From: an uncultured Gemmatimonadales bacterium
GTDB lineage: Bacteria > Gemmatimonadota > Gemmatimonadetes > Gemmatimonadales > GWC2-71-9
Direction of reading: 5' to 3'
DNA: 64,000 nt
Assembly: GCA_963842945.1 (NCBI GenBank)
Contig: CAWJIM010000006.1
Location: 32,001-96,000 of the forward strand
The notes under the pieces: model-generated
The model's database searches: none
Told to the model about the DNA's origin: nothing
The model's input: the letters and a program-made list of their open reading frames with translations, nothing else
Shown here: piece by piece, positions 1-64,000 of the stretch
How the letters are laid out: every line of letters starts with the position of its first letter
How positions within the stretch are numbered: position 1 is the stretch's first letter
Position numbers and translations under genes: made by a program

Positions 1-1730
1 AGGTTCGGGTGATAAGTCCAGGTATTGGTGGCGACGTGAGTCGGCCTGAACCCTGCTCAGGCTGGCACCGGACGAATTCCGCGCGAGATGAGCACCAGCG
101 TTCGTATATGACATCCTGTCCGCCCTGGTTGACGGGCGGCCGTAGCGACCGGACTGCGGGTCCCGCCCGATGTCGGTCGGGCGACCCAGCCGATCTGCTG
201 CTGACGAGATCCAGGCGTGACTAGGCAATCCGACCTCGGCGACCCATGGGCGTGACTACTCGTTCTTCAGTCGCTGGCAGCCAAACGAGCAGCCTGGCCA
301 GTGAAAAGCCGCGCATTGGTATCGCCCGCGGCCAGCAGTCCATCGATGTCACGAGTGGCTCTCCGGCCGTGCAGCAAATCCACGGGGTAATCTGGGCTGC
401 TTCATCATCGCTGAACCTCCATAGCTGAGGAACAGGTTAATACCCCACTGACCTTCCCGAATCGGAAGGACGGTGCGGCCGCTCGAACCTGCTCCCCAGC
501 CGCCTCAAGTGACAGTCAACAAAGCCACCGTGAGTCACAGGCGTCCAGCGGACTGGGCCACAGTACCCTGGACCAGCGTTCCCACCTTCAGGGCCCGGGC
601 GACACTATCGGGAGAAACGTTGGTGTGGCGGTAGGGCCCGACTCCATTCTGGGAGATCACCCGCAGCGTGGGGACGCGGCTGAGCTGATGAATGAGCTCT
701 TCAGTGAGGCCATCGGCCAGATAGCTCAGTGAATCCCGAGGGTACCGCTGCTGGAAATAGAGCACGGCAATGTCCCGCGGATCGAATACCGCTGCACGCG
801 CGACCGAGTGCGGCTCTCCTGCCCGGGACTGGAGAATCGCCGACAGGATTCCCAGGGCCACCGCGGTGACCGCCAGTGCGGTCCAGACCTGCCGGGAGCG
901 CCGAGCCGGTGCCCGCTCGCTATCTGACTCGAGCCCTGCGAGCGTCGCTGCGAACTCGCTCATGTGAAAGCGTTCCGCCGGCTTCTTGGCCAGGGCACGC
1001 GCCACTGCCGCCTGCACCTTCTCGGGCACTGAGCGGTCCACCAGACTGAGACTGGGCGCCTGCTCCAGCGAGTGGCGCGCGACGATGGTCGTAACGCTGT
1101 GACCTTCGAACGGAGGAGCGCCGGAGAGCATCTCGTACAGCACACAGCCGAGGCTGTAGACATCGCTCCGCCCATCAATGTCCGCATTGCCCAGTGCCTG
1201 TTCGGGGCTCATGTACTGCGGTGTACCGAAGACGGGACCGCTACCGGCCACAGGCTCAGCATCGTTTGCCGCCCGGGCTATACCATAGTCGGCCACCAGG
1301 ACATGATCCTTCTGCAGCAGAATATTTTCGGGCTTCACGTCACAATGGATGACTCCCTGTTCATGAGCGTAGGCGAGCGCGTCGGCTGCCTCGCGCGCGA
1401 TCCGGAGCGCCTCAGCCAGTGGCGGACGGGGCTTCCGGAGGAGACGCTGCCGCAGTGACTCTCCTTCCACAAACGGCATGACGTAGTACAGAAAGCCATT
1501 TCCCGAGCCCGAGTCGAACAACGGCAGGATGTGCGGGTGCTGGAGATTGGCGACAACCCGGATCTCACTGAAGAATCGCTGGGGACCGACCGCCGCGGCG
1601 AATGCGGGACGGAGAACCGTGAGCGCGACCTGGCGCTCGTGGCGCAGGTCGCGAGCGAGATAAACGGCGGCCATGCCACAGTCTCCCAGCTTACGCTCGA
1701 GCTGAAGCGGTCGGCGAGGCCTATGTGCAG
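1..1730 (-). pseudogene. Degraded Hanks-type Ser/Thr kinase with TM helix and TolB-N-like C-terminal region
   Basis: ORF 535..1674 has kinase motifs, but altered: VALT instead of VALK and HCD instead of HRD (DYG and GTPQYMSPE intact). A frameshift near 1706 separates LADRF from QLERKLGDCGMA. The in-frame TGA at 535-537 (GRL*LTVALL) is followed by further decayed remnants towards base 1. Confidence 0.75.
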
Positions 1731-1867
1731 TTTATCGCGTTAATCTGATGCAGTAGGTCCACCGCGGGAGAGCCTTTGAAGCCCCAGGAAACAACTCCCT
1801 ACGCTGGGGACCTATGTAATATATTGCTGCGTCCCCCGAGACATAGATGGTTCAATAGAGGTGATAC

Positions 1868-2943
1868 ATGAGGCATCATCGGGCCCAGCCCCTGCGCCGG
1901 TTCTCTATTCTTGTCCTGGCACTGGCCGGGTTAGTCGCCTCGAGTTGTGCCCCCGATGGGTCGGAGCCTACGGACCCCCGACCCACCTTGGCTCTCGGGA
2001 CGCAAGCTCCCGATTTGACCCGGGCTCTCGCCGCGCAGGCGCGGTACACCGAGAGGCTGCTACGGGTCGAGGGGGTAGTCGGGACGGCGGTTGGGCTCGG
2101 CGCCGACGGTCAGGCCGAGGTGCAGCTCTACACCAAGGTGCCTGGTGTACCGGGGCTTCCGGCCAGACTGGACGGGGTGTCGGTCTCGGTCGTCGTCACT
2201 GGTGAGATCCGAGCCATGCCGATTGTGGCCGATGCTCCCGCAGAGGTGTCGGCCGGGACTCGCATAGACCCGAGCGGCTAATTCGTCGTTCGGTGCCGAT
2301 CGGCGTGTCCACCGGAAACCAGGGGGAGTGCTCGGCCGGAACGATTGGTGCCCGGGTGAAGTCGGGCAACGCCACCTACGCTCTCAGCAACAACCACCTC
2401 TACGCCCTGGAGAACACGGCCCCGCTCGGCAGCAAGGTGCTTCAGCCTGGCCGTGCTGACCTCAAGTGTGGCAGTGGATCGAGTGCCGTCCTGGGCCCGC
2501 TCAGCAAGTTCGTACCGATCCAATTCTCCACCAGCGCCAACAACAAGGTGGACGCCGCGATTGTGGCTGCCACGACGGCGAACCTGGCCAGGAGCACGCC
2601 CATCGATGGCTACGGTACCCCCCGCACCAGCATCGCAGCGGCAGCCCTCAATCAAGTGGTCCAGAAATACGGGAGGACGACAGGACTCACGACCGGTACC
2701 GTAGTCGGGGTCAACGATATACTGAACGTCCGCTACTCCAGCGGAACCGCGCGATTCGTCGGCCAGATCACCATCAGGGGCCCCGGCCAATTCTCCCGCG
2801 CGGGCGATTCGGGCGCTCTCATCGTTAACACCGATAAACGCCCGGTCGGTCTTCTTTTCGCCGGCACCATGAACGGCTACACCTTTGCCAACCAGATCGG
2901 GGACGTGCTCACGGCCCTGAGGGTCTCGATCGACGGCACCTGA
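1868..2943 (+). CDS. Trypsin-like (S1/Nal1-like) serine protease lipoprotein, interrupted at ~2279-2292
   Basis: ORF 1868..2281 has a lipobox-like LVASSC and a GVVGTAVG prodomain. ORF 2293..2943 has the triad motifs LSNNH, VDAA and GDSGA. The two ORFs are separated by a TAA plus a frame change. Confidence 0.7.
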
Positions 2944-3027
2944 GCGGGACCCACGAGGCGCGCGCAGAACGGGTCACTCCTTGTTGCGATCGAGATGAGT
3001 CCAGTGGGTCCGGAATGATGCACTGAG

Positions 3028-3491
3028 CTATTTCTGAGAGACCTTCTCCCCTTTTGGAATAATGCCGCGTACTGGCCGTATCCCTCCGCCTCCAGCTTGT
3101 CGGCCGGGATGAACCGGAGCGCCGCCGAGTTCATGCAGTAGCGGAGACCGGTGGGCGCGGGACCGTCATCGAACACGTGGCCCAGGTGGGAGTCGGCGTG
3201 CTTCGACCGCACCTCGGTCCGCTCGGCGAAGAGCTTGGAGTCGGTCTTGGTCTCAATGTTGGCCGGCTCCAGCGGACGGGTGAAGCTGGGCCAGCCGGTG
3301 CCCGAGTCGTACTTGTCGAGCGAGCTGAACAGCGGCTCCCCGGAGACGACATCCACGTAGATGCCGGGCTCGTGGTTGTCCCAGTAGGCATTGCTGAACG
3401 GCCGCTCGGTGCCCTCGTGCTGGGTCACCTGGTACTGCTCCGAACTGAGCTTCTGCTTGAGCTCGGCGTCGCTGGGCTTGTTGAAGGTCAT
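3028..3491 (-). CDS. msrB: Peptide-methionine (R)-S-oxide reductase
   Basis: [27 protein letters not shown] and RYCMNS motifs. The true stop is probably TAG at 3028-3030 after a G-run indel near 3050; the ORF track reads through to 2877. Confidence 0.95.
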
Positions 3492-3522
3492 CGGCGTTCC
3501 ATCCTTTTGGTTGTAGTCGTTG

Positions 3523-3616
3523 GAGTCACGAGACGCGAGTCTGGAGTCATGAGTCGAAGCGTCGGCAGATCCGGATAGTCGGCACGGCTCCTGACTCCTG
3601 ACTCCCGACTCCTGAC
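3523..3616. repeat. Inverted pair of heptamer tandem arrays (GAGTCNN x5 / GACTCCY x4)
   Basis: GAGTCAC-GAGACGC-GAGTCTG-GAGTCAT-GAGTCGA at 3523-3557 and GGCTCCT-GACTCCT-GACTCCC-GACTCCT at 3586-3613. Confidence 0.85.
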
Positions 3617-4278
3617 AGCTTGCTATCCCCCCACAACTCCTTCATCCTCTCCTCCCGCCCACAGCCAATCACGTAGGCCCGATACCGCTCGGGATTCTTC
3701 TTGTAGAACTGCTGATGGTACTCCTCCGCGGGATAGAACTTGGTCGCCCGCTGGATCTCGGTCACCACCGGAGTCTTGAAGCGATGCGAGCGGTCGAGCG
3801 CCTGCTTCGAGGCCTCCGCCGCGCGCTCCTGCGCCGAGTCGCGGTAGAAGATGATCGAGCGGTACTGCGGGCCGGTGTCGCAGAAGGCCCGGTTGACGGT
3901 CGTCGGATCGATGTGGTGCCAGTAGATGTCGAGCAGCCCGTCGTACGAGATCCGGGCCGGCTCGTAGATCACCTGCACCGACTCGGCGTACCCGGTCTTG
4001 CCGGTTTCCACGAACTCGTAGTCCGGATTGGGCTGGGTGCCGCCGGCATAACCCGCCGTCACCTCGACAACGCCGGGCACCCCATCGAACGCCTTCTGCA
4101 TCGACCAGAAGCAGCCGCCGGCAAAGATCGCGATCTTCTGGGCCCCGGTGGGGACCGGCAGAGTGGCGAATTGGACATGCCGGGCCGGAGCGGCGCGGGG
4201 CGGCTTCAGGGCTAGAATGCTCAAACCTAGGAATGACAACAGGATAAGGCCGGCGAATCGGACGGTCGAACGAGTCAT
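3547..4278 (-). CDS. msrA: Peptide-methionine (S)-S-oxide reductase with N-terminal signal/anchor
   Basis: [21 protein letters not shown] motifs. Hydrophobic N-terminus from ATG 4278. The C-terminal tail is encoded by heptamer repeats. Confidence 0.95.
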
Positions 4279-4346
4279 GACTGCTGGACTCCGGTGGGGG
4301 ACATCATCAGAACGTCTGGTGGTTCCCGTTTGATCCCAGTCGCGAG

Positions 4347-6401
4347 TCACGAGGCAGCCGGGGATGACAGGCGGGATGATAAAGTATGCGTTTCGACTGC
4401 CTCCAGCGCCCGCAAGAAGTCGGATGCCGAGGGCCAACGCGCCTCGGGTTTTCGAGCCAGCGCCTTGACGATGGCCCGACTGAACGACTCCGGCAACTCG
4501 GGGTTGAGCTCGGCCGGATTGGTGGGGTCCGACTCCTCCTGCTTTAAATGATGCGCCACAAGTGCCAAGGTTCCGCTGGCTTCGAAGACCCTCCGGCCGG
4601 TCACGCATTCGAACAGCACCGCGCCGGTCGCATAGATGTCGGTCCGACCGTCCACCGGCTCGCCCAGCAGCTGCTCCGGCGCCATGTATGCCGGGGTGCC
4701 CACGACCACCCCTTCCACCGTGAGCGCCTTGCCGTCGGTCTGGGCTCCAGCCAATCGCGCGATCCCGAAGTCGGTCACCTTCAGAAAACCGGTGGGGTCC
4801 ACCAGCAGGTTCTGCGGCTTGATGTCGCGGTGCACGATGCCCGCCTCGTGCGCCACCTCCAGCGCGCGGCAGACCTGCTTGCCGATGGTGAGCGCCGCGG
4901 CGACATCGAGTCGGCCTGCTTCCTTGATCATCGACGCGACGGTAGTGCCCCGGACGTATTCCATAGTGATGTAGTAGATCCCGTCGGACTCGCCCAGGTC
5001 GAAGGTGCGAACCACATTTCGGTGGGTGATCCGCCGGGCCAGCCGCAGCTCCTGCTTGAACCGCTCCAGCAGGGTGGGATCGAGCTGCCCTACGTCGGGG
5101 CGGATGGCCTTGATGGCCAGGGTCTCGCCCACCTGCCGGTCGAACGCGCGGTAGACCACGCCCATCCCGCCGGCGCCGAGCGACTCCTGGATCTCGTAGC
5201 GGCCGGCGAAGAGGCGGCCGGTGGAGAGGAGGCCCTGACCGTCGCGCCTCCCCTCGGGCACCCTGGTTGAGGCGGCGCCGGTCCGGAGATACTGGACCAG
5301 ACGATCCTTCTCCCTGAGCTCCTCCACCATCGTTCCGAAGGCCTGGGCCAGGTCGCCGATTTCGTCCCTGGTGCCCACATCGATCGGGCCGGTGTACTCG
5401 CCCTGGGTGACCTTGTGGGTTGCGGCGACCAGGCGCTGAAGCGGGCGGACGATGTGCCGCGCGGCAAGAAGGGAGAATCCCACCGCAAGGAGCAGCCCGA
5501 TGAGGAACGCCCAGCGGATGGTCCGGCGGAGCTGCTGGTAGGCGGCGAGGTCGGCGTCGCGCGAGTGGAGTCCCAGGTATCCGCCGACCGGAACGCTGTC
5601 GGCGGTGGTAAGCGAGCCGACGGTGCCCTCGTACTCGGTGTGGTCCAGGGTGAGATGGATGCGCGAATCCGAGCCGCCGGCGCTGCCGATGCGGAGGCCG
5701 CGAAGGGCGTCGGCAAGTGCGCGGCCGCTGGATTGATTCGCCATGACGGTAGAGGCCGCGACGTGGGGCACCCCCAGCGTGTCGAGCGAGAAGAACACGA
5801 TCCCCGAGTTGGTGTTCCGCCGGAGCCGTGCGGCGAAGGTACTGTCGATCTTGAGCGCGGCGGCGACCACCGCCAGCGGGGTGGCCGACCCCGGGCTCAA
5901 TACCGGCATCGCCACTGCCTGATACAACTGGTCGCCCGCCTCACTCGGCTCGACCCACAGTCCCGATGTGGTCTTTCCCTCCAGGGCCCGGCCGATCAAG
6001 GCGCCGCGGGAGAAGTCCTGGTCGAACAGATCCCGCTCCGAGGTCCAGGCCCGAAGCACACCGCTGGGATCGGTGATCAGCACCCAGTCGGCGCCGGTCT
6101 GACTCCGCAGCTCGTCCGCCTGGTCGAGGAGGTCGGCCCGGTTGCCGGTTCGCACCGACTCGCCGATGCGGGAGACGTAGACCGGCACCTGCACCAGCGC
6201 GGCGGTGAGCTGGCTCAGGGTCTGGCTCCGTCCCCCTAGCGCGTCGCGGATCGCGGCCTGCGTCGCCCGCAGGGCCTGGAGTGCGGCGGACTCGGCGGCG
6301 CGGTCGGCCTGGCGCTTGGTGATGAGCAGGGCGATACCGAGCACTGCGGTGACCACCAGGGCAGTGCCGAGGAAGATCCTGGTGCCGAGGGGGAGTCTCA
6401 C
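4347..6401 (-). CDS. Membrane sensor Ser/Thr protein kinase (TM - Cache-like periplasmic domain - TM - HAMP - Hanks kinase)
   Basis: Two TM helices flank a ~260 aa extracytoplasmic region. HAMP signature RPLQRL...DEIGDLAQAF. Intact kinase motifs LGAGGMG, AIK, HRDIKPQN, DFG, GTPAYMAPE. Confidence 0.9.
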   Translation of the reverse strand: MRLPLGTRIFLGTALVVTAVLGIALLITKRQADRAAESAALQALRATQAAIRDALGGRSQTLSQLTAALVQVPVYVSRIGESVRTGNRADLLDQADELRSQTGADWVLITDPSGVLRAWTSERDLFDQDFSRGALIGRALEGKTTSGLWVEPSEAGDQLYQAVAMPVLSPGSATPLAVVAAALKIDSTFAARLRRNTNSGIVFFSLDTLGVPHVAASTVMANQSSGRALADALRGLRIGSAGGSDSRIHLTLDHTEYEGTVGSLTTADSVPVGGYLGLHSRDADLAAYQQLRRTIRWAFLIGLLLAVGFSLLAARHIVRPLQRLVAATHKVTQGEYTGPIDVGTRDEIGDLAQAFGTMVEELREKDRLVQYLRTGAASTRVPEGRRDGQGLLSTGRLFAGRYEIQESLGAGGMGVVYRAFDRQVGETLAIKAIRPDVGQLDPTLLERFKQELRLARRITHRNVVRTFDLGESDGIYYITMEYVRGTTVASMIKEAGRLDVAAALTIGKQVCRALEVAHEAGIVHRDIKPQNLLVDPTGFLKVTDFGIARLAGAQTDGKALTVEGVVVGTPAYMAPEQLLGEPVDGRTDIYATGAVLFECVTGRRVFEASGTLALVAHHLKQEESDPTNPAELNPELPESFSRAIVKALARKPEARWPSASDFLRALEAVETHTLSSRLSSPAAS

Positions 6402-6402
6402 C

Positions 6403-7141
6403 TCAGTACCGCCGTCCCTGTTGGGGGTAGGGCCGGCCGAACTTGTTGAGGTGGGGCTTGAACTGGTAACCCCGGGCGTCGAGCTGGAGCTCGAGCTTCG
6501 GGAGGCCGGCGGCCGGCACCTCGACAGCGCGAGAAACGTCGGGCGACCGCTCGTGCCAGGCGTGAAGGGTGTACCGTCCTGGCGGCACGGCCGAGATGGT
6601 GAACGAGCCGTCGCTCGCTGGCTGGACGTACCAGGGATTGTCCCGCACCACCACCAGCGCGCTCATCTGCGAATGCACGTTGCAGTAGACCCGCACGATC
6701 CCGGCCCGCTGGAAGGTGACCGCCGGCGTCTCGCCCCGCCCATAGAGGCCGAGGTCGAAAGGATTCTCCTCAGAGAGGGAGAAGACGTTGTGATTGAAGG
6801 GGTCGTGGTTGGGAAAGCTGACGCTGGAGCCGACCGGCACCACGAGGACGTGGGGAGAGAACTGCTTCTCCGCAGTGGTGATCTCGGCGCGCACCGGTGA
6901 GCGCTGGAACCGGTTTGTCCGCGGTCAGCCAAATGACTGCCTGCCCAACGTCCTCGGCCTGTTTGTCGGCTTTGTCGAGAAGGGTGAGATGGCCGGTGAC
7001 AGTCGCGAGACGCGAGTCACGAGTCGCGAGGGGGTCGGGAGTCGCGAGTCGGGTGTCGGGAAGCGTCGAAATAATCGAGAAGGCTCCTGCCGCACCCAGG
7101 ACGGAGCGGAGTGGCCAAACGCGACTTATCTTGGCTCGCAT
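6403..7141 (-). CDS. Exported cupredoxin with carboxypeptidase-regulatory-like beta-sandwich (methylamine-utilization-protein-like); frameshift at ~6895
   Basis: Signal-like N-terminus from ATG 7141. FPNHDPFNHNVFS and YCNVHSQM give His/Cys/His/Met type-1 Cu ligands. C-terminal DGSFTISAVPPGRYTLHAWH. Confidence 0.8.
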
Positions 7142-7259
7142 GCCGGAACGGTACCGTCCGCTCCAGAGGGCGTCAACGAGTCGCGAGGCGAGAGTCGCGA
7201 GATACGAGAGATGAGTCACGAGTCACGAGTCGCGAGACATGGGTCGCGAGTCGCGAGAG
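7001..7259. repeat. Two heptamer tandem arrays (GAGTCGC/GAGTCAC/GAGACGC) at 7001-7060 and 7178-7259
   Basis: Visible 7-nt periodicity. Translated as TRLATPDPLATRDSRLAT in the cupredoxin and SHESRVARHGSRVAR in the porin N-terminus. Confidence 0.85.
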
Positions 7260-8398
7260 GCGTGGTGGTTGCGCTGCTCCTGCTGCCGCTGGGCAGTCGG
7301 CTCCTCCCCGCGCAGGAGCCGAAACTCGAAGCCAGCGTGCACGGGCTGATCCTGATGAACGGGTTCTACACCAGCGACGACATGAACAACAGCGACGTGC
7401 CGCAGTTCGTGCTCCCGGCGGGCGAGCCGGCGCGGACCACGACCAGCGCTACGGTCCGGCAGTCGCGAGTGACGGTAACCGGGGTAGCCCAGGATTTCGC
7501 CGACGGCACGCTGACGGGCGAGCTGGACGTGGACTTCTTCGGCGGGCAGCAACCCTCGACCGGCGGGCGGACGTTTCCACTGCTTCGAATCCGCCGTGCG
7601 TTCGCCGAGCTGGCCTGGGCTCGGTTCGCGGTTCTGGTGGGACAGGAATCGCCCCCCATCGCGGAGGTGAGCCCGTCCTCCATCGCGAGCATCGGCTTTC
7701 CCCTCTTTGCCGGGGCCGGCAACCTCTGGCTCTGGATCCCGCAGATCCGGCTGAGCGCCGATCTCGCCCCGATAGGCGGCGTTCGCCTTGGGATCGAGGG
7801 CGCGGCTCTGGCGCCGACCTCGGGCGAGCCGCAGCAGACTTTCCTCACCCAACCCGATGCCGCGGAGCGGAGCGGCCGGCCCTACCTCCAGGGGAGATTG
7901 CGGGCCCGCTGGGGCGAGGGTGACCGGCTCGGCGAGATCAGCTTCGGCGGGCACTATGGCTGGCTGGAGGACAGCACCGGCGGCCGGATCGACTCGAAGG
8001 CGCTGGCGGTCAGCGTGTGGACGCCGATCGCCGGCGGCCTCGAGCTCCGGGGCGAAGCCTTCGTCGGGCAGGCGCTGGCCGGACTGGGCGGCGGCGGCAT
8101 CGGGCAGAACATGGTGAGGAACGGCGTGCCGGTCGAAGCCAAGGGCGGATGGGTGCAGCTGAACTATCGAGCTGGGAGCTGGGAGCTGGGAGCCGGGGGT
8201 GGGATCGACGATCCCGAAGATGAAGATCTGGCTGCGTCGTCACGGCTTCGAAACCTGGCGTACGGCGGACACCTGATCTGGCGGCCCTTGCCTGCGGTGA
8301 TCGGGCTGGAGGCACGGGAGATTCGCACGGACTATGCGCCGCCGGTGGGGACGGAGTCGGGTGTCCAGGTGAATCTGGGTATCGGGATAGAATTTTAG
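7211..8398 (+). CDS. Outer-membrane porin-like beta-barrel (DcaP-like)
   Basis: Signal peptide, RQSRV..ELDVDFFGG..RIRRAFAEL..LVGQ pattern, alternating beta-strands and C-terminal Phe (GIGIEF). Confidence 0.7.
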   Translation: MSHESRVARHGSRVARGVVVALLLLPLGSRLLPAQEPKLEASVHGLILMNGFYTSDDMNNSDVPQFVLPAGEPARTTTSATVRQSRVTVTGVAQDFADGTLTGELDVDFFGGQQPSTGGRTFPLLRIRRAFAELAWARFAVLVGQESPPIAEVSPSSIASIGFPLFAGAGNLWLWIPQIRLSADLAPIGGVRLGIEGAALAPTSGEPQQTFLTQPDAAERSGRPYLQGRLRARWGEGDRLGEISFGGHYGWLEDSTGGRIDSKALAVSVWTPIAGGLELRGEAFVGQALAGLGGGGIGQNMVRNGVPVEAKGGWVQLNYRAGSWELGAGGGIDDPEDEDLAASSRLRNLAYGGHLIWRPLPAVIGLEAREIRTDYAPPVGTESGVQVNLGIGIEF

Positions 8399-8408
8399 AG
8401 CCTGGCCC

Positions 8409-8939
8409 TCATGGGCCGGGCAGACGATGTTCCCAGCGCCACACCGGCCCGTCCTCAGGATCCACAACCTCACCCAGCAGGCGAAAGCCACACTTCTCCA
8501 GCACCCGGGCGGAAGCGTTGCGCTCGGGCAGCGTGTGGGCGCGGACCAGCCGAACCTCGCCGCTGGCACTGGCGAACTCCACCAGCGCACCCGCGGCCTC
8601 GGTGGCGTAGCCTCTGCCCTCGAAGGCGGGCACAATGCCGTAGGCGATCTCGACTGTGTCGGCCCCATCCGGCGGTCCCTTGAAACCGGCGGTCCCGATG
8701 GCCGTGTGGCTCTCCCGTTCCAGCACGAAGAAGCCGTAGCGCCAGGGATCGGGATGGGAGGATTTCTCGAGCTGGGCCAGCCATTCGGGAGACACCTCAC
8801 CCGAGACGAAGAAGTTTCTCAGGCCTTCCGCTACCGGGAATCCGGTGAGCTCGGCAAATCTTTCCGGATGTTGAATCAAGCCGAGCAGATGCTCGGTCGT
8901 GCAGGGAATCAGGCTGAGACGAGGAGTGTCCGGCGACAT
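8409..8939 (-). CDS. GNAT N-acetyltransferase (RimJ/RimL family)
   Basis: IGTAGFKGPP, EIAYGIVPAFEGRGYATEA and NASARVLEKCGF motifs. Confidence 0.9.
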   Translation of the reverse strand: MSPDTPRLSLIPCTTEHLLGLIQHPERFAELTGFPVAEGLRNFFVSGEVSPEWLAQLEKSSHPDPWRYGFFVLERESHTAIGTAGFKGPPDGADTVEIAYGIVPAFEGRGYATEAAGALVEFASASGEVRLVRAHTLPERNASARVLEKCGFRLLGEVVDPEDGPVWRWEHRLPGP

Positions 8940-9002
8940 AGGACTGGAGTATAAGAGTTTCTCGTCCGGAAACCCCGCTCCATCGCGCTGCGTATTGCCC
9001 CG

Positions 9003-10052
9003 ATGCTTCATCTGCTCCTGCTCGCAGCGATTCTCCCGTTTCAGAATGACAGTGCAGAGGGGCTCGAGCTGGTCCGGCTCGGCTCCGATGTGTACGCCGC
9101 CATTCGCAAGGATCCGCTCAGTCTCGCGGTCAACTCCAATTCACTGATCGTCGTGCGTAACAGGGACGTGGTCGTGGTGGACGCCCAGTTCACCCGCGCC
9201 GCGACGCAGGAGACTATCGCGGCGATTCGGAGGATCACGGGCAAGCCGGTGGCTTACGTGATCAACACCCACTGGCACGACGATCACGTGGCCGGTGATC
9301 AGGTGTATCGCGACAGCTTTCCCGGCGTGCGCTTCGTGATGCAGGAGAACACCGCGGCGGATCTGGTGACGCTGGGCGCCCCCAACCGAAAGCAGCAGGT
9401 CGAGGGCGCCCCGCCCGTGGCCGACCGGCTCGAACGGCTGTTGTCCATGGGTCTTGGCCTCGACAGCACTCCGGCGACGCCGATGGAGCGCTCGGCGCTG
9501 GAGAGTGCGATTCGGATTGCCCGGCAGTATGTGAAAGAAGCGCCGGGCTTCAGCCCGGTGGCGGCGACTGACACCGTGCACCAGCGGATGACACTGGGCG
9601 CGGGTCAAGACCGAATCGAGTTGATCTGGTTCGGCCAGGGGAACACCCGAGGAGACCTGGTGGTATATCTGCCCGAGCGGGGGATCCTGGCCAGCGGAGA
9701 TCTGGTGGTGGCGCCGGTGCCGTTCGCATTCAATTCCCATCCCACGTCCTGGGTCGAAGTGCTGGATTCGCTGGTCGCGCTGAAGCCGCGTGTCATCGTG
9801 CCGGGACACGGACCGGTACTGCGCGATCTGGGGTACATTCGCTCGGTGCGGGGCTGGCTGGCCCGAATCGACCGGGAGACGTCAGCCGCCGCTGCCAGGG
9901 ATGATTCGCTGGCCGCCGTCTTGAAGACGGTCACCCTGGACGAGGTTCGTCGGTCCGTCACCCGGGACGAGAAGTGGATGAACTTCTTGTTCCGCAGCTT
10001 CTTCGTGAGACCGGCCGTGCAGGCGGCGTATGACGAGGCGGACGGAACGTGA
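9003..10052 (+). CDS. Secreted MBL-fold metallo-hydrolase
   Basis: NTHWHDDH, GDL and VPGHG motifs; short hydrophobic N-terminus. Confidence 0.85.
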   Translation: MLHLLLLAAILPFQNDSAEGLELVRLGSDVYAAIRKDPLSLAVNSNSLIVVRNRDVVVVDAQFTRAATQETIAAIRRITGKPVAYVINTHWHDDHVAGDQVYRDSFPGVRFVMQENTAADLVTLGAPNRKQQVEGAPPVADRLERLLSMGLGLDSTPATPMERSALESAIRIARQYVKEAPGFSPVAATDTVHQRMTLGAGQDRIELIWFGQGNTRGDLVVYLPERGILASGDLVVAPVPFAFNSHPTSWVEVLDSLVALKPRVIVPGHGPVLRDLGYIRSVRGWLARIDRETSAAAARDDSLAAVLKTVTLDEVRRSVTRDEKWMNFLFRSFFVRPAVQAAYDEADGT

Positions 10053-10153
10053 GGAACGACGGAACCTCAGGAATCCGTTTGGCTCTCTCCCTCCTCCATG
10101 TACCTTATAGCTGGAGCCCATAGCCTAGAGCCCATACCACAGCGAGACCCACC

Positions 10154-13100
10154 ATCCCGCTCGATCTGCGCCGGTCCATTACCACGCTCACTCCTCTTCT
10201 CCGCTCGGATGCCCGCGAGGATCTCCTGGCCGGCCCGATTCGGGGCGAGCTGCTCGGCGTCGAGCACCTGGCCGAACGGGCCCAAATGGTGGCCGTGGCA
10301 CAGCGCATCTCGTTCAGACGGCGGCGGCGCCGGACGCCGCTGCTGGTCCGGTTGGAGCAGAACCGGAAGATCCTGGAGGATGCCTATACCCGGCTGAACG
10401 CCGCGGCGGACGGCGGTACCAGCGTGGGTCCCGCCGGTGAGTGGCTGCTGGACAACTACCATGTGATTCAGGAGCACATCGGCGAGGTCCGGGAGAGCCT
10501 GCCGGGCGGTTACTATCGCGAGCTGCCGGTGCTCGCCAGCGGCCCGCTGGCCGGCTATCCCCGGGTGTACGAGCTGGCCATCACGCTGATCTCCCACACC
10601 GAAGGCCGGATCGCGCTGGACAACGTGAGCGGCTTCGTGGCCGCGTTCCAGCAGATCTCGGTGCTCACCATCGGCGAGCTGTGGGCCATCCCCGCCATGC
10701 TCCGGCTGGGACTGATCGAGAACGTGCGCCGGATGGCGCTGCGCTCGGTCCAGCGGGTGGACGAGATCCAGTCGGCCGACTCGGCCGCTGCCCGGCTCAT
10801 CGCCGCGCACGTCGAAGGTGAAAGTGCGGTTGAAGCCGAGCTCAATCGATTCCTCTCCAGCCCACCCACACTCTCTCCAACCTTCGTCTCCCGCTTCGTG
10901 CAGCAGCTCCGCCAGGAGGCCGGCGGCCACGCCGCCACCATGCTGCTGGAGCAGTGGATCACCGAAGAAGCGATGAGCCCGCAGGAGGCCACCACCCGCA
11001 GCACCGAGCGGATGGCCATCACGCAAGTCGTCATGGCCAACAGCATCACCAGCCTCCGCACCGTCGGCCGGATGGAGTGGCGCACCTTCGTCGAGGCGGA
11101 GAGCCGGATCGAGCGGGTGTTGCGGAATGATCCGTCCGGGTTCTACGGCAGCATGACCTTCGCCACCCGCGACCGCTATCGCCACTCGGTCGAGCGCATC
11201 GCCAAGCGGACCCGGCTCAGCGAGGAAGCCGTGGCCGGGAGGACGATCGAGTGCGCCCGCTCCGGCCTGGAGCAACACCCGGAAGACCAGCGCCGCGCGC
11301 ACGTGGGCTATTACCTGGTGGATGAGGGGCTGGCCGAGCTGGAGCGCCTGGCCCAGTACACTCCGGCGCCTGGCGAGATGGTTGACCGCTGGGTGCGGCG
11401 CCATCCCAACGTCGTGTTCGTGGGCGGCATCGTCCTGACCACCATCCTCGCTCTGGCCGCCGTGCTCTGGCTCGGGGGGCCGGCGGCACGCTCGGTCTGG
11501 CCCTGGGTACTGGTGGTTGGCCTGCTTCCAGCCGCCGACATCGCGGTGAGTCTGGTGAACCAGCTCGTGACGGCGTTTCTCCAGCCGCGCCCGCTCTCCA
11601 AGCTCGACCTGCACGAGCACGGCGTGCCGGCCGAGTACCGGACGGCGGTGGTGATCCCCACCCTCTTCCCCAGCGTGGAGTCGGTGGAGGAGTCACTGGA
11701 GAACCTGGAAGTACAGTTCCTGGCCAACCGGGAAGCTCATCTGCACTTCGCTTTGCTGGGCGACTTCACCGACTCGGGCAGCGAGACCCAGGAAGACGAC
11801 GCCGCGATCCTGAAGGCCGCCGTTGCCGGAATCAACGCCCTCAACGCCCGATACGGGGCTGGACGGGAAGACGCGTTCTACCTGTTCCACCGGCCCCGGC
11901 GCTGGAATCCGGTTGAAGGGGTGTGGATGGGCTGGGAGCGTAAACGGGGAAAGCTCGCCGAGTTCAATCGCTTCGTGCTGACCGGCGAGGAGAGCGGCTT
12001 TTCCGCCATCGTGGGCGACAAGAGTTTGCTCCGCTCGGTGCGGTACGTGATCACCCTCGATTCCGACACCACACTGCCACCGGACGCGGCGCCCGCGCTG
12101 GTGGGAGCGCTGGCGCACCCGCTCAATCGCGCGGTGTACGATGACAACCTGGGAAGAGTGGTCAGCGGGTACGCAATACTACAGCCCCGGGTCGGGGTCT
12201 CCTTGCCCAGCGCGCACCGATCGCTGTTCGCCTCGATCCACTCCGGGCACCCTGGCGTGGATCCTTACACCACCGCGGTCTCCGACGTCTACCAGGACCT
12301 CTACGGCGAGGGGAGCTTCACCGGCAAGGGGGTCTACGACGTCGTCGCGTTCGAGCGCGCCACCCGGGGGCGATTCCCCGAGAACACGCTGCTGTCGCAC
12401 GACCTGATCGAGGGCAACTACGCCCGCGCCGGTCTGGCCACCGACGTGATCGTCTACGACGACTATCCCACCCGCTACCTGACCTACACCCGGCGCAAGC
12501 ACCGCTGGATCCGGGGCGACTGGCAGCTCCTGCCCTGGCTCCGGCGCTGGGTGCCGGGCCCCCAGGGGCGCGAGCGCAACCGGCTGTCGATCCTCTCGCG
12601 GTGGAAGATCATCGACAACCTCCGGCGCAGCACGGTGGAGCTGGCCCAGCTGGTCTTCCTGGTGGCCGGCTGGACTGTCTTGCCCGGCTCCCCGATCCGC
12701 TGGACGCTGCTCGGGATCGGGGCCATTGCCGCGCCCTGGATCGTCTCCCTCCTGCTCGCGCTGGTGCGTCCGCCGCTGGATAAGTCCTGGCGAGCCTACT
12801 ATGCGGCGGTTGGGCACGATTTCGTCACCAGCATTCAGCAGATAGCTCTCGCGGTCGCGTTCCTGCCCCACCAGGCCTGGGCCTCGGCCGACGCGATCGT
12901 GCGCACGATCTGGCGGATGAAGGTGAGCCACCGGCACCTGCTGGAGTGGCAGACCGCGTCGCAGATCGAGCGGGGAACCCGGACGACGACCGGAGCGGTG
13001 TGGCGGCAGATGTGGCCCGGAGTCGCCCTGGCGGTGCTGGTGATCGCCCTGGTGGCCTGGCGCCGGGCCGGGCTGGCAGTGCCAGACTGGGAATACGTGG

Positions 13101-16100
13101 TGGGGGTGCTGCCGCTGGGACTCGTCTGGATTGCCTCGCCCGTGATCGCGAAGGCGCTGGCCGCGCCGGCCCTGCCGAAGGAGCTGCGCCTCGCGGCCGA
13201 GGGGCGGCGGCAGATGCACCGCTATGCCCTGCTCCACTGGCGTTTCTTCGACCGCTTCGTCAGCGAGCGGACCAACTGGCTCGCACCTGACAACTTCCAG
13301 GAAGATCCCAAGCCGGTGGTGGCGCTGCGGACTTCGCCCACCAACATCGGCCTCCAGCTACTGGCCACGGTCAGCGCCCACGACCTGGGCTTCATCACTC
13401 TCGATGATATGGCCCGCCGGCTGGAGCTCGCGTTTCGCACTCTGGAGCGGATGCGGCGGCTGCAGGGCCACTTCTACAACTGGTACGACCTTACCGATCT
13501 CCGGGTGCTGGAGCCGGCCTACGTGTCCACGGTGGACAGCGGAAATCTGGCGGGACATCTCATCGCGCTCAGGCAGGCCTGCCTGGCGTTGATCGAGCAG
13601 CCGCTGGACGCACGGATCGGCCGGGGGCTGGACGTGGCGCTGCTGCTGGCCGACGAGCGACGGAAGAAGCTGATCCCCAATCACTCCGCGGGAAAGCAGC
13701 TGCGAGCCGCGCTCAAGCTGGTATCACAGTTCGGGCGGGAAACGCCGTCCACCTCCAGGCTGGCCCGGGTAGGCGACGCGCTCAGGCAATACGACACGGA
13801 GGTCAACTCGGCGGGACTCGGGGCCGGGCTGGCGGAGGCGCTGACGGAGTGGACCTCGTGGAGTCTCCGGCTGATTGAGGCCCAGGCGGAGTGGGTGGTG
13901 AAGTCGGGAGTCGGGAGTCAGGAATCGGGAGTCGCTACCCGCTCCCCGGTGGCGGCCGAGGTGCTCCGCCGCCTGGGAGCCATCGCGGAACGGGCCTATC
14001 GCTACGCCATGGAGATGGACTTCCGGGTTCTGTTCGACAAGCAGCGGAAGCTGTTCACCATCGGCCTTGCAGCCAACACCCACACCCCCGATCCCTCCTA
14101 CTACGACCTGCTCGCCTCGGAGGCGCGGCTCGCGAGTTATCTCGCCGTGGCCAAGAATGACGCGCCGGTGGACCACTGGTTTCGCCTGGGCCGCACCCTG
14201 ACCTACGCCGCCGGGAAGGCAGCGCTGGTGTCGTGGAGCGGGAGCATGTTCGAGTACTTGATGCCGATGCTGGTGATGCGCTCGTTTCCCAGCACAGTGC
14301 TGGCGCAGACGACCAAGGGCGCGCTGGTGCGGCAGGTGGCCTACGGGGGAGAGCGCGGCGTTCCCTGGGGCGTGAGCGAGAGCGGCTACAACCTGCGCGA
14401 CCGGCACCACACCTATCAATACCGTCCTTTCGGCGTACCCGATCTGGCGCTCAAGCGTGGCCTGGGTCGAGAGCTGGTGGTGGCGCCCTACGCTTCGCTG
14501 CTGGCCGCGATGATCGATCCCCAGCGGGCGCTGGCCAACTTGCGGGAGCTGGAGCGGCTGGGCGCACTGGGTCCGTACGGCTTCCGGGAATCGCTGGACT
14601 ATACCCGGCCCGATCCCGAGATGAGCTACGCCCTGGTGGGCGCGTTCTTCGCCCACCACATCGGGATGAGCCTGATCGCGATGACCAACGTGCTCAGCAA
14701 CAACATCTGGCAGCGCCGGTTTCACGCCGACCCGATCGTCCGCTCCGCCGAGTTGCTGCTTCACGAGCGGATCCCCCGCCGACTGGTGGTGCAGGAGGCG
14801 CAGGACCTCCGGCCCGACGAGGCGATGCCCGAAGCGGACATCGAGCGTCCGTCGGTTCGGGAGCTGGACACGCCCGACACGGCGCAGCCCCATATCGCGC
14901 TGCTGGGTCACGTCCCCTACACCATCATGGTGAGCCACTGTGGCGCCGGGTACAGCCGGTTCGAGGAGCTGGCGGTGAGCCGCTGGCAGTCAGACGGCAC
15001 CCGCGACTTCACCGGCCAGTTCTGCTATCTCAAGGATCTTTCGACCGGCCGCGTGTGGTCGGCGGCGCACCAGCCGGTATGCGCGCCGGCGGACAGCTAT
15101 CAGGCCCTGCTCGCCACCGACCGGGTGACCTTCCACCGAATCGACGGCTCGATCGAAACCAGCACCGAGATCGCAGTGGTGCCGGACGACGCGGCCGAAA
15201 TTCGGCGGATCACCGTCACCAACCACAGCGACGAGACTCGGGAGATCGAGCTGACCAGCTACGGTGAGATCGTGCTGGCACCTCCGGAGAGCGATCGGGC
15301 TCATCCGGCATTCGGCAATCTTTTCGTGGAGACCGAATGGCACGACTGGTGTAACGCCATCAGCGCCACCCGCCGCGTCCGCTCGGCTAAGGAAGCGCCG
15401 CTCTGGTGCGTGCACGTGGTGGACGGCGGACCGGAGCGGGTGGGCCCGGTGAGCTGCGAGACCGACCGGTCCAGGTTCATCGGCCGGGGGCGCACGACTC
15501 GGGATCCTGTGGCCCTGGAAGCCGAGGGCCCGCTCTCCGGCAGCATCGGCTCGGTGCTGGATCCGATCTTTGCCCTTCGGACCAGGGTGCGGCTGCGGCC
15601 GGGGCGATCGGCTTCGGTCGGGTTCACCACTTTGGTCTCCACCAGCCGGGAACGGGCTTTCGAGCTGGCCGACCGGTACCGCGATCCGCACTCGTCGCAG
15701 CGGGCGCTCGACCTGGCCTGGACCTCGAGTCAGGTGGAGCTCAGGGAATTCAACCTTACCCCTAGCGATGCGGCGGTGTTTCAGGAGCTGGCGGCGATCC
15801 TGCTCTACGGCAGCCCGTCGCTCCGCGCTCCTCAGTCGGAGCTCCGGAGGAACCGCGGCTCGCAGCAACTGCTCTGGGGGCTCGGGGTGAGCGGCGACTG
15901 GCCCATCCTGCTGGCGACTATCAATTCGGACGAAGGACTTCCAACTCTGCGCCAGGTGCTCCAGGCCCACCACTACTGGCGGCGCCGGGGAATGAAGATC
16001 GACCTGGTGGTGCTGAACACCCATCGGCCGAGCTACATCCAGGACATGGCCGACCGGATCACTTCCACCGTCTTCTCGGCCAGTGATCCCACGTTCGCGG

Positions 16101-18941
16101 ATGTTCCCGGCGGCGTCTTCGTGCGGCGGCAGGACCTGCTCAACGCCGACCAGCTGCAGATGCTCCGGGCCACGGCGCGAATGCATCTCTCCTGTCAGGG
16201 GCAAGCACTGGGCCGGGTGCTCGTCACCGCCCTGCCCGACGAATCGCTGGATGAGGAGCTGGAGGACATCTCTCCCCCGCTCCGGACGCCGGCACGGAGC
16301 GACTCGCGGATGGCACGGGTGGTTCGCCGGATCGGCGCAACCCTGCCCTCCCTGCTGGTGCCGCCAGCTTCGCCGTCCGAGTCCGAGCTCCGGCCCCATG
16401 TTCCGGACCGGCGCCGCGGCGGCGGATTGGCGCTGGACAATGGCTATGGCGGGATCGGTCCCGACGGCGACTATCACATTCGGGTGAACAGGACGCGCGT
16501 ACCGCCGGCTCCCTGGTCCAACATCATTGCCAACCGCCACGGTGGATTCATGGTCACTGAGCGGGGCGGCGGGTGCACCTGGGCGGAGAACAGCTACTTC
16601 TTCCGGCTGACGCCCTGGCACAACGATCCGGTGTCAGACCCGGTGAGCGAGGTGATCTATCTCCAGGACGAGGAGAGCGACGAGCTCTGGTGCGCCACTC
16701 CGGGTCCGATCGGAGGAGATCATTTCACCGTCCGGCACGCACCGGGCACCAGCTCCTTTTCCCACCAGCATGGCGACGTCGCCACCGACCTGATCCTGGG
16801 CCTGGCCCCGGACGCAGCAGTCAAGCTTTCGGTGCTGCGGCTGAACAACCGGGGCGACAGGATCCGCCGACTCCGGATCACCACATATATGGAATGGACT
16901 CTGGGGGTGCTCCGAGAGCACACCCAGCACCAGGTACAAACCCGATTCGATCGGGAGCGGGAGACGCTGCTGGCCACCAACTACTTCGACCCGAGCTTTG
17001 CCGGCTGGACCGGGTTCCATTGCATCAGCGAGCCCGTGATCGCCTACACGGCCGGGCGCCGGGACTTCATCGGCCGGAACCGTTCGGTCGCAAACCCTGC
17101 CGCGTTGCTGGATGGCGGGAATCTCTCCGGTATTACCGGCGCCGGCATCGATCCTTGCGCCGCGCTGCAGTGCTCGATCGAGCTCGCGCCGGGGGAAGAC
17201 CGGGAGATCGCCATCGTACTCGGCGCGGCGGCAACCGAGCTGAAGACTCATGAGCTGGCCACGGAGTATCGCGAGCTCGCCCGAGTCAAGACCGCGATCG
17301 ATGAGACGATCGCCGGCTGGAGCGAGCGGCTCTCAGTGATCACGGTGAAGACGCCGGAGCCGACCTTTGACGCGATGATCAACCGCTGGACCCTGTACCA
17401 GGCGCTCTCCTGCCGGATGTGGGGCCGCTCGGCGGTGTATCAGAGCAGCGGCGCGTACGGCTTTCGCGATCAATTGCAGGACGTGCTGGCCTTCCTCTAT
17501 GCCGAGCCGGCGCTGGCGCGGGAGCACATCCTCCGGGCCGCGGGCCGCCAGTTCGTGGAAGGCGACGTGCAGCACTGGTGGCATCCCCACAGCGGACGGG
17601 GGGTGCGCACCAGGTTCTCGGACGATCTGGCCTGGCTACCCTACGTGGTGGACCAATACATCCGGGTCACCGGCGATGCCTCGGTGCTGGATGAGCCGGC
17701 TCCGTTTCTCACCATGCGCGAGCTGGGTCCGGACGAGCACGAGATCTATGACTTGCCGGAGGTGAGCTCCGAGCTGGCGAGCGTCTACCAGCACTGCGTT
17801 CGGGCACTCCACCGGGCCTGCACCACGGGAGAGCACGGCCTGCCTTTGATCGGCATCGGAGACTGGAACGATGGGATGAACCGGGTCGGGATCCAGGGAA
17901 AGGGAGAGAGCGTGTGGCTGGCCTGGTTCCTGGCCACGACGCTCAAGGCGTTTGCCGAGCAGGCCGACGCCCGGGGAGACGTAGCCATCGCGGCGCAGTT
18001 CAGGGGTCAGGCGGCCGCTTACCTGATGGCGGTGGAGCAGCACGGGTGGGACGGAGAGTGGTATCGCCGGGCCTACTTTGACGATGGAACGCCGATTGGT
18101 TCGCGGACGAACGAGGAATGCCGGATCGATTCCATCGCGCAGAGCTGGAGTGTGATCAGTGGGGGGACGCGGGGAGGGGGGGAAGCGGGGCAGCGGGGCA
18201 GCGGGGACGGCAGCGGGGCAGCGGGGCAGCAGGGCAGCAGGGCGGGAGAGGAGGAAGGTCGCCATGAACTCCCTGGAGAAGTATCTGGTGCGCGAGGATG
18301 CCCGGCTGATCATGCTGCTGACTCCCGCCTTCGACAAGACGGAGAAGGATCCGGGATACATCAAGGGCTATCTGCCGGGTGTGCGGGAGAACGGGGCGCA
18401 ATACACCCACGCGGCGCTTTGGGCGGTATTGGCCACCGCGCTCCAGGGCAACGGAAACCGGGCGTTCGAGCTGTATCAGATGATCAATCCGCTGACTCAC
18501 GCTCGCACGCCGGAGGAGGTAGAGGCCTACAAGGTCGAGCCGTATGTCGTGGCGGCCGATGTGTACACGGCAGAGGGCCAGTTGGGACGGGGCGGATGGA
18601 CCTGGTACACCGGTTCGGCGAGCTGGATGTACCGGGTGGGGCTGGAGGGAATCCTGGGCTTCACCAAGCGGGGTGACCGGCTGTTCATCGAGCCGAGAGC
18701 CCCAGCCTTCTGGTCGGAATACACGATCGAATACCGATTCGGCACGAGCGTGTATGTGATCGTGGTGCACAACGAGGAGGGAATATCCGGTGGCGCGATC
18801 GAGATCACCATCGACGGCGCTCCGTCAGCCGGCGGAAGCATTCGCCTGGAGGACGACGGCGCTCGGCACGAGGTGAGCGTACAGCGGGTGAGTAGCGGTC
18901 TACCGGAGCCGGAGGAGGTCGCCGCGGACGACAATAGATAA
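10154..18941 (+). CDS. ndvB: Cyclic beta-1,2-glucan synthase (GT84 / glucoamylase-like / GH94 phosphorylase); frameshift at ~18160-18250
   Basis: EWLLDN, GWERKRGKL, LLSHDLIEG, RWIRGDWQL, RTSPTNIGL, YDLLASEARL, YQSSGAYGFRDQLQD and GDWNDGMN. The C-terminus (ENGAQYTH, WYTGSASW) is in ORF 18159..18941. Conserved-looking sequence extends upstream of ATG 10286, so the start is uncertain. Confidence 0.92.
13901..13935. repeat. Heptamer array (GAGTCGG-type x5) inside the glucan synthase CDS
   Basis: AAGTCGG-GAGTCGG-GAGTCAG-GAATCGG-GAGTCGC, read as [12 protein letters not shown]. Confidence 0.85.
18160..18250. repeat. G-rich octamer array (GGGGCAGC/AGGGCAGC) with G homopolymers
   Basis: Repeated ggggcagc units lying exactly at the glucan synthase frame change. 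Confidence 0.8.
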
Positions 18942-19130
18942 ATAGGGCGGAACCACCTCCTCCGTCTGAGTCTCGACCCCGTTGGGCAGGCTTCTTGCGA
19001 CCCCGCCGCACTGCACTAAGTTGCCGCATCCCCTGAACAAGACAAACGACCGTTCCAGGTAAGCTGGAGCCTCTGCCGGCTCCTCACCGGATAGTTACGC
19101 AGTCTGACAGTCAACTCGCCGAGGCGTGCC

Positions 19131-20423
19131 TTGAAGCTGGTTGCCGGACATGCTGTTACCGGTGCACTTCTCGAAGCCGCGGAACCGGCCAAAGCCACCG
19201 CAGCTCCCGTCCTGAAGCGCTGTCCGTCCGCTCCTGCCTATCGCCGGGTGCTAATTGTCGCACCCCAGCCATTCTACGAGGATCGGGGGACCCCGATTGC
19301 GGTTCGCCAGGTGGTGGAGGGGCTCAGCCAGCTCGGATATTCGGTCGATCTCCTCACTTACCCTGTTGGCAGCGACATCCAAGTACCGGGCGTGCGCCTG
19401 ATACGGACGGCAAATCCGCTTCGATTCAAGAGCGTTCCAGTAGGCCTTTCGGTGAAGAAGGTCCTGTTGGACATCCCCCTCACCGTGGCGCTTCTGTCTC
19501 GCCTTCGCACCGGTGCATACTCTTGCATTCACGCCGTCGAAGAAGCGGCTTTTCCCGCTGTCCTGTTGGGTCGGCACTACAGAGTGCCGGTGATCTACGA
19601 CATGCAGTCCAGCCTTCCCGAGCAGCTCGCCACACATCCCGGGTTAGGTGCCACACCCGTCCGATACCTATTGGAGCAGCTGGAATCCTGGCTTCTGCGA
19701 CGAGCCGACCTGGTAGTCAGCAGCGCCGGTCTGGCGAGTCGGGTACGCCAAGTCGCTCCCCAGACTCCGCTGCATGAGTGGCAGTACCCGAGCGTCATGG
19801 TTCCGGCCGCACGAGGTGACGCGGAGCGGCTTCGCCGGCGTCTCGCTATTCCACCGGGCCGGCCGGTTGTGCTCTATGGCGGGACCTTTCAGAGCTATCA
19901 GGGACTGGGACAGCTGATCGAGGCCATTCCGGCGGTACGGGCGGTGGTGCCGGACGCCACGTTCGTGCTGGTAGGAGCCGAGAACGGAACTGGTGCGGCG
20001 GTTCGAGCTCAAGGAGCTGCGCTCCTCCAGTCGGGAGCCTTGCATGTCATCGATCGTCAACCACGGCACGAAATACCCGGCTACCTCGGTCTCGCCGACG
20101 TATTGGTCTCGCCCCGCTCATACGGCGGCAACCTTCCACTCAAGGTCTTCGACTACCTGGCGGCTGGCCGCCCCATCGTTGCCACCGATATCCCGACGCA
20201 TCGTACGGTGCTCAACGAAGACCGGGCGGTGCTCGTTCCCACCCAGAGCACCGAGCTCGCGCGAGGAATCTTGAGTCTGCTGCTGGACCCGGCGCGCGCC
20301 GACCGGTTGGCTCGTGCCGGCCGCCGGTACGCGGAAGAGCACCTCGGGTGGGCGAGATTCGTTGACTCTCTGGGCAACCTGTACGAGGCCGTGCACCAGC
20401 ATGCGCTTGCGAAATCGGCCTGA
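19131..20423 (+). CDS. Glycosyltransferase family 4
   Basis: PQPFYEDRGTPI N-terminus; ADVLVSPR...PLKVFDYLAAGRPIVATD GT-B signature. Start codon uncertain. Confidence 0.9.
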   Translation: MKLVAGHAVTGALLEAAEPAKATAAPVLKRCPSAPAYRRVLIVAPQPFYEDRGTPIAVRQVVEGLSQLGYSVDLLTYPVGSDIQVPGVRLIRTANPLRFKSVPVGLSVKKVLLDIPLTVALLSRLRTGAYSCIHAVEEAAFPAVLLGRHYRVPVIYDMQSSLPEQLATHPGLGATPVRYLLEQLESWLLRRADLVVSSAGLASRVRQVAPQTPLHEWQYPSVMVPAARGDAERLRRRLAIPPGRPVVLYGGTFQSYQGLGQLIEAIPAVRAVVPDATFVLVGAENGTGAAVRAQGAALLQSGALHVIDRQPRHEIPGYLGLADVLVSPRSYGGNLPLKVFDYLAAGRPIVATDIPTHRTVLNEDRAVLVPTQSTELARGILSLLLDPARADRLARAGRRYAEEHLGWARFVDSLGNLYEAVHQHALAKSA

Positions 20424-21384
20424 GCTGATCGTGCCCGGCGTCAATCTCGTCTCCGTGATCATTCCGGCCCGCAATGAAGCCCGTGGTATCGCCGCGGTAA
20501 TCCAGGCCGTCCAGGCACAGAGCCCTGCCGGCTGGGATCTCGAGGTCATCGTCGTAGATGACGGATCGTCCGACGGAACAGCGGAAAGGGCTCGGGCCGC
20601 CGGCGCACGAGCGTTGGTACTCGAGTCCGGGATCGAGGGCGGAAATCCGGCACGGGCCAGGAATCTCGGAGCTGCCGCAGCCAAGGGCGATCCCATCGTC
20701 TTTCTCGACGCCGACTGCATTCCGGAGTCAGGCTGGCTCGCCCGCTTGCTGGTGGCCCATGACGCGGGAGCAGCGGTGGTCGGGGGTGCGTTGGATCTGC
20801 CGCAAGGTGTGCCCCTCACGGCCCGCTGCGACTACTACTGCGGCTGGTATCACGTCCACTCCAAGCGACCCTCAGGGGCCGTTCCGAACCACCCACCGGG
20901 CAACTTGAGCGTGCGCCGCCAGGTGTTCGTCATGAGTAGCGGCTTTACCGAGCAACAGCCGGTCGCCTATGCCCATGAGGAGCTGGCCTGGCAGGGGGAA
21001 GTGCAGCGATCGGGTGGTGCGATCGTCTTCGAGCCTGCCGCGGTGGTCCGGCACTACAACCGGCCGGGCTTCGCCAATCTGCTCAAACGGAACTACCGCT
21101 GGGGCTACAGCGCCATCGAGAGTAAGGCTGCAACCAAGGCGGCCCGAATGGCATGGCTCTATCGATATCCCGGGCTCCTGGTGGCGGCCAGCATTCCTCT
21201 GGCAATCGCCAGCACGGGCTACATCGTCGGCTGCTGGCTGCGCGCCGGTGTCGCGGAGCCACTGCTGATGTTGCCGGCGGTACTTGCCGCCCGGCTGGCC
21301 TACTCGATGGGCCTCGCCGCGGGTGGGGTGCGATGGATTCGCTACGGAACGCTCGCTCCTGCCACCAGGGCTCGTTGGGAATGA
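20401..21384 (+). CDS. Glycosyltransferase family 2
   Basis: SVIIPARNE, VVDDGSSDGT, ARARNLG, FLDAD. Confidence 0.9.
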   Translation: MRLRNRPELIVPGVNLVSVIIPARNEARGIAAVIQAVQAQSPAGWDLEVIVVDDGSSDGTAERARAAGARALVLESGIEGGNPARARNLGAAAAKGDPIVFLDADCIPESGWLARLLVAHDAGAAVVGGALDLPQGVPLTARCDYYCGWYHVHSKRPSGAVPNHPPGNLSVRRQVFVMSSGFTEQQPVAYAHEELAWQGEVQRSGGAIVFEPAAVVRHYNRPGFANLLKRNYRWGYSAIESKAATKAARMAWLYRYPGLLVAASIPLAIASTGYIVGCWLRAGVAEPLLMLPAVLAARLAYSMGLAAGGVRWIRYGTLAPATRARWE

Positions 21385-22361
21385 CGTCGCCCACCATCAC
21401 GGCAGCGATCTGTACTCGGAACCGCCCACTCCAGCTGGCGCGGGCCCTCGACTCGCTGCTGGCTCAGTCGATAGCGCCAACCGAAATCATGGTGGTGGAC
21501 AATTCGCCGTCTGATGAAGCGACGGCGATGCTCGTGACCGAGCGCTTTTCCGGAGTCCGCTATCTGCGCGAGCCGGTGCCCGGACTCGACTTTGCCCGCA
21601 ATCGGGCACTGGGAGAGGCCGCGGGCGAGATCGTCGCCTTTCTCGACGATGATGCCGTGGCGGACCGGGATTGGTGCCGGGCACTGAAGCAGGTATTCGA
21701 GTCTGCTCCCGACGTCGCGGTGTGCACCGGAAGGGTCGAGCCGCTGATGCTGGCGAGCCCGGGACAACTTCTGTTCGAGTTGAACGGAGGGTTTTCCCGG
21801 GGCAGTCGCCGGATCCGGCTGCCCGACCATGCTGCCAAACGGCTCCATGGGTGGCCCGCGCCGCTTATCGCCTGGGCCATCAGCGTAGGCTGTGGCTGCG
21901 CCTACGCGGTGAGGCGCAGTGCGGCCCTGCAACTGGGTGGCTTTGATGAGGCACTCGACCTGGGCGGCGCATTGCCCGGAGGGGGAGACCACGATCTCCT
22001 CTGGCGCGCGCTGCAGTCCGGCTGGAGAGTCGAATATCAGCCGGAGGCCGTGGCCTGGCACGAGCACCGTCGCGAGGCCGAGGCCGCGTACGATCAGATC
22101 ATCGGGCATCAACGAGCCCTACTCGCCTTTCTGTGCAAGCAGGTATCGCACTCCTCTCTCCGGGGCGGGCTGCCTCTGCTGGCGTATCTGAGCTGGCGAC
22201 TCCTGAAGCCAGGCGTACGGCTGGTGCGGCGCGGCCTGGGTCGCGATCCACTCCCCATCGGGGTGCTGCTGCGGATGTGGGGCAACTGCTTCATGGGCCT
22301 GGGCGCCTATCCACTTGCCTGCCGGATCGCCAGAACCCGGCGGGAGCAATACGCCGCATGA
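21381..22361 (+). CDS. Glycosyltransferase family 2
   Basis: AICTRNR, VVDN, ARNRAL, FLDDD, GGFDE. ATGA overlap with the upstream gene. Confidence 0.9.
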   Translation: MTSPTITAAICTRNRPLQLARALDSLLAQSIAPTEIMVVDNSPSDEATAMLVTERFSGVRYLREPVPGLDFARNRALGEAAGEIVAFLDDDAVADRDWCRALKQVFESAPDVAVCTGRVEPLMLASPGQLLFELNGGFSRGSRRIRLPDHAAKRLHGWPAPLIAWAISVGCGCAYAVRRSAALQLGGFDEALDLGGALPGGGDHDLLWRALQSGWRVEYQPEAVAWHEHRREAEAAYDQIIGHQRALLAFLCKQVSHSSLRGGLPLLAYLSWRLLKPGVRLVRRGLGRDPLPIGVLLRMWGNCFMGLGAYPLACRIARTRREQYAA

Positions 22362-23183
22362 GCGTCCCGTTCCAGTTGACCCGTCCTGCCACCTCGGCAG
22401 AGGCGCCGTTCCGGGTAGGGCAGCTGTGGAGGTTTCGTGAGCTGCTGCGGAGTCTGGTCATCCGCAATCTCAAGGTGAAATACCAGCGCTCACTGCTGGG
22501 CTTCGTCTGGACGATGCTGAATCCGCTCCTCACGGTCGGGATTCTGGTTCTGGTGTTCAGCCATGTGGTCCGAATTCCCCTGCCGGACTACTGGGCATTC
22601 GTGCTCAGCGGATACTTCGTCTGGAACTGCGTGCTCCAGACACTGAACACCGGCACCTACATCTTTGCGGAGCATTCACGGCTTACCCGCAGCGTCGCCT
22701 TTCCCAGCGAGATCCTGGTGTTCGGGGCCGTCGGCTCCCGCTTGCTGGAGTTTGTAGCGGAGATCGTGCTGGTCTTGATCCTGCTGGTCGCGTTCCGTCA
22801 TCACCACGTTCCCGCCAGCTTTGCCTTGCTTCCCTTGCTGCTGGTGATTCAGACGTTGTTGGTGATCGGCGTGGCCCTCCCCATCGCGACGCTCTCCGTT
22901 TTCTACTACGACGTCCAGCACGCGCTCCCGATTGCGTTGACCACGTTGTTCTATTTGTCGCCGGTTTTTTATCCGGCCGAGATGGTACCGGAGGCGGCCC
23001 GGGCCTTCTACTTCCTGTAACCCTCTCGCCGGCCTGCTATCGCTTTACCACGAGATCCTCTACGCCGGCCACATCCCGTCTCCCACGTGGCTTCTGGGGA
23101 TGTTCGCTGCGGCCCTCCTGGTCTACCTCACCGGCTATGGCATCTTCCATCGCTACGCCAGCGTTTTTCCCGAGATCGTCTGA
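22358..23183 (+). CDS. wzm: Polysaccharide ABC transporter permease (Wzm); frameshift at ~23018
   Basis: RNLKVKYQRSLLGFVWTMLNPL and FYLSPVFYP. The NPLAG continuation is in another frame and ends at TGA 23181-23183. Confidence 0.88.
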
Positions 23184-23955
23184 GCGCGCCGTTGAGGCCG
23201 CGGTCGAGCTTCGGGATGTCTCGAAGCGGTTCTACTATTACGAGCACCGCACGAGCAGCCTGCGCGAGTGGTTCATCCGCCGGGTTCTGCGCCGTCCCCT
23301 CCACATCCGCCGTGCGGAGTTCACCCTCCGCGACTTCAACCTTCGCATCGCGCCCGGCGAAGCGGTCGCGCTGATCGGCTCCAACGGCTCCGGCAAGAGC
23401 ACGGCGCTTCGGCTCATCGCGGGGATTTACCACCCGTCGAGTGGAGCGATCGAGACCAAGGGGCGTCTGACCGCGGTGATCGAGCTGGGAGCCGGATTCC
23501 ACCCTGAGCTTACCGGCGCCGATAACGTCGGTCTCTATGCCGCGGTGCTGGGCCTCGGCCGCAAGGAGCTGTTGGCCCGCTACGACGAAATCGTCGACTT
23601 CGCTCAGACGCGGGAATTCATGGATACCCCGCTCAAATACTACTCCTCCGGCATGGAGGCCCGGCTCGCCTTCGCGGTGGCGATTTGCCTGCAGCCGGAT
23701 GTGCTCCTGCTGGACGAGGTGCTCGCGGTCGGAGATCAGGCGTTTCGCGAGCGATGCCTGGCCCGGCTTCGCGCCTATCACGCCCGGGGTGGCACGCTCA
23801 TCCTGGTCTCGCACGAGATGGATCAGGTACGGCAGCTCTGCTCCCGGGCCGTGTGGCTGGAGCAGGGAGCGATCCGGATGGACGGCGACGTGGGCCCCGT
23901 GCTCGCGGCCTATTCTGCCAAGGATTCACCCAACCACAGACGAGGAGCCAGGTGA
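23137..23955 (+). CDS. wzt: Polysaccharide ABC transporter ATPase (Wzt), without C-terminal carbohydrate-binding domain
   Basis: GSNGSGKST, GFHPELTG, YSSGM, LLLDEVLAVGD. Confidence 0.92.
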   Translation: MASSIATPAFFPRSSERAVEAAVELRDVSKRFYYYEHRTSSLREWFIRRVLRRPLHIRRAEFTLRDFNLRIAPGEAVALIGSNGSGKSTALRLIAGIYHPSSGAIETKGRLTAVIELGAGFHPELTGADNVGLYAAVLGLGRKELLARYDEIVDFAQTREFMDTPLKYYSSGMEARLAFAVAICLQPDVLLLDEVLAVGDQAFRERCLARLRAYHARGGTLILVSHEMDQVRQLCSRAVWLEQGAIRMDGDVGPVLAAYSAKDSPNHRRGAR

Positions 23956-25106
23956 CCGCCACGATGTCGGAGCCGCTGGTCTCGGTTGTGCTTCCCTGCC
24001 TCAATGAGGAAGCGGCGATCGGGGCCTGCATTCAGAAGATTCAGGCCACGTTCGCCAAGGCGCAGATCGACGGAGAGATCGTGGTCTGCGACAATGGCTC
24101 CACCGATCAATCGGTTCCCATTGCCGAGCGGCTGGGGGCGCGGGTCGTGCATCAGCCGTCGCGCGGCTACGGCAATGCGTACCTGAAGGGCTTCGCCAGC
24201 GCCCGCGGCCAGTACCTCATCATGGGCGACGCCGACGACACCTACGACTTTACGCTCATCCCCAGCCTGCTCGATCTGCTCACCAAGCAAGGTTACGACT
24301 TCGTGACCGGCAGCCGCTATCTGAATGGTGGTCACCGCAACATTACTCCGTTGCACCGGATCTTCGGCAACCCGGCTCTGACCTCGCTTCTCAACGGCCT
24401 CTTCGGCACCCGATACACCGACGTGTACTGCGGGTTTCGGGGATTCAGCCGGCGAGCCTATGAGGTGATTCGCCCACTGAGCCCGGGCATGGAGTTCAAT
24501 CTCGAGCTGGCGATCAACGCCGGGCTGGCCGGTTTGCGAGTCACCGAGCTTCCCATCGAGCTCGCTCCACGGAAGGGTGAATCCAAGCTGCGGACCTTCC
24601 GGGATGGATGGCGGAGCCTCAGGATGATGTTGCTGTACTCGCCCAACCTGCTGTTTCTGCTGCCCGGCTCGCTGCTTCTCGTGCTTGGCTTCGCCATCCA
24701 TCTGGCGGTGCTGCTTGGACTCGTGCGGTGGGACGGACGTCCCGCGGCCGGGGTCACCGGTGTGTTCGCGACGATCCTGAGCGTGGTGGGCTTTCAGATC
24801 CTGAGCCTGGGCCTCCATACCAAGACCTATTCCTGGACTCGCCGGTTCGACCGGCACAACCGCTCCCTCGAGCGGTTCTATCGTCGGTTCAACCTGGAAA
24901 CCGGGCTGTTACTGGGTGGAGCCCTTCTCCTCCTGGGAGGCGGCGTGTTGACCGGAGTGGTCATTGAATGGCTCCGGGCCGCCATGCTGCCGTTGCCTCG
25001 CCCGGAATGGGCGTCGCTGGGAGCCACGCTCTTTATCATCGGAGCGAGCACGCTCTTCTCGTCCCTGTTCATCTCCGCCATGTCGATGCAGAGGCAGGAG
25101 CATTAG
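23952..25106 (+). CDS. GT2 polyprenol-phosphate glycosyltransferase (DPM1-like) with C-terminal TM helices
   Basis: PCLNEE, DNGSTD, MGDADDTY, GSRY, GESKLRTFRDGWR, then four hydrophobic segments. Confidence 0.88.
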   Translation: MTATMSEPLVSVVLPCLNEEAAIGACIQKIQATFAKAQIDGEIVVCDNGSTDQSVPIAERLGARVVHQPSRGYGNAYLKGFASARGQYLIMGDADDTYDFTLIPSLLDLLTKQGYDFVTGSRYLNGGHRNITPLHRIFGNPALTSLLNGLFGTRYTDVYCGFRGFSRRAYEVIRPLSPGMEFNLELAINAGLAGLRVTELPIELAPRKGESKLRTFRDGWRSLRMMLLYSPNLLFLLPGSLLLVLGFAIHLAVLLGLVRWDGRPAAGVTGVFATILSVVGFQILSLGLHTKTYSWTRRFDRHNRSLERFYRRFNLETGLLLGGALLLLGGGVLTGVVIEWLRAAMLPLPRPEWASLGATLFIIGASTLFSSLFISAMSMQRQEH

Positions 25107-25110
25107 TCCG

Positions 25111-26805
25111 ATGGCGCGAGGAAATCGGGCATACCTGGCGATTCTCATCGCGCTGTCGGTCGCGCTCTGGCTTCCCCGCCTGCGGGGGCCGCTCGACCTC
25201 CGCTATGACGCCGGCGTGTACTACGTCCTCGGCACGTCGTTGGCCGAGGGCAGGGGTTATCGGATCCTGAGTGAGCCCGGCGCGATCCAGGCAGTACAGT
25301 ACCCACCTCTACTCCCAGCGTTGGTTGCAGTGCACCAGCGGCTCGCCGGAACCAGTGATCCGGCGATTGTCGGCCATTGGCTTCGAATCACCTACGCCGT
25401 TGTGTTCCTTGCCTACATCGCTGGCCGCATACTTTCTGGCCATCCGTTTTCTGCCGCCCAGGTTCGCTTTTCTCGTGGGCTGATCACCCTGCTCCACGTC
25501 CATACCAGTTGGATGTCGGATCTGTTGTTTGCCGAGATTCCGTTTGCGCTGACCACTATGCTCTTCCTGCTCGCCGCCTCGAGTGGGGGTCGGGCTCAGC
25601 GAGCACTCGGCGGGCGTACTGGCGACGACGAGCTACTTGCTCCGAAGCATCGGCATCGCCGCCCTGCTCGCCTGGGTTGCGGAAAGCTTCCTGCGACGGA
25701 ATCCCCGGCAGCTGCATCGCGCGTGCAGCGGTGTGCCTCGTTCCCGTTATTCGGCTGGCAACTCTACATCGGCCAGGTGCAGGCCAGCCCGGAATACGCT
25801 CATCCGACATATGCGTATCAGCGAGCGCCGTATCAGTACTACAACGTGAGTTATCTGGAAAACATCCGCTACGTCGATCCCTTCGTGCCGGAGCTTGGCA
25901 CCGTCTCGGCCGTCGCTATGGCGACACGAATGGGCAGCAGCGTTGGTCCGGATGCCGGCCAGCTTGGGTGAGGCGGTGAGCTCGCGAGCGCGAGTGGTCT
26001 GAGTCTCAGATCAAGCGACTCAATGCTGAGGTATTGGCGACCCCGATTCCGCTATGGATCGTACAGGTTCCTCTGGTATTGCTCGGGCGTGCTCTCCCTG
26101 AGCGGCCTGGTGCTCCTGGCCCAGAGCCGGCGAGTGGCTTATCCCACTGTACGTCCTTGGCTCGATCGTCCTGGTGGGACTGACGCCCTGGCCCGGACAG
26201 TTCGAGCGATATCTGGCCCCTCTCACTCCCATACTGGCTCTGCGGTCTTCTCGTCAGTTTGCTTAAGCTTGCGTTCTCGGCTCTCCACAACCTCGAAGCC
26301 ATGGGCCGGCGCCTTGGGCCGGTGCTTCTGGTAACGGTGCTCGTTGGAGTGCTGGGCCAGGAGAGCTTCGCGATTTACAAGGTCTACACCAAGCAGCACC
26401 GCGAGGTCGACTACCGGGATCGCCGGTGGACGGCTCCACGAGCAACGACTCTTCTTCTATACCCCGGCCTGGCGGACCCACGATGCAGCACTGGATTGGC
26501 TGCGCCGGGTCGTGCGGCCAGAAGACATCATCGCGACATCCACTCCCCACTGGGCATACCTCAAGACCGGGTCGCGCGCCATCCTGCCGCCGTTCGAAGC
26601 GGACGTTCGTGCCGCGCGCCGACTGCTTGAGGCAGTGCCGGTACGATATTTGGTGGTGGACAGTCTGGAGTTCGTCGATGTCAGTCGACGCTACGCAGCC
26701 CCGGTGGCCCGGGCATATTCCCAGCGAGTGGCAACTGATTTATTCGTCAGCCGGACAGCACGTCGCGAATCTATCGGCGGGCAGACGTTCCTGCCGTCGC
26801 AATGA
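25111..26805 (+). CDS. GT-C-type (ArnT/PMT-like) multi-pass membrane glycosyltransferase; multiple frameshifts
   Basis: DLRYDAGVYYVLGTSLAEGRGY and YPPLLP early-loop motifs; hydrophobic fragments spread over several frames. Confidence 0.6.
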
Positions 26806-28392
26806 AGGTGCTACCCTCAATGGGAATAAAGTAGAGTACATCGGCGGACTTCAGTTTTCGTTGTTGCAGAAGTTTGGCGTGCTCACGCAGCCAATCCTCC
26901 TCCGGTGCGGGTTGGCCGAGATGATGCACCCGAACCAGGACTACGCGGCGGTGGCCAGGAAGAAGAGCCTCGAGGTCCTGCGGTATCTGCCGGCGGTCGG
27001 AGCTGCCCGATCCACGCCGCCAGCGGAACGTTGACGGTCATGTACCGAGCGACCCCGAGCACTCCCGAAGGGATCGAGTGCACGATGATCAGGTCCCCTG
27101 GGCGCGCGTCGGTCGGACAGGCTCGCGGCCGACTTGTACGTAAGGCTCCCAGGACCGTGGGTCTTGAAAGACTGCCCGGATGCCTGGCAGCCAGGCAACG
27201 AGGATGAGTCCCAGGAATCACAATTTGTTGCACGGCGAGGAAGGCGGCTCAGCGCGAATCCGAGGAGTAGCATCGCAGCGGGCAGCCCGGCTAGAGCATA
27301 GCGCGCCATGAGCGAGGCAAAGGTGCCCCGCAGCAGATCGAACGCGAGTGGTCCAACGCAGGCGGCGAACAGCCCAGAGCCAGAGCAGCTCGCAGGGGCG
27401 GCGAGAAGAGGGGCCGAACGCCGCGCCGCCAGACCGCCCAGGCCAGGACGCACGAACAGATGCGGCGAGGAGGCGGTCCGATCCAGCGGGAGCCGCCCCA
27501 GATTCCTCGGCCCGCAACCAGGTTCCAGCCCAGAAGGATCGGAGCGCTGAGCGCTTGAGCAACCGACAGTGGCCCGTTTAGCCAGGAGCCGGTGACTCGC
27601 CATCGGCCAAGGCTGGCGGGGACTTGCACATACCAGGGCACTAACAGCGCAATCGTGACGAGCACGCCAGCGGCTTGGTAGGACCGCGCGATCCGCCCCG
27701 GGTGCAGGACGAGCCAGAGCACACCCGCCGCCCACACGAAGGCAAAGAAGTAGTGGGTGAGAAAGCCGGCCACGGCAGTCACAATCCATGCGAGCAGCGT
27801 TGCTCGTTCGAGCGCCGCGGTCGTGCAGTCTCAAGGTGAGCCAGATAAACGCGACGGCCAGGAACCACAGCATGGCATACATCCGCCCTTCGACCGAGTA
27901 ATAGAGGCTTGGAGGAGCGAGCGTATACAGGAGCGCTGACGAGAATGCAGCCGGTGGGCCTCCTACACGCTCGGCAAGCAGCCAGATCAGGGGGAAGGCT
28001 GCCAAGGCCCAGAGCACCGAAAAGAGACGCAGGGCGAGGTCGGAGGTGCCGGCCCTCCGGGTCCACAGGTTCAGCAGCAAGTAGTAGAGTGGTGGGCTCG
28101 TGTCGGAGAGCTGGACGGCCCGGATGACGCGGCGAGCGCCGGCCGGCGGGTTCTCATGCTCCAGGTACCGAGCGTACGCGGCGGGCGGCTGAGCCTCGCG
28201 CTGCTCCACGAAGTCGCCCTGGGCGGGGTCAGCGTCAGCCGCGGGATGCTCCAGACTGTGTCCTGTAGCCATGGCGAGGGAGAACAGCTCGTCGGCCCAG
28301 AGCCCCCGCTCGCCGGCGAGGACGAAACGCAGCACGACGGCCACGCCGAACAGGAGAAGAGCCGAAAGCATGCGCCTCGATCGAGGACTCAA
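26771..28392 (-). CDS. GT-C-type (GT39/GT83-like) membrane glycosyltransferase; multiple frameshifts
   Basis: LWADELFS, DTSPPLYYLLL, LRLFSV and EGRMYAML motifs. The C-terminal fragments change frame and end at TAG 26771-26773. Confidence 0.7.
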
Positions 28393-28485
28393 GCGATCGG
28401 CTCCGGATCAACTGGGAGATTCATTGACCGGGAAAATAGGGAGAGAGCCAGAGGTCAACCAGACGCTGGAGCCAGAGCTCTAGCC

Positions 28486-29865
28486 ATGGGGACTCCTCGA
28501 GTGGTGGTCCTGGGAGGCGGGCTTTCGGGGATGGCGGCAGCCTATACCCTGGCGCGGGCCGGCGTCGGCGACGTCACCCTGCTCGAAGCCGGTGGCACCC
28601 TCGGTGGTCTGGCCGGGAGCTTCGAGCGGGAGGGTCACTTTTACCCACTAGGGTATCATCACATCCTTCACCGCGACCGAGCGCTTCTTTATTTCCTTGA
28701 ATTGATCGGCGCCCTCCCCGACGTAGTGTGGCGCCGCATCCAGATGCTGTTCCATCTCGGTGGCCAGGCGTATGATCTCGCCAGCCCGAGCGGCTTTCTG
28801 CGCTTTCCCATGAGCCTTGCCGATAAAGCGCGGTTTGTGCGCCTCATGGTGAAGGCCTTCAGCCAGCCCGACTGGACCGGCTGGCAGGACCGAAGTGCCG
28901 CCGAACTCGTGGATCATTACGGCAGTGCCGGCGTCCGGCAAGCGCTCTTCGAGCGTCTCACTCGACTGAAGTTCGACTTGCCCTGTCAAGAAGTCAGCGG
29001 TGCGTGGCTCGGTGCCCGGCTCCATTTCCGCGAAGGCTCCGCTCCACTGGGCTACATCCCTCGCGCCAACTGGACCAAGGTGCTGTGCGATGGAGTCACC
29101 CAGCTGCTCCAGGAGACTGGCATCCACATCCGACTCCGGGCGCCAGTTGCCCGCCTCCACACCAGCCAGGCTCGGGTGGTAGAAGCGGAGCTGGAGAGCG
29201 GGGAGCGCATTTCCGGTGATTTCTTCATCAGTACCGTTCCTACCCGCACCTACCTGGGGCTGGTGCCGGAGGATACCACCCCGCAGCTCAGCCGCATTCG
29301 CTACACTGCGCTGATCTCCGCCATATGTGCGACTCGGCAGGCAGTGACGCCGCAGGCATACTGGAACAACTTGGCGTCACTGGACCGAACGGCGGGAGCG
29401 ATCTTTCTGCTCAATGCGCTCAATCCCACCATAGGCCGGGAGGGTGATACCTGCGTCAATTTCGTGACCCACCTCCCCGGATGTGACCACCCGCTCTTCA
29501 GGGTGCCGAAGGACCAGCTGATGGCCCGATATGCCGACGATTTTCGCGCGGTGTTCGGATTCGAGCTGCAGCCGTTCTGGACCCACATCTCCAGAGTGGA
29601 GATGTACTCGCCCGTGTTCGATCGTGGGTTCCGGAATCCGCCGATGATGAGCACATCATGGGGCAACGTGTACTTCGCCGGGAACTACCGCACGTTTCCT
29701 TCGATTGTATCGACCGGCACCGCCCTGGGCTCCGGCGTAGCCACCGGGAGCGCACTGCTCCGGGAGCTAGGCCAGGCGTCGGGCTTGGCAGAGTCCATCG
29801 CGAACTTTCGCCTGCGCTCCATGCCCCGTGCGAACCCGTTAAAGGACCCAAGAGCCCAGCTATGA
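28486..29865 (+). CDS. FAD-dependent oxidoreductase (HemY/amine-oxidase-like, glycan-locus type)
   Basis: VVLGGGLSGMAAA dinucleotide-binding motif, LGGLAGSF, GYHHI. Confidence 0.8.
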   Translation: MGTPRVVVLGGGLSGMAAAYTLARAGVGDVTLLEAGGTLGGLAGSFEREGHFYPLGYHHILHRDRALLYFLELIGALPDVVWRRIQMLFHLGGQAYDLASPSGFLRFPMSLADKARFVRLMVKAFSQPDWTGWQDRSAAELVDHYGSAGVRQALFERLTRLKFDLPCQEVSGAWLGARLHFREGSAPLGYIPRANWTKVLCDGVTQLLQETGIHIRLRAPVARLHTSQARVVEAELESGERISGDFFISTVPTRTYLGLVPEDTTPQLSRIRYTALISAICATRQAVTPQAYWNNLASLDRTAGAIFLLNALNPTIGREGDTCVNFVTHLPGCDHPLFRVPKDQLMARYADDFRAVFGFELQPFWTHISRVEMYSPVFDRGFRNPPMMSTSWGNVYFAGNYRTFPSIVSTGTALGSGVATGSALLRELGQASGLAESIANFRLRSMPRANPLKDPRAQL

Positions 29866-30781
29866 CCACACTCGATCTCAGAGCGCCCGCAAGATCCCAG
29901 TGGTTCGCACTAGCCCGATGCTCTCAGGATCCATCAATGGGTCAAGAATCTTCTGGTCTTGGTGCCCGTGTTGTTGGATCACAAGGTGTCGGATCCCGGT
30001 GTGGTGTTCAAAGCCCTGATCGCCTTCGCCGCATTCTGCTTCGCAGCGTCGGGCGCGTACATCATGAACGACCTGCTCGACCACAGAGCCGACCGCCATC
30101 ATCCGACCAAACGCCACCGTCCATTCGCGGCGGAGACTCTCAGCCGCCCGTTCGGGGTGCTGATGGTGCCGCTGCTGTTCGCAGCGGCCCTGCTGTGTTC
30201 TTTGGGGCTGGCACCCGAATTCGTCCTGCTGCTCACGCTGTATGTGGTGCTGACCACGGCCTACTCCGTCTTTCTCAAGCGGGTCGCGGTCCTCGACGTT
30301 CTCCTCCTGGCCGGCCTCTACAGCTTACGGGTGTTGGCCGGCGTGGCCGCCACCCATGTACGGTTCTCGACCTGGCTCCTGGCGTTTTCGATGTTTCTCT
30401 TCCTGAGTCTCGCATTTCTGAAACGGTATGCCGAGCTGAGTCAGCTTGCAGGAAGGAGCGGAGGAGGCTGTGGCTCGTCGGGGGTATCTCCGTGGTGACC
30501 GCGAGTGGCTCGCATCAATGGGCGGCTCCAGTGGCTACATATCGGTTCTGGTCCTGGCACTCTATATCAATAGCGATCAAGTCGTGGCGCTGTACCATCG
30601 TCCATTGCTGCTCTGGTTGATCTGTCCACTGCTCCTTCTCTGGATCAGCCGGATGTGGCTACTGGCTCACCGGGGTCGAATCCATCAGGATCCCATCGTC
30701 GCGGCGGTCCGTGACCCCGCCAGTTATGGCATCGGAACATTGGTGGCCCTGATCATGTACGTTGCAGCCTATCCCCTCTAA
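29862..30781 (+). CDS. UbiA-family polyprenyl-phosphate phosphoribosyltransferase; frameshifts near 29930 and 30470
   Basis: HQWVKNLLV, YIMNDLLD..ADRHHPTKRHRPFA, AYSVFLKR, KRYAEL, HQDPIVAA; adjacent to DprE1/DprE2 homologues. Confidence 0.85.
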
Positions 30782-32096
30782 CTCACCGACCTTGCAAGTG
30801 CACCAGTCCTGGGGACGGTACCCCCGAGCCGAACACACCAGTGTCGTCCCGGTTCTCTGGCGTTCCGACCCGCCCGCGCTGTCTGAAGTTCCCGGGAAGC
30901 TGCTCCCATTCGCCTACGGACGCAGCTACGGCGACAGCTGCCTGAATGCCGGAGGCGCCCTCCTGGATGTCTCTCGGTTGCGGCGGTTTATCAGCTTCGA
31001 TGAAGCTCGCGGAGTTCTGCGCTGCGAGGCCGGGGTCACCCTCGCGGAAGTCCTGGCACTCATCGTCCCCCGGGGTTGGTTCGTTCCCGTGGTTCCCGGT
31101 ACCAAGTGGGTATCCATTGGCGGGGCAATCGCCAACGACGTTCATGGCAAAAATCATCACCGGGCCGGAACCTTCGGCGCTCATGTGACGTGCTTCGAGC
31201 TGGTGCGATCCACGGGCGAGCGAATTCTTTGCTCGCCGGACCGCAACATCGAGTTGTTCCGGGCCACTATCGGCGGGCTGGGCCTGACTGGCCTCATTCT
31301 CTGGGCTGAGTTCCGCCTCAAGAGAATACCCGGACCCCGGATCGCTATGGAGCGGATTCGGTTTTCCAACCTGAGCGAGTTCCTCCAGCTCTCCCGCGAT
31401 GACCAGGAATACGAATACACTGTTGCGTGGATCGACTGCCTGGCGCGGGGACGAGCTCTGGGGCGGGGATTGTTCCTGCGGGGTGATCATGTCGCCGGGG
31501 CCGGCCGGGTGCAGCGTGACGACGGTCCGGCCGTCAGCGTTCCGGGCAATCTCCCTTCAGGCCTGATCTGCCGGGCCACGATGAGGGCCTTCAATACGTT
31601 TTACTACCACGCCCAGGTCCGAAGGAGGCAGAGCAGAACGCTTTCGTACGAGCCATTTTTCTTTCCGCTGGACGGCATCGGCGCATGGAACCGGCTCTAT
31701 GGCGGGAAGGGATTTCTTCAATATCAATGCGTGACGGCGGGAGACTCGGAGAGTGCGATGACGGAGCTGCTGGAGCAGGTAGCGCGCTCGGGTGAAACCC
31801 CATCGCTCGCCGTCCTCAAGAAGTTCGGCCGAATTCCCTCCCCCGGAATGCTCTCATTCCCCCGCCCAGGCATAACCCTCGCCATCGATTTTGCGATGCG
31901 GGGCTCTAGCACCCTGAACCTCCTGGAGCGACTCGATCAGATTGTTGCCCAAGCCGGCGGAGCGGTCTACCCCGCCAAAGACGCGCGAATGAGTGGCCCC
32001 AGCTTTCAGCGGTTTTTCCCCAACTGGGAGTCATTCGCGTCCCAGATCGACCCCAAGTTCTCCTCCTCGTTCTGGCGCCGTGTCAGTGCGGCATGA
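30762..32096 (+). CDS. dprE1: Decaprenylphosphoryl-beta-D-ribose 2'-oxidase homologue
   Basis: GRSYGDSC, PGTKWVSIGGAIANDVHGKNHH, GFLQYQ, LAVLKKFG, YPAKDARM. Confidence 0.88.
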   Translation: MQPIPSNSPTLQVHQSWGRYPRAEHTSVVPVLWRSDPPALSEVPGKLLPFAYGRSYGDSCLNAGGALLDVSRLRRFISFDEARGVLRCEAGVTLAEVLALIVPRGWFVPVVPGTKWVSIGGAIANDVHGKNHHRAGTFGAHVTCFELVRSTGERILCSPDRNIELFRATIGGLGLTGLILWAEFRLKRIPGPRIAMERIRFSNLSEFLQLSRDDQEYEYTVAWIDCLARGRALGRGLFLRGDHVAGAGRVQRDDGPAVSVPGNLPSGLICRATMRAFNTFYYHAQVRRRQSRTLSYEPFFFPLDGIGAWNRLYGGKGFLQYQCVTAGDSESAMTELLEQVARSGETPSLAVLKKFGRIPSPGMLSFPRPGITLAIDFAMRGSSTLNLLERLDQIVAQAGGAVYPAKDARMSGPSFQRFFPNWESFASQIDPKFSSSFWRRVSAA

Positions 32097-32838
32097 CGCG
32101 CCCGCCAGGGTGCTCATCGTGGGCGCGACGTCGGCCATCGCGGGTGAAACGGCAAAGGAATTCGCCAAAAACGGAGCCCATCTGTTCCTGACCGGTCGGA
32201 ATTCCGACCGCCTGGCCGCGGTGGCAGACGATCTCCGAGTCCGGGGAGCGGCTCGGGTCGAGACAGCTATCCTGGATGTCGCCGATCTTACCACCCAAGG
32301 CCTCATGATCGAATCGGCCTTCGCCACCCTTGGGGGGATTGACGTGGCACTGGTGGCGCATGGGACTCTTCCGAATCAGGAGCGTTGCCAGGAGCAGGTA
32401 GAGGAGACAGTGAAAGCGCTGCACGTCAATTTCACGGGGACCATCGCTCTGCTTACGCTGCTCGCAAATCGGCTACAATCCCAGCGGCACGGCTGCCTTG
32501 CCGTCATCGGTTCCGTGGCCGGCAGCCGGGGCAGGCGGACGAACTATGTCTATGGTGCAGCCAAGGGAGGAGTCGAGATCTTCCTTCAGGGTCTCCGCGG
32601 CCGTTTGTTCCAGTACAACGTGACTGTCCTGACGGTCAAACCGGGGTTCGTTGATACCCCGATGACCGCGGGACTAAAAAAGAATTTGCTCTTTGCCGAT
32701 GCCGGACGCATTGGGCGCGGTATCCACCGTGCAATCGTGCGGCGCAAGGACGTCGTCTACCTACCCTGGTTCTGGCGTCCGATCATGGGCGTGCTCACCA
32801 GCCTACCGGAGAGGGTGCTTAAACGGCTTCCCCTCTAG
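32086..32838 (+). CDS. dprE2: Decaprenylphosphoryl-2-keto-pentose reductase homologue (SDR)
   Basis: GATSAIA, SVAGSRGRRTNYVYGAAK, KPGFVDTPMT; immediately after dprE1. Confidence 0.85.
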   Translation: MRHDAPARVLIVGATSAIAGETAKEFAKNGAHLFLTGRNSDRLAAVADDLRVRGAARVETAILDVADLTTQGLMIESAFATLGGIDVALVAHGTLPNQERCQEQVEETVKALHVNFTGTIALLTLLANRLQSQRHGCLAVIGSVAGSRGRRTNYVYGAAKGGVEIFLQGLRGRLFQYNVTVLTVKPGFVDTPMTAGLKKNLLFADAGRIGRGIHRAIVRRKDVVYLPWFWRPIMGVLTSLPERVLKRLPL

Positions 32839-32884
32839 GATTTCGCATGCGAGCCTGTCTGTCCTCGTGAACCTGTCGCCCCGC

Positions 32885-33662
32885 TCACCAGCGCACAGAT
32901 AGACAGCTCAGGCCCCCATCCATTTTCCGGTACTCCGACATATCGATCGCCAGGAGGTCGTAGCCCAGATCGCCCAGCCGAGCCGCGGTCTTCGGAAACC
33001 CTTTTGCGATCAGGACTGTGTCGTTCACCCGGATGCAGTTGGCCGCGTACTCCTCGCCTTGCGGCACCTCCACCACCTCCCACCCCCGAAACGCCTCGTG
33101 TCCAGCGATTCCGCGCCACGCCAGCAGCCGGCGACCGCCCAGCCAGGAGATCCCGGTCTTGTGGTGCAGCATCCCTGAAATCTCCCGGATATCGATCAGA
33201 CTCGACCCGAAGCCGCGCTGCTCGAGCCACCCCGCCAGTTGAGCGGCCCCCTCTTCGTTGGTGCGGTGCGATACGCCGATGAAGAAGTGGTCGCCCGCCT
33301 CGCAGACATCGCCGCCGTCGAGTGTGCCCGGCGGAGGTAATCCGGTCCAGCTGGGGAAACCACCGGCCCAGCGCCTCGCCCAGCGCCGTGCACCTCTCCT
33401 GCTCGAGCTGGGAGCACCGGGACGGGTCAGGATCGCGCCCTCGGGCGGTGACGATGGCGGCATCCTCGACGAAGGTGGAATCGGGGAACTCGGGGTCGGC
33501 CGGCAGCCGGGTGAGCGAGAGGCCCAGGCGCTCGAGGGTCCGGCAGTAGCTCTCGTGCTGCTGCAGCGCGAGCGACAGATCGGGAGGGCCGAGCCCGGCT
33601 GACGTGATTCCCTGGACGAACGTTGTTGCAGGGGGACGGACGATGGCGTGGGTGAAGTGCAT
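32885..33662 (-). CDS. Dimethylarginine dimethylaminohydrolase (amidinotransferase family); frameshifts at ~33330-33450
   Basis: FPDSTFVED, LDGGDV, HRTNEEG, YAANC, DMSEYRKMDGGLSCLS. Confidence 0.9.
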
Positions 33663-33732
33663 GGTCTGGTCTAGGTCTGGAGGCCAGGGTCTAAAGTCTA
33701 GCGACTGGGGTCTGGCGCTCTGGCGTCTGGCA
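33663..33732. repeat. Degenerate heptamer array (CCAGACN/CTAGACN on the minus strand)
   Basis: ggtctgg/gtctag/gtctgg units between the permease and DDAH. Confidence 0.65.
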
Positions 33733-35060
33733 ACTGCAATGCGGTACACCGGGTAACTCAGGGCCAGCAGCACCATGGATTTCCAGCTATGACTCCAGTC
33801 AGTGACCACCGATCCCGCCAGGAATGCCAGCGAGCCAACGAGCGCGAGACCGGTGGTGAACGGGAACCCCGGCACCCGGAACGGTCTGGGCGTGTCGGGC
33901 TCCTTCCGCCTGAGGGTGAACACACTGATGAACGACAGGGTGTAGTTGACCACAAAGAAGAAAGCGCAGAGGGCGAGCACCGACTCGACGGTACCGCTGA
34001 CGATCAGTCCGGCCGCCACCCCGATGCTGGTCCAGTGGGCCACGCGTCGGAGTGCCGCCCGGGTTCACCGTCTCCAGCGCGGAGGGAAGCAGCCGGTCCC
34101 GGCTCATGGCCAGCAGGACCCTGGGCGCCATCAGGGCACAGGCATTCATGCCGCTCAGGATTGAGACCAGCACGATCAAGCGGATCACCAGGTCGCCGCG
34201 TTCGCCGAAAAGCGCCTTGCCCGCACTGGCGGCCACGAAGGGATCGCCTGCCATCCGGCCCACGCCGAGCACGCGCACGAAGGCGACGTTGACCATGACG
34301 TAGATCAGAATGACCAGCAGCACTCCCAGTCACCATGGACCGCGGGTATGTCGCGGCCCGGATTCTTGGTCTCCTCACCGAAGTAGAGCGGGCCGGTCCA
34401 GCCGTCATAGGTGTAGATCACCGCCTGTAGCGCCAGCAGGATCGCAGTGACCAGGGCGAAGCCCGAGGGCAGCGTTGCCGCCGAGCCGGCGCTTCCGCCC
34501 GGCACGGGGACCAGGAGGCAGACCGTAATCAGGCTCCCGAATGCCAGCGCCTTGGCCGCACTCAGGATCTGCTGGGAGAGGTCGCCGATCCGGATTCCGC
34601 GCCAGAGCAGCAGTCCGAAGAGCAGCACAAGTCCTACGCCGGCCGGCACTCTTCGCCCCGCTAAAGCCGGAACCAGAGACTCGAGATACTCCATGAAGAC
34701 CATGCCGCCGAGCGCGACCGGTCCGCAGGTGGAGATCCAATCACTCCAGCCCACCACGAACGCCGGATACACGCCCAGTCCTCGACGGACGATCACGTAC
34801 TGGCCGGCGGATCGGGCGAACATCGCACCGGGTTCGGCCAGGGAGACGGCCCCGATCAGGGCATACAGGCCGCCGATGGTCCAGACCCCGATGATGAGCG
34901 CGGGATGGGGCAGCCGTGCGGCCACATCGCCGGGCGTCCGCAGAATCCCTATCAGAATGGTATTGCCGACCAGCACCGCGATGCCGAAGGAGACGCCGAG
35001 GACCTGGCGCAGCCTGCCTGTTCCGGTGGCGCGTTCCGGGCGAATGACGGTATCGGTCAG
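33691..35060 (-). CDS. APC-family amino acid permease; frameshifts at ~34330 and ~34045
   Basis: LRQVLG..VGNTILIGILRTPG, YTYDGW, GEETKNPGRDIP, PRVLLAMSRD, PRPFRVPGFP. Probable CTG start at 35060. Confidence 0.88.
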
Positions 35061-35137
35061 CTGGAATTCCTGCGAGGGGTGGCCTCTAGGCTACAGGCCC
35101 AGAGGCGAGAGTGCCAGTGGTCGAGATTGCTTCGGCT

Positions 35138-35365
35138 TCAGCGAGCTGCCAGCGTATCTCGATCGGCTGCATCGATGGCAATGCTGTCGAGCTGGGAGCC
35201 GGCCGCGTCCCCATAGGCCCGGTAACCCTTTTCCTCGCCCGACGAGATCCAGGAGTCCTGCACCGCGATACGCTGCTCCCCTATCCGGTGCGCCAGGTAG
35301 GTCAGACCCGCCCCGGCCAGCAATACCGCAACTACAAACGAGAGCACCACGCTCAGTATCCGCAT
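35138..35365 (-). CDS. Small membrane-anchored hypothetical protein
   Basis: GGAGG RBS before ATG 35365; N-terminal hydrophobic helix. Confidence 0.5.
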   Translation of the reverse strand: MRILSVVLSFVVAVLLAGAGLTYLAHRIGEQRIAVQDSWISSGEEKGYRAYGDAAGSQLDSIAIDAADRDTLAAR

Positions 35366-35574
35366 TGGCTTAGCCTCCAAATCGTTGGGGGCAGGATAAG
35401 CGAGGGGAGTCAAGCACCAGTCAAGCCGCAACAAACTCGCCTCCAAGCCACTCCCGGTCAGCGACTTGGATCACAGGTGACCGGGCCAAGCCCGAAGCGG
35501 TGACCTCGACCACAACGCCCGCCGGTCCTTTAGTCCATACTGTGATCAAAGATTTACTCAGCGCTGGAGGCGCG

Positions 35575-36243
35575 ATGGCCATTCGAGCGACGCTGCTTGA
35601 GACGAGAGTTCAGGGGCTGCTGCTCCTCGGAGCCGCAGCCGGACTGATCTCGGCCTCAGCCGCCCCGCTCGCAGCCCAGCAAATCGAAGTTCGACCCATC
35701 GCCAGATTCTCCCTCCCAACCAAGTTCTCGCTCCGCGACGGCACCCTTCAGGTGAGCCAGCGGGTGGGTTTCCGTTTCGGCGCCCAGATGACGCTCGCCT
35801 TCAACCAGCGCTTCGACGTGACCAACGCGGTCACGTACAGTCCCGGTTATGCCACGGTGAGCGGCTCGACCAAACGGGTCCAGGTCAGCTCCGGGGCACA
35901 GTCGGTCGCCGGGGTCACGGCGGCGCGATACTGGATCCGGCCGCCGGATCTTCCGCTCTCCTGGGAGGTGCACACCGGGCTGGGTCTGGTCTTCGGCGGG
36001 CAGCCGTCCTACCTGGATCTGCTCGACGGGTCCACCATGACGGCCGCGGTCGGCACCCGTGTTCGGTACCAGTTCCGCCAGCTCGTGAGCTTCTCCCTCC
36101 GGGTGGAGCAGCGCCTCCTGCGCCTCCAGTTCGGCGACCAGCTGGGCGGCAGCTCACGGCCGTTCCGAGTCGCGTTCGGCGTGGGGCTGCCCTTCCTGGA
36201 AAAGATTTCAATTCGAGAGTTGATCAGTAGTCTGCCGTTCTAG
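35575..36243 (+). CDS. Putative small outer-membrane beta-barrel protein
   Basis: GGAGG RBS, signal peptide ending PLAAQ, amphipathic beta-strand pattern. Confidence 0.55.
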   Translation: MAIRATLLETRVQGLLLLGAAAGLISASAAPLAAQQIEVRPIARFSLPTKFSLRDGTLQVSQRVGFRFGAQMTLAFNQRFDVTNAVTYSPGYATVSGSTKRVQVSSGAQSVAGVTAARYWIRPPDLPLSWEVHTGLGLVFGGQPSYLDLLDGSTMTAAVGTRVRYQFRQLVSFSLRVEQRLLRLQFGDQLGGSSRPFRVAFGVGLPFLEKISIRELISSLPF

Positions 36244-38328
36244 CGGGGGAAGGCTTCGGGTAGTCCTCCGTCCACGGTGAGGATGTCTCCGGTAGTGAAC
36301 CGGAACCGATTGCTGGCGAGCAGTACGGCCAGATCCGCCACCGCTTCCGGGGGAATCAGCGTGGCTCCCATGAGGTTTCGGCTCCGATATGCCTCCAGCT
36401 GCTGCTCGACGGAAACGCCGCGGCTGGCGGCGCGCTCCCGCACGAACTGCATGAACAGCGGAGTCTCGACCTGGTCTGCGTTGATGGCGTTCACCCGGAT
36501 GTTGTGCGGCCCCAGCTCGACCGCCGCGACCCGGAGGGCCTGGAGCAGCGCGGCCTTGCTCCCGGCATACGCCACTGCGTCTCGGCCCGGCACCAATGCG
36601 GCCTTGGAGACCGACGCGACGATCGAGCCACCCAACTCCTGGCGCTGCATGATGGCCGCCGCCCGGCCGATCGCCCGGACAGCGCCCAGGTAGTGCACCT
36701 CGAGCTGCCGCTGGAGATCGTCCCGGGTTATTTCGGTGACTGGAGCGAAACGCGGCGGCAGGCCGGCGGTGTAGAACAGGCAGTCGAGGCCACCGAACTC
36801 CAGCACCGTCCTTCGGAACAGCGCGTCGAGACTGGCGTCGTCCCGCACGTCGGTAGGCACCGCTATGGCGCGCGCGGGAAATTTTCGCCCGACCTCATCC
36901 GCGACCCGGTCGCACTGCTCGCCATCCAGATCGGCTACCACCACGTGGGCGCCCTCTTCGGCAAAGCGTTCCGCTGCCGCTTTCCCGATCCCGCTGCCGC
37001 CACCGATGATCACGACGATGTGCCGAGCAAGGAGTTTGGTGGCGCGGTCTCTCGCGATCTGCTCCTCGATCTTGCGGCGCTCCAGCGGCCAGTGCTCGAA
37101 CTCGAACACGTCCGCTTCGGGAATAAACTCGAAGCGATCGATCGCCTCGGCATTCTCGATGCTCTCGAGCACCGCGCGATAGCAGACGTTCGCGGTGACC
37201 GCGCCGCGCTTGTCGGCGAAGGCGGTAACCATGCCGAGGCCGGGGAGGAGGATGACCTTGGCCCAGTCGTCGAGCGGGGATTCGCCGCTTTTGGCGTGTC
37301 TGCGGTGATAGGCCTCGTACTCGGTGCGGGCGGTGGAGAGCGCGGCGCGGATGGTGGCAGGGATTCTTCGCTTCGCTCAGGAGGACAGGAGGGGCTCAGG
37401 ATGACGGGCAAACGCCCGGCACGGAGCAGGTGCTCGGGGGTGGCCATGCCGCGGCGGACCAGCTCAGGGATCTCCTCGCCATCCAGCGCCAGCACCAGCT
37501 CATCCGAATCGTCGAAATGGAGAATGACGCGCTCGTTCCGGCCGAGTGCGCCGCGAATGACGGGGAGCACGAGCTCGGCGAGCTGATGCCGCTCGGCCGG
37601 CGGCGGAACCGGGCGCAGAGAGGCCAGGTCCGAGGGGCGGTCGGCTCGCCTGATGGCGATGAGCTCGTCCATTTTGCCGGTGATCTCGACCAGGCGGTCG
37701 TAGCATTCGGGGGCGTCCTTACCCCATACGACCAACCCGTGATGTGCCAAGGCGAAGGCGATCGCCTGTTCGGGATCCCTCAGCCCTCCGCCCTCCGCCC
37801 TCCGCAATGAGCTGGGCAACTGCCCGGGCCAGCGGAAATCCGGGACGCACGTACGGCACATACATCACCCGGCCATCGAACAGCTCATCCAGCAGCCGCT
37901 CGGCCTCGCTGTCCCTGATGTTGGTGAGGCTCATGGTGGGGACATCATGGGTATGGGCGATGACCCGTGTAGGGGAGCAGCGCGTGGAGCGGAGTCTCGA
38001 CGCTGGGCGCGGGACCCTCCTCCATCATGCACTGCGCCATGAACCGCATCATCTCGGCGTCGCTCATCGAGTCCGCGTCGCGTAGCGGGGCCAGACGGGA
38101 GAGAGAGAGCCGAGTGAATCCAGCGCGGTTGATGGTGCGGAGATCGGTGCCGCTCCCCTTTACCAGCAGAGTGTCCCCTTCCTTTACGGAAGTGTTCCCG
38201 CCGCCGGGCTGAACCAGACGGGTGTCGTGACCGATGAGATGGGAGAGATAGACCAGCTGGTCGAGCGGGTCGGGGCCGACTTCAGCCCAGCCCCCCGCCC
38301 GATCGCTTCGGGTGCGGGTCTCAGTCAT
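36240..38328 (-). CDS. Bifunctional class II aldolase / short-chain dehydrogenase (rhamnulose-1-phosphate aldolase/dehydrogenase family); several frameshifts
   Basis: GGGNTSVK..VKGSGTDL, PSVETPLH, PYVRPGFPL, HHGLVVWG, ATPEHLLR, FEFEHWPLE, then SDR GGGSGIG and YAGSK. Confidence 0.88.
37361..37405. repeat. REP-like palindromic element (GTCATCCTGAGC...GAGCGAAGCGAAGAATCC on the minus strand) within the aldolase CDS
   Basis: ggattcttcgcttcgctcaggaggacag...gctcaggatgac, resembling from memory the widespread GTCATCCTGAGCGAAGCGAAGGATC repeat type. Confidence 0.6.
37775..37805. repeat. Heptamer array (CCGCCCT) within the aldolase CDS
   Basis: cagccct-ccgccct-ccgccct-ccgc at one of the frame changes. 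Confidence 0.7.
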
Positions 38329-38337
38329 CGATGATGA

Positions 38338-38496
38338 TCAGACGTCGCCGCCCACCCGCCGGAAGAAGCCGACGATAAGCATGATGATGCCGACGATGAT
38401 CAGGAGATGGATCAGGATCCCGGCGACCTTGAACACCATGAAACCGACGACCCAGGCGATCACCAGCAGTATGCCGATGGGAATCAGACCTCTCAC
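38338..38496 (-). CDS. Small membrane protein, lmo0937/DUF5670-like (52 aa, not in ORF track)
   Basis: GAGGAGG RBS and GTG start; MRGLIPIGILLVIAWVVGFMVFKVAGILIHLLIIVGIIMLIVGFFRRVGGDV. Confidence 0.8.
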   Translation of the reverse strand: MRGLIPIGILLVIAWVVGFMVFKVAGILIHLLIIVGIIMLIVGFFRRVGGDV

Positions 38497-38582
38497 GATG
38501 CCTCCTCTTCAGGGTGGCGACGGATGCTCCGGCCGAATGTGCAGTCCAAATCGGACGTTGGCTACGGGCGCGTGCGCCGACC

Positions 38583-40315
38583 TCACTCCGCAATAGGAAC
38601 CACCGGCAGCACAATGCGCGAGGCCCGATCGGCCGAGTGCCCGATTCGGATCTCCCCGGCTCTGACGCTGTCGCTCTCGAACTCCTGCGCCCCCGTCTGG
38701 GGATTTACGGAGAACAGGGGATAGAACTGCGGAGTGATAACCAGCCGCAGGCGGTGCCCGGGCAGAAATCGATTGGCGGTCACCATCCGGTCCATCCGAA
38801 GTCTTACCGTCTCGCCCGATCTCACCAGCCGCCGCTCGGGCCCGCCTTCCCGGTAGCTTGCTCGTTGCAGCGCCGTGCCGGGAGTCGAGAGATTCCAGGC
38901 CGTGCCATCGGGCGCCACATCGAAGAGCTGGGCCCAGACGTCGAAGTCGGGCACTGTGGCACTCACGGCCAGCTCGATGACCACCTGGCCGATGATCTCG
39001 ACCGCCGTGCTGAACGCCGAAGTCTCGAACACCGCTATGCCAGGGCCGGCCACCAGCGAGCGGTAATCGTGCGCGCCGAACTTTCCATCGAAGGGATCAG
39101 TGACCGGACGGGCGGGATCGGAGCGAATTACTGTTGTCCCGGCGCCGCTCGCAGGCGCACGTCGCATCAGAAGACCCGGCAGACCCTCCGCTGCGGTCTG
39201 GGGGACCCGCCAGGTAGAAGGTGTCCGAATGCACGCCGGCGAGGGGCCAGCGATCTGAAGTTCGCCAGTGGTTCGCACCCATCACGAACACCCGCACCCG
39301 CGGCTGGGTCCTGAGAGAGTCCACTCTCTTGAGGTGCCGGTCCATCCAGCCCAGGACCGTCGCCCCGTAATCCAGCGCCGCCGATGGTCCGAAGTCACGG
39401 TCGCCGGCCTTGCTCCGCTGGACCGATGCTACGCCATGGGTCCAGGGGCCGAGCACCAGGGCGTCGCCGGCGCCCAGAAAATTTTCTACCGCGCCGGCCG
39501 GGCCGTACATCTCGTCAAACCAGCCCGAGAGGTTGAGCACCGGCGCATCCACCCGGGCGTAGCGCCCGCCCAGCCGGGCAAAGCTCCAGTACGAGTCGCC
39601 GGGCGGATGGCGCATCCACTCGAAGTACCAGGGCGTGACCCCCTCGAGCTGGGGCAACTCGAGCATAGGCCGGTATCGGCGAGCGGCGGCTCCCTCCTTG
39701 TCCCAGCTCCGGGCGGCCTCCTCATCGGTCCTGGGTCCCGCGACGCCGAGCCGGCGCCGGAGGTCGGGGGCGATGTTGAGCCAGGTCCAGTCGAGCCAGG
39801 ATCCATCCCACACTCCGCCCGAGTACCAGAAGCTCTCCGGGCTGGAGAAGGTCATGGCCGGGACCATCGCCTTGAGGGATGGCGGGTGTTCGACGGCGGC
39901 GAGCCACTGCACCGCGCCGGGGTAGGAGAGCCCGAAGGTACCGACCGATCCGTTGGACCAGGGCTGACGCGCAACCCACTCGATGGTGTCGTACCCGTCC
40001 CGGCCCTCCTGCTGGTAGGGCTCGAAAACACCACCAGAGCCGTAGCGGCCCCGGACGTCCTGCAGCACCACTGCGTAGCCCCGGCGCACGGCCGCGAGCA
40101 CCAGCGGGTCAGGAGGAGCTTCGACCCGGCTGTACGGGGTTCGGTAGACCAGGACCGGGAACCGTCCGTCGCTGGGGGGCCGGTAGAGATCGGCTCGGAG
40201 CACGACGCCGTCTCGCATGGGGATGGCCACTCCGGTGTCGACCCGGGCGGGTGACTGGCCGGCAAGCCGGGAGGCGGCCAGAAGAAGGGCAAAGAGAGAC
40301 GACGATGCGCTTCAT
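38583..40315 (-). CDS. CocE/NonD family hydrolase (peptidase S15); frameshifts near 40250-40290 and ~39170
   Basis: MRDGVVLRAD, RTPY, QDVRGRYGS, GLSYPG nucleophile, GWFD, GPWTH, and the C-terminal domain FLPGHRLRL. Confidence 0.9.
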
Positions 40316-40333
40316 GATGCGCGACCTGCCGGA

Positions 40334-41983
40334 CTACACCACCTTACCGATATGGGCGTGGACGAAGCTGACGGCCATTGCCCCTTCGCCGACGGCTGAG
40401 GCGACGCGCTTGATCGAACCGCTGCGCACGTCGCCCGCGGCAAACACGCCGGGCAGGCTGGTCTCCAGGAGAAAGGGTGACCGGCCGGCCGCGCGCCACC
40501 GGTCGTTCGCCACGATGCTCCGGGGAAGCCCGTCGCCGGTGACGACGAATCCCTTGTTGTCCAGCTCCACGCAGTCGCGCAGCCACTCGGTGTTGGCGTC
40601 GGCGCCGATGAAGAGAAACAGCGAGCTGGTGTCGAACCGGAACTCTCGTCCATCGGGCCGCTGGGCACACACCGCGTCCAGTCGCCCGTTGCCTTCCAGC
40701 TTGGTCACCCGAGTTTCCAGGTAGGTCTCGACATTCTCCAGCCCGCCCACTCGGTCGATCAGATAGCGCGACATGCTGGCGTTCAGGTCCTTGCCTCGCA
40801 CCAGGTGATGCACCCGCCGGGCATACTTCGCGAGGAAGACGAGGGCCTGCCCGGCGGAATTGCCCGCGCCCACCACGACCACCTCCTCGCCACCGCACAG
40901 CTTGGCCTCCATCGGCGTCGCCGCGTAGTAGATGCCCGCTCCTTCGAATTCGCCGAATCCGGGCACGGCGAGCTTTCGGTATTCCACGCCGCTCGCGATC
41001 AGCACGCACCGGCTCTGGAGCCGAATCCCGTTCTCCAGCTTCACCTTTCGGTCGCCACCGTCGAGGCCCAGGGACTCCACCGGGGACGCAATGGTGATCT
41101 GGGCACCGAACCGTTGGGCCTGCATCATCGCATTGTCGGTGAGCTCGGCGCCCGAGATTCCCGAGGGAAAACCGAGATAGTTGTCGATCCGGGAGCTGGT
41201 GCCGGCCTGCCCCCCGGCGGCCAGCGAGTCCAGCGTCAGCACATCGAGCCCCTCCGACGCGGCGTAGACCGAGGCCGCCAGACCGGCCGGTCCGGCACCG
41301 ACGATCACGAGATCATAGACGTGACCCGGCTCCAGCTCGGCCGTGAGCCCGGCGCAGCCGGCGAACTGTTCGTTGCTGGGATTGCGGTGAAAGCGGCCCT
41401 GCTGTCCCACCACTATCGGTGTGTCCGCTGGGGGCACGCCCAACTCCCGCAGCAGCACCTCAGCCTCGGGATCGGTCTCCACATCCATGAAGCGATAGGG
41501 AATCCCGTTACGCTGGGCGAAGTCACGGAGACGGTGGGCGTCGGAGGAAAAGCGGGAGCCAACAATCCTGACCCCCTCGAACCCGTCCGCCCGGATCAGC
41601 TCCCGGCGCCGCAGAAAGGCCTTGATGATGGTATCGCCCAGCTCGGGCAACTCGTCCGCCGCCCGGCGGAGATCTGCCGAGCTCAGCTCGACCAAGCTGC
41701 CATCCTCTATGGCCCGTCCGGTGACCAACACGGAGCGACCGCTGAGCACGTCGATATCGCCGGTGAACTGGCCCGGGCGATGCACCGTGATTTGCCGGGG
41801 TGTACCCCGGGAGTTCTCCACGATCTCCACTGCTCCGTCCAGTACGAGGAAGAAGGCGCGGTTCCGATCGCCCTCGGAGAACAGGGTGTCGCCGGCGTGC
41901 ATCTCACGCGGCTTGCCGCGCGCTGTGAGTGCAGCGATGTCAGTGGGGCTGAGAACGGGAAAGGCTACATCAAGGTCGGCCAT
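40334..41983 (-). CDS. cNMP-binding-domain thioredoxin-reductase-like flavoprotein
   Basis: N-terminal cNMP-binding fold (LFSEGD..FFLVLDG..GQFTGD), GAGPAGL, GAGNSAGQ, GDVRSGSIKRVASAVGEG. Confidence 0.9.
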   Translation of the reverse strand: MADLDVAFPVLSPTDIAALTARGKPREMHAGDTLFSEGDRNRAFFLVLDGAVEIVENSRGTPRQITVHRPGQFTGDIDVLSGRSVLVTGRAIEDGSLVELSSADLRRAADELPELGDTIIKAFLRRRELIRADGFEGVRIVGSRFSSDAHRLRDFAQRNGIPYRFMDVETDPEAEVLLRELGVPPADTPIVVGQQGRFHRNPSNEQFAGCAGLTAELEPGHVYDLVIVGAGPAGLAASVYAASEGLDVLTLDSLAAGGQAGTSSRIDNYLGFPSGISGAELTDNAMMQAQRFGAQITIASPVESLGLDGGDRKVKLENGIRLQSRCVLIASGVEYRKLAVPGFGEFEGAGIYYAATPMEAKLCGGEEVVVVGAGNSAGQALVFLAKYARRVHHLVRGKDLNASMSRYLIDRVGGLENVETYLETRVTKLEGNGRLDAVCAQRPDGREFRFDTSSLFLFIGADANTEWLRDCVELDNKGFVVTGDGLPRSIVANDRWRAAGRSPFLLETSLPGVFAAGDVRSGSIKRVASAVGEGAMAVSFVHAHIGKVV

Positions 41984-42043
41984 ACAAAGATTCCCTGAAG
42001 GAGAAGCGCTTCAGGGAATCTAGAGGTAGAATGGATTAACCGC

Positions 42044-42469
42044 TCAGGGATACGCGCCGCCGCCTCCGCCGCCACTGCCGCCGCCCCCGGTCCCACCACT
42101 GCCTCCGGACGAGCCGGTAACGGTGACGGTACCGCTCATGGCGGCGCCGTGAATGGTGCAGAGGTAACTGAAGGTGCCGGCGGCGGCGAAGGTCCGCTGG
42201 AAGGAGCCCGAGCTCTTGTTGCCGGACGTGGTGCCGTCCTGGAAGGTGACGTTGTGCACCACCCCGCCGGAGCTCCAGTTCCAGGTGACCGTGGTATTGA
42301 CCGGTACCGTAAGGGCGGCCGGGCTGAAGCTGAGGGTTCCGCTGGGGCCGACGCTGACAGTCGAGGCGCCACCGCCGTCCGTGGGACTGCTGGGACTGGG
42401 ACTGTCGTCTCCCGAGCACGCCAAGGCAGCAACGCCCGCCACGGCCAGGATTAGACGCAGGTGTCTCAT
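42044..42469 (-). CDS. Plastocyanin/azurin-family blue copper lipoprotein
   Basis: Lipobox LAC, HNVTF and YLCTIHGAAM; Gly-rich tail. Confidence 0.88.
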   Translation of the reverse strand: MRHLRLILAVAGVAALACSGDDSPSPSSPTDGGGASTVSVGPSGTLSFSPAALTVPVNTTVTWNWSSGGVVHNVTFQDGTTSGNKSSGSFQRTFAAAGTFSYLCTIHGAAMSGTVTVTGSSGGSGGTGGGGSGGGGGGAYP

Positions 42470-42557
42470 GGGATCTCCGGTTGAAGAAGGCGCCCACCGG
42501 AAAATTCCCGGCTAAGGAGCGGGGTAGCCGAAGTAGCTCATTGCCAATCGTTTCCTG

Positions 42558-42618
42558 ACGCTAGCCGAGACCTTGACCGAGGTCTTGTAAGCGGATAGCT
42601 CCCTTGTAGGGATCTAGC
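42558..42618 (-). promoter_or_regulatory. Putative AraC-activated promoter of the plastocyanin gene
   Basis: Direct repeat GCTA-N6-TACAAG at 42603-42618 and 42584-42599, with a -10-like TAGCGT at 42558-42563; lies between the divergent araC and plastocyanin genes. Confidence 0.5.
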
Positions 42619-42659
42619 GCTGTGAGGCTGGGTGCGCCAGAGACGTCAGTAGGGACACT

Positions 42660-43475
42660 ATGGTACGCAAAGCGAGAGCTGACTCCAGCAGGAGCCGGCG
42701 CATCGTCGCCGGCGGGTTTACCGTCACCGAGGGCATCCACCGGCACGGGGCCGAGCTGCCCTGGCACGATCACCCGACACCAACGATCTGCTTTGTGCTC
42801 AAGGGGGCGTTCACCGAGGCATGGCGCGGAGGTTCCATCGCCTGCACCAGCTCGACCCTGAAGATTACGCCCGCGGGCGAGCGCCACTGGGATCGATTCA
42901 ATCGGGGGGACGTCCGTGGTCTTCTGATCGAAGCGGATCAGCAGCAGGTCGCCGCCATCCGCCCTCACTCGGCGGTGCTGGACGAGCGGGAGGCGTTCCA
43001 GGGTGGGCCACTGTCGACCTACGGCTGGCGGGTGTATCACGAGCTGCAGGTAATGGACGCGACCGCGCCACTGGCGATCGAGGGCTTACTGCTGGAGCTG
43101 GTGGCAGCAGCGTCGCGGCTGAAGGTCCATAGTCACCACGGCCGGAGCCTGCCGCACTGGCTGCAGGAGTCGCGGGAGCGGATCCACGCCGAGCTGGGCG
43201 GCCGGCCGAGTTTGAGCGAGCTGGCGGGCGCCGTTGGGGTACATCCGGTTACTCTGGCGCGGGGATTCCGGCAGGCGTTCGGCTGTACTGTGGGCGAGTA
43301 TATCCGCAACCTTCGGATCGAGCGAGCGACGCTGCAGCTGGCCGACACCGACCTCCCGCTGGCGGAGATTGCGCTGGGGGCGGGATTTTCCGATCAGAGC
43401 CACTTCTCCAACATGTTTCGGCAGCACACCGGGTTTTCGCCCTCGAAATTCAGAGAGATTTCCCGGTCTGCCTAG
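42660..43475 (+). CDS. AraC-family transcriptional regulator
   Basis: N-terminal cupin (WHDH), GVHPVTLARGFR and GFSDQSHFSNMFRQHTGFSP. Confidence 0.93.
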   Translation: MVRKARADSSRSRRIVAGGFTVTEGIHRHGAELPWHDHPTPTICFVLKGAFTEAWRGGSIACTSSTLKITPAGERHWDRFNRGDVRGLLIEADQQQVAAIRPHSAVLDEREAFQGGPLSTYGWRVYHELQVMDATAPLAIEGLLLELVAAASRLKVHSHHGRSLPHWLQESRERIHAELGGRPSLSELAGAVGVHPVTLARGFRQAFGCTVGEYIRNLRIERATLQLADTDLPLAEIALGAGFSDQSHFSNMFRQHTGFSPSKFREISRSA

Positions 43476-43513
43476 ACCCAGATCCTTCGCTCACGTACCG
43501 CTTACCCTTCTTC

Positions 43514-44029
43514 CTAGGAGAGCGCCGCGAAGCCTGCGCCAACGACCATAGCCACTCCCAGCCCCATCTTGATCGCGACGGCGGCCGCCCGGCCGAGCAC
43601 CGCGCCCCAGCCGGCTCGAACCGAGCCTTCCGCTTGGCGGGCCTTGGTGTACTCGAACACCGCCGCGCCGATGAAGGCGCCGACGAACCCGCCGATGACC
43701 GATCCAACGACTGGAATGGGCACCCCGACCACGGCGCCGACCAATCCTCCCACCAGCGCGCCCCAACCCGCCCGGCTCGATCCGCCGTAGCGCTTGGCGA
43801 ACCGGAAGCCGATCCAAGACTCGAGCACCTCTCCGAGCAGGGCCAGGGCGACCGCCAGGATGAGGAAGCCGGTGCTCAGAGTTCGAAAGCCGGTGATCCA
43901 GCCGTAACCGATGATGCCCAGCAGAATCACCCAGAGGCCAGGCAGGCCGAATGGGATCAGCAGCAGGCCGATGACGCTGGCGGCCGCGAGAAGCAGGGCG
44001 CCGGTGGAGTCAGTGAGCTCCAGAGACAT
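43514..44029 (-). CDS. DUF456 family membrane protein
   Basis: PFGLPG, AKRYGGSSRAGWGALVGGLVG; Gly-rich TM helices. Confidence 0.85.
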   Translation of the reverse strand: MSLELTDSTGALLLAAASVIGLLLIPFGLPGLWVILLGIIGYGWITGFRTLSTGFLILAVALALLGEVLESWIGFRFAKRYGGSSRAGWGALVGGLVGAVVGVPIPVVGSVIGGFVGAFIGAAVFEYTKARQAEGSVRAGWGAVLGRAAAVAIKMGLGVAMVVGAGFAALS

Positions 44030-44039
44030 GACGTTCGCG

Positions 44040-44453
44040 TCAGCCTACCAGCACCGCGACCAGCTCCCGGTCGCGCGCCCGATTGTCCAGGTTGATGGCT
44101 ACGACTTGTTGCCAGGTGCCGAGCACGAGCTCGCCATTGACGACCGGCACCGAGATGCTGGCTTTAAGTAGAGCGGAGCGCACGTGGGAGAAGCCGTTGC
44201 CATCGCCCCAGCGAGCGTTGTGGGCGTAGTCGGCGTCGGTAGGTGCGAGCAGGTCAAGAGCGCGGCGGAGGTCGGTGAGGGCGCCAGACTCGTATTCGAT
44301 GGTCGTGATGGCGCCGGTCGAGCCGATGAGTTCTACGGTGAGTGTCCCGCTTTTCACCCCCGAGCCACTGACGAACTTCTCCAGCTCGGGGGTGATGTCG
44401 GCGTGGCCGAACTCGGCGGCGAGCCGAAGGGTCCAGCGGTGAGTCGCGGCCAT
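44040..44453 (-). CDS. yjbQ: UPF0047/YjbQ family protein
   Basis: STGAITTIEYE, YAHN..GNGFSHVRS, LVLGTWQ. Confidence 0.9.
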   Translation of the reverse strand: MAATHRWTLRLAAEFGHADITPELEKFVSGSGVKSGTLTVELIGSTGAITTIEYESGALTDLRRALDLLAPTDADYAHNARWGDGNGFSHVRSALLKASISVPVVNGELVLGTWQQVVAINLDNRARDRELVAVLVG

Positions 44454-44474
44454 AGACCAAGATAGCCGCAGTAT

Positions 44475-45857
44475 CTATCTCTTTCCCTCCACCGGCAGGC
44501 CACTCGGTACCCGGCCCGGCACCACGCCGGCAAGGTTGCGAGCGGACGGATCGGTCAGCGCCTTCATGAACTCGGTAACCTCATCCACCGTCTGCGGCGC
44601 GAACACCACGCCCTGGAGTAGCGGATCACGCGTGGCCAGGATGTCGGCCTTGTTGCCGAGAATTGTCCCCTGAAGCACCGGTTCCAATTGGGCGATGTTG
44701 AAGTTCATCAGCTTGATGTCCGACTCGCTATAGTGGTCCACGAACTCGCGCAGGCTGAAGAAGGCACCGTTGTGTCCGTACGGCGCCGTCAGCTCGACAT
44801 TCCGGAGCGCGGGGGTGCGGAAGGCATACTTGTCAGCGGCAATGCCGGTTTCCCGGAAGCGGCCGAAGTCGTCCCGCAGACTGGGGCCGTCACCCTTTCC
44901 CGGCCCGAACTGGGCCACGGCCACATTGTGGAACTTGTTGTCCGTCAGCGCCGACCCGTTGTGGCAGATGGAGCAGCGGGCGCTCATGAAGTTCTTGGCT
45001 CCCTGCAGCTGGACCTGGGTCATCGCCTCATCGTTCCCCCGGAGAAAGCGATCCCAGGGAGAGTTGTTGAACGACAGCCGATCGATCAGGAACCCCGCGA
45101 TGGCGTTGCTGGCGTGGGCAAACGTCATCTGCTCGAACCGCTGCCCGGGGTAGGCCTTCTCGAACATGTGGCGGTACTGCCGGTTCGCACCCAGTCGTGC
45201 CATCAAGCCGGCCCAGATCTGCTGGGGATGGTCATCACCGATTGCGGCCAGCTCGTTGCCGCCGAAGGCCCGCATCTCCTCGCGGGAGAGCACAGGGAAG
45301 AGCGGCAGGGCGGACGCGGTCCCGAACTCGAACACCTGCGTCATTGCCGGCGTCAGGTCTGCGCCCGCCGGCGTGTGGAAGTTGCCCAGCCCGTCCCGAT
45401 TCACGCGGCCGTCCCAGAAGAGTGGCTGGAGCGCGGCCAGGTTGAAGAGGGGAGGAGCGTTGCGGGGGATGAACAGGCCATCGGGGTGGAGCCGAGCCGG
45501 CCCAAGACCAGTCGCCCCCTGCCCGACCGAGAGGCTCCGCGCGTCGCCGGTGGCCATCGAGGGCAGATGGCAGGTCATGCAGGAGATGTCGCGGTTGCCG
45601 CTCAGGATCTTGTCGAACGCCAGCGCCTGGCCCAGCTCCACCAGCGCGGGACGGACCTGGGGCGGCTTGGGCAGCGCGGTGATCCCCCGTCCCGCCGTGA
45701 GTAGACGGACCTCGGCCGCCAGAGCGTGCACTCCGGCTCGAGAAGCGTCGGCCGAAAGAACTTTGCCCGGAGCGGTGGAATCGTCCTCGCTGCAACCGAA
45801 CAGCGCGACCACCGCCGCGGATACGGCTAGTCTGCCGACCCACGCCCCGCCTGCCAT
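44475..45857 (-). CDS. Di-heme cytochrome c peroxidase/MauG-family lipoprotein
   Basis: LFGC lipobox, two CxxCH motifs (CMTCH, CSICH), RNAPPLFN, FWDGR, FRTPALRNV..APYGHNG. Confidence 0.9.
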   Translation of the reverse strand: MAGGAWVGRLAVSAAVVALFGCSEDDSTAPGKVLSADASRAGVHALAAEVRLLTAGRGITALPKPPQVRPALVELGQALAFDKILSGNRDISCMTCHLPSMATGDARSLSVGQGATGLGPARLHPDGLFIPRNAPPLFNLAALQPLFWDGRVNRDGLGNFHTPAGADLTPAMTQVFEFGTASALPLFPVLSREEMRAFGGNELAAIGDDHPQQIWAGLMARLGANRQYRHMFEKAYPGQRFEQMTFAHASNAIAGFLIDRLSFNNSPWDRFLRGNDEAMTQVQLQGAKNFMSARCSICHNGSALTDNKFHNVAVAQFGPGKGDGPSLRDDFGRFRETGIAADKYAFRTPALRNVELTAPYGHNGAFFSLREFVDHYSESDIKLMNFNIAQLEPVLQGTILGNKADILATRDPLLQGVVFAPQTVDEVTEFMKALTDPSARNLAGVVPGRVPSGLPVEGKR

Positions 45858-46015
45858 ACCTGCCTCCGAGCCTTCGCTTGACTGATGAGGGGTGAACTAC
45901 TGGAGATCCTCTATTTCTAAATCGTAATCGGGACCACAAACCCGACACGGGCGGTCACACTCTTCCCTAGTCGTCGGGAAGCCGTCCCTATCCCTTCCGG
46001 AAGGGTCACCAGGAG

Positions 46016-46044
46016 AGTATGCAGAACGGATCAGTGGCGTGCAA
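46016..46044 (-). promoter_or_regulatory. Sigma70-like promoter for the peroxidase gene
   Basis: TTGCAC-N17-CATACT on the minus strand. Confidence 0.5.
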
Positions 46045-46067
46045 GTAAGCGTCGCTCGGGATGAGAC

Positions 46068-48824
46068 TTACGGCCTGCTTTGGCCGGTGCCGGACCGGGC
46101 ATTCAGCCGGTCGAGTGTCTCGCCCAGCCGCCGCATCTCCTCTCCGTATTTCGCCCAGTCCAGATCCCGTTGGGCTTGGATGGCCGCTTGGTAGTGCTGC
46201 TTCGCTTCGCGAAGCAGAGTCGGGAGCTGGGAGTCGGGAGTCGGGGGCTCGATTGGCCCGAGAGTATCTGGGGTAACTCTCCCGACTCCTGACTCCCGAC
46301 TCCTGACTCCTCCCCCGAACATCTCCGCCAGCCCTTCATCCAGCGTCTCCCGCATTACCACCCGGTTCTGATACGCCACCACCACCCGCTTGAGCTCGGG
46401 AATCCGGCCCCCCTCGGCTCTCAGGTAAATCGGCTGGACGTACATCAACGCTTCCTCGATCGGAATCACCAGCAGGTCGCCCCGAATCACCTGTGAGCCC
46501 CGCTGGTCCCAGAGCGTGAGCTGCTGGGAAACCTCGGTGTTCTGGTTGATCCGGTTCACGATCTGCTGGGGCCCGAAGGCGAGACTCTGCCGGGAGAGCC
46601 GGTACACTCGGAGCTTGCCGTACTCAGCTCCATCGTTCCGGGCCGCCATCCAGGCCGCCAGGTTGTCCTTCCCCCTGGGGGTGAAGGGAACCATGTAGAT
46701 GTACTCCGCGCTCTTCTCCTCCGGCAGCCGCATCACGATATGCCGCATGAAGGGGACTTTGCCTTCGGCCTCGGTGGCCTCGGGGATTTGCCACTGGTCC
46801 TCCCGGTGATAGAAGTCCACCGGGTCGTCCATGTGATACGTGGTGTAAAGCCCGGCTTGAACCCGGTAGATCTGGTCGGGGTAGCGGATATGCGCCCGGA
46901 TATCGGCGGGCATCCTCTCGAGCGGAGCGAAGATGCCGGGGAAGACCCGGGACCAGGTCTGGATGATGGGATCGCCCGGCGCGCTCACGTAGGCCACCAT
47001 CGTGCCGTCGTAAGCATCGAGCACCAGCTTGACGCTGTTTCGCATGTAGCTGGTGCCGTTCCGCAGCCGCTCGGCGTAGGGATAGCGGGTGGTGCTGGTG
47101 TAGCCGTCCAGGATCCACTTGAGGGTGCCGTCGTTGGCCACCACCAGATAGGGATCACGGTCGAAGCTCATGAAGGGGAGCGCCTTCCTGGCCCGCTGAA
47201 CGATGTCCCGATTGTAGAGCACCCGGCTGGAATCGGTGATGTCGCCGGAGAAGAGGATCTTGGAGGAGCCGAACTGGGCCGCGAACACCGCCCGGCGGAG
47301 GAGGCTCCCGATCGGCACTCCGCCCTTACCGGTGTATGAAGCGTAGACGTTCTTTTCGCCCGAGGGATGATCGAACTCACGCTGCCGGGTATGCACGAAG
47401 ACGAAGTCGCCGGCCAATTCGCCGTAATAGAGCTGCGGCCGGCTGACCTTGAGCGACCCGGTAGAGACCGGCGGCAGGTCCTTGATGAACAGAACCGGCA
47501 ATCCTTCGATGGTCACCTGATTGACCGGACTCAGGGTGAGCCCCATGCCGTGAGTAAAGGTGAGATGCTCGTTGATGAAAGTCCGGGTCGGCAGCGATCG
47601 GGCATTCAGCTCCCGGGGCGACAGCAGGACCTGGCGGTACTTCCCATCGATCCAGTAGCGGTCGTCGTCCACCGAGACGAAGTCGTAGTAGGTGCGAATC
47701 TCCTGCAGCTGGCCGAAGGTCTGCAGCAGGGGATCGCGATCCCAGAGCCGCACATTGTCGATGGTCGGCGCGTTCGCCCGAATATCCGCCATGGTGAGGT
47801 TGGTCTCACCGGTGAGCTCGCGGGTCTCGACGCTATCCAGTCCCCAGGCCTGTCGGGTCGCCAAAATGTGGGAACGGAGATAGGGAGTCTCTCTGGTCAG
47901 CTCGGTGGGAGACACCAGAAACTTCTGGACGAAGCCCGGTACCAGGCCGCGCCCGACGATCGCCGTCACCAGGTAGGCGGCGATCGCAAGTACGGCATAG
48001 CGACCCAGCTCTCGCCGTGCGGCGCCGACGATGACGGCTGCAGCAGCCAAAACGGACACGCCGGAGAGGATTCTGAGAGCAGGTAGCGTGGCGTGGAGGT
48101 CGGTGTAACTGGCGCCTACCAGAGGGCCGGTAGTGGAGTAGAGCAGGTTCGAGGTGTCCACCAGCCAGAGTCTGAGAGCCAGCAACAGAAACACGGCGGC
48201 CAGCAGAGCCGCGATGTGGGTTCCGGCCGACGGCTCGATCCGGAGGCGGGGCGTTCTCCGGGCGCCCGGGCCGATCACGATGTCGCCCCGAACCACATAG
48301 ACCGGAACGATCACCACCAGGGAGATCAGCGCGAGGGTCGACAGGAATCCGAGAGCAGCCGAGAGCGCGGGAAGGGTGAAGACGTAGAAGCCCACGTCCC
48401 GGGAGAAGACCGGATCGCGAATGCCGAAGGGTGTGCGGTAGATGAAGCGGAGCACCAGGTCCCAGGCCGGGGTCGCCCCGAATCCGGCGATCAGTGCAAC
48501 CGCGAGCGAAACCGGCAGGCTGACACGGCGAAGCGGTCCGGTGAGATCGACCCGCGGCTGATTCTGGGCAAAGCGGAGCACCACCGGATATGGCACCAGG
48601 CCCCGTTGGGCGAGCCGCAGGTTGCCGTAGAGTACGCCGAAGGTGATGCCGCCGACGCCAAGGAAGAGCACCAGACTGGTAAGGAGCGGCCGGGAGAAGA
48701 CGGCCTGGTAGCCGATTTCCTGGAACCACCACCAGTCGGTGAGAAGGCCGATAAGCGCCGGAAAGAGGATCGCCGCCAGAAAGGCGACGATGGCGATAGC
48801 CAGGATCAGCCGGCGTTGGGACAT
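46068..48824 (-). CDS. UPF0182 family membrane protein
   Basis: DWWWFQEIGY, DPVFSRDVGFYVFTLP, NVRLWD, QLQEIRTYY, HLTFTHG, YMRNSVK, PELKRV. Confidence 0.95.
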   Translation of the reverse strand: MSQRRLILAIAIVAFLAAILFPALIGLLTDWWWFQEIGYQAVFSRPLLTSLVLFLGVGGITFGVLYGNLRLAQRGLVPYPVVLRFAQNQPRVDLTGPLRRVSLPVSLAVALIAGFGATPAWDLVLRFIYRTPFGIRDPVFSRDVGFYVFTLPALSAALGFLSTLALISLVVIVPVYVVRGDIVIGPGARRTPRLRIEPSAGTHIAALLAAVFLLLALRLWLVDTSNLLYSTTGPLVGASYTDLHATLPALRILSGVSVLAAAAVIVGAARRELGRYAVLAIAAYLVTAIVGRGLVPGFVQKFLVSPTELTRETPYLRSHILATRQAWGLDSVETRELTGETNLTMADIRANAPTIDNVRLWDRDPLLQTFGQLQEIRTYYDFVSVDDDRYWIDGKYRQVLLSPRELNARSLPTRTFINEHLTFTHGMGLTLSPVNQVTIEGLPVLFIKDLPPVSTGSLKVSRPQLYYGELAGDFVFVHTRQREFDHPSGEKNVYASYTGKGGVPIGSLLRRAVFAAQFGSSKILFSGDITDSSRVLYNRDIVQRARKALPFMSFDRDPYLVVANDGTLKWILDGYTSTTRYPYAERLRNGTSYMRNSVKLVLDAYDGTMVAYVSAPGDPIIQTWSRVFPGIFAPLERMPADIRAHIRYPDQIYRVQAGLYTTYHMDDPVDFYHREDQWQIPEATEAEGKVPFMRHIVMRLPEEKSAEYIYMVPFTPRGKDNLAAWMAARNDGAEYGKLRVYRLSRQSLAFGPQQIVNRINQNTEVSQQLTLWDQRGSQVIRGDLLVIPIEEALMYVQPIYLRAEGGRIPELKRVVVAYQNRVVMRETLDEGLAEMFGGGVRSRESGVGRVTPDTLGPIEPPTPDSQLPTLLREAKQHYQAAIQAQRDLDWAKYGEEMRRLGETLDRLNARSGTGQSRP
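46217..46311. repeat. Inverted pair of heptamer arrays (GAGTCGG x4 / GACTCCY x4) forming a ~95-nt hairpin inside UPF0182
   Basis: Arrays at 46217-46244 and 46278-46311, translated as [10 protein letters not shown]...PTPDSQLPT. Confidence 0.85.
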
Positions 48825-48879
48825 GGAGCCAACTTACACTTTGCTGGGCCAGTCGCTACGCTGGACTGGACCGGGTGAG

Positions 48880-49072
48880 CTAACCCTTCATCGCAGCGAA
48901 GGGGCTACGCCTAGGCTCCAGCCGATCATAGTACCGGGCGGGATTCGACTCGAAGTCCCGTCGGCACTGGTCGGAGCAGAAATACACTGGCCTGCGATTC
49001 GTATGTGGTGCTGCCCGCGGCGTCACTCACCTCGATCCACATACCGCAGACCGGATCTTTCACGTTACTCAC
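48880..49072 (-). CDS. YHS/TRASH-domain small protein (not in ORF track; one frameshift at ~48991)
   Basis: AGGAG RBS and GTG start; MSNVKDPVCGMWIEVSDAAGSTTYESQ / PVYFCSDQCRRDFESNPARY (DPVCGM and YFCS..C signature). Confidence 0.8.
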
Positions 49073-49127
49073 ACTGCACTCCTGGCTAGACACTGAGTTC
49101 AGTGTTGCGGGCCAGGCACGAGGGCTC

Positions 49128-49143
49128 TGTGATGTGAATCACA
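49128..49143. promoter_or_regulatory. CRP/FNR-family binding site
   Basis: Perfect TGTGA-N6-TCACA (TGTGATGTGAATCACA), 21 nt from a -10-like AACACT in front of the YHS gene (class II geometry). Confidence 0.7.
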
Positions 49144-49187
49144 AACAAAACGGCCCGCACTTCCGGGTGGAAATGCGGACCGTTTTC
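49143..49187 (-). terminator. Intrinsic terminator
   Basis: AAAACGGTCCGCATTTCC-ACCC-GGAAGTGCGGGCCGTTTT followed by GTTTGT. Two U-G wobbles are valid only on the minus strand. Confidence 0.8.
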
Positions 49188-49460
49188 ACACTGGCTATCC
49201 GGAGTCGGAGGATTTGCTCCTCCGTTTTTCTTCCCTTGGCCACCGCCTAAACTGAAGCGTTTGCGGTCTGGCCTCAGGAGCTCCGGTTTTTATTCCCGAA
49301 TGATTTGCGCGACCACTCGGTTCACCAGCGTGTGCGCTGCAAGTCGGCTGAATCGCGGATCAACCTCTTGCTCGGCACGCTGCCGCGCTACTGCAGCGTG
49401 GATGAGACGCGCGATTGGTCTCAACAATCCAACACGAAAATGATCTTTTTTCGAATTGGC
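49143..49460 (-). ncRNA. Putative ~320-nt structured non-coding RNA of unrecognised class
   Basis: Promoter and terminator bracket a run of consecutive hairpins with minus-strand G-U pairs; no credible ORF. Confidence 0.6.
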
Positions 49461-49466
49461 GAAGAC

Positions 49467-49495
49467 AACATAGGAAGACTGTTTCCATCGCGCAA
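49467..49495 (-). promoter_or_regulatory. Sigma70-like promoter of the putative ncRNA
   Basis: TTGCGC-N17-TATGTT. A second TTGACA lies upstream at 49536-49541. Confidence 0.6.
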
Positions 49496-49586
49496 GAGGG
49501 TGGCAGTTATCCACTTACGTGAACATTTCTAACATTGTCAACAGCTGCGTGGGAGGGCGAAACCATTGGCCGGTTCACTGGGTTAG

Positions 49587-50631
<1,045 letters not shown>

Positions 50632-50632
50632 C

Positions 50633-51679
50633 ATGGTTCCCTTCTCTGTCCTGGATTTGGCTCCGATCACGGAGGGCAGCGATGCCGCGGAGGCGCTGCG
50701 GCGGTCGCTGGATCTGGCGCAGCACGCGGAGATCTGGGGATACCGCCGATTCTGGTTGGCCGAGCATCATGGCATGCCGGGAATCGCGAGCGCGGCCACG
50801 TCGGTGGTGATCGCGCACATCGCCGGGGGCACCTCGACCATTCGAGTTGGTGCCGGCGGAATCATGCTGCCGAATCATTCGCCACTGGTGATCGCCGAGC
50901 AGTTCGGAACCCTGGCCTCGCTCTTTCCCGGTCGAATCGATCTCGGGCTGGGCCGCGCTCCCGGCACCGACCAGCTCACGGTGCGGGCGCTGCGCCGGCA
51001 TCCATCCGCCGCCGACAGCTTCCCCCACGATGTTGCTGAGCTGATGCACTACTTCCAGCCGGTGCAGCCGGGGCAGAAGGTTCAGGCGGTTCCGGGCGCC
51101 GGCCTCGAGGTTCCGATCTGGATACTGGGCTCGAGTCTCTACGGCGCGCAGCTCGCCGCGGCGTTAGGTCTTCCCTTTGCCTTTGCTTCCCATTTTGCCC
51201 CCGCGCTGCTGGATCAGGCGCTGGATCTCTACCGCTCCGGCTTTCGTTCATCCGAGCAGCTGGAGCGTCCTTACGTCATGCTCGGCGTCAACGTCTTCGC
51301 CGCGGACCAGGAAGAAGAAGCTCAAACGCTCTTTACCTCGCTGCAGCAGGCGTTCATCAACCTTCGCCTGGGGCGCCCCGGCAAGCTGCCGCCTGCCCAG
51401 AAGGGTTACGCCGACCGCCTCGGCGCGCTGGAGCGTTCGATTCTGGAGCAGACCCTGAGCTCCGCCGTCGTGGGTACCGAAGAGATCGTCGCAAGAGGGC
51501 TGGAAGCATTCGCCGAGCGGACCGGAGCGGATGAGCTGATGCTTACGTCGCAGATCTTCGATCACCGGGCACGGCTGCGGTCGTTCGAGATCGTAGCGAG
51601 GGCGATAGAGAAGACCGGAGGGATAGAAAAAAGGGGCGCCCCGGAGGACGCCCCTTCTTTCTCAATTCGAGACCTCTAG
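50633..51679 (+). CDS. LLM-class flavin-dependent oxidoreductase (luciferase-like)
   Basis: [43 protein letters not shown]. Confidence 0.93.
51625..51662 (-). terminator. Intrinsic (probably bidirectional) terminator between the LLM and DUF4142 genes
   Basis: aaaaaggggcgccccggaggacgccccttcttt hairpin with A/T tracts on both sides. Confidence 0.7.
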
Positions 51680-51682
51680 TCG

Positions 51683-53316
51683 TTACTTATCCTTGTTCTT
51701 GTCCTTGTCCTTGTTCTTGTCAACGTCGGTCCGGTTCTTCAGCGCCTGCTCCGGATCCACGCCGAGCTGCCGGCCAAGCTGCTTGGCCTCGTTGAAGTTC
51801 TGCTCCAATGTGGGCAGGCCGGCGTTGACCAGCTGCCGCACCTGGGCCGACTGGCTCGCGCGACCTTCCTTCTGCCAGTAGCTCGTCTCATCGGAGTACT
51901 GCTGGATCATGGTAACCATGTAGGCCTGATCGAAGTTCTTGTCGCCTACCTTCTTCAGGTTGGTGACCTTCTCCTTATGCATCGGGCCAAGGCCTTTGCT
52001 CAAGGTCATGCCGTTCTTCGAGGCCATGGCGCTCCACTGGTTCTGCAGCCGGTTGTGATCGGTGATGGCCTGCTCGGCGAACTGACGCACCTGCGGGTTT
52101 TTGGATCTCTCCCGCGCCAGCTGAGCCAGCTCGATCTGCATCTGGTTGTCTGCGCTCACGTCACGAATGAATTCGGCATCGGCTTTGATGTCGCCGTGGC
52201 GCGCCACCGCCGTTCCCACCGGCATTGTTCCCGGTGCTATCGGCGCCGACCTGACTACCGACCTGCACCGCCAGGCTCAGATGCTGCTGCATCACCGGGA
52301 GGCTGTTGGCCGCCAGGGTGCGTACTTGGAGCGGAATTGGCCGACTGGCTCTGGGTCTGGAAGTGGCTCACGTCCCGCTGATGGGCGCGGATCATGAGGC
52401 TCATGTAGTTGCGGTCGAATTCGGCACCCGAGAGGCCCTGGAGCTGGTTGATCTGATTCTGGTGGCGCGAATCCATCGTAGGCGTGAAGCTCTGTCCGCT
52501 GGTGGACGCCACGCTCGTGAGCTGATTCTGCAGGTTGTTGTGATCGGCAACCATCCGCTGGGCAAACTGCTTGACTGCCGGGTTGGAGGCCTTGCTCTGG
52601 GCCATCTGTCCCAGACTGATCTCCATGAGATTGGCGCTCGGCGCTTCACGCACGAACGGCATATCCGCGCTGATATCACCCGGTGTGGTCACCTGCCCCG
52701 GCTGCGTGCTCACCGGCGGGTTCTGCGTGGTCGGAGAGGTAGTGGGATTCCGGTATGGCTGGGTGGCGACGGCCACTCCACCGTTGGCGCCCACCTGTCC
52801 ACCTACCTGGGTGGCTGTGCTCAGGTGCTGCTGCAGCACCGGCAGGGCCGCGGCAATCATCTGCCGAGCCTCGGAAGACTTGGCTGTCTGACCCTGACTC
52901 TGGAGCGTCGAGATGTCCTGCTGATGGTGCTGAATCATCGAGGTCATGTACTGCTGGTCAAACTGCGCCCCGGAGAGCTTCTCCAGCCGGGAGACTTCGG
53001 CTTCGTTGTCCTTGCTCATCGCAGGCTGGAAGTTGGCGTTGTTCTTGGAGACCAGGCCGGTGAGCTGGTTTTCCAGATTAGTGTGATCGGTCACCATCTG
53101 CTGGCCGAACTGCTTGACGGCGGCATTACTGGCCTTCTGCTGCGCCATCTGTCCCAGCCTCACTTCCATGATGTTGCTGCTGGCCATCTGGAAGATGAGT
53201 TTGCTGTCCTGGCTCAACTGGCTTATCTGCCCCTGCGCATGGATCGGGGCGAGAGGCACGGCGGCAAGGGCGATCACCAGCCCGCTGGCCGCGGCCATGA
53301 TTCTCGGTCCTGACAT
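51683..53316 (-). CDS. Exported protein with three tandem DUF4142 (ferritin-like) domains; frameshifts at ~52327 and ~52200
   Basis: Signal peptide; three copies of the pattern E..LG/AQ.A..K..N..VK/RQF..M..DH...L..LSG..FD..YM..M...H. Confidence 0.85.
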
Positions 53317-53661
53317 TCGACCTTCCTTTCGTTACGTGTGCTCGAAAACACCCGCGCCACTCGGCGCCACAATCTTTCGGATACCGGCTGAGGATAGGGC
53401 TCTGGCCCGCCCTGAGATGTGATGGCAAGCACCACGTTCCCCACCCTCCGGCGCAGCGGTTCTAGCAACTCCCAGACCACAATCGGGGCGAACGGCGCAA
53501 GTCCTTGATGAGGGGGATATGTGGCTCAGTCGTCGCCGATCCGGCAGCGCCCCTGAATGCTCCTCTGTGTCCCTCCGGGCCGGATCAGTGTCACCTGGCG
53601 AGTACAGATGAGGTTCCTATAGTTCTAGACCGTGCGTTTCGGATTCTGGCGCCTGACTCCC

Positions 53662-54615
53662 ATGCAGAGACCACCTGTGGACTCGACTCTCTCCCGGAGA
53701 GAACTGCTCCGGCTGGCAACGGCTGCCGCCGCGGCAATGGCCTTCCCCACCCCGCGTTGGCCTGCCGCGCGGAGACCAGCGCCTGCACGGTAGCGGAACA
53801 TCCGATACCGATCAGGAGCGCCTGATCTCCTGGACGGACCATCTGCGCACCGAGGGGCTCACCAAGGCCCGAAGCTGCTCTTGGGCGCGAGCGTCGGCCG
53901 CGTGGGGGAGCTGGCCGGTGGCAGCCCGTACGTCCCGTTCACCCTCGAGGCGTACCTCGAGCACGGCGGCGACCCCTCCGCTGAGCCGCTGACTCTTTCC
54001 CTGACCCGGTTCGACTGCGTCACCCTGGTCGAGGCGTGCCTGGCGGTAAGCCGGGTAGCGGCCATCGAGCAGCCGGCAAGCTGGGAGCAGTTTGGGCGCG
54101 AGGTGGAGCGGATGCGCTATCGCGACGGAAAGCGGCTGGGCTACAGCTCCCGGCTGCACTACTTCAGTGAATGGATCACCGATGGAGCGCGGCGCGGGCT
54201 GGTGAGAGAGATGGGCCCGGAGCTGGGCGCCGCCGAAGACAGCCGTCCGCTTCGATTCATGACGGAGCATCGGGCGAAGTACCTGGCCTTGCACGATGAC
54301 CACGTATTCCAGGAGATCCAGCGCATCGAGCGGGGCCTGGATGACCGGCCGCGCCATGTGGTACCAACCAAGCAGATCCCCGCGATCGTCGACCGAATCC
54401 AGACTGGAGACGTTCTGGCTTTCGCCACCGAGATTCCCGGGCTGGACGTGACTCACTCGGCGCTGGCATACCGCGATCGGGACGGAGTACTGCGGGTGTG
54501 TCATGCACCTCTGTCCGGCGGGGTAGTAGAAATCACCCGAACAACGCTTCCCGAGTACGTGGCTGCTATCCGCCGGGCCAGCGGAATTCTGGTGGCCCGG
54601 CCGCTTCGCGGCTGA
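53662..54615 (+). CDS. DUF1460 N-acetylmuramoyl-L-alanine amidase-like (NlpC/P60) protein with Tat-like signal; N-terminal frameshifts
   Basis: SRRELLRL signal, FDCVTLVE, RYRDG, SRLHYFSEW, GLDVTH. Confidence 0.8.
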
Positions 54616-54616
54616 C

Positions 54617-55195
54617 ATGGCCAGGAAGCAGCTCTCCCTCTTCGGCAAGAGCGAAACCTGGCCCGAGGGTTTCAGGTACCAGGCGAACGTGGTGCCTCCC
54701 GATGAAGAGGCGGCGTTGCTGGAGCAGGTACGAGGACTGCCGTTCAAGGAATTCGAGTTTCAGGGCTTTGTTGGGAAGCGGCGCACGGTCTCCTACGGCT
54801 GGCGCTACGATTTCAACGAGCGAGCGCTGCAGAAGGCCGACGATATACCTTCCTTTTTGCGCTCGCTTCGCGAGCGGGCCGGCGCATTTGCCGGGCTGCC
54901 GGCCTCCCAGTTTCAACAGGTGCTGGTGACCGAATACGGGCCGGGAGCCAGCATCGGCTGGCATAGGGACAAACCGGTTTTCGGGGAGGTCATCGGCATC
55001 TCCCTCCTCTCCAGCTGCCGCTTCCGGTTTCGGCGCAAGGCCGGACCCGGTTGGGAGAGGGTGTCCCTGATGGCAGATCCGCGCTCGGCCTATCTGCTGA
55101 GCGGCCCCTCACGCAACGAGTGGGAGCACAGCATTCCCGCGGTGGATAGCCTGCGTTATTCCATTACCTTCCGAAACTTCCGCGAACCTCGATAG
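54617..55195 (+). CDS. AlkB-like 2OG-Fe(II) dioxygenase
   Basis: EYGPGASIGWHRD, WEHSIP, RYSITFR. Confidence 0.9.
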   Translation: MARKQLSLFGKSETWPEGFRYQANVVPPDEEAALLEQVRGLPFKEFEFQGFVGKRRTVSYGWRYDFNERALQKADDIPSFLRSLRERAGAFAGLPASQFQQVLVTEYGPGASIGWHRDKPVFGEVIGISLLSSCRFRFRRKAGPGWERVSLMADPRSAYLLSGPSRNEWEHSIPAVDSLRYSITFRNFREPR

Positions 55196-55209
55196 CGCCG
55201 GCCTGCCGC

Positions 55210-56034
55210 ATGATCGTTCATCTTCTCGATGGGACCTACGAGCTGTTCCGGCACTTCTACGGCCTGCGCCGCTTCACCAAGGGCACTGACCGGCCCTATG
55301 GCGCGGTGGCCGGCGTGCTCCACACGGTGCTGCAACTGATCGAGACCGGGGGGACCCATGTCGGAGTGGCCACCGATCACATTATTGAATCCTTCCGCAA
55401 CGACCTGTGGCCTGGGTACAAGACCGGTGCGGGGATCGAGCCCGCCCTGCTCGCGCAATTTCATCCGTTGGAGGAGGCCCTGGCTGCAATGGGCGTGGTG
55501 GTGTGGCCTATGGTTGAGCTGGAGGCGGATGACGCGCTCGCGTCAGCCGCGACCATCGCCGCCAGGGACGAATCAGTGGAGAAGGTTTGCATCTGGACTC
55601 CCGATAAGGATCTCGGGCAATGCGTCCGGGACGACCGCGTGGTTCAGGTGGATCAAAAGAGTCGCAACATCAGGAACGCGGCCGGGGTTCGCGAGAAGTT
55701 CGGAGTGGACCCGGTGTTGATTCCCGATTTCCTCGCCCTGGTGGGCGATGCCGCCGACGGCTATCCCGGCATTCCGGGCATTGGGAAAAACACGGCGGCC
55801 CGCCTGCTCAATCAGTACGGTCCCATCGAGGCCTTTCCCGCAACTGTTCTGGGAGAAAGGCTGGAGCTGGCCCTGCTCTTCAAGCGCCTGGCCACCCTGG
55901 TCGTGGACGCCCCGCTCTTCTCCAGCGTGGACGAGCTTCGCTGGCGGGGTCCGACTCCCGACTTTGCGGCGATGACCGAGCGGTTCAAGGAGGGTCGGCT
56001 GCTGGAGCGATCACTCAAGGCCCAGGTCGCGTAG
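55210..56034 (+). CDS. Stand-alone 5'-3' exonuclease / flap endonuclease
   Basis: LLDGT, FRNDLWPGYK, EADDALAS, DKD, LVGDAADGYPGIPGIGKNTA (H3TH). Confidence 0.9.
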   Translation: MIVHLLDGTYELFRHFYGLRRFTKGTDRPYGAVAGVLHTVLQLIETGGTHVGVATDHIIESFRNDLWPGYKTGAGIEPALLAQFHPLEEALAAMGVVVWPMVELEADDALASAATIAARDESVEKVCIWTPDKDLGQCVRDDRVVQVDQKSRNIRNAAGVREKFGVDPVLIPDFLALVGDAADGYPGIPGIGKNTAARLLNQYGPIEAFPATVLGERLELALLFKRLATLVVDAPLFSSVDELRWRGPTPDFAAMTERFKEGRLLERSLKAQVA

Positions 56035-56040
56035 CTACCG

Positions 56041-56067
56041 TGTCGATTCCAGGAATCCTCGTTCGAC
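56041..56067 (+). promoter_or_regulatory. ECF42-type promoter upstream of the YciI gene
   Basis: TGTCGA-N17-CGAC, matching the ECF42 -35 TGTCGA / -10 CG(A/T)C consensus as I recall it. Confidence 0.65.
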
Positions 56068-56129
56068 GGGTTACAGGAGGGGGAAGCGGGGATGCGGGGG
56101 AACGGCAACCACATCGAGAGGGTAAGACA

Positions 56130-56546
56130 ATGCGTTTCATGGTGATCGTTAAAGCCGACAAGAGCAGCGAGGCCGGGGTACTGCCAAGCAAGGAGCTGCT
56201 CACCGAGATGGGGAAGTACAACGAAGAGCTGGCCAAGGCGGGCGTTATGCTGGCTGGGGAGGGTCTCCAGCCGAGCTCCAAGGGTGCGCGGGTCAGATTC
56301 TCGGGCAACAAGCGAAACGTCATCGACGGGCCCTTCTCTGAGACCAAGGAGCTGGTCGCCGGGTTCTGGCTCTGGCAGGTGAGATCGAAAGAGGAAGCAA
56401 TCGAATGGCTCAAGCGCGCGCCATTCCGCGAGGGAGAAGTCGAGATCCGTCAGGTGTTCGAAGCTGAGGACTTCGGAGCCGAGTTCACTCCCGAGCTTCG
56501 GGAGCAGGAGGAGCGAATCCGGCAACAGGTATCGAGCAAGAAGTAG
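56130..56546 (+). CDS. YciI/DGPF-family protein
   Basis: GEGLQPSSKG and DGPFSETKELVAGFW. Confidence 0.92.
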   Translation: MRFMVIVKADKSSEAGVLPSKELLTEMGKYNEELAKAGVMLAGEGLQPSSKGARVRFSGNKRNVIDGPFSETKELVAGFWLWQVRSKEEAIEWLKRAPFREGEVEIRQVFEAEDFGAEFTPELREQEERIRQQVSSKK

Positions 56547-56568
56547 CCCCTCGGTGCTGCTGGCCTCC

Positions 56569-57768
56569 TCACGGGGCCAGCAGCGCCATTGCGGCGCGCT
56601 TGGTGGCCGTCCAGCCTGCTTCCTCCCCGGCCGGGTCGGCCTCGTTGGTGGTGTTGAGCACAGTGACGATGGCGCTCCGGGTATCGGGCCGGAGATAAAA
56701 GAACGACCGAAAGTTGGCCTGGTCTCCCGTGTGTCCCACCAGTGTGACCTGTCCCCGCTTGAAGAGAAAGAACGAGAGTCCCACGGAACCGGGTATGTCG
56801 TCCTGGGAGCCGGCGGGCACCACCGCGCGCCACATCTCCTCTAGCGAGGCGCGGCGCAGTACCGACTCGTACCGCTTTGCCAACGCCGTGTCTGCCCGGC
56901 CGGCGCCGGTGAGAAAGCTCAAGTAAACGGCTAGATCGGTGAGAGGCGCGTTCCAGCCGCTGTTCGGAATGGTGATCCCGGGGTCGAAGTCCGGGCTGTT
57001 TCCCTGCACCCACACTCGATCCGCGCTGTCCCGCCGAACCGTGTAGTTGTTCGAGCGCCAGCGCGCGAGGTGATACGGCGTTGTCCCGAAGTAGCTCCAG
57101 CCGAGACCCAGTGGCGTCCAGATGTTCTTCTGGATGTAGTTCTGATAGGGATCTCCGGTGAGCTGCTCGATCACTCGAGCCAGATAGATGAACGCCGGGT
57201 TACTGTAGCCGAACCGCGACCCGGGCCGGAAAATGATCTCCTGGTATGGCATCATCGATACCAGCTGCTCCCAGCGGGTCGGTTCGAACGGCTCCCAAGG
57301 CAGGCCTCGCCTGTATGGCCAGGTGGGATCCTGGAACCCGGCGGAGTGGGAGAGGAGCATCCGGATGGTGATCTCATCCATCGAGCCGAAGCTGTCGTGC
57401 ACCTGCCGCAGCTCCGGCACGTAGCGGGTGATCCTGTCGTCCAGAGAGAGCTTGCCCCGGTCGCGCAGCTGCATGATGGCAATGGCGGTGAGCGTCTTGG
57501 TGATCGAGGCCCAGTGGAAGATGGTTCGCTCCTCCACCCGCTGCTTCCGCTCCCGGTCAGCCCAGCCGTACTCGTGGTGAGCCGTAGTCTTCCCATCATT
57601 CAAAAGAAGGGTGCTGGCCCCGACTGCACTGTCGCGCTGAGCGAAGGCATCGAATGCCTTGGTATACGCTGCCCAGCCTGCCGGATCAGTGACCATGCTC
57701 CTCCGCTGGGCTGCGCCCGGCCTGATCGAGAGCACCACCATCAATGGAATCAGCGCTGCGCAGCGCAT
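56569..57768 (-). CDS. Secreted serine hydrolase (class C beta-lactamase family)
   Basis: Signal peptide, WASITK (SxxK), LLSHSAG, YSN, GHTG. Confidence 0.9.
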   Translation of the reverse strand: MRCAALIPLMVVLSIRPGAAQRRSMVTDPAGWAAYTKAFDAFAQRDSAVGASTLLLNDGKTTAHHEYGWADRERKQRVEERTIFHWASITKTLTAIAIMQLRDRGKLSLDDRITRYVPELRQVHDSFGSMDEITIRMLLSHSAGFQDPTWPYRRGLPWEPFEPTRWEQLVSMMPYQEIIFRPGSRFGYSNPAFIYLARVIEQLTGDPYQNYIQKNIWTPLGLGWSYFGTTPYHLARWRSNNYTVRRDSADRVWVQGNSPDFDPGITIPNSGWNAPLTDLAVYLSFLTGAGRADTALAKRYESVLRRASLEEMWRAVVPAGSQDDIPGSVGLSFFLFKRGQVTLVGHTGDQANFRSFFYLRPDTRSAIVTVLNTTNEADPAGEEAGWTATKRAAMALLAP

Positions 57769-57799
57769 GATTTTCCCCCTTCTCCTTAAATTGGGACTC

Positions 57800-59086
57800 G
57801 TGACCATTGCCGACACCCACCGCACCATAGACGCCGTCTGGCGCATTGAGTCGGCCAAGCTCATTGCCGGGCTGACCCGCCTGGTCGGAGATGTTGGCCT
57901 GGCCGAGGACCTGGCTCAGGATGCGCTGGTTGCCGCACTGGAACGCTGGCCCGAGTCGGGCATCCCTGAGAAGCCTGCGGCCTGGCTTATGGCCACCGCC
58001 AAGCATCGCGCCATTGACCAGCTGCGCCGGGGCAAGATGCTGGACCGAAAGCACGTGCAGGTCGGCCACGAGATGGAGATCCGCCAGGAAGCCGCGGCTC
58101 CCGATCTCGATGCGGCGCTCGATGACGATATCGGCGATGACCTGCTCCGGCTCATGTTCATGGCGTGTCACCCGGTGCTGTCCACGGAAGCACGAGTCGC
58201 CCTGACCCTGCGACTGGTGGGCGGCCTCACCACCCCGGAAATCGCGCGGGCTTTTCTGAGTGCGGAGCCGACTATCGCGCAGCGAATCGTTCGCGCCAAA
58301 CGCACCCTGGCAGACGCTCACATTCCGTTCGAGGTTCCTCGGGGCAGCGAGCTCCAGTCCCGTCTATCATCGGTGCTCGGCGTCCTATACCTGGTGTTCA
58401 ATGAAGGCTACTCGGCCACCGCTGGAGACGACTGGATGCGTCCCCAGCTCTGTGAAGAAGCCCTTCGGCTGGGACGGATCCTGGCGGAGCTGACGCCGCA
58501 GGAGCCAGAGGTCCATGGACTGGTGGCGCTCATGGAGATCCAGGCCTCCCGGCTCCGGGCCCGGACCGGTCCCACCGGTGAGCCAATCCTCCTGCTGGAA
58601 CAGGATCGGGCCCGGTGGGATCAGCTGTTGATCCGGCGTGGTCTGGCGGCGCTCGCGCGGGCCGAGGCGTTGGCCGACTCCCTGGGACCGTACGCGCTGC
58701 AGGCTGCGATCGCCGCGTGTCACGCGCGTGCGCGAGTGGCTGAAGAGACCGATTGGGCCCTCATCGCATCATTGTACGAACGGCTGGCGCAGCTCACCCC
58801 GTCTCCCGTCGTGGAACTGAACCGTGCGGTCGCGGTGGGCATGGCATACGGCCCGGCCGCCGGTCTGGAGCTGGCGGACAAGCTGCTGACCGACCCCCTG
58901 CTCGAAGAGTATCATCTGCTGCCCGCCGTCCGGGGCGACCTGCTCAGCAAGTTAGGACGGAATGAGGAAGCCCGGGGCGAGTTCGAGCGCGCGGCCTCGC
59001 TGACCAGGAACGCCCGGGAACGCGAGCTCCTGCTGCAGCGAGCCGCGTCCTCCGGGCCGAACCGGGCCACTCACTCCGCGTCGTGA
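57800..59086 (+). CDS. ECF42-type sigma factor with C-terminal TPR-like extension (DUF6596)
   Basis: LAEDLAQDA, DDLLRLMFMACHPVL, EIARAFL..TIAQRIVRAK, YLVFNEGY, GPYALQAAIAACH. Confidence 0.92.
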   Translation: MTIADTHRTIDAVWRIESAKLIAGLTRLVGDVGLAEDLAQDALVAALERWPESGIPEKPAAWLMATAKHRAIDQLRRGKMLDRKHVQVGHEMEIRQEAAAPDLDAALDDDIGDDLLRLMFMACHPVLSTEARVALTLRLVGGLTTPEIARAFLSAEPTIAQRIVRAKRTLADAHIPFEVPRGSELQSRLSSVLGVLYLVFNEGYSATAGDDWMRPQLCEEALRLGRILAELTPQEPEVHGLVALMEIQASRLRARTGPTGEPILLLEQDRARWDQLLIRRGLAALARAEALADSLGPYALQAAIAACHARARVAEETDWALIASLYERLAQLTPSPVVELNRAVAVGMAYGPAAGLELADKLLTDPLLEEYHLLPAVRGDLLSKLGRNEEARGEFERAASLTRNARERELLLQRAASSGPNRATHSAS

Positions 59087-59781
59087 AAGATGATGCCCAG
59101 TGTGTGCCGCCGTCCGGACCGGATCCGGCTCACGCCGTGGCGCAGGTTGACCCGGTACACTCCGCGGGAGCCCTGCACCGGCCGCTGCCGCACGGTGAAG
59201 ACAACTCCATCACCCTGGCTGAGAGGCACCACTTCGGCCCGGGACTGCATCCGGGGGCGCTGCTCCGTCATGACGAACTCACCCCCGGTAAAGTCCTGAT
59301 CCGGCCGGGAGAGCAGGATGGCGACTTGCAGCGGGAAGACGTGCTCACCGTAGACATCCTGATGGAGACAGTTGTAGTCCCCTGCCGTGTAGCGCAGGAG
59401 AAGCGGGGTCGCCCGTCGCTGCCCGGCCTGGTGGCAGCGCTCCAGAAACTCGGCGTGGCTGCCAGGGTATCGCACGCCGATGCCCATGGCCTCGTTCCAC
59501 CGATTGGCGATTGGCGCCAGCTGCCGGTAGAGCGAGGTGCGGAGCTCGGCAATGAGCGGGGGTAGCGGATAGTCGAAGTATTTGTACTCGCCCCGGCCGA
59601 AGCCGTGCCGCGCCATCACAATACGGGACCGAAAGCCCTCCTCCTGATCGTAGAGGGCGGCCAGTTGCCCGCACTCCTCCGGGGAGATGAGCTGATGCAG
59701 CACCGCGTTGCCCTGGATGTCGAGATCCCGCTCCAGCTCCAGCCAGCTGTTTGGCGCTGCCATGACCGCGGGCGCGCTCAC
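59071..59781 (-). CDS. 2OG-Fe(II) oxygenase (DUF2086-like)
   Basis: MARHGFGRGEYKYF, YNCLHQD, FTGGEFV.TEQRPRMQSR, LRHGVS, LGIIFHDA. GTGA overlap with ogt. Confidence 0.85.
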   Translation of the reverse strand: MSAPAVMAAPNSWLELERDLDIQGNAVLHQLISPEECGQLAALYDQEEGFRSRIVMARHGFGRGEYKYFDYPLPPLIAELRTSLYRQLAPIANRWNEAMGIGVRYPGSHAEFLERCHQAGQRRATPLLLRYTAGDYNCLHQDVYGEHVFPLQVAILLSRPDQDFTGGEFVMTEQRPRMQSRAEVVPLSQGDGVVFTVRQRPVQGSRGVYRVNLRHGVSRIRSGRRHTLGIIFHDAE

Positions 59782-60305
59782 CGCTGGGCCTCCCGTTCCA
59801 GCAGGATTCGCTTCCGCTCCAGTCCCCAGCGGTAGCCCGTAAGACCGCCATCCTTTCCGATCACACGATGACAGGGGACCACCAACGCCAGCGGATTGGT
59901 GGCGCAGGCGCGAGCTACCGCTCTGACCGCGTTGGGCGCTCCGATCCGGCTGGCCACTTCGGTATAGGTGGAGGTGGTGCCCGCAGGAATTTCCCGTAGC
60001 GCCTGCCAGACCCGCTGCTGAAAGGTGGTGCCGCGAAGATCGAGCAGGAGGTCGAGAGGCCGGCCAGGGGCTTCGATCAATCCCACTACCTGAGCCAGGT
60101 ATTGAGCGAGCTCCTGGTCTCGCCGGAGCAGAGTGGTCTGGGGAAATCGTGTTTCCAGCTCCCTGGTAACGGATTCCGCATCGTCGCCCAGGAGAACGCC
60201 ACATACCCCCCGCTCTCCCCGGGCGACCAGGACGGAGCCCAGAGAACAATGGCCGATCGCATAGTGGAGCTCGGCTGGTTGCCGAGCGATGGCGGGAACG
60301 CTCAT
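59778..60305 (-). CDS. ogt: Methylated-DNA-protein-cysteine methyltransferase
   Basis: GTTFQQRVW, RAVARACATN, VPCHRV, GYRWG. Confidence 0.93.
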   Translation of the reverse strand: MSVPAIARQPAELHYAIGHCSLGSVLVARGERGVCGVLLGDDAESVTRELETRFPQTTLLRRDQELAQYLAQVVGLIEAPGRPLDLLLDLRGTTFQQRVWQALREIPAGTTSTYTEVASRIGAPNAVRAVARACATNPLALVVPCHRVIGKDGGLTGYRWGLERKRILLEREAQR

Positions 60306-60388
60306 TGATCGTCCTTTCAGGTTCAGGTTCTGCCTGCTGACGATCAGTCTACGGATTCCCGCTCGATCTCGCGCTCCGGTTCTTGCGA

Positions 60389-61024
60389 TCAAAGTCCCCG
60401 GCGCCGCCGGGCAGACTCTGCCCGCATCCGTTGCATCGCGTCGGTTTCCTGGGCCGCGTAGCGCTCTTCCCTCCAGGGATCCGCTCTCAAATGGTAGCCG
60501 TTCTGCTCCCAGAACCCTGGCGCGTTGTGATCGAGAAACTCGAACCCGCGCACCCATTTGGCACTTTTCCAGAAGTACAGCCGGGGTACCACCAAACGGC
60601 ACGGCCCACCGTGCTCCACCGGCAGCGGGATGCCGTCATGCCGGTACGCGAGGAGAGCATCCTCGCTCGCCAGGTCCGTTAACAGGAGGTTGGTGGTGTA
60701 ATCCGGATCGGCGTGGACCATCACCGCGCTGGCCTCGGGCAGAAGCTGAGCCCGGCGAAGTATCTCGGGCACCGCCACTCCCTCCCAGCGATTGTCGAAC
60801 CGGCTCCAGCGGGTGACGCAGTGCACGTCGGAGGTCACCTGAATCCGGGGAAGCTCGAGGAACTCCTGCCAGGTCCATGTCACCGGCTCCTGAACCAAAC
60901 CAAAACAACGGAAGGTCCAATTGGCGAGATCCAGACGCGGCGTCTCGCCATAGGTCAGGACCGGCCATTTCCTGGTGAGCACCTGCCCGCGGGGCAGACG
61001 ATCCTGGGGCGCCGCTTCTTTCAC
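60389..61024 (-). CDS. Sulfite-oxidase-like molybdopterin oxidoreductase (YuiH-like)
   Basis: RLPRGQ, DVHCVTRWS, EHGGP.RLVVP.LYFWKSAKW, GFWEQNGYH. Confidence 0.9.
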   Translation of the reverse strand: MKEAAPQDRLPRGQVLTRKWPVLTYGETPRLDLANWTFRCFGLVQEPVTWTWQEFLELPRIQVTSDVHCVTRWSRFDNRWEGVAVPEILRRAQLLPEASAVMVHADPDYTTNLLLTDLASEDALLAYRHDGIPLPVEHGGPCRLVVPRLYFWKSAKWVRGFEFLDHNAPGFWEQNGYHLRADPWREERYAAQETDAMQRMRAESARRRRGL

Positions 61025-61128
61025 GTGGAGCTCCGGTTCAGAAACTCTGCCAATCTAGTTGACAACCTTTCGGCGTGGTGGCGTGTCAAAGACCCCTGCA
61101 GCCAAGGAGCCATCAGCCGAGGAGTCGT

Positions 61129-63813
61129 ATGCTCAGCGGAATTTCCATCCCGCTTGCTTATATCATGCTTGCCACCCTGCAGAACCCCACACCCACCCAG
61201 TCCCGCGATTCAGTTCGCGCCGGGAGCGCGCACGCCCACGCCCGGGAGATCCGGGCTGCCCAGCTGGAGGGGAACGTCGAGGTAGACGGGCATCTGAATG
61301 AGCCCGCGTGGGCGCAGGCGGAGCCCGCGTCGGGGTTCATCCAAACCGACCCGATCGAAGGCGACCCCGCCACCGAGAGGACCGAGGTCCGCGTGTTGAT
61401 CGGCACCGAGGCACTCTATATCGGTGCTCGGCTCTATGATCGAGGGCCAGGGCGGGTCAAGGCAGTGCTGGCCCGGCGCGATGACGATGTCGAGTCTGAC
61501 GAGTTCGACGTGTACCTCGACACCTTCCACGACCATCTCAGCGGGGTCCGGTTTCGGATAACGCCCGGAGGCGCCATCCTGGACGGCATCCTGGGTTCTT
61601 CGGCGCAGGGAAGCGACGAAGACGATTCCTGGGACCCGGTCTGGGAGAGCGCCACTCAGGTCGATTCGCTCGGCTGGACCGTGGAGCTCCGCATCCCGCT
61701 CTCTCAACTCCGCTACAACTCGACGGCGAACGGCATCTGGGGCATTCAGCTGTACCGCAAGATCCTGCGGAAGGGCGAGGAAGACTGGTTTTCCTTTGTG
61801 CCCAAGAGCGAGTTCGGTGGAGTCAGCCGCTACGCCCATCTGGTGGGCCTGGGAAAGCTGCGGCCGCAGCGGCGGCTGGAGATGGCGCCGTATCTGCTCG
61901 CTCGAGCAGCCTACCAGCCCACGGTAGCGGGCGACCCGTTTCGGAGCGGACACGATTATAACGGCTCGGCCGGGCTCGACCTCAAGTACGGTCTCACCAG
62001 CGATCTGACTCTCAGCGCTACAGTGAATCCGGATTTCGGCCAGGTCGAGGTTGACCCTGCGGTCGTGAATCTCAGCGCATTCGAGACGTTCTATCCGGAG
62101 AAGCGACCCTTCTTCGTCGAGGGTGCCGACGTCTTTCGCTTCGGCGGGATTCGGGCCAACAACAGCTTCAACTTTCCGGAGTCTTTCTTCAGCCGTCGGA
62201 TCGGCCGCGAGCCGCAACGCAACCTCGAAGGCGATGGGGTGAGCTACCTCGACCGGCCCACCGAGACCTCGATCCGTACGGCCGCCAAGCTGACCGGGCG
62301 TACCCACTCCGGCTGGTCTCTGGGCGTGCTGGATGCGGTGACTGCCGGAGAGCGGGCGCGCTACGTGGACGACTTGGGGTCGAGGGTAACGGCTCCGGTC
62401 GAGCCGCTGACCAACTATTTCGTGGGGCGGGTCCGCAAGGATCTTCGGGAGGGCAATACCACGCTCGGCGTCATCGGCACCGCGGTGAACCGGGATCAGG
62501 GCGATGCTCAGCTGATGTCGCTGTTGCGGAGCAGCGCGTACCTGTTCGGCGCCGACTTTACCAACTCCTGGTCCAATCGCGCCTGGTCGTTCGACGGCGC
62601 CATAGGGATCAGCAGGGTTGGCGGCACGCCAGACGCGATTGCTCGAACCCAGCGGTCGAGCGCCCGGTACTACCAGCGCCCCGATGCCACCAGCTTTCAC
62701 TACGATTCCACCCGCACCTCGTTGACCGGCTACTCCTATCAGCTGGCCCTGGCCAAGAACAGCGGCCGGCATTGGGAGGGCGGCCTGGTATATCAGGAGG
62801 TCAGCCCCGCTTTCGAGTCGAACGACCTCGGCTTCCAGTCCGATGCCTCACAGCGCGGCATCTCCACCGACCTGGAGTACCATGAGCGGCAGCCCGGCAA
62901 GGTGTTCCGGAACTATCAGATCTTTCCGTTCACCAACCACCAGTGGAACTTCGACGGCGATCTGATCTTCGGCTCATACGGGCTCATTTTTGCGGCCCAG
63001 CTCAAGAACTTCTGGGACTTTCAGCTGCGCGGGGACTATGCACCACCGGTCTATGATGACCGGCTGACCCGGGGCGGACCGCTCGCTCAGCAGCCCCGCT
63101 TCGGCGACGTGCGGGTGACGGTGAACTCGGATACCCGAAGGACCACCAGGTTGTCGGGGAACCTTACCCAGTCGTGGACCGCCGCCGACGAGCATCGGAC
63201 CGAGGCGGACCTGACCCTCAGCATGCGGCCCTCGTCGGCCTTTCACCTGAGCCTGGGGCCGGCCCTCACCTTGAACCGGACCAAGGCCCAGTATGTGACC
63301 ACGGTGGCCGACCCGGCGGCAACCGCGACCTTCGGCTCCCGCTACGTATTTGCCACACTGGATCAGCAAGAACTTTCCATGATCGCCCGCCTGGACTGGA
63401 CCTTCACTCCCACCCTCAGCCTGCAGTTCTTCTTTCAACCCCTGATCTCTGCCGGTGACTTTACCGACCTGAAGGAATTCAGCAGTCCCCGGAGCTACGA
63501 CTTCTCGGTGTACGGCCGAGACAAGGGCACCATAGCAACGACCAGCGAGGGAACCGAAATCGATCCGGGCGACGGAGGAGCTTCGTTCACTGTTCCCCCG
63601 CAGGATTTCACCATCCGCTCACTCAGGGCCAACGCGGTTCTGCGCTGGGAGTGGAGTCCCGGGTCGACGCTGTTCCTGGTATGGCAGCAGAACCGGGCCA
63701 ACGACGAGTCGTTCGGAAATCTGCGGCTGAGCCGGGATGTGAACGCGCTCTTCGCCGGCGGCGAGTCACTGAACGTGCTCGCCGTCAAGGCGAGTTACTG
63801 GCTGAGCTGGTAA
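61129..63813 (+). CDS. CBM9-like / DUF5916 domain outer-membrane protein
   Basis: VDGHLNEPAW, GWTVELRIP, TVNPDFGQVEVD, EKRPFFVEG, FSRRIG, LRWEWSPGS. Confidence 0.88.
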   Translation: MLSGISIPLAYIMLATLQNPTPTQSRDSVRAGSAHAHAREIRAAQLEGNVEVDGHLNEPAWAQAEPASGFIQTDPIEGDPATERTEVRVLIGTEALYIGARLYDRGPGRVKAVLARRDDDVESDEFDVYLDTFHDHLSGVRFRITPGGAILDGILGSSAQGSDEDDSWDPVWESATQVDSLGWTVELRIPLSQLRYNSTANGIWGIQLYRKILRKGEEDWFSFVPKSEFGGVSRYAHLVGLGKLRPQRRLEMAPYLLARAAYQPTVAGDPFRSGHDYNGSAGLDLKYGLTSDLTLSATVNPDFGQVEVDPAVVNLSAFETFYPEKRPFFVEGADVFRFGGIRANNSFNFPESFFSRRIGREPQRNLEGDGVSYLDRPTETSIRTAAKLTGRTHSGWSLGVLDAVTAGERARYVDDLGSRVTAPVEPLTNYFVGRVRKDLREGNTTLGVIGTAVNRDQGDAQLMSLLRSSAYLFGADFTNSWSNRAWSFDGAIGISRVGGTPDAIARTQRSSARYYQRPDATSFHYDSTRTSLTGYSYQLALAKNSGRHWEGGLVYQEVSPAFESNDLGFQSDASQRGISTDLEYHERQPGKVFRNYQIFPFTNHQWNFDGDLIFGSYGLIFAAQLKNFWDFQLRGDYAPPVYDDRLTRGGPLAQQPRFGDVRVTVNSDTRRTTRLSGNLTQSWTAADEHRTEADLTLSMRPSSAFHLSLGPALTLNRTKAQYVTTVADPAATATFGSRYVFATLDQQELSMIARLDWTFTPTLSLQFFFQPLISAGDFTDLKEFSSPRSYDFSVYGRDKGTIATTSEGTEIDPGDGGASFTVPPQDFTIRSLRANAVLRWEWSPGSTLFLVWQQNRANDESFGNLRLSRDVNALFAGGESLNVLAVKASYWLSW

Positions 63814-63890
63814 GGGTTAGCGCTTCTTCCCGATCCCAGCTCAGACGCCCCGGGATTACGGCGTGTCCCTGCGGAAGTAACTTGAGAGCC

Positions 63891-64000
63891 ATGAGTTCCA
63901 AACCCGAAGGCGCCACCGGGGTAGAGCCTCCGATCGAACCGATGCTGGCCAAGCTGGCCGACAGCTTGCCGCCGGAAGGCAGCTTTCTCTACGAGCCCAA
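63891..64000 (+). CDS. ATP-dependent DNA ligase (LigC-like), 5' partial
   Basis: MSSKPEGATGVEPPIEPMLAKLADSLPPEGSFLYEP..., leading into the E-P-K adenylation motif; runs off the window end. Confidence 0.75.
   Translation, partial: MSSKPEGATGVEPPIEPMLAKLADSLPPEGSFLYEP

Follow-up and report, generated by a model that had tools for sequence, protein, structure and literature searches.

To our knowledge, large bacterial RNAs with complex folds are rare, and each of them has opened new biochemistry. OLE RNA is a large, structured and lineage-restricted bacterial RNA whose gene adjoins the genes of its Oap partner proteins, 6S RNA is defined by an extended irregular duplex with a bubble at its center, and the lysine riboswitch, a cis-acting aptamer located upstream of the genes that it regulates, uses kissing loops (L2–L3) to lock a multi-helix core. 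The raiA motif RNA is reported to be a pseudoknotted RNA of the ~200-nt class that is widespread, abundant and stand-alone (PMC10861870).

Within the stretch of DNA analyzed here (64,000 nt from an uncultured Gemmatimonadales bacterium, hereafter the window), the minus strand at ~49140–49461 constitutes an independent gene for a non-coding RNA of ~320 nt with a compact conserved fold. An initial annotation, made from the sequence, had proposed a stand-alone structured RNA on this strand with its own promoter and terminator, a proposal that the folding energy (z −6.96) and the covariation among homologues bear out, and a direct check of the window located every sequence element that it had listed. 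The features of the locus are as follows:

49519..49539, minus strand: direct-repeat DNA motif GACAATGTTAGAAATGTTCAC, conserved, directly upstream of the −35 box
49467..49495, minus strand: promoter, consisting of TTGCGC (49495–49490), a 17-nt spacer and TATGTT (49472–49467)
49429..49459, minus strand: P1, a hairpin whose conserved loop contains GAUC, occupying the place of a ~135-nt 5′ domain in relatives
49401..49425, minus strand: P2 hairpin, loop bases 49410–49415 (AUCGCG) of which pair with the P4 loop
49376..49400, minus strand: P3 hairpin, abutting P2, loop bases 49385–49389 of which pair with the linker at 49333–49337
49339..49371, minus strand: P4, a two-part hairpin whose loop bases 49352–49357 (CGCGAU) pair with the P2 loop
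49333..49337, minus strand: linker 3′ of P4, GCGCA within AGCGCA, the partner of the P3 loop
49189..49330, minus strand: 3′ domain, at the base of which lies the closing long-range helix P5 (49324–49330 with 49189–49195)
49296–49320, minus strand: P6, inside the 3′ domain
49199–49286, minus strand: three-way-junction domain P7–P11, including a hairpin at 49206–49224
49140..49185, minus strand: intrinsic terminator, its 18-bp stem capped by a 4-nt loop and followed by a U-rich tail, recognized by pattern scan and covariation

Both promoter hexamers are kept in the close homologues of alignment A1 (23 sequences, 94 pairs), and the RNA is predicted to start near 49460. A scan for consensus promoters skipped this promoter, the −35 box of which is a 3/6 match to TTGACA. 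Repeats akin to GACAATGTTAGAAATGTTCAC, namely GTGGAAATGTGAGAAATGTGCAC, occupy the same position in 12 of 14 close homologues as judged by eye, and the motif at 49519..49539 is a candidate transcription factor binding site; a regulon search of the bacterium's own genome with it returned only the exact site of the window and one site with three mismatches. At the 3′ end, the pattern scan places the terminator at 49186–49147 with 18 pairs, and on A1 its 12 aligned pairs are 96.0% paired by cell, with both-side changes in 5 of them. The terminator of the window copy has a weak U-tract (GUUUGUGAUU).

The RNA is found at high contig depth in RNA libraries made from soil and rhizosphere. Contigs from three studies cover 49134–49437 at per-contig word depths of 26 to 3,796, as against 2.0–2.6 for the coding neighbor (48748–49082) in contigs of the same two runs, figures that sum relatives and come from contigs silent on strand, ends and level; they are therefore taken as a hint of expression. 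No contig was found on 49438–49900 in four RNA runs or on the flank 48700–49109 in runs X5 and X10, holes which in themselves prove nothing.

The fold is supported by energy as well as by comparison. For the minus strand, the folding energy is −150.0 kcal/mol, compared with −111.3 ± 5.6 in 100 shuffles, none of which equals it, and the plus strand reaches a z of only −2.82. Collecting homologues and examining the covariation of stems and loop pairings, as the initial annotation had recommended, gave the same picture on two alignments: on A1, 96.7% of cells are paired versus 36–42% in slid controls, with both-side changes in 49 pairs versus 6–15, and on A3 (100 sequences, 79 pairs), 95.3% of cells are paired versus 37–46%, with both-side changes in 63 of the 79 pairs; in neither case was any of 500 shuffles as good. 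Covariation backs P2, P3, P4, P6, the multibranch domain closed by CCGGAG/CTCCGG, including the CGGAGGA hairpin inside it, and also the terminator. In the fold that emerges, P1 is followed by the hairpins P2–P4, locked by a kissing helix between the P2 and P4 loops and by a pseudoknot between the P3 loop and the linker, and then by a 3′ domain shut by a long-range helix and by the terminator.

P1 is formed in single-sequence folds of 15 of 15 close homologues with differing stem sequences; RNAalifold predicts no pairs on the MAFFT alignment of P1, owing to register shifts. On A3, the P2 helix is 98.6% paired with both-side changes in 7 of 8 pairs, the P3 helix 99.6% with 6 of 8, and the two helices of P4 86.1% and 97.5% with 11 of 11; the long-range P5 is 92.9% paired with such changes in 6 of 7 pairs, P6 is 90.2% paired, and P7–P11 are 83–98% paired. 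The complementarity of the P2 and P4 loops, pointed out in the initial annotation, is genuine: their kissing helix is 99.0% paired, and one pair alternates by compensatory change (GC:55, AU:40, CG:1), two others being nearly invariant (CG:99, AU:1 and GC:99, AU:1). The second of the two contacts that it had suggested, between the P3 and P6 loops, was misplaced, being paired in 78.7% of cells with 26 of 115 gapped. The P3 loop instead pairs with the linker, a pairing first glimpsed on A1 as one compensatory change and 98.0% paired on A3 (CG:78, UA:21, UG:1 and GC:99, AU:1). The search model R1 was built with neither pseudoknot, and both covary all the same. A local P5 hairpin, CAGCG/CGCTG, likewise gives way, at 61.7% of cells paired, to the long-range helix; together with the P3-loop/P6-loop contact it has a covariation score of 0.060, the same value as the mean over shuffles (0.060). 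Both the hairpin and the loop match do exist in the window sequence, yet they are not part of the conserved structure.

The RNA belongs to a family that is absent from Rfam 15 (4227 models). At the gathering score there is no match within the 64-kb window, so that no known family claims the RNA in the search that had been advised, and at E ≤ 10 the best match, which falls on the terminator hairpin, reaches 20.7 bits where the cut-off is 50; in four full-length loci nothing matches the RNA at E ≤ 1. It is none of tmRNA, RNase P RNA and SRP RNA, as which the initial annotation had not recognized it either; all three sit elsewhere in the bacterium's own genome. Judged by titles and abstracts, none of the papers listed in literature searches deals with an RNA motif or ncRNA from the Gemmatimonad lineage, and the main texts of two 2026 preprints that mine non-coding elements with genome language models contain neither 'Gemmatimon' nor 'kissing', though their supplementary clusters could contain the RNA.

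R1, a covariance model of the 241-position core, matches the window copy along its full length (257 bits, model positions 1–241, window 49187–49427), and the partner bases of the pseudoknots are complementary in this copy. Among three families of one order, R1 matches 60 of 61 genomes of f1, 24 of 27 of f3 and 0 of 62 of f2; in a sample of the phylum, the counts are 70 of 71 for f1, 2 of 2 for f3 and 0 of 77 for ten other families. Within the set of searched genomes, the RNA is limited to two families of a single order. Four named genomes (two labeled as Gemmatimonad and two as Acidobacteria) have no R1 match, and the matches listed in a pattern scan of named genomes were chance ones from GC-rich genomes, none of the 80 listed loci matching R1 meaningfully; neither result bears on the range of the RNA. 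In the own genome (G000), BLAST of the RNA finds only itself, and a second copy, at G000:C19:311696-311939, was found only by the covariance model. Full-length relatives are ~430 nt long and carry an extra 5′ domain of ~135 nt after a conserved TATATT box; across 55 such sequences, 106 pairs are predicted, 72 with compensatory changes. The ancestral form is this ~430-nt RNA, a single-copy neighbor of a gene for a 205-aa protein. The window copy represents a separate paralogue lineage that has lost the 5′ domain, P1 being the only hairpin in its place, and that has its own promoter with the upstream repeat motif. In protein-linked RNAs of some genera, it is the P7–P11 module that is wholly absent.

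The existence of a larger parent RNA tied genetically to one protein gene had been overlooked in the initial annotation. Protein alignment A4 matches 85 of 151 genomes, with per-family and per-genus tallies and listed genomes the same as those of R1, an agreement equally expected among kin if their ancestor had acquired both genes once, as one patch. All 85 protein genes have an R1 match on the same contig within 1 kb. The gap between RNA and protein gene is 75–962 nt in f1, with both on the same strand in 60 of 61 cases, and 55–173 nt in f3, with a convergent layout in 24 of 24; because the strand layout differs between the two families, the linkage has outlived a rearrangement. Four genomes of f1 and f3 have neither gene (G123, G057 and two others of f3), and given the adjacency, one assembly gap in each may explain this. 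In the own genome, the sole partner gene lies on contig C19, so the window copy is not adjacent to it, and being neither adjacent nor full length, this copy is tied to the protein by homology only. The partner protein is acidic and soluble (pI 5.2–6.3), and the source names of its relatives are Gemmatimonadales or Gemmatimonadota. Pfam and NCBIfam assign no family to it, Foldseek against PDB returns nothing at E ≤ 0.001, the best Z in VIA (wide) is 5.3, PADLOC and PDB sequences give nothing above noise, and look-ups in protein atlases gave no lead. Its acidity, together with the fact that none of these searches pointed to an RNA-binding family or fold, weighs against a pairing of RNA and protein. 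Another gene beside many of the linked copies, for a YhaM-like HD exoribonuclease, was considered as a partner and rejected, as it is present in 33 of 62 genomes of f2 and missing from G000; it is treated as a syntenic neighbor.

It is probable, in our judgment, that this new family of RNA acts together with the 205-aa protein, that the window copy is a variant or a competitor, and that the pseudoknots form a rigid core. The full-length RNA and the protein would work jointly, either as a complex or as an RNA with a dedicated processing or modifying enzyme. Since the conserved core is retained in the window copy, this copy would be a conditionally expressed variant or would compete for the binding target of the core. 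Our best guess is a new RNA–protein pair with a regulated variant in the window, and the two genes may represent a new RNA–protein machine of soil bacteria. More tentatively, and with considerable doubt, the ~430-nt RNA and the protein could be a hitherto unknown, lineage-wide ribonucleoprotein of soil Gemmatimonadales, encoded in the core genome, highly expressed and catalytic or housekeeping in nature; the RNA subunit would then have a regulated isoform with fewer domains in the window RNA. Covariation already settles the fold and its two pseudoknots, and the RNA is near-universal in two families of a soil lineage that is poorly cultured; a single candidate protein partner of unfamiliar fold offers a direct experimental handle, and the natural forms (full-length, without the three-way-junction module, and without the 5′ domain as in the window) are ready domain dissections.

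Other explanations have to be weighed against joint action of RNA and protein. The RNA might assemble by itself into dimers or larger homo-oligomers, with the P2 and P4 loops pairing between molecules and the protein neighbor being incidental; the 6-bp kissing helix is centered on a palindromic CGCG and the second pseudoknot on GCGC, covariation is blind to pairing in cis versus in trans, and RNA-only multimers held by kissing loops have been reported in a preprint (10.1101/2024.12.08.627333), homo-oligomers being described for some large RNAs of bacteria. Such an assembly is nonetheless unlikely, given that P2 and P4 are 25–35 nt apart with P3 stacked on P2, so that a contact in cis is feasible, and that it fails to account for the protein gene being linked to the RNA in all 85 genomes. 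Less likely again is a global regulator of the 6S/Ms1 kind, that is, an abundant RNA with RNA polymerase or some other housekeeping machinery as its target, for which speak the promoter and terminator of its own, the near-universal presence in two families, the contig depth in RNA libraries and the failure of the 6S model RF00013 to find any 6S RNA in the own genome or in the 151 genomes of the order. That missing match carries no weight, however, because the model also finds 0 of 62 in f2, which lacks the RNA, and matches only 4 of 14 control genomes; furthermore, the RNA region itself has no RF00013 match, and the fold backed by covariation combines hairpins with two pseudoknots and a three-way junction, unlike the bubble-bearing irregular duplex of 6S RNA.

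The remaining readings have little probability. The initial annotation had offered, as an alternative, a protein sponge presenting several free CGCG loops, and in the window copy four loops (P2, P3, P4 and P6) do contain CGCG or GCGC. However, the first three loops are engaged in conserved covarying pairings and the sequence of the P6 loop is not conserved, leaving the sponge very improbable; the two pseudoknots would build a rigid core instead of presenting free CGCG loops. Slightly more improbable still is a leader or riboswitch acting in cis on the small ORF (48926–49093) and the UPF0182 gene (46068–48824) that lie downstream on the same strand, with the terminator separating the RNA from the ORF that follows and with UPF0182 downstream in 3 of the 22 homologous loci compared (G011, the second copy of G009, and G003). 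Most homologous loci have another downstream context, the flanking genes of the window copy recurring in few; in the f1 loci examined (L058, L060 and L061), a convergent gene follows the full-length relatives, in f3 the convergent partner gene follows the RNA, and the stem is conserved as a plain terminator, with no alternative pairing noticed. No conserved position upstream of one gene type was found, and the initial annotation had not recognized the RNA as a riboswitch. Finally, there is next to no chance that the region codes for the 74-aa ORF at 49290–49514, with the structure being incidental. The ORF is present in the window, but it is not conserved as protein: 12 of 16 homologues carry stops in its frame, the 96%-identical relative being interrupted as early as codon 4, the other 4 have lost the frame through length changes of 1 or 2 bases, Pfam has no match, and substitutions in the helices are compensatory. 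The coding reading is refuted by these stops and frame breaks.

The RNA invites comparison with several described systems. As with OLE, a structured, lineage-limited RNA of obscure chemistry is encoded beside a candidate dedicated partner, for the full-length relatives in 85 of 85 genomes; unlike OLE, whose Rfam family was scanned with no match in sequence or structure, the RNA is ~430 nt long (~320 nt in the window copy), occurs in another host lineage and has as neighbor a soluble acidic 205-aa protein outside Pfam and NCBIfam families, so without homology to Oap proteins by these searches, and the window copy has no partner gene next to it. The raiA motif RNA is similarly reported as a pseudoknotted, abundant, stand-alone RNA of obscure biochemical role, but it occurs in other taxa, takes its name from a neighbor gene instead of being linked in each genome to a single uncharacterized protein, and is not matched by the present RNA in Rfam. 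Conserved loop–loop pairings could in principle act between molecules as in the RNA-only assemblies ROOL and GOLLD (10.1101/2024.12.08.627333), which are much larger, and with which there is no Rfam match; here multimer pairing is a possibility read from sequence. The RNA shares with 6S and Ms1 RNAs an abundant, stand-alone nature, a promoter and terminator of its own and near-universal presence in its lineage, but not the rod with a central bubble or a match to RF00013. In contrast to the lysine riboswitch, it is a separate gene with variable neighbors, even though, as in L2–L3, the loops of neighboring helices pair and thereby lock a multi-helix core. If the lineage-wide ribonucleoprotein proves true, it would be on a par in standing with RNase P, tmRNA and SRP while being unrelated to them.

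The RNA gene of the window, at about 49140-49461, is read from the minus strand and comprises the following elements.

Elements of the RNA gene and its upstream region (window coordinates, basis in parentheses)
49539-49519, minus strand: direct-repeat motif (sequence reading)
49495-49467, minus strand: promoter, TTGCGC-17 nt-TATGTT (sequence reading)
49459-49429, minus strand: hairpin P1 (sequence reading; folds in close homologues)
49425-49401, minus strand: hairpin P2 (sequence reading)
49400-49376, minus strand: hairpin P3 (sequence reading)
49371-49339, minus strand: hairpin P4 (sequence reading)
49330-49189, minus strand: 3' domain (sequence reading)
49185-49148 plus U-rich tail, minus strand: intrinsic terminator (pattern scan)

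The predicted folding energy of the RNA strand is -150.0 kcal/mol, compared with -111.3 +/- 5.6 in 100 shuffles (z -6.96), whereas the complementary strand reaches only z -2.82. In A1, an alignment of 23 copies, the conserved helices are rich in G-U pairs, which would be A-C mismatches on the opposite strand; these pairs favour the minus strand, in agreement with the orientation of promoter and terminator. Immediately upstream of the -35 box are the direct repeats GACAATGTT-A-GAAATGTTCAC (49519-49539), the ~11 bp spacing of which resembles a site of the response-regulator type. Related repeats (GTGGAAATGTGAGAAATGTGCAC) were recognized by eye in 12 of 14 close homologues, and a motif search of the genome carrying the window found this as the only exact site, along with one three-mismatch site. 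Just past the terminator lies a 55-codon ORF (48926-49093, minus strand) carrying a DPVCGM motif of the kind found in YHS/TRASH-type metal-binding domains; a Pfam search with this ORF gave no match, comparison with the closest relative shows its frame to be broken, and a UPF0182 gene of 918 aa (46068-48824) comes after it.

None of the 4227 families of Rfam 15 was found in the 64-kb window by cmscan at gathering score, placing the RNA outside the families of that library, and at E <= 10 over 48800-49800 only noise was returned, the best match, on the terminator hairpin, scoring 20.7 bits where the cut-off is 50. RNase P RNA, tmRNA, and SRP RNA are each located elsewhere in the same genome, so the window RNA is none of the three. 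For tmRNA, two matches above the Rfam cut-off occur there (C16:176381-176745 and C10:29575-29938); the genome is rated 6% contaminated, and its bin may contain two strains. A search of the literature found no published description of the RNA, which might be listed in the supplements, outside that search, of two recent preprints cataloguing non-coding clusters. A 74-codon ORF (49290-49514), initially named as a possible protein-coding reading of the locus, is rejected because its frame is not kept: a 96%-identical relative has a stop at codon 4, in-frame stops occur in 12 of 16 homologues, and the remaining four differ in length by 1 or 2 bases.

Of 41 related genomes, 21 gave BLAST matches to the RNA. 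The RNAalifold consensus of A1 has 86 pairs, 47 with compensatory changes; with two pseudoknots added, standard pairs occupy 96.7% of 2150 cells and both-sided changes occur in 49 pairs, compared with 36-42% and 6-15 when the 3' partners are slid 1-3 columns, and the observed values were reached by none of 500 shuffles. A3, which comprises 100 hits aligned to R1, a covariance model built on the core (241 positions), has 95.3% of 7866 cells paired (37-46% when slid) and both-sided changes in 63 of 79 pairs, so that stem covariation, proposed from the outset as a check on the fold, is evident among the collected homologues. One unpublished genome (G003) is a row of A1 and A2 and enters R1, the A1 consensus and pair counts, and the ORF and P5/P3xP6 tests; another (G101) is counted in the R1 searches of order and phylum and in the partner-protein profile, exoribonuclease, and RNA-protein linkage tallies. 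Both were left out of A3, A6, A7, and the tree, and none of the conclusions depends on either.

Because R1 contains no pseudoknots, A3 is not fitted to such pairings. In A3, 99.0% of cells are paired in the helix between the P2 and P4 loops (49410-49415 with 49352-49357), one pair alternating among G-C (55), A-U (40), and C-G (1) and two others showing one C-G/G-C to A-U exchange each. The loop complementarity first noticed here is thus a covarying helix, but it is counted as six pairs because the seventh is in competition with the pair closing P4, a pair that also covaries (AU 16, GC 7 in A1). The second contact had been assigned to the P3 and P6 loops; the P3 loop pairs instead with the linker just 3' of P4 (49385-49389 with 49333-49337), 98.0% of A3 cells being paired, with one pair C-G in 78 sequences, U-A in 21, and U-G in 1 and the next showing one G-C to A-U exchange. 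P3xP6 pairing has gaps in 26 of 115 cells and, scored jointly with a local P5 hairpin (CAGCG/CGCTG), a covariation of 0.060, identical to the shuffled mean of 0.060. That hairpin, paired in 61.7% of cells, has to be abandoned as well: its sequence supplies the 5' side (49324-49330) of a long-range helix whose other strand is 49189-49195; this helix closes the 3' domain and has both-sided changes in 6 of 7 pairs in A3. P2 and P3 abut with no linker between them, which, together with the two pseudoknots, suggests that the 5' core is tightly packed.

With R1, the RNA was located in 85 of the 151 genomes searched from the order, with 60 of 61 in family f1, 24 of 27 in f3, and 0 of 62 in f2, and in a phylum sample in 70 of 71 (f1), 2 of 2 (f3), and 0 of 77 (ten other families), counts that give range rather than independent events, as the genomes are samples of kin. 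Comparison of the flanks of linked copies, the full-length RNAs, revealed a conserved reading frame of ~205 aa. A profile of this partner protein matches 85 of the 151 genomes, the per-family and per-genus tallies and the listed genomes being the same as for the RNA, and all 85 protein genes have an R1 match on the same contig. Of 61 f1 genomes, 60 have the RNA downstream of the protein gene and on its strand (gap to the core 75-962 nt, median 391); in f3, 24 of 24 genomes have the pair in convergent orientation (gap 55-173 nt). Unlinked hits number 24 of 109, the window copy among them. The genome carrying the window has its own partner gene (C19:312836-313399), which matches profile positions 3-193 of 206 in a frame running to 303 codons, for which a frameshift or misassembly close to the 3' end is a possible cause.

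The partner protein belongs to no Pfam or NCBIfam family, has no match of note in PADLOC and no relative in the PDB by profile, and finds only 131 clusters, mostly fragments, at E <= 0.001 among 1.84 billion representatives. All 120 close homologues listed are without Pfam domains, those that are named being hypothetical proteins, and the source names of relatives are 'Gemmatimonadales bacterium' or 'Gemmatimonadota bacterium', in keeping with the lineage guessed in the initial annotation. Its AlphaFold model (pLDDT 77.2, pTM 0.73) gave no Foldseek match at E <= 0.001, and the best Z in a VIA structure comparison was 5.3, in the tool's 'common' range. The protein is acidic (pI 5.2-6.3), and Cys, His, Asp, Glu, and Arg are among the residues that are invariant or nearly so, by which it looks more enzyme-like than a simple RNA clamp. 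In many genomes a gene for a YhaM-like HD-domain 3'-5' exoribonuclease (PRK13480 match, E 5e-42, below the curated cut-off) is convergent to the linked RNA, as at L058:3515-4507 (minus strand) and in the same place in loci L060 and L061; it also occurs in the RNA-less family and is missing from the genome carrying the window. At locus L062:1170-1254, microRNA models weakly matched both strands of a long, near-perfect GC-rich palindromic hairpin, probably a terminator or repeat element.

A second copy of the RNA resides on another contig of the genome carrying the window (C19:311696-311939; 157 bits with R1). Copies of this type and all f3 copies are ~135 nt longer at the 5' end, bringing the full-length RNA to roughly 430 nt, and the extra region consists of a conserved TATATT box followed by a domain of several covarying helices. 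An alignment of 55 full-length sequences has 106 predicted pairs, 72 with compensatory changes, and Rfam gave no match to the RNA in four full-length loci. Where these copies have the 5' domain, the window copy has only P1, which is a hairpin in 15 of 15 close homologues, with differing stems and GAUC conserved in the loop; its promoter, with the conserved upstream repeats, also differs from that of linked copies. It scores 257 bits over all 241 positions of R1, keeping every conserved core element but not the 5' domain. The window copy is a 5'-shortened paralogue of the larger RNA. In a maximum-likelihood tree of 100 cores, 14 window-type copies group with eight other unlinked f1 copies in one clade (support 0.93), which neighbours the f3 copies (support 0.90) and is separate from linked f1 copies, an arrangement treated as a lead only because the tree has ~240 columns and R1 was trained on window-type and f3 sequences.

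The RNA is modular, given that some other orphan copies retain half of the 5' domain and that the linked copy in some genera lacks the P7-P11 three-way-junction module altogether, a stretch of 89 model positions. L135:301-454 has 0 bases aligned in place of these positions, R1 matches L136:301-454 and L137:301-447 over 154 and 147 nt, and two genomes with module-less linked RNA (G115 and G083) carry, in addition, a full copy that is unlinked. At G024:C9:42941-43018, the R1 match covers model positions 145-226 only, that is, the three-way-junction module alone, and a further orphan copy lies 6.4 kb away on that contig.

With regard to expression, 20 metatranscriptome runs from 12 studies contain 10-21% of the words sampled from 1201 nt surrounding the RNA. 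When contigs of four runs from three studies were mapped at >=90% likeness, RNA-library contigs covered 49134-49437 with word depths of 5 to 3,796 among the pieces listed and, in a single run, binned sums of up to about 1.9 x 10^5. Over the adjoining coding region (48748-49082), contigs of two of these runs had depths of 2.0-2.6. Several RNA contigs end in sequencing adapters, indicating short inserts. These contigs sum relatives and show neither strand, ends, nor level, and they amount to a hint, rather than a measurement, that RNAs of the family are abundant in soil.

The window thus contains an independent, conserved, and compactly folded RNA gene, and the full-length form is linked to one protein gene family-wide. 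The stand-alone structured ncRNA of the initial annotation is upheld by its own promoter and terminator, the conserved compact fold, and the covarying helices; taken alone, the claim that this is a genuine structured RNA from a family that Rfam lacks is nearly certain. The full-length RNA and the protein probably act together, either by forming a complex or because the protein is an enzyme dedicated to the RNA. The window copy would be driven by a separate, probably regulated promoter and, as it keeps the core but not the 5' domain, would be either a variant used conditionally or a competitor for the binding partner of the core. The independent gene, the RNA-protein partnership, and this role of the window copy, taken as one package, are reasonably probable. 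Of the two main rivals, an RNA-only multimer held together by kissing in trans, as the initial annotation had considered, is unlikely, and a global regulator resembling 6S RNA is more doubtful still. Every membership test run for 6S RNA came out negative, and so did those run for a cis-regulatory leader.

Among known systems, searches of Rfam, Pfam, and NCBIfam place no sequence, structure, or protein family in common between this RNA with its partner and OLE RNA with its own. In behaviour, however, the window RNA is most like the orphan large bacterial RNAs, the closest of which is OLE RNA with its adjacent partner genes.
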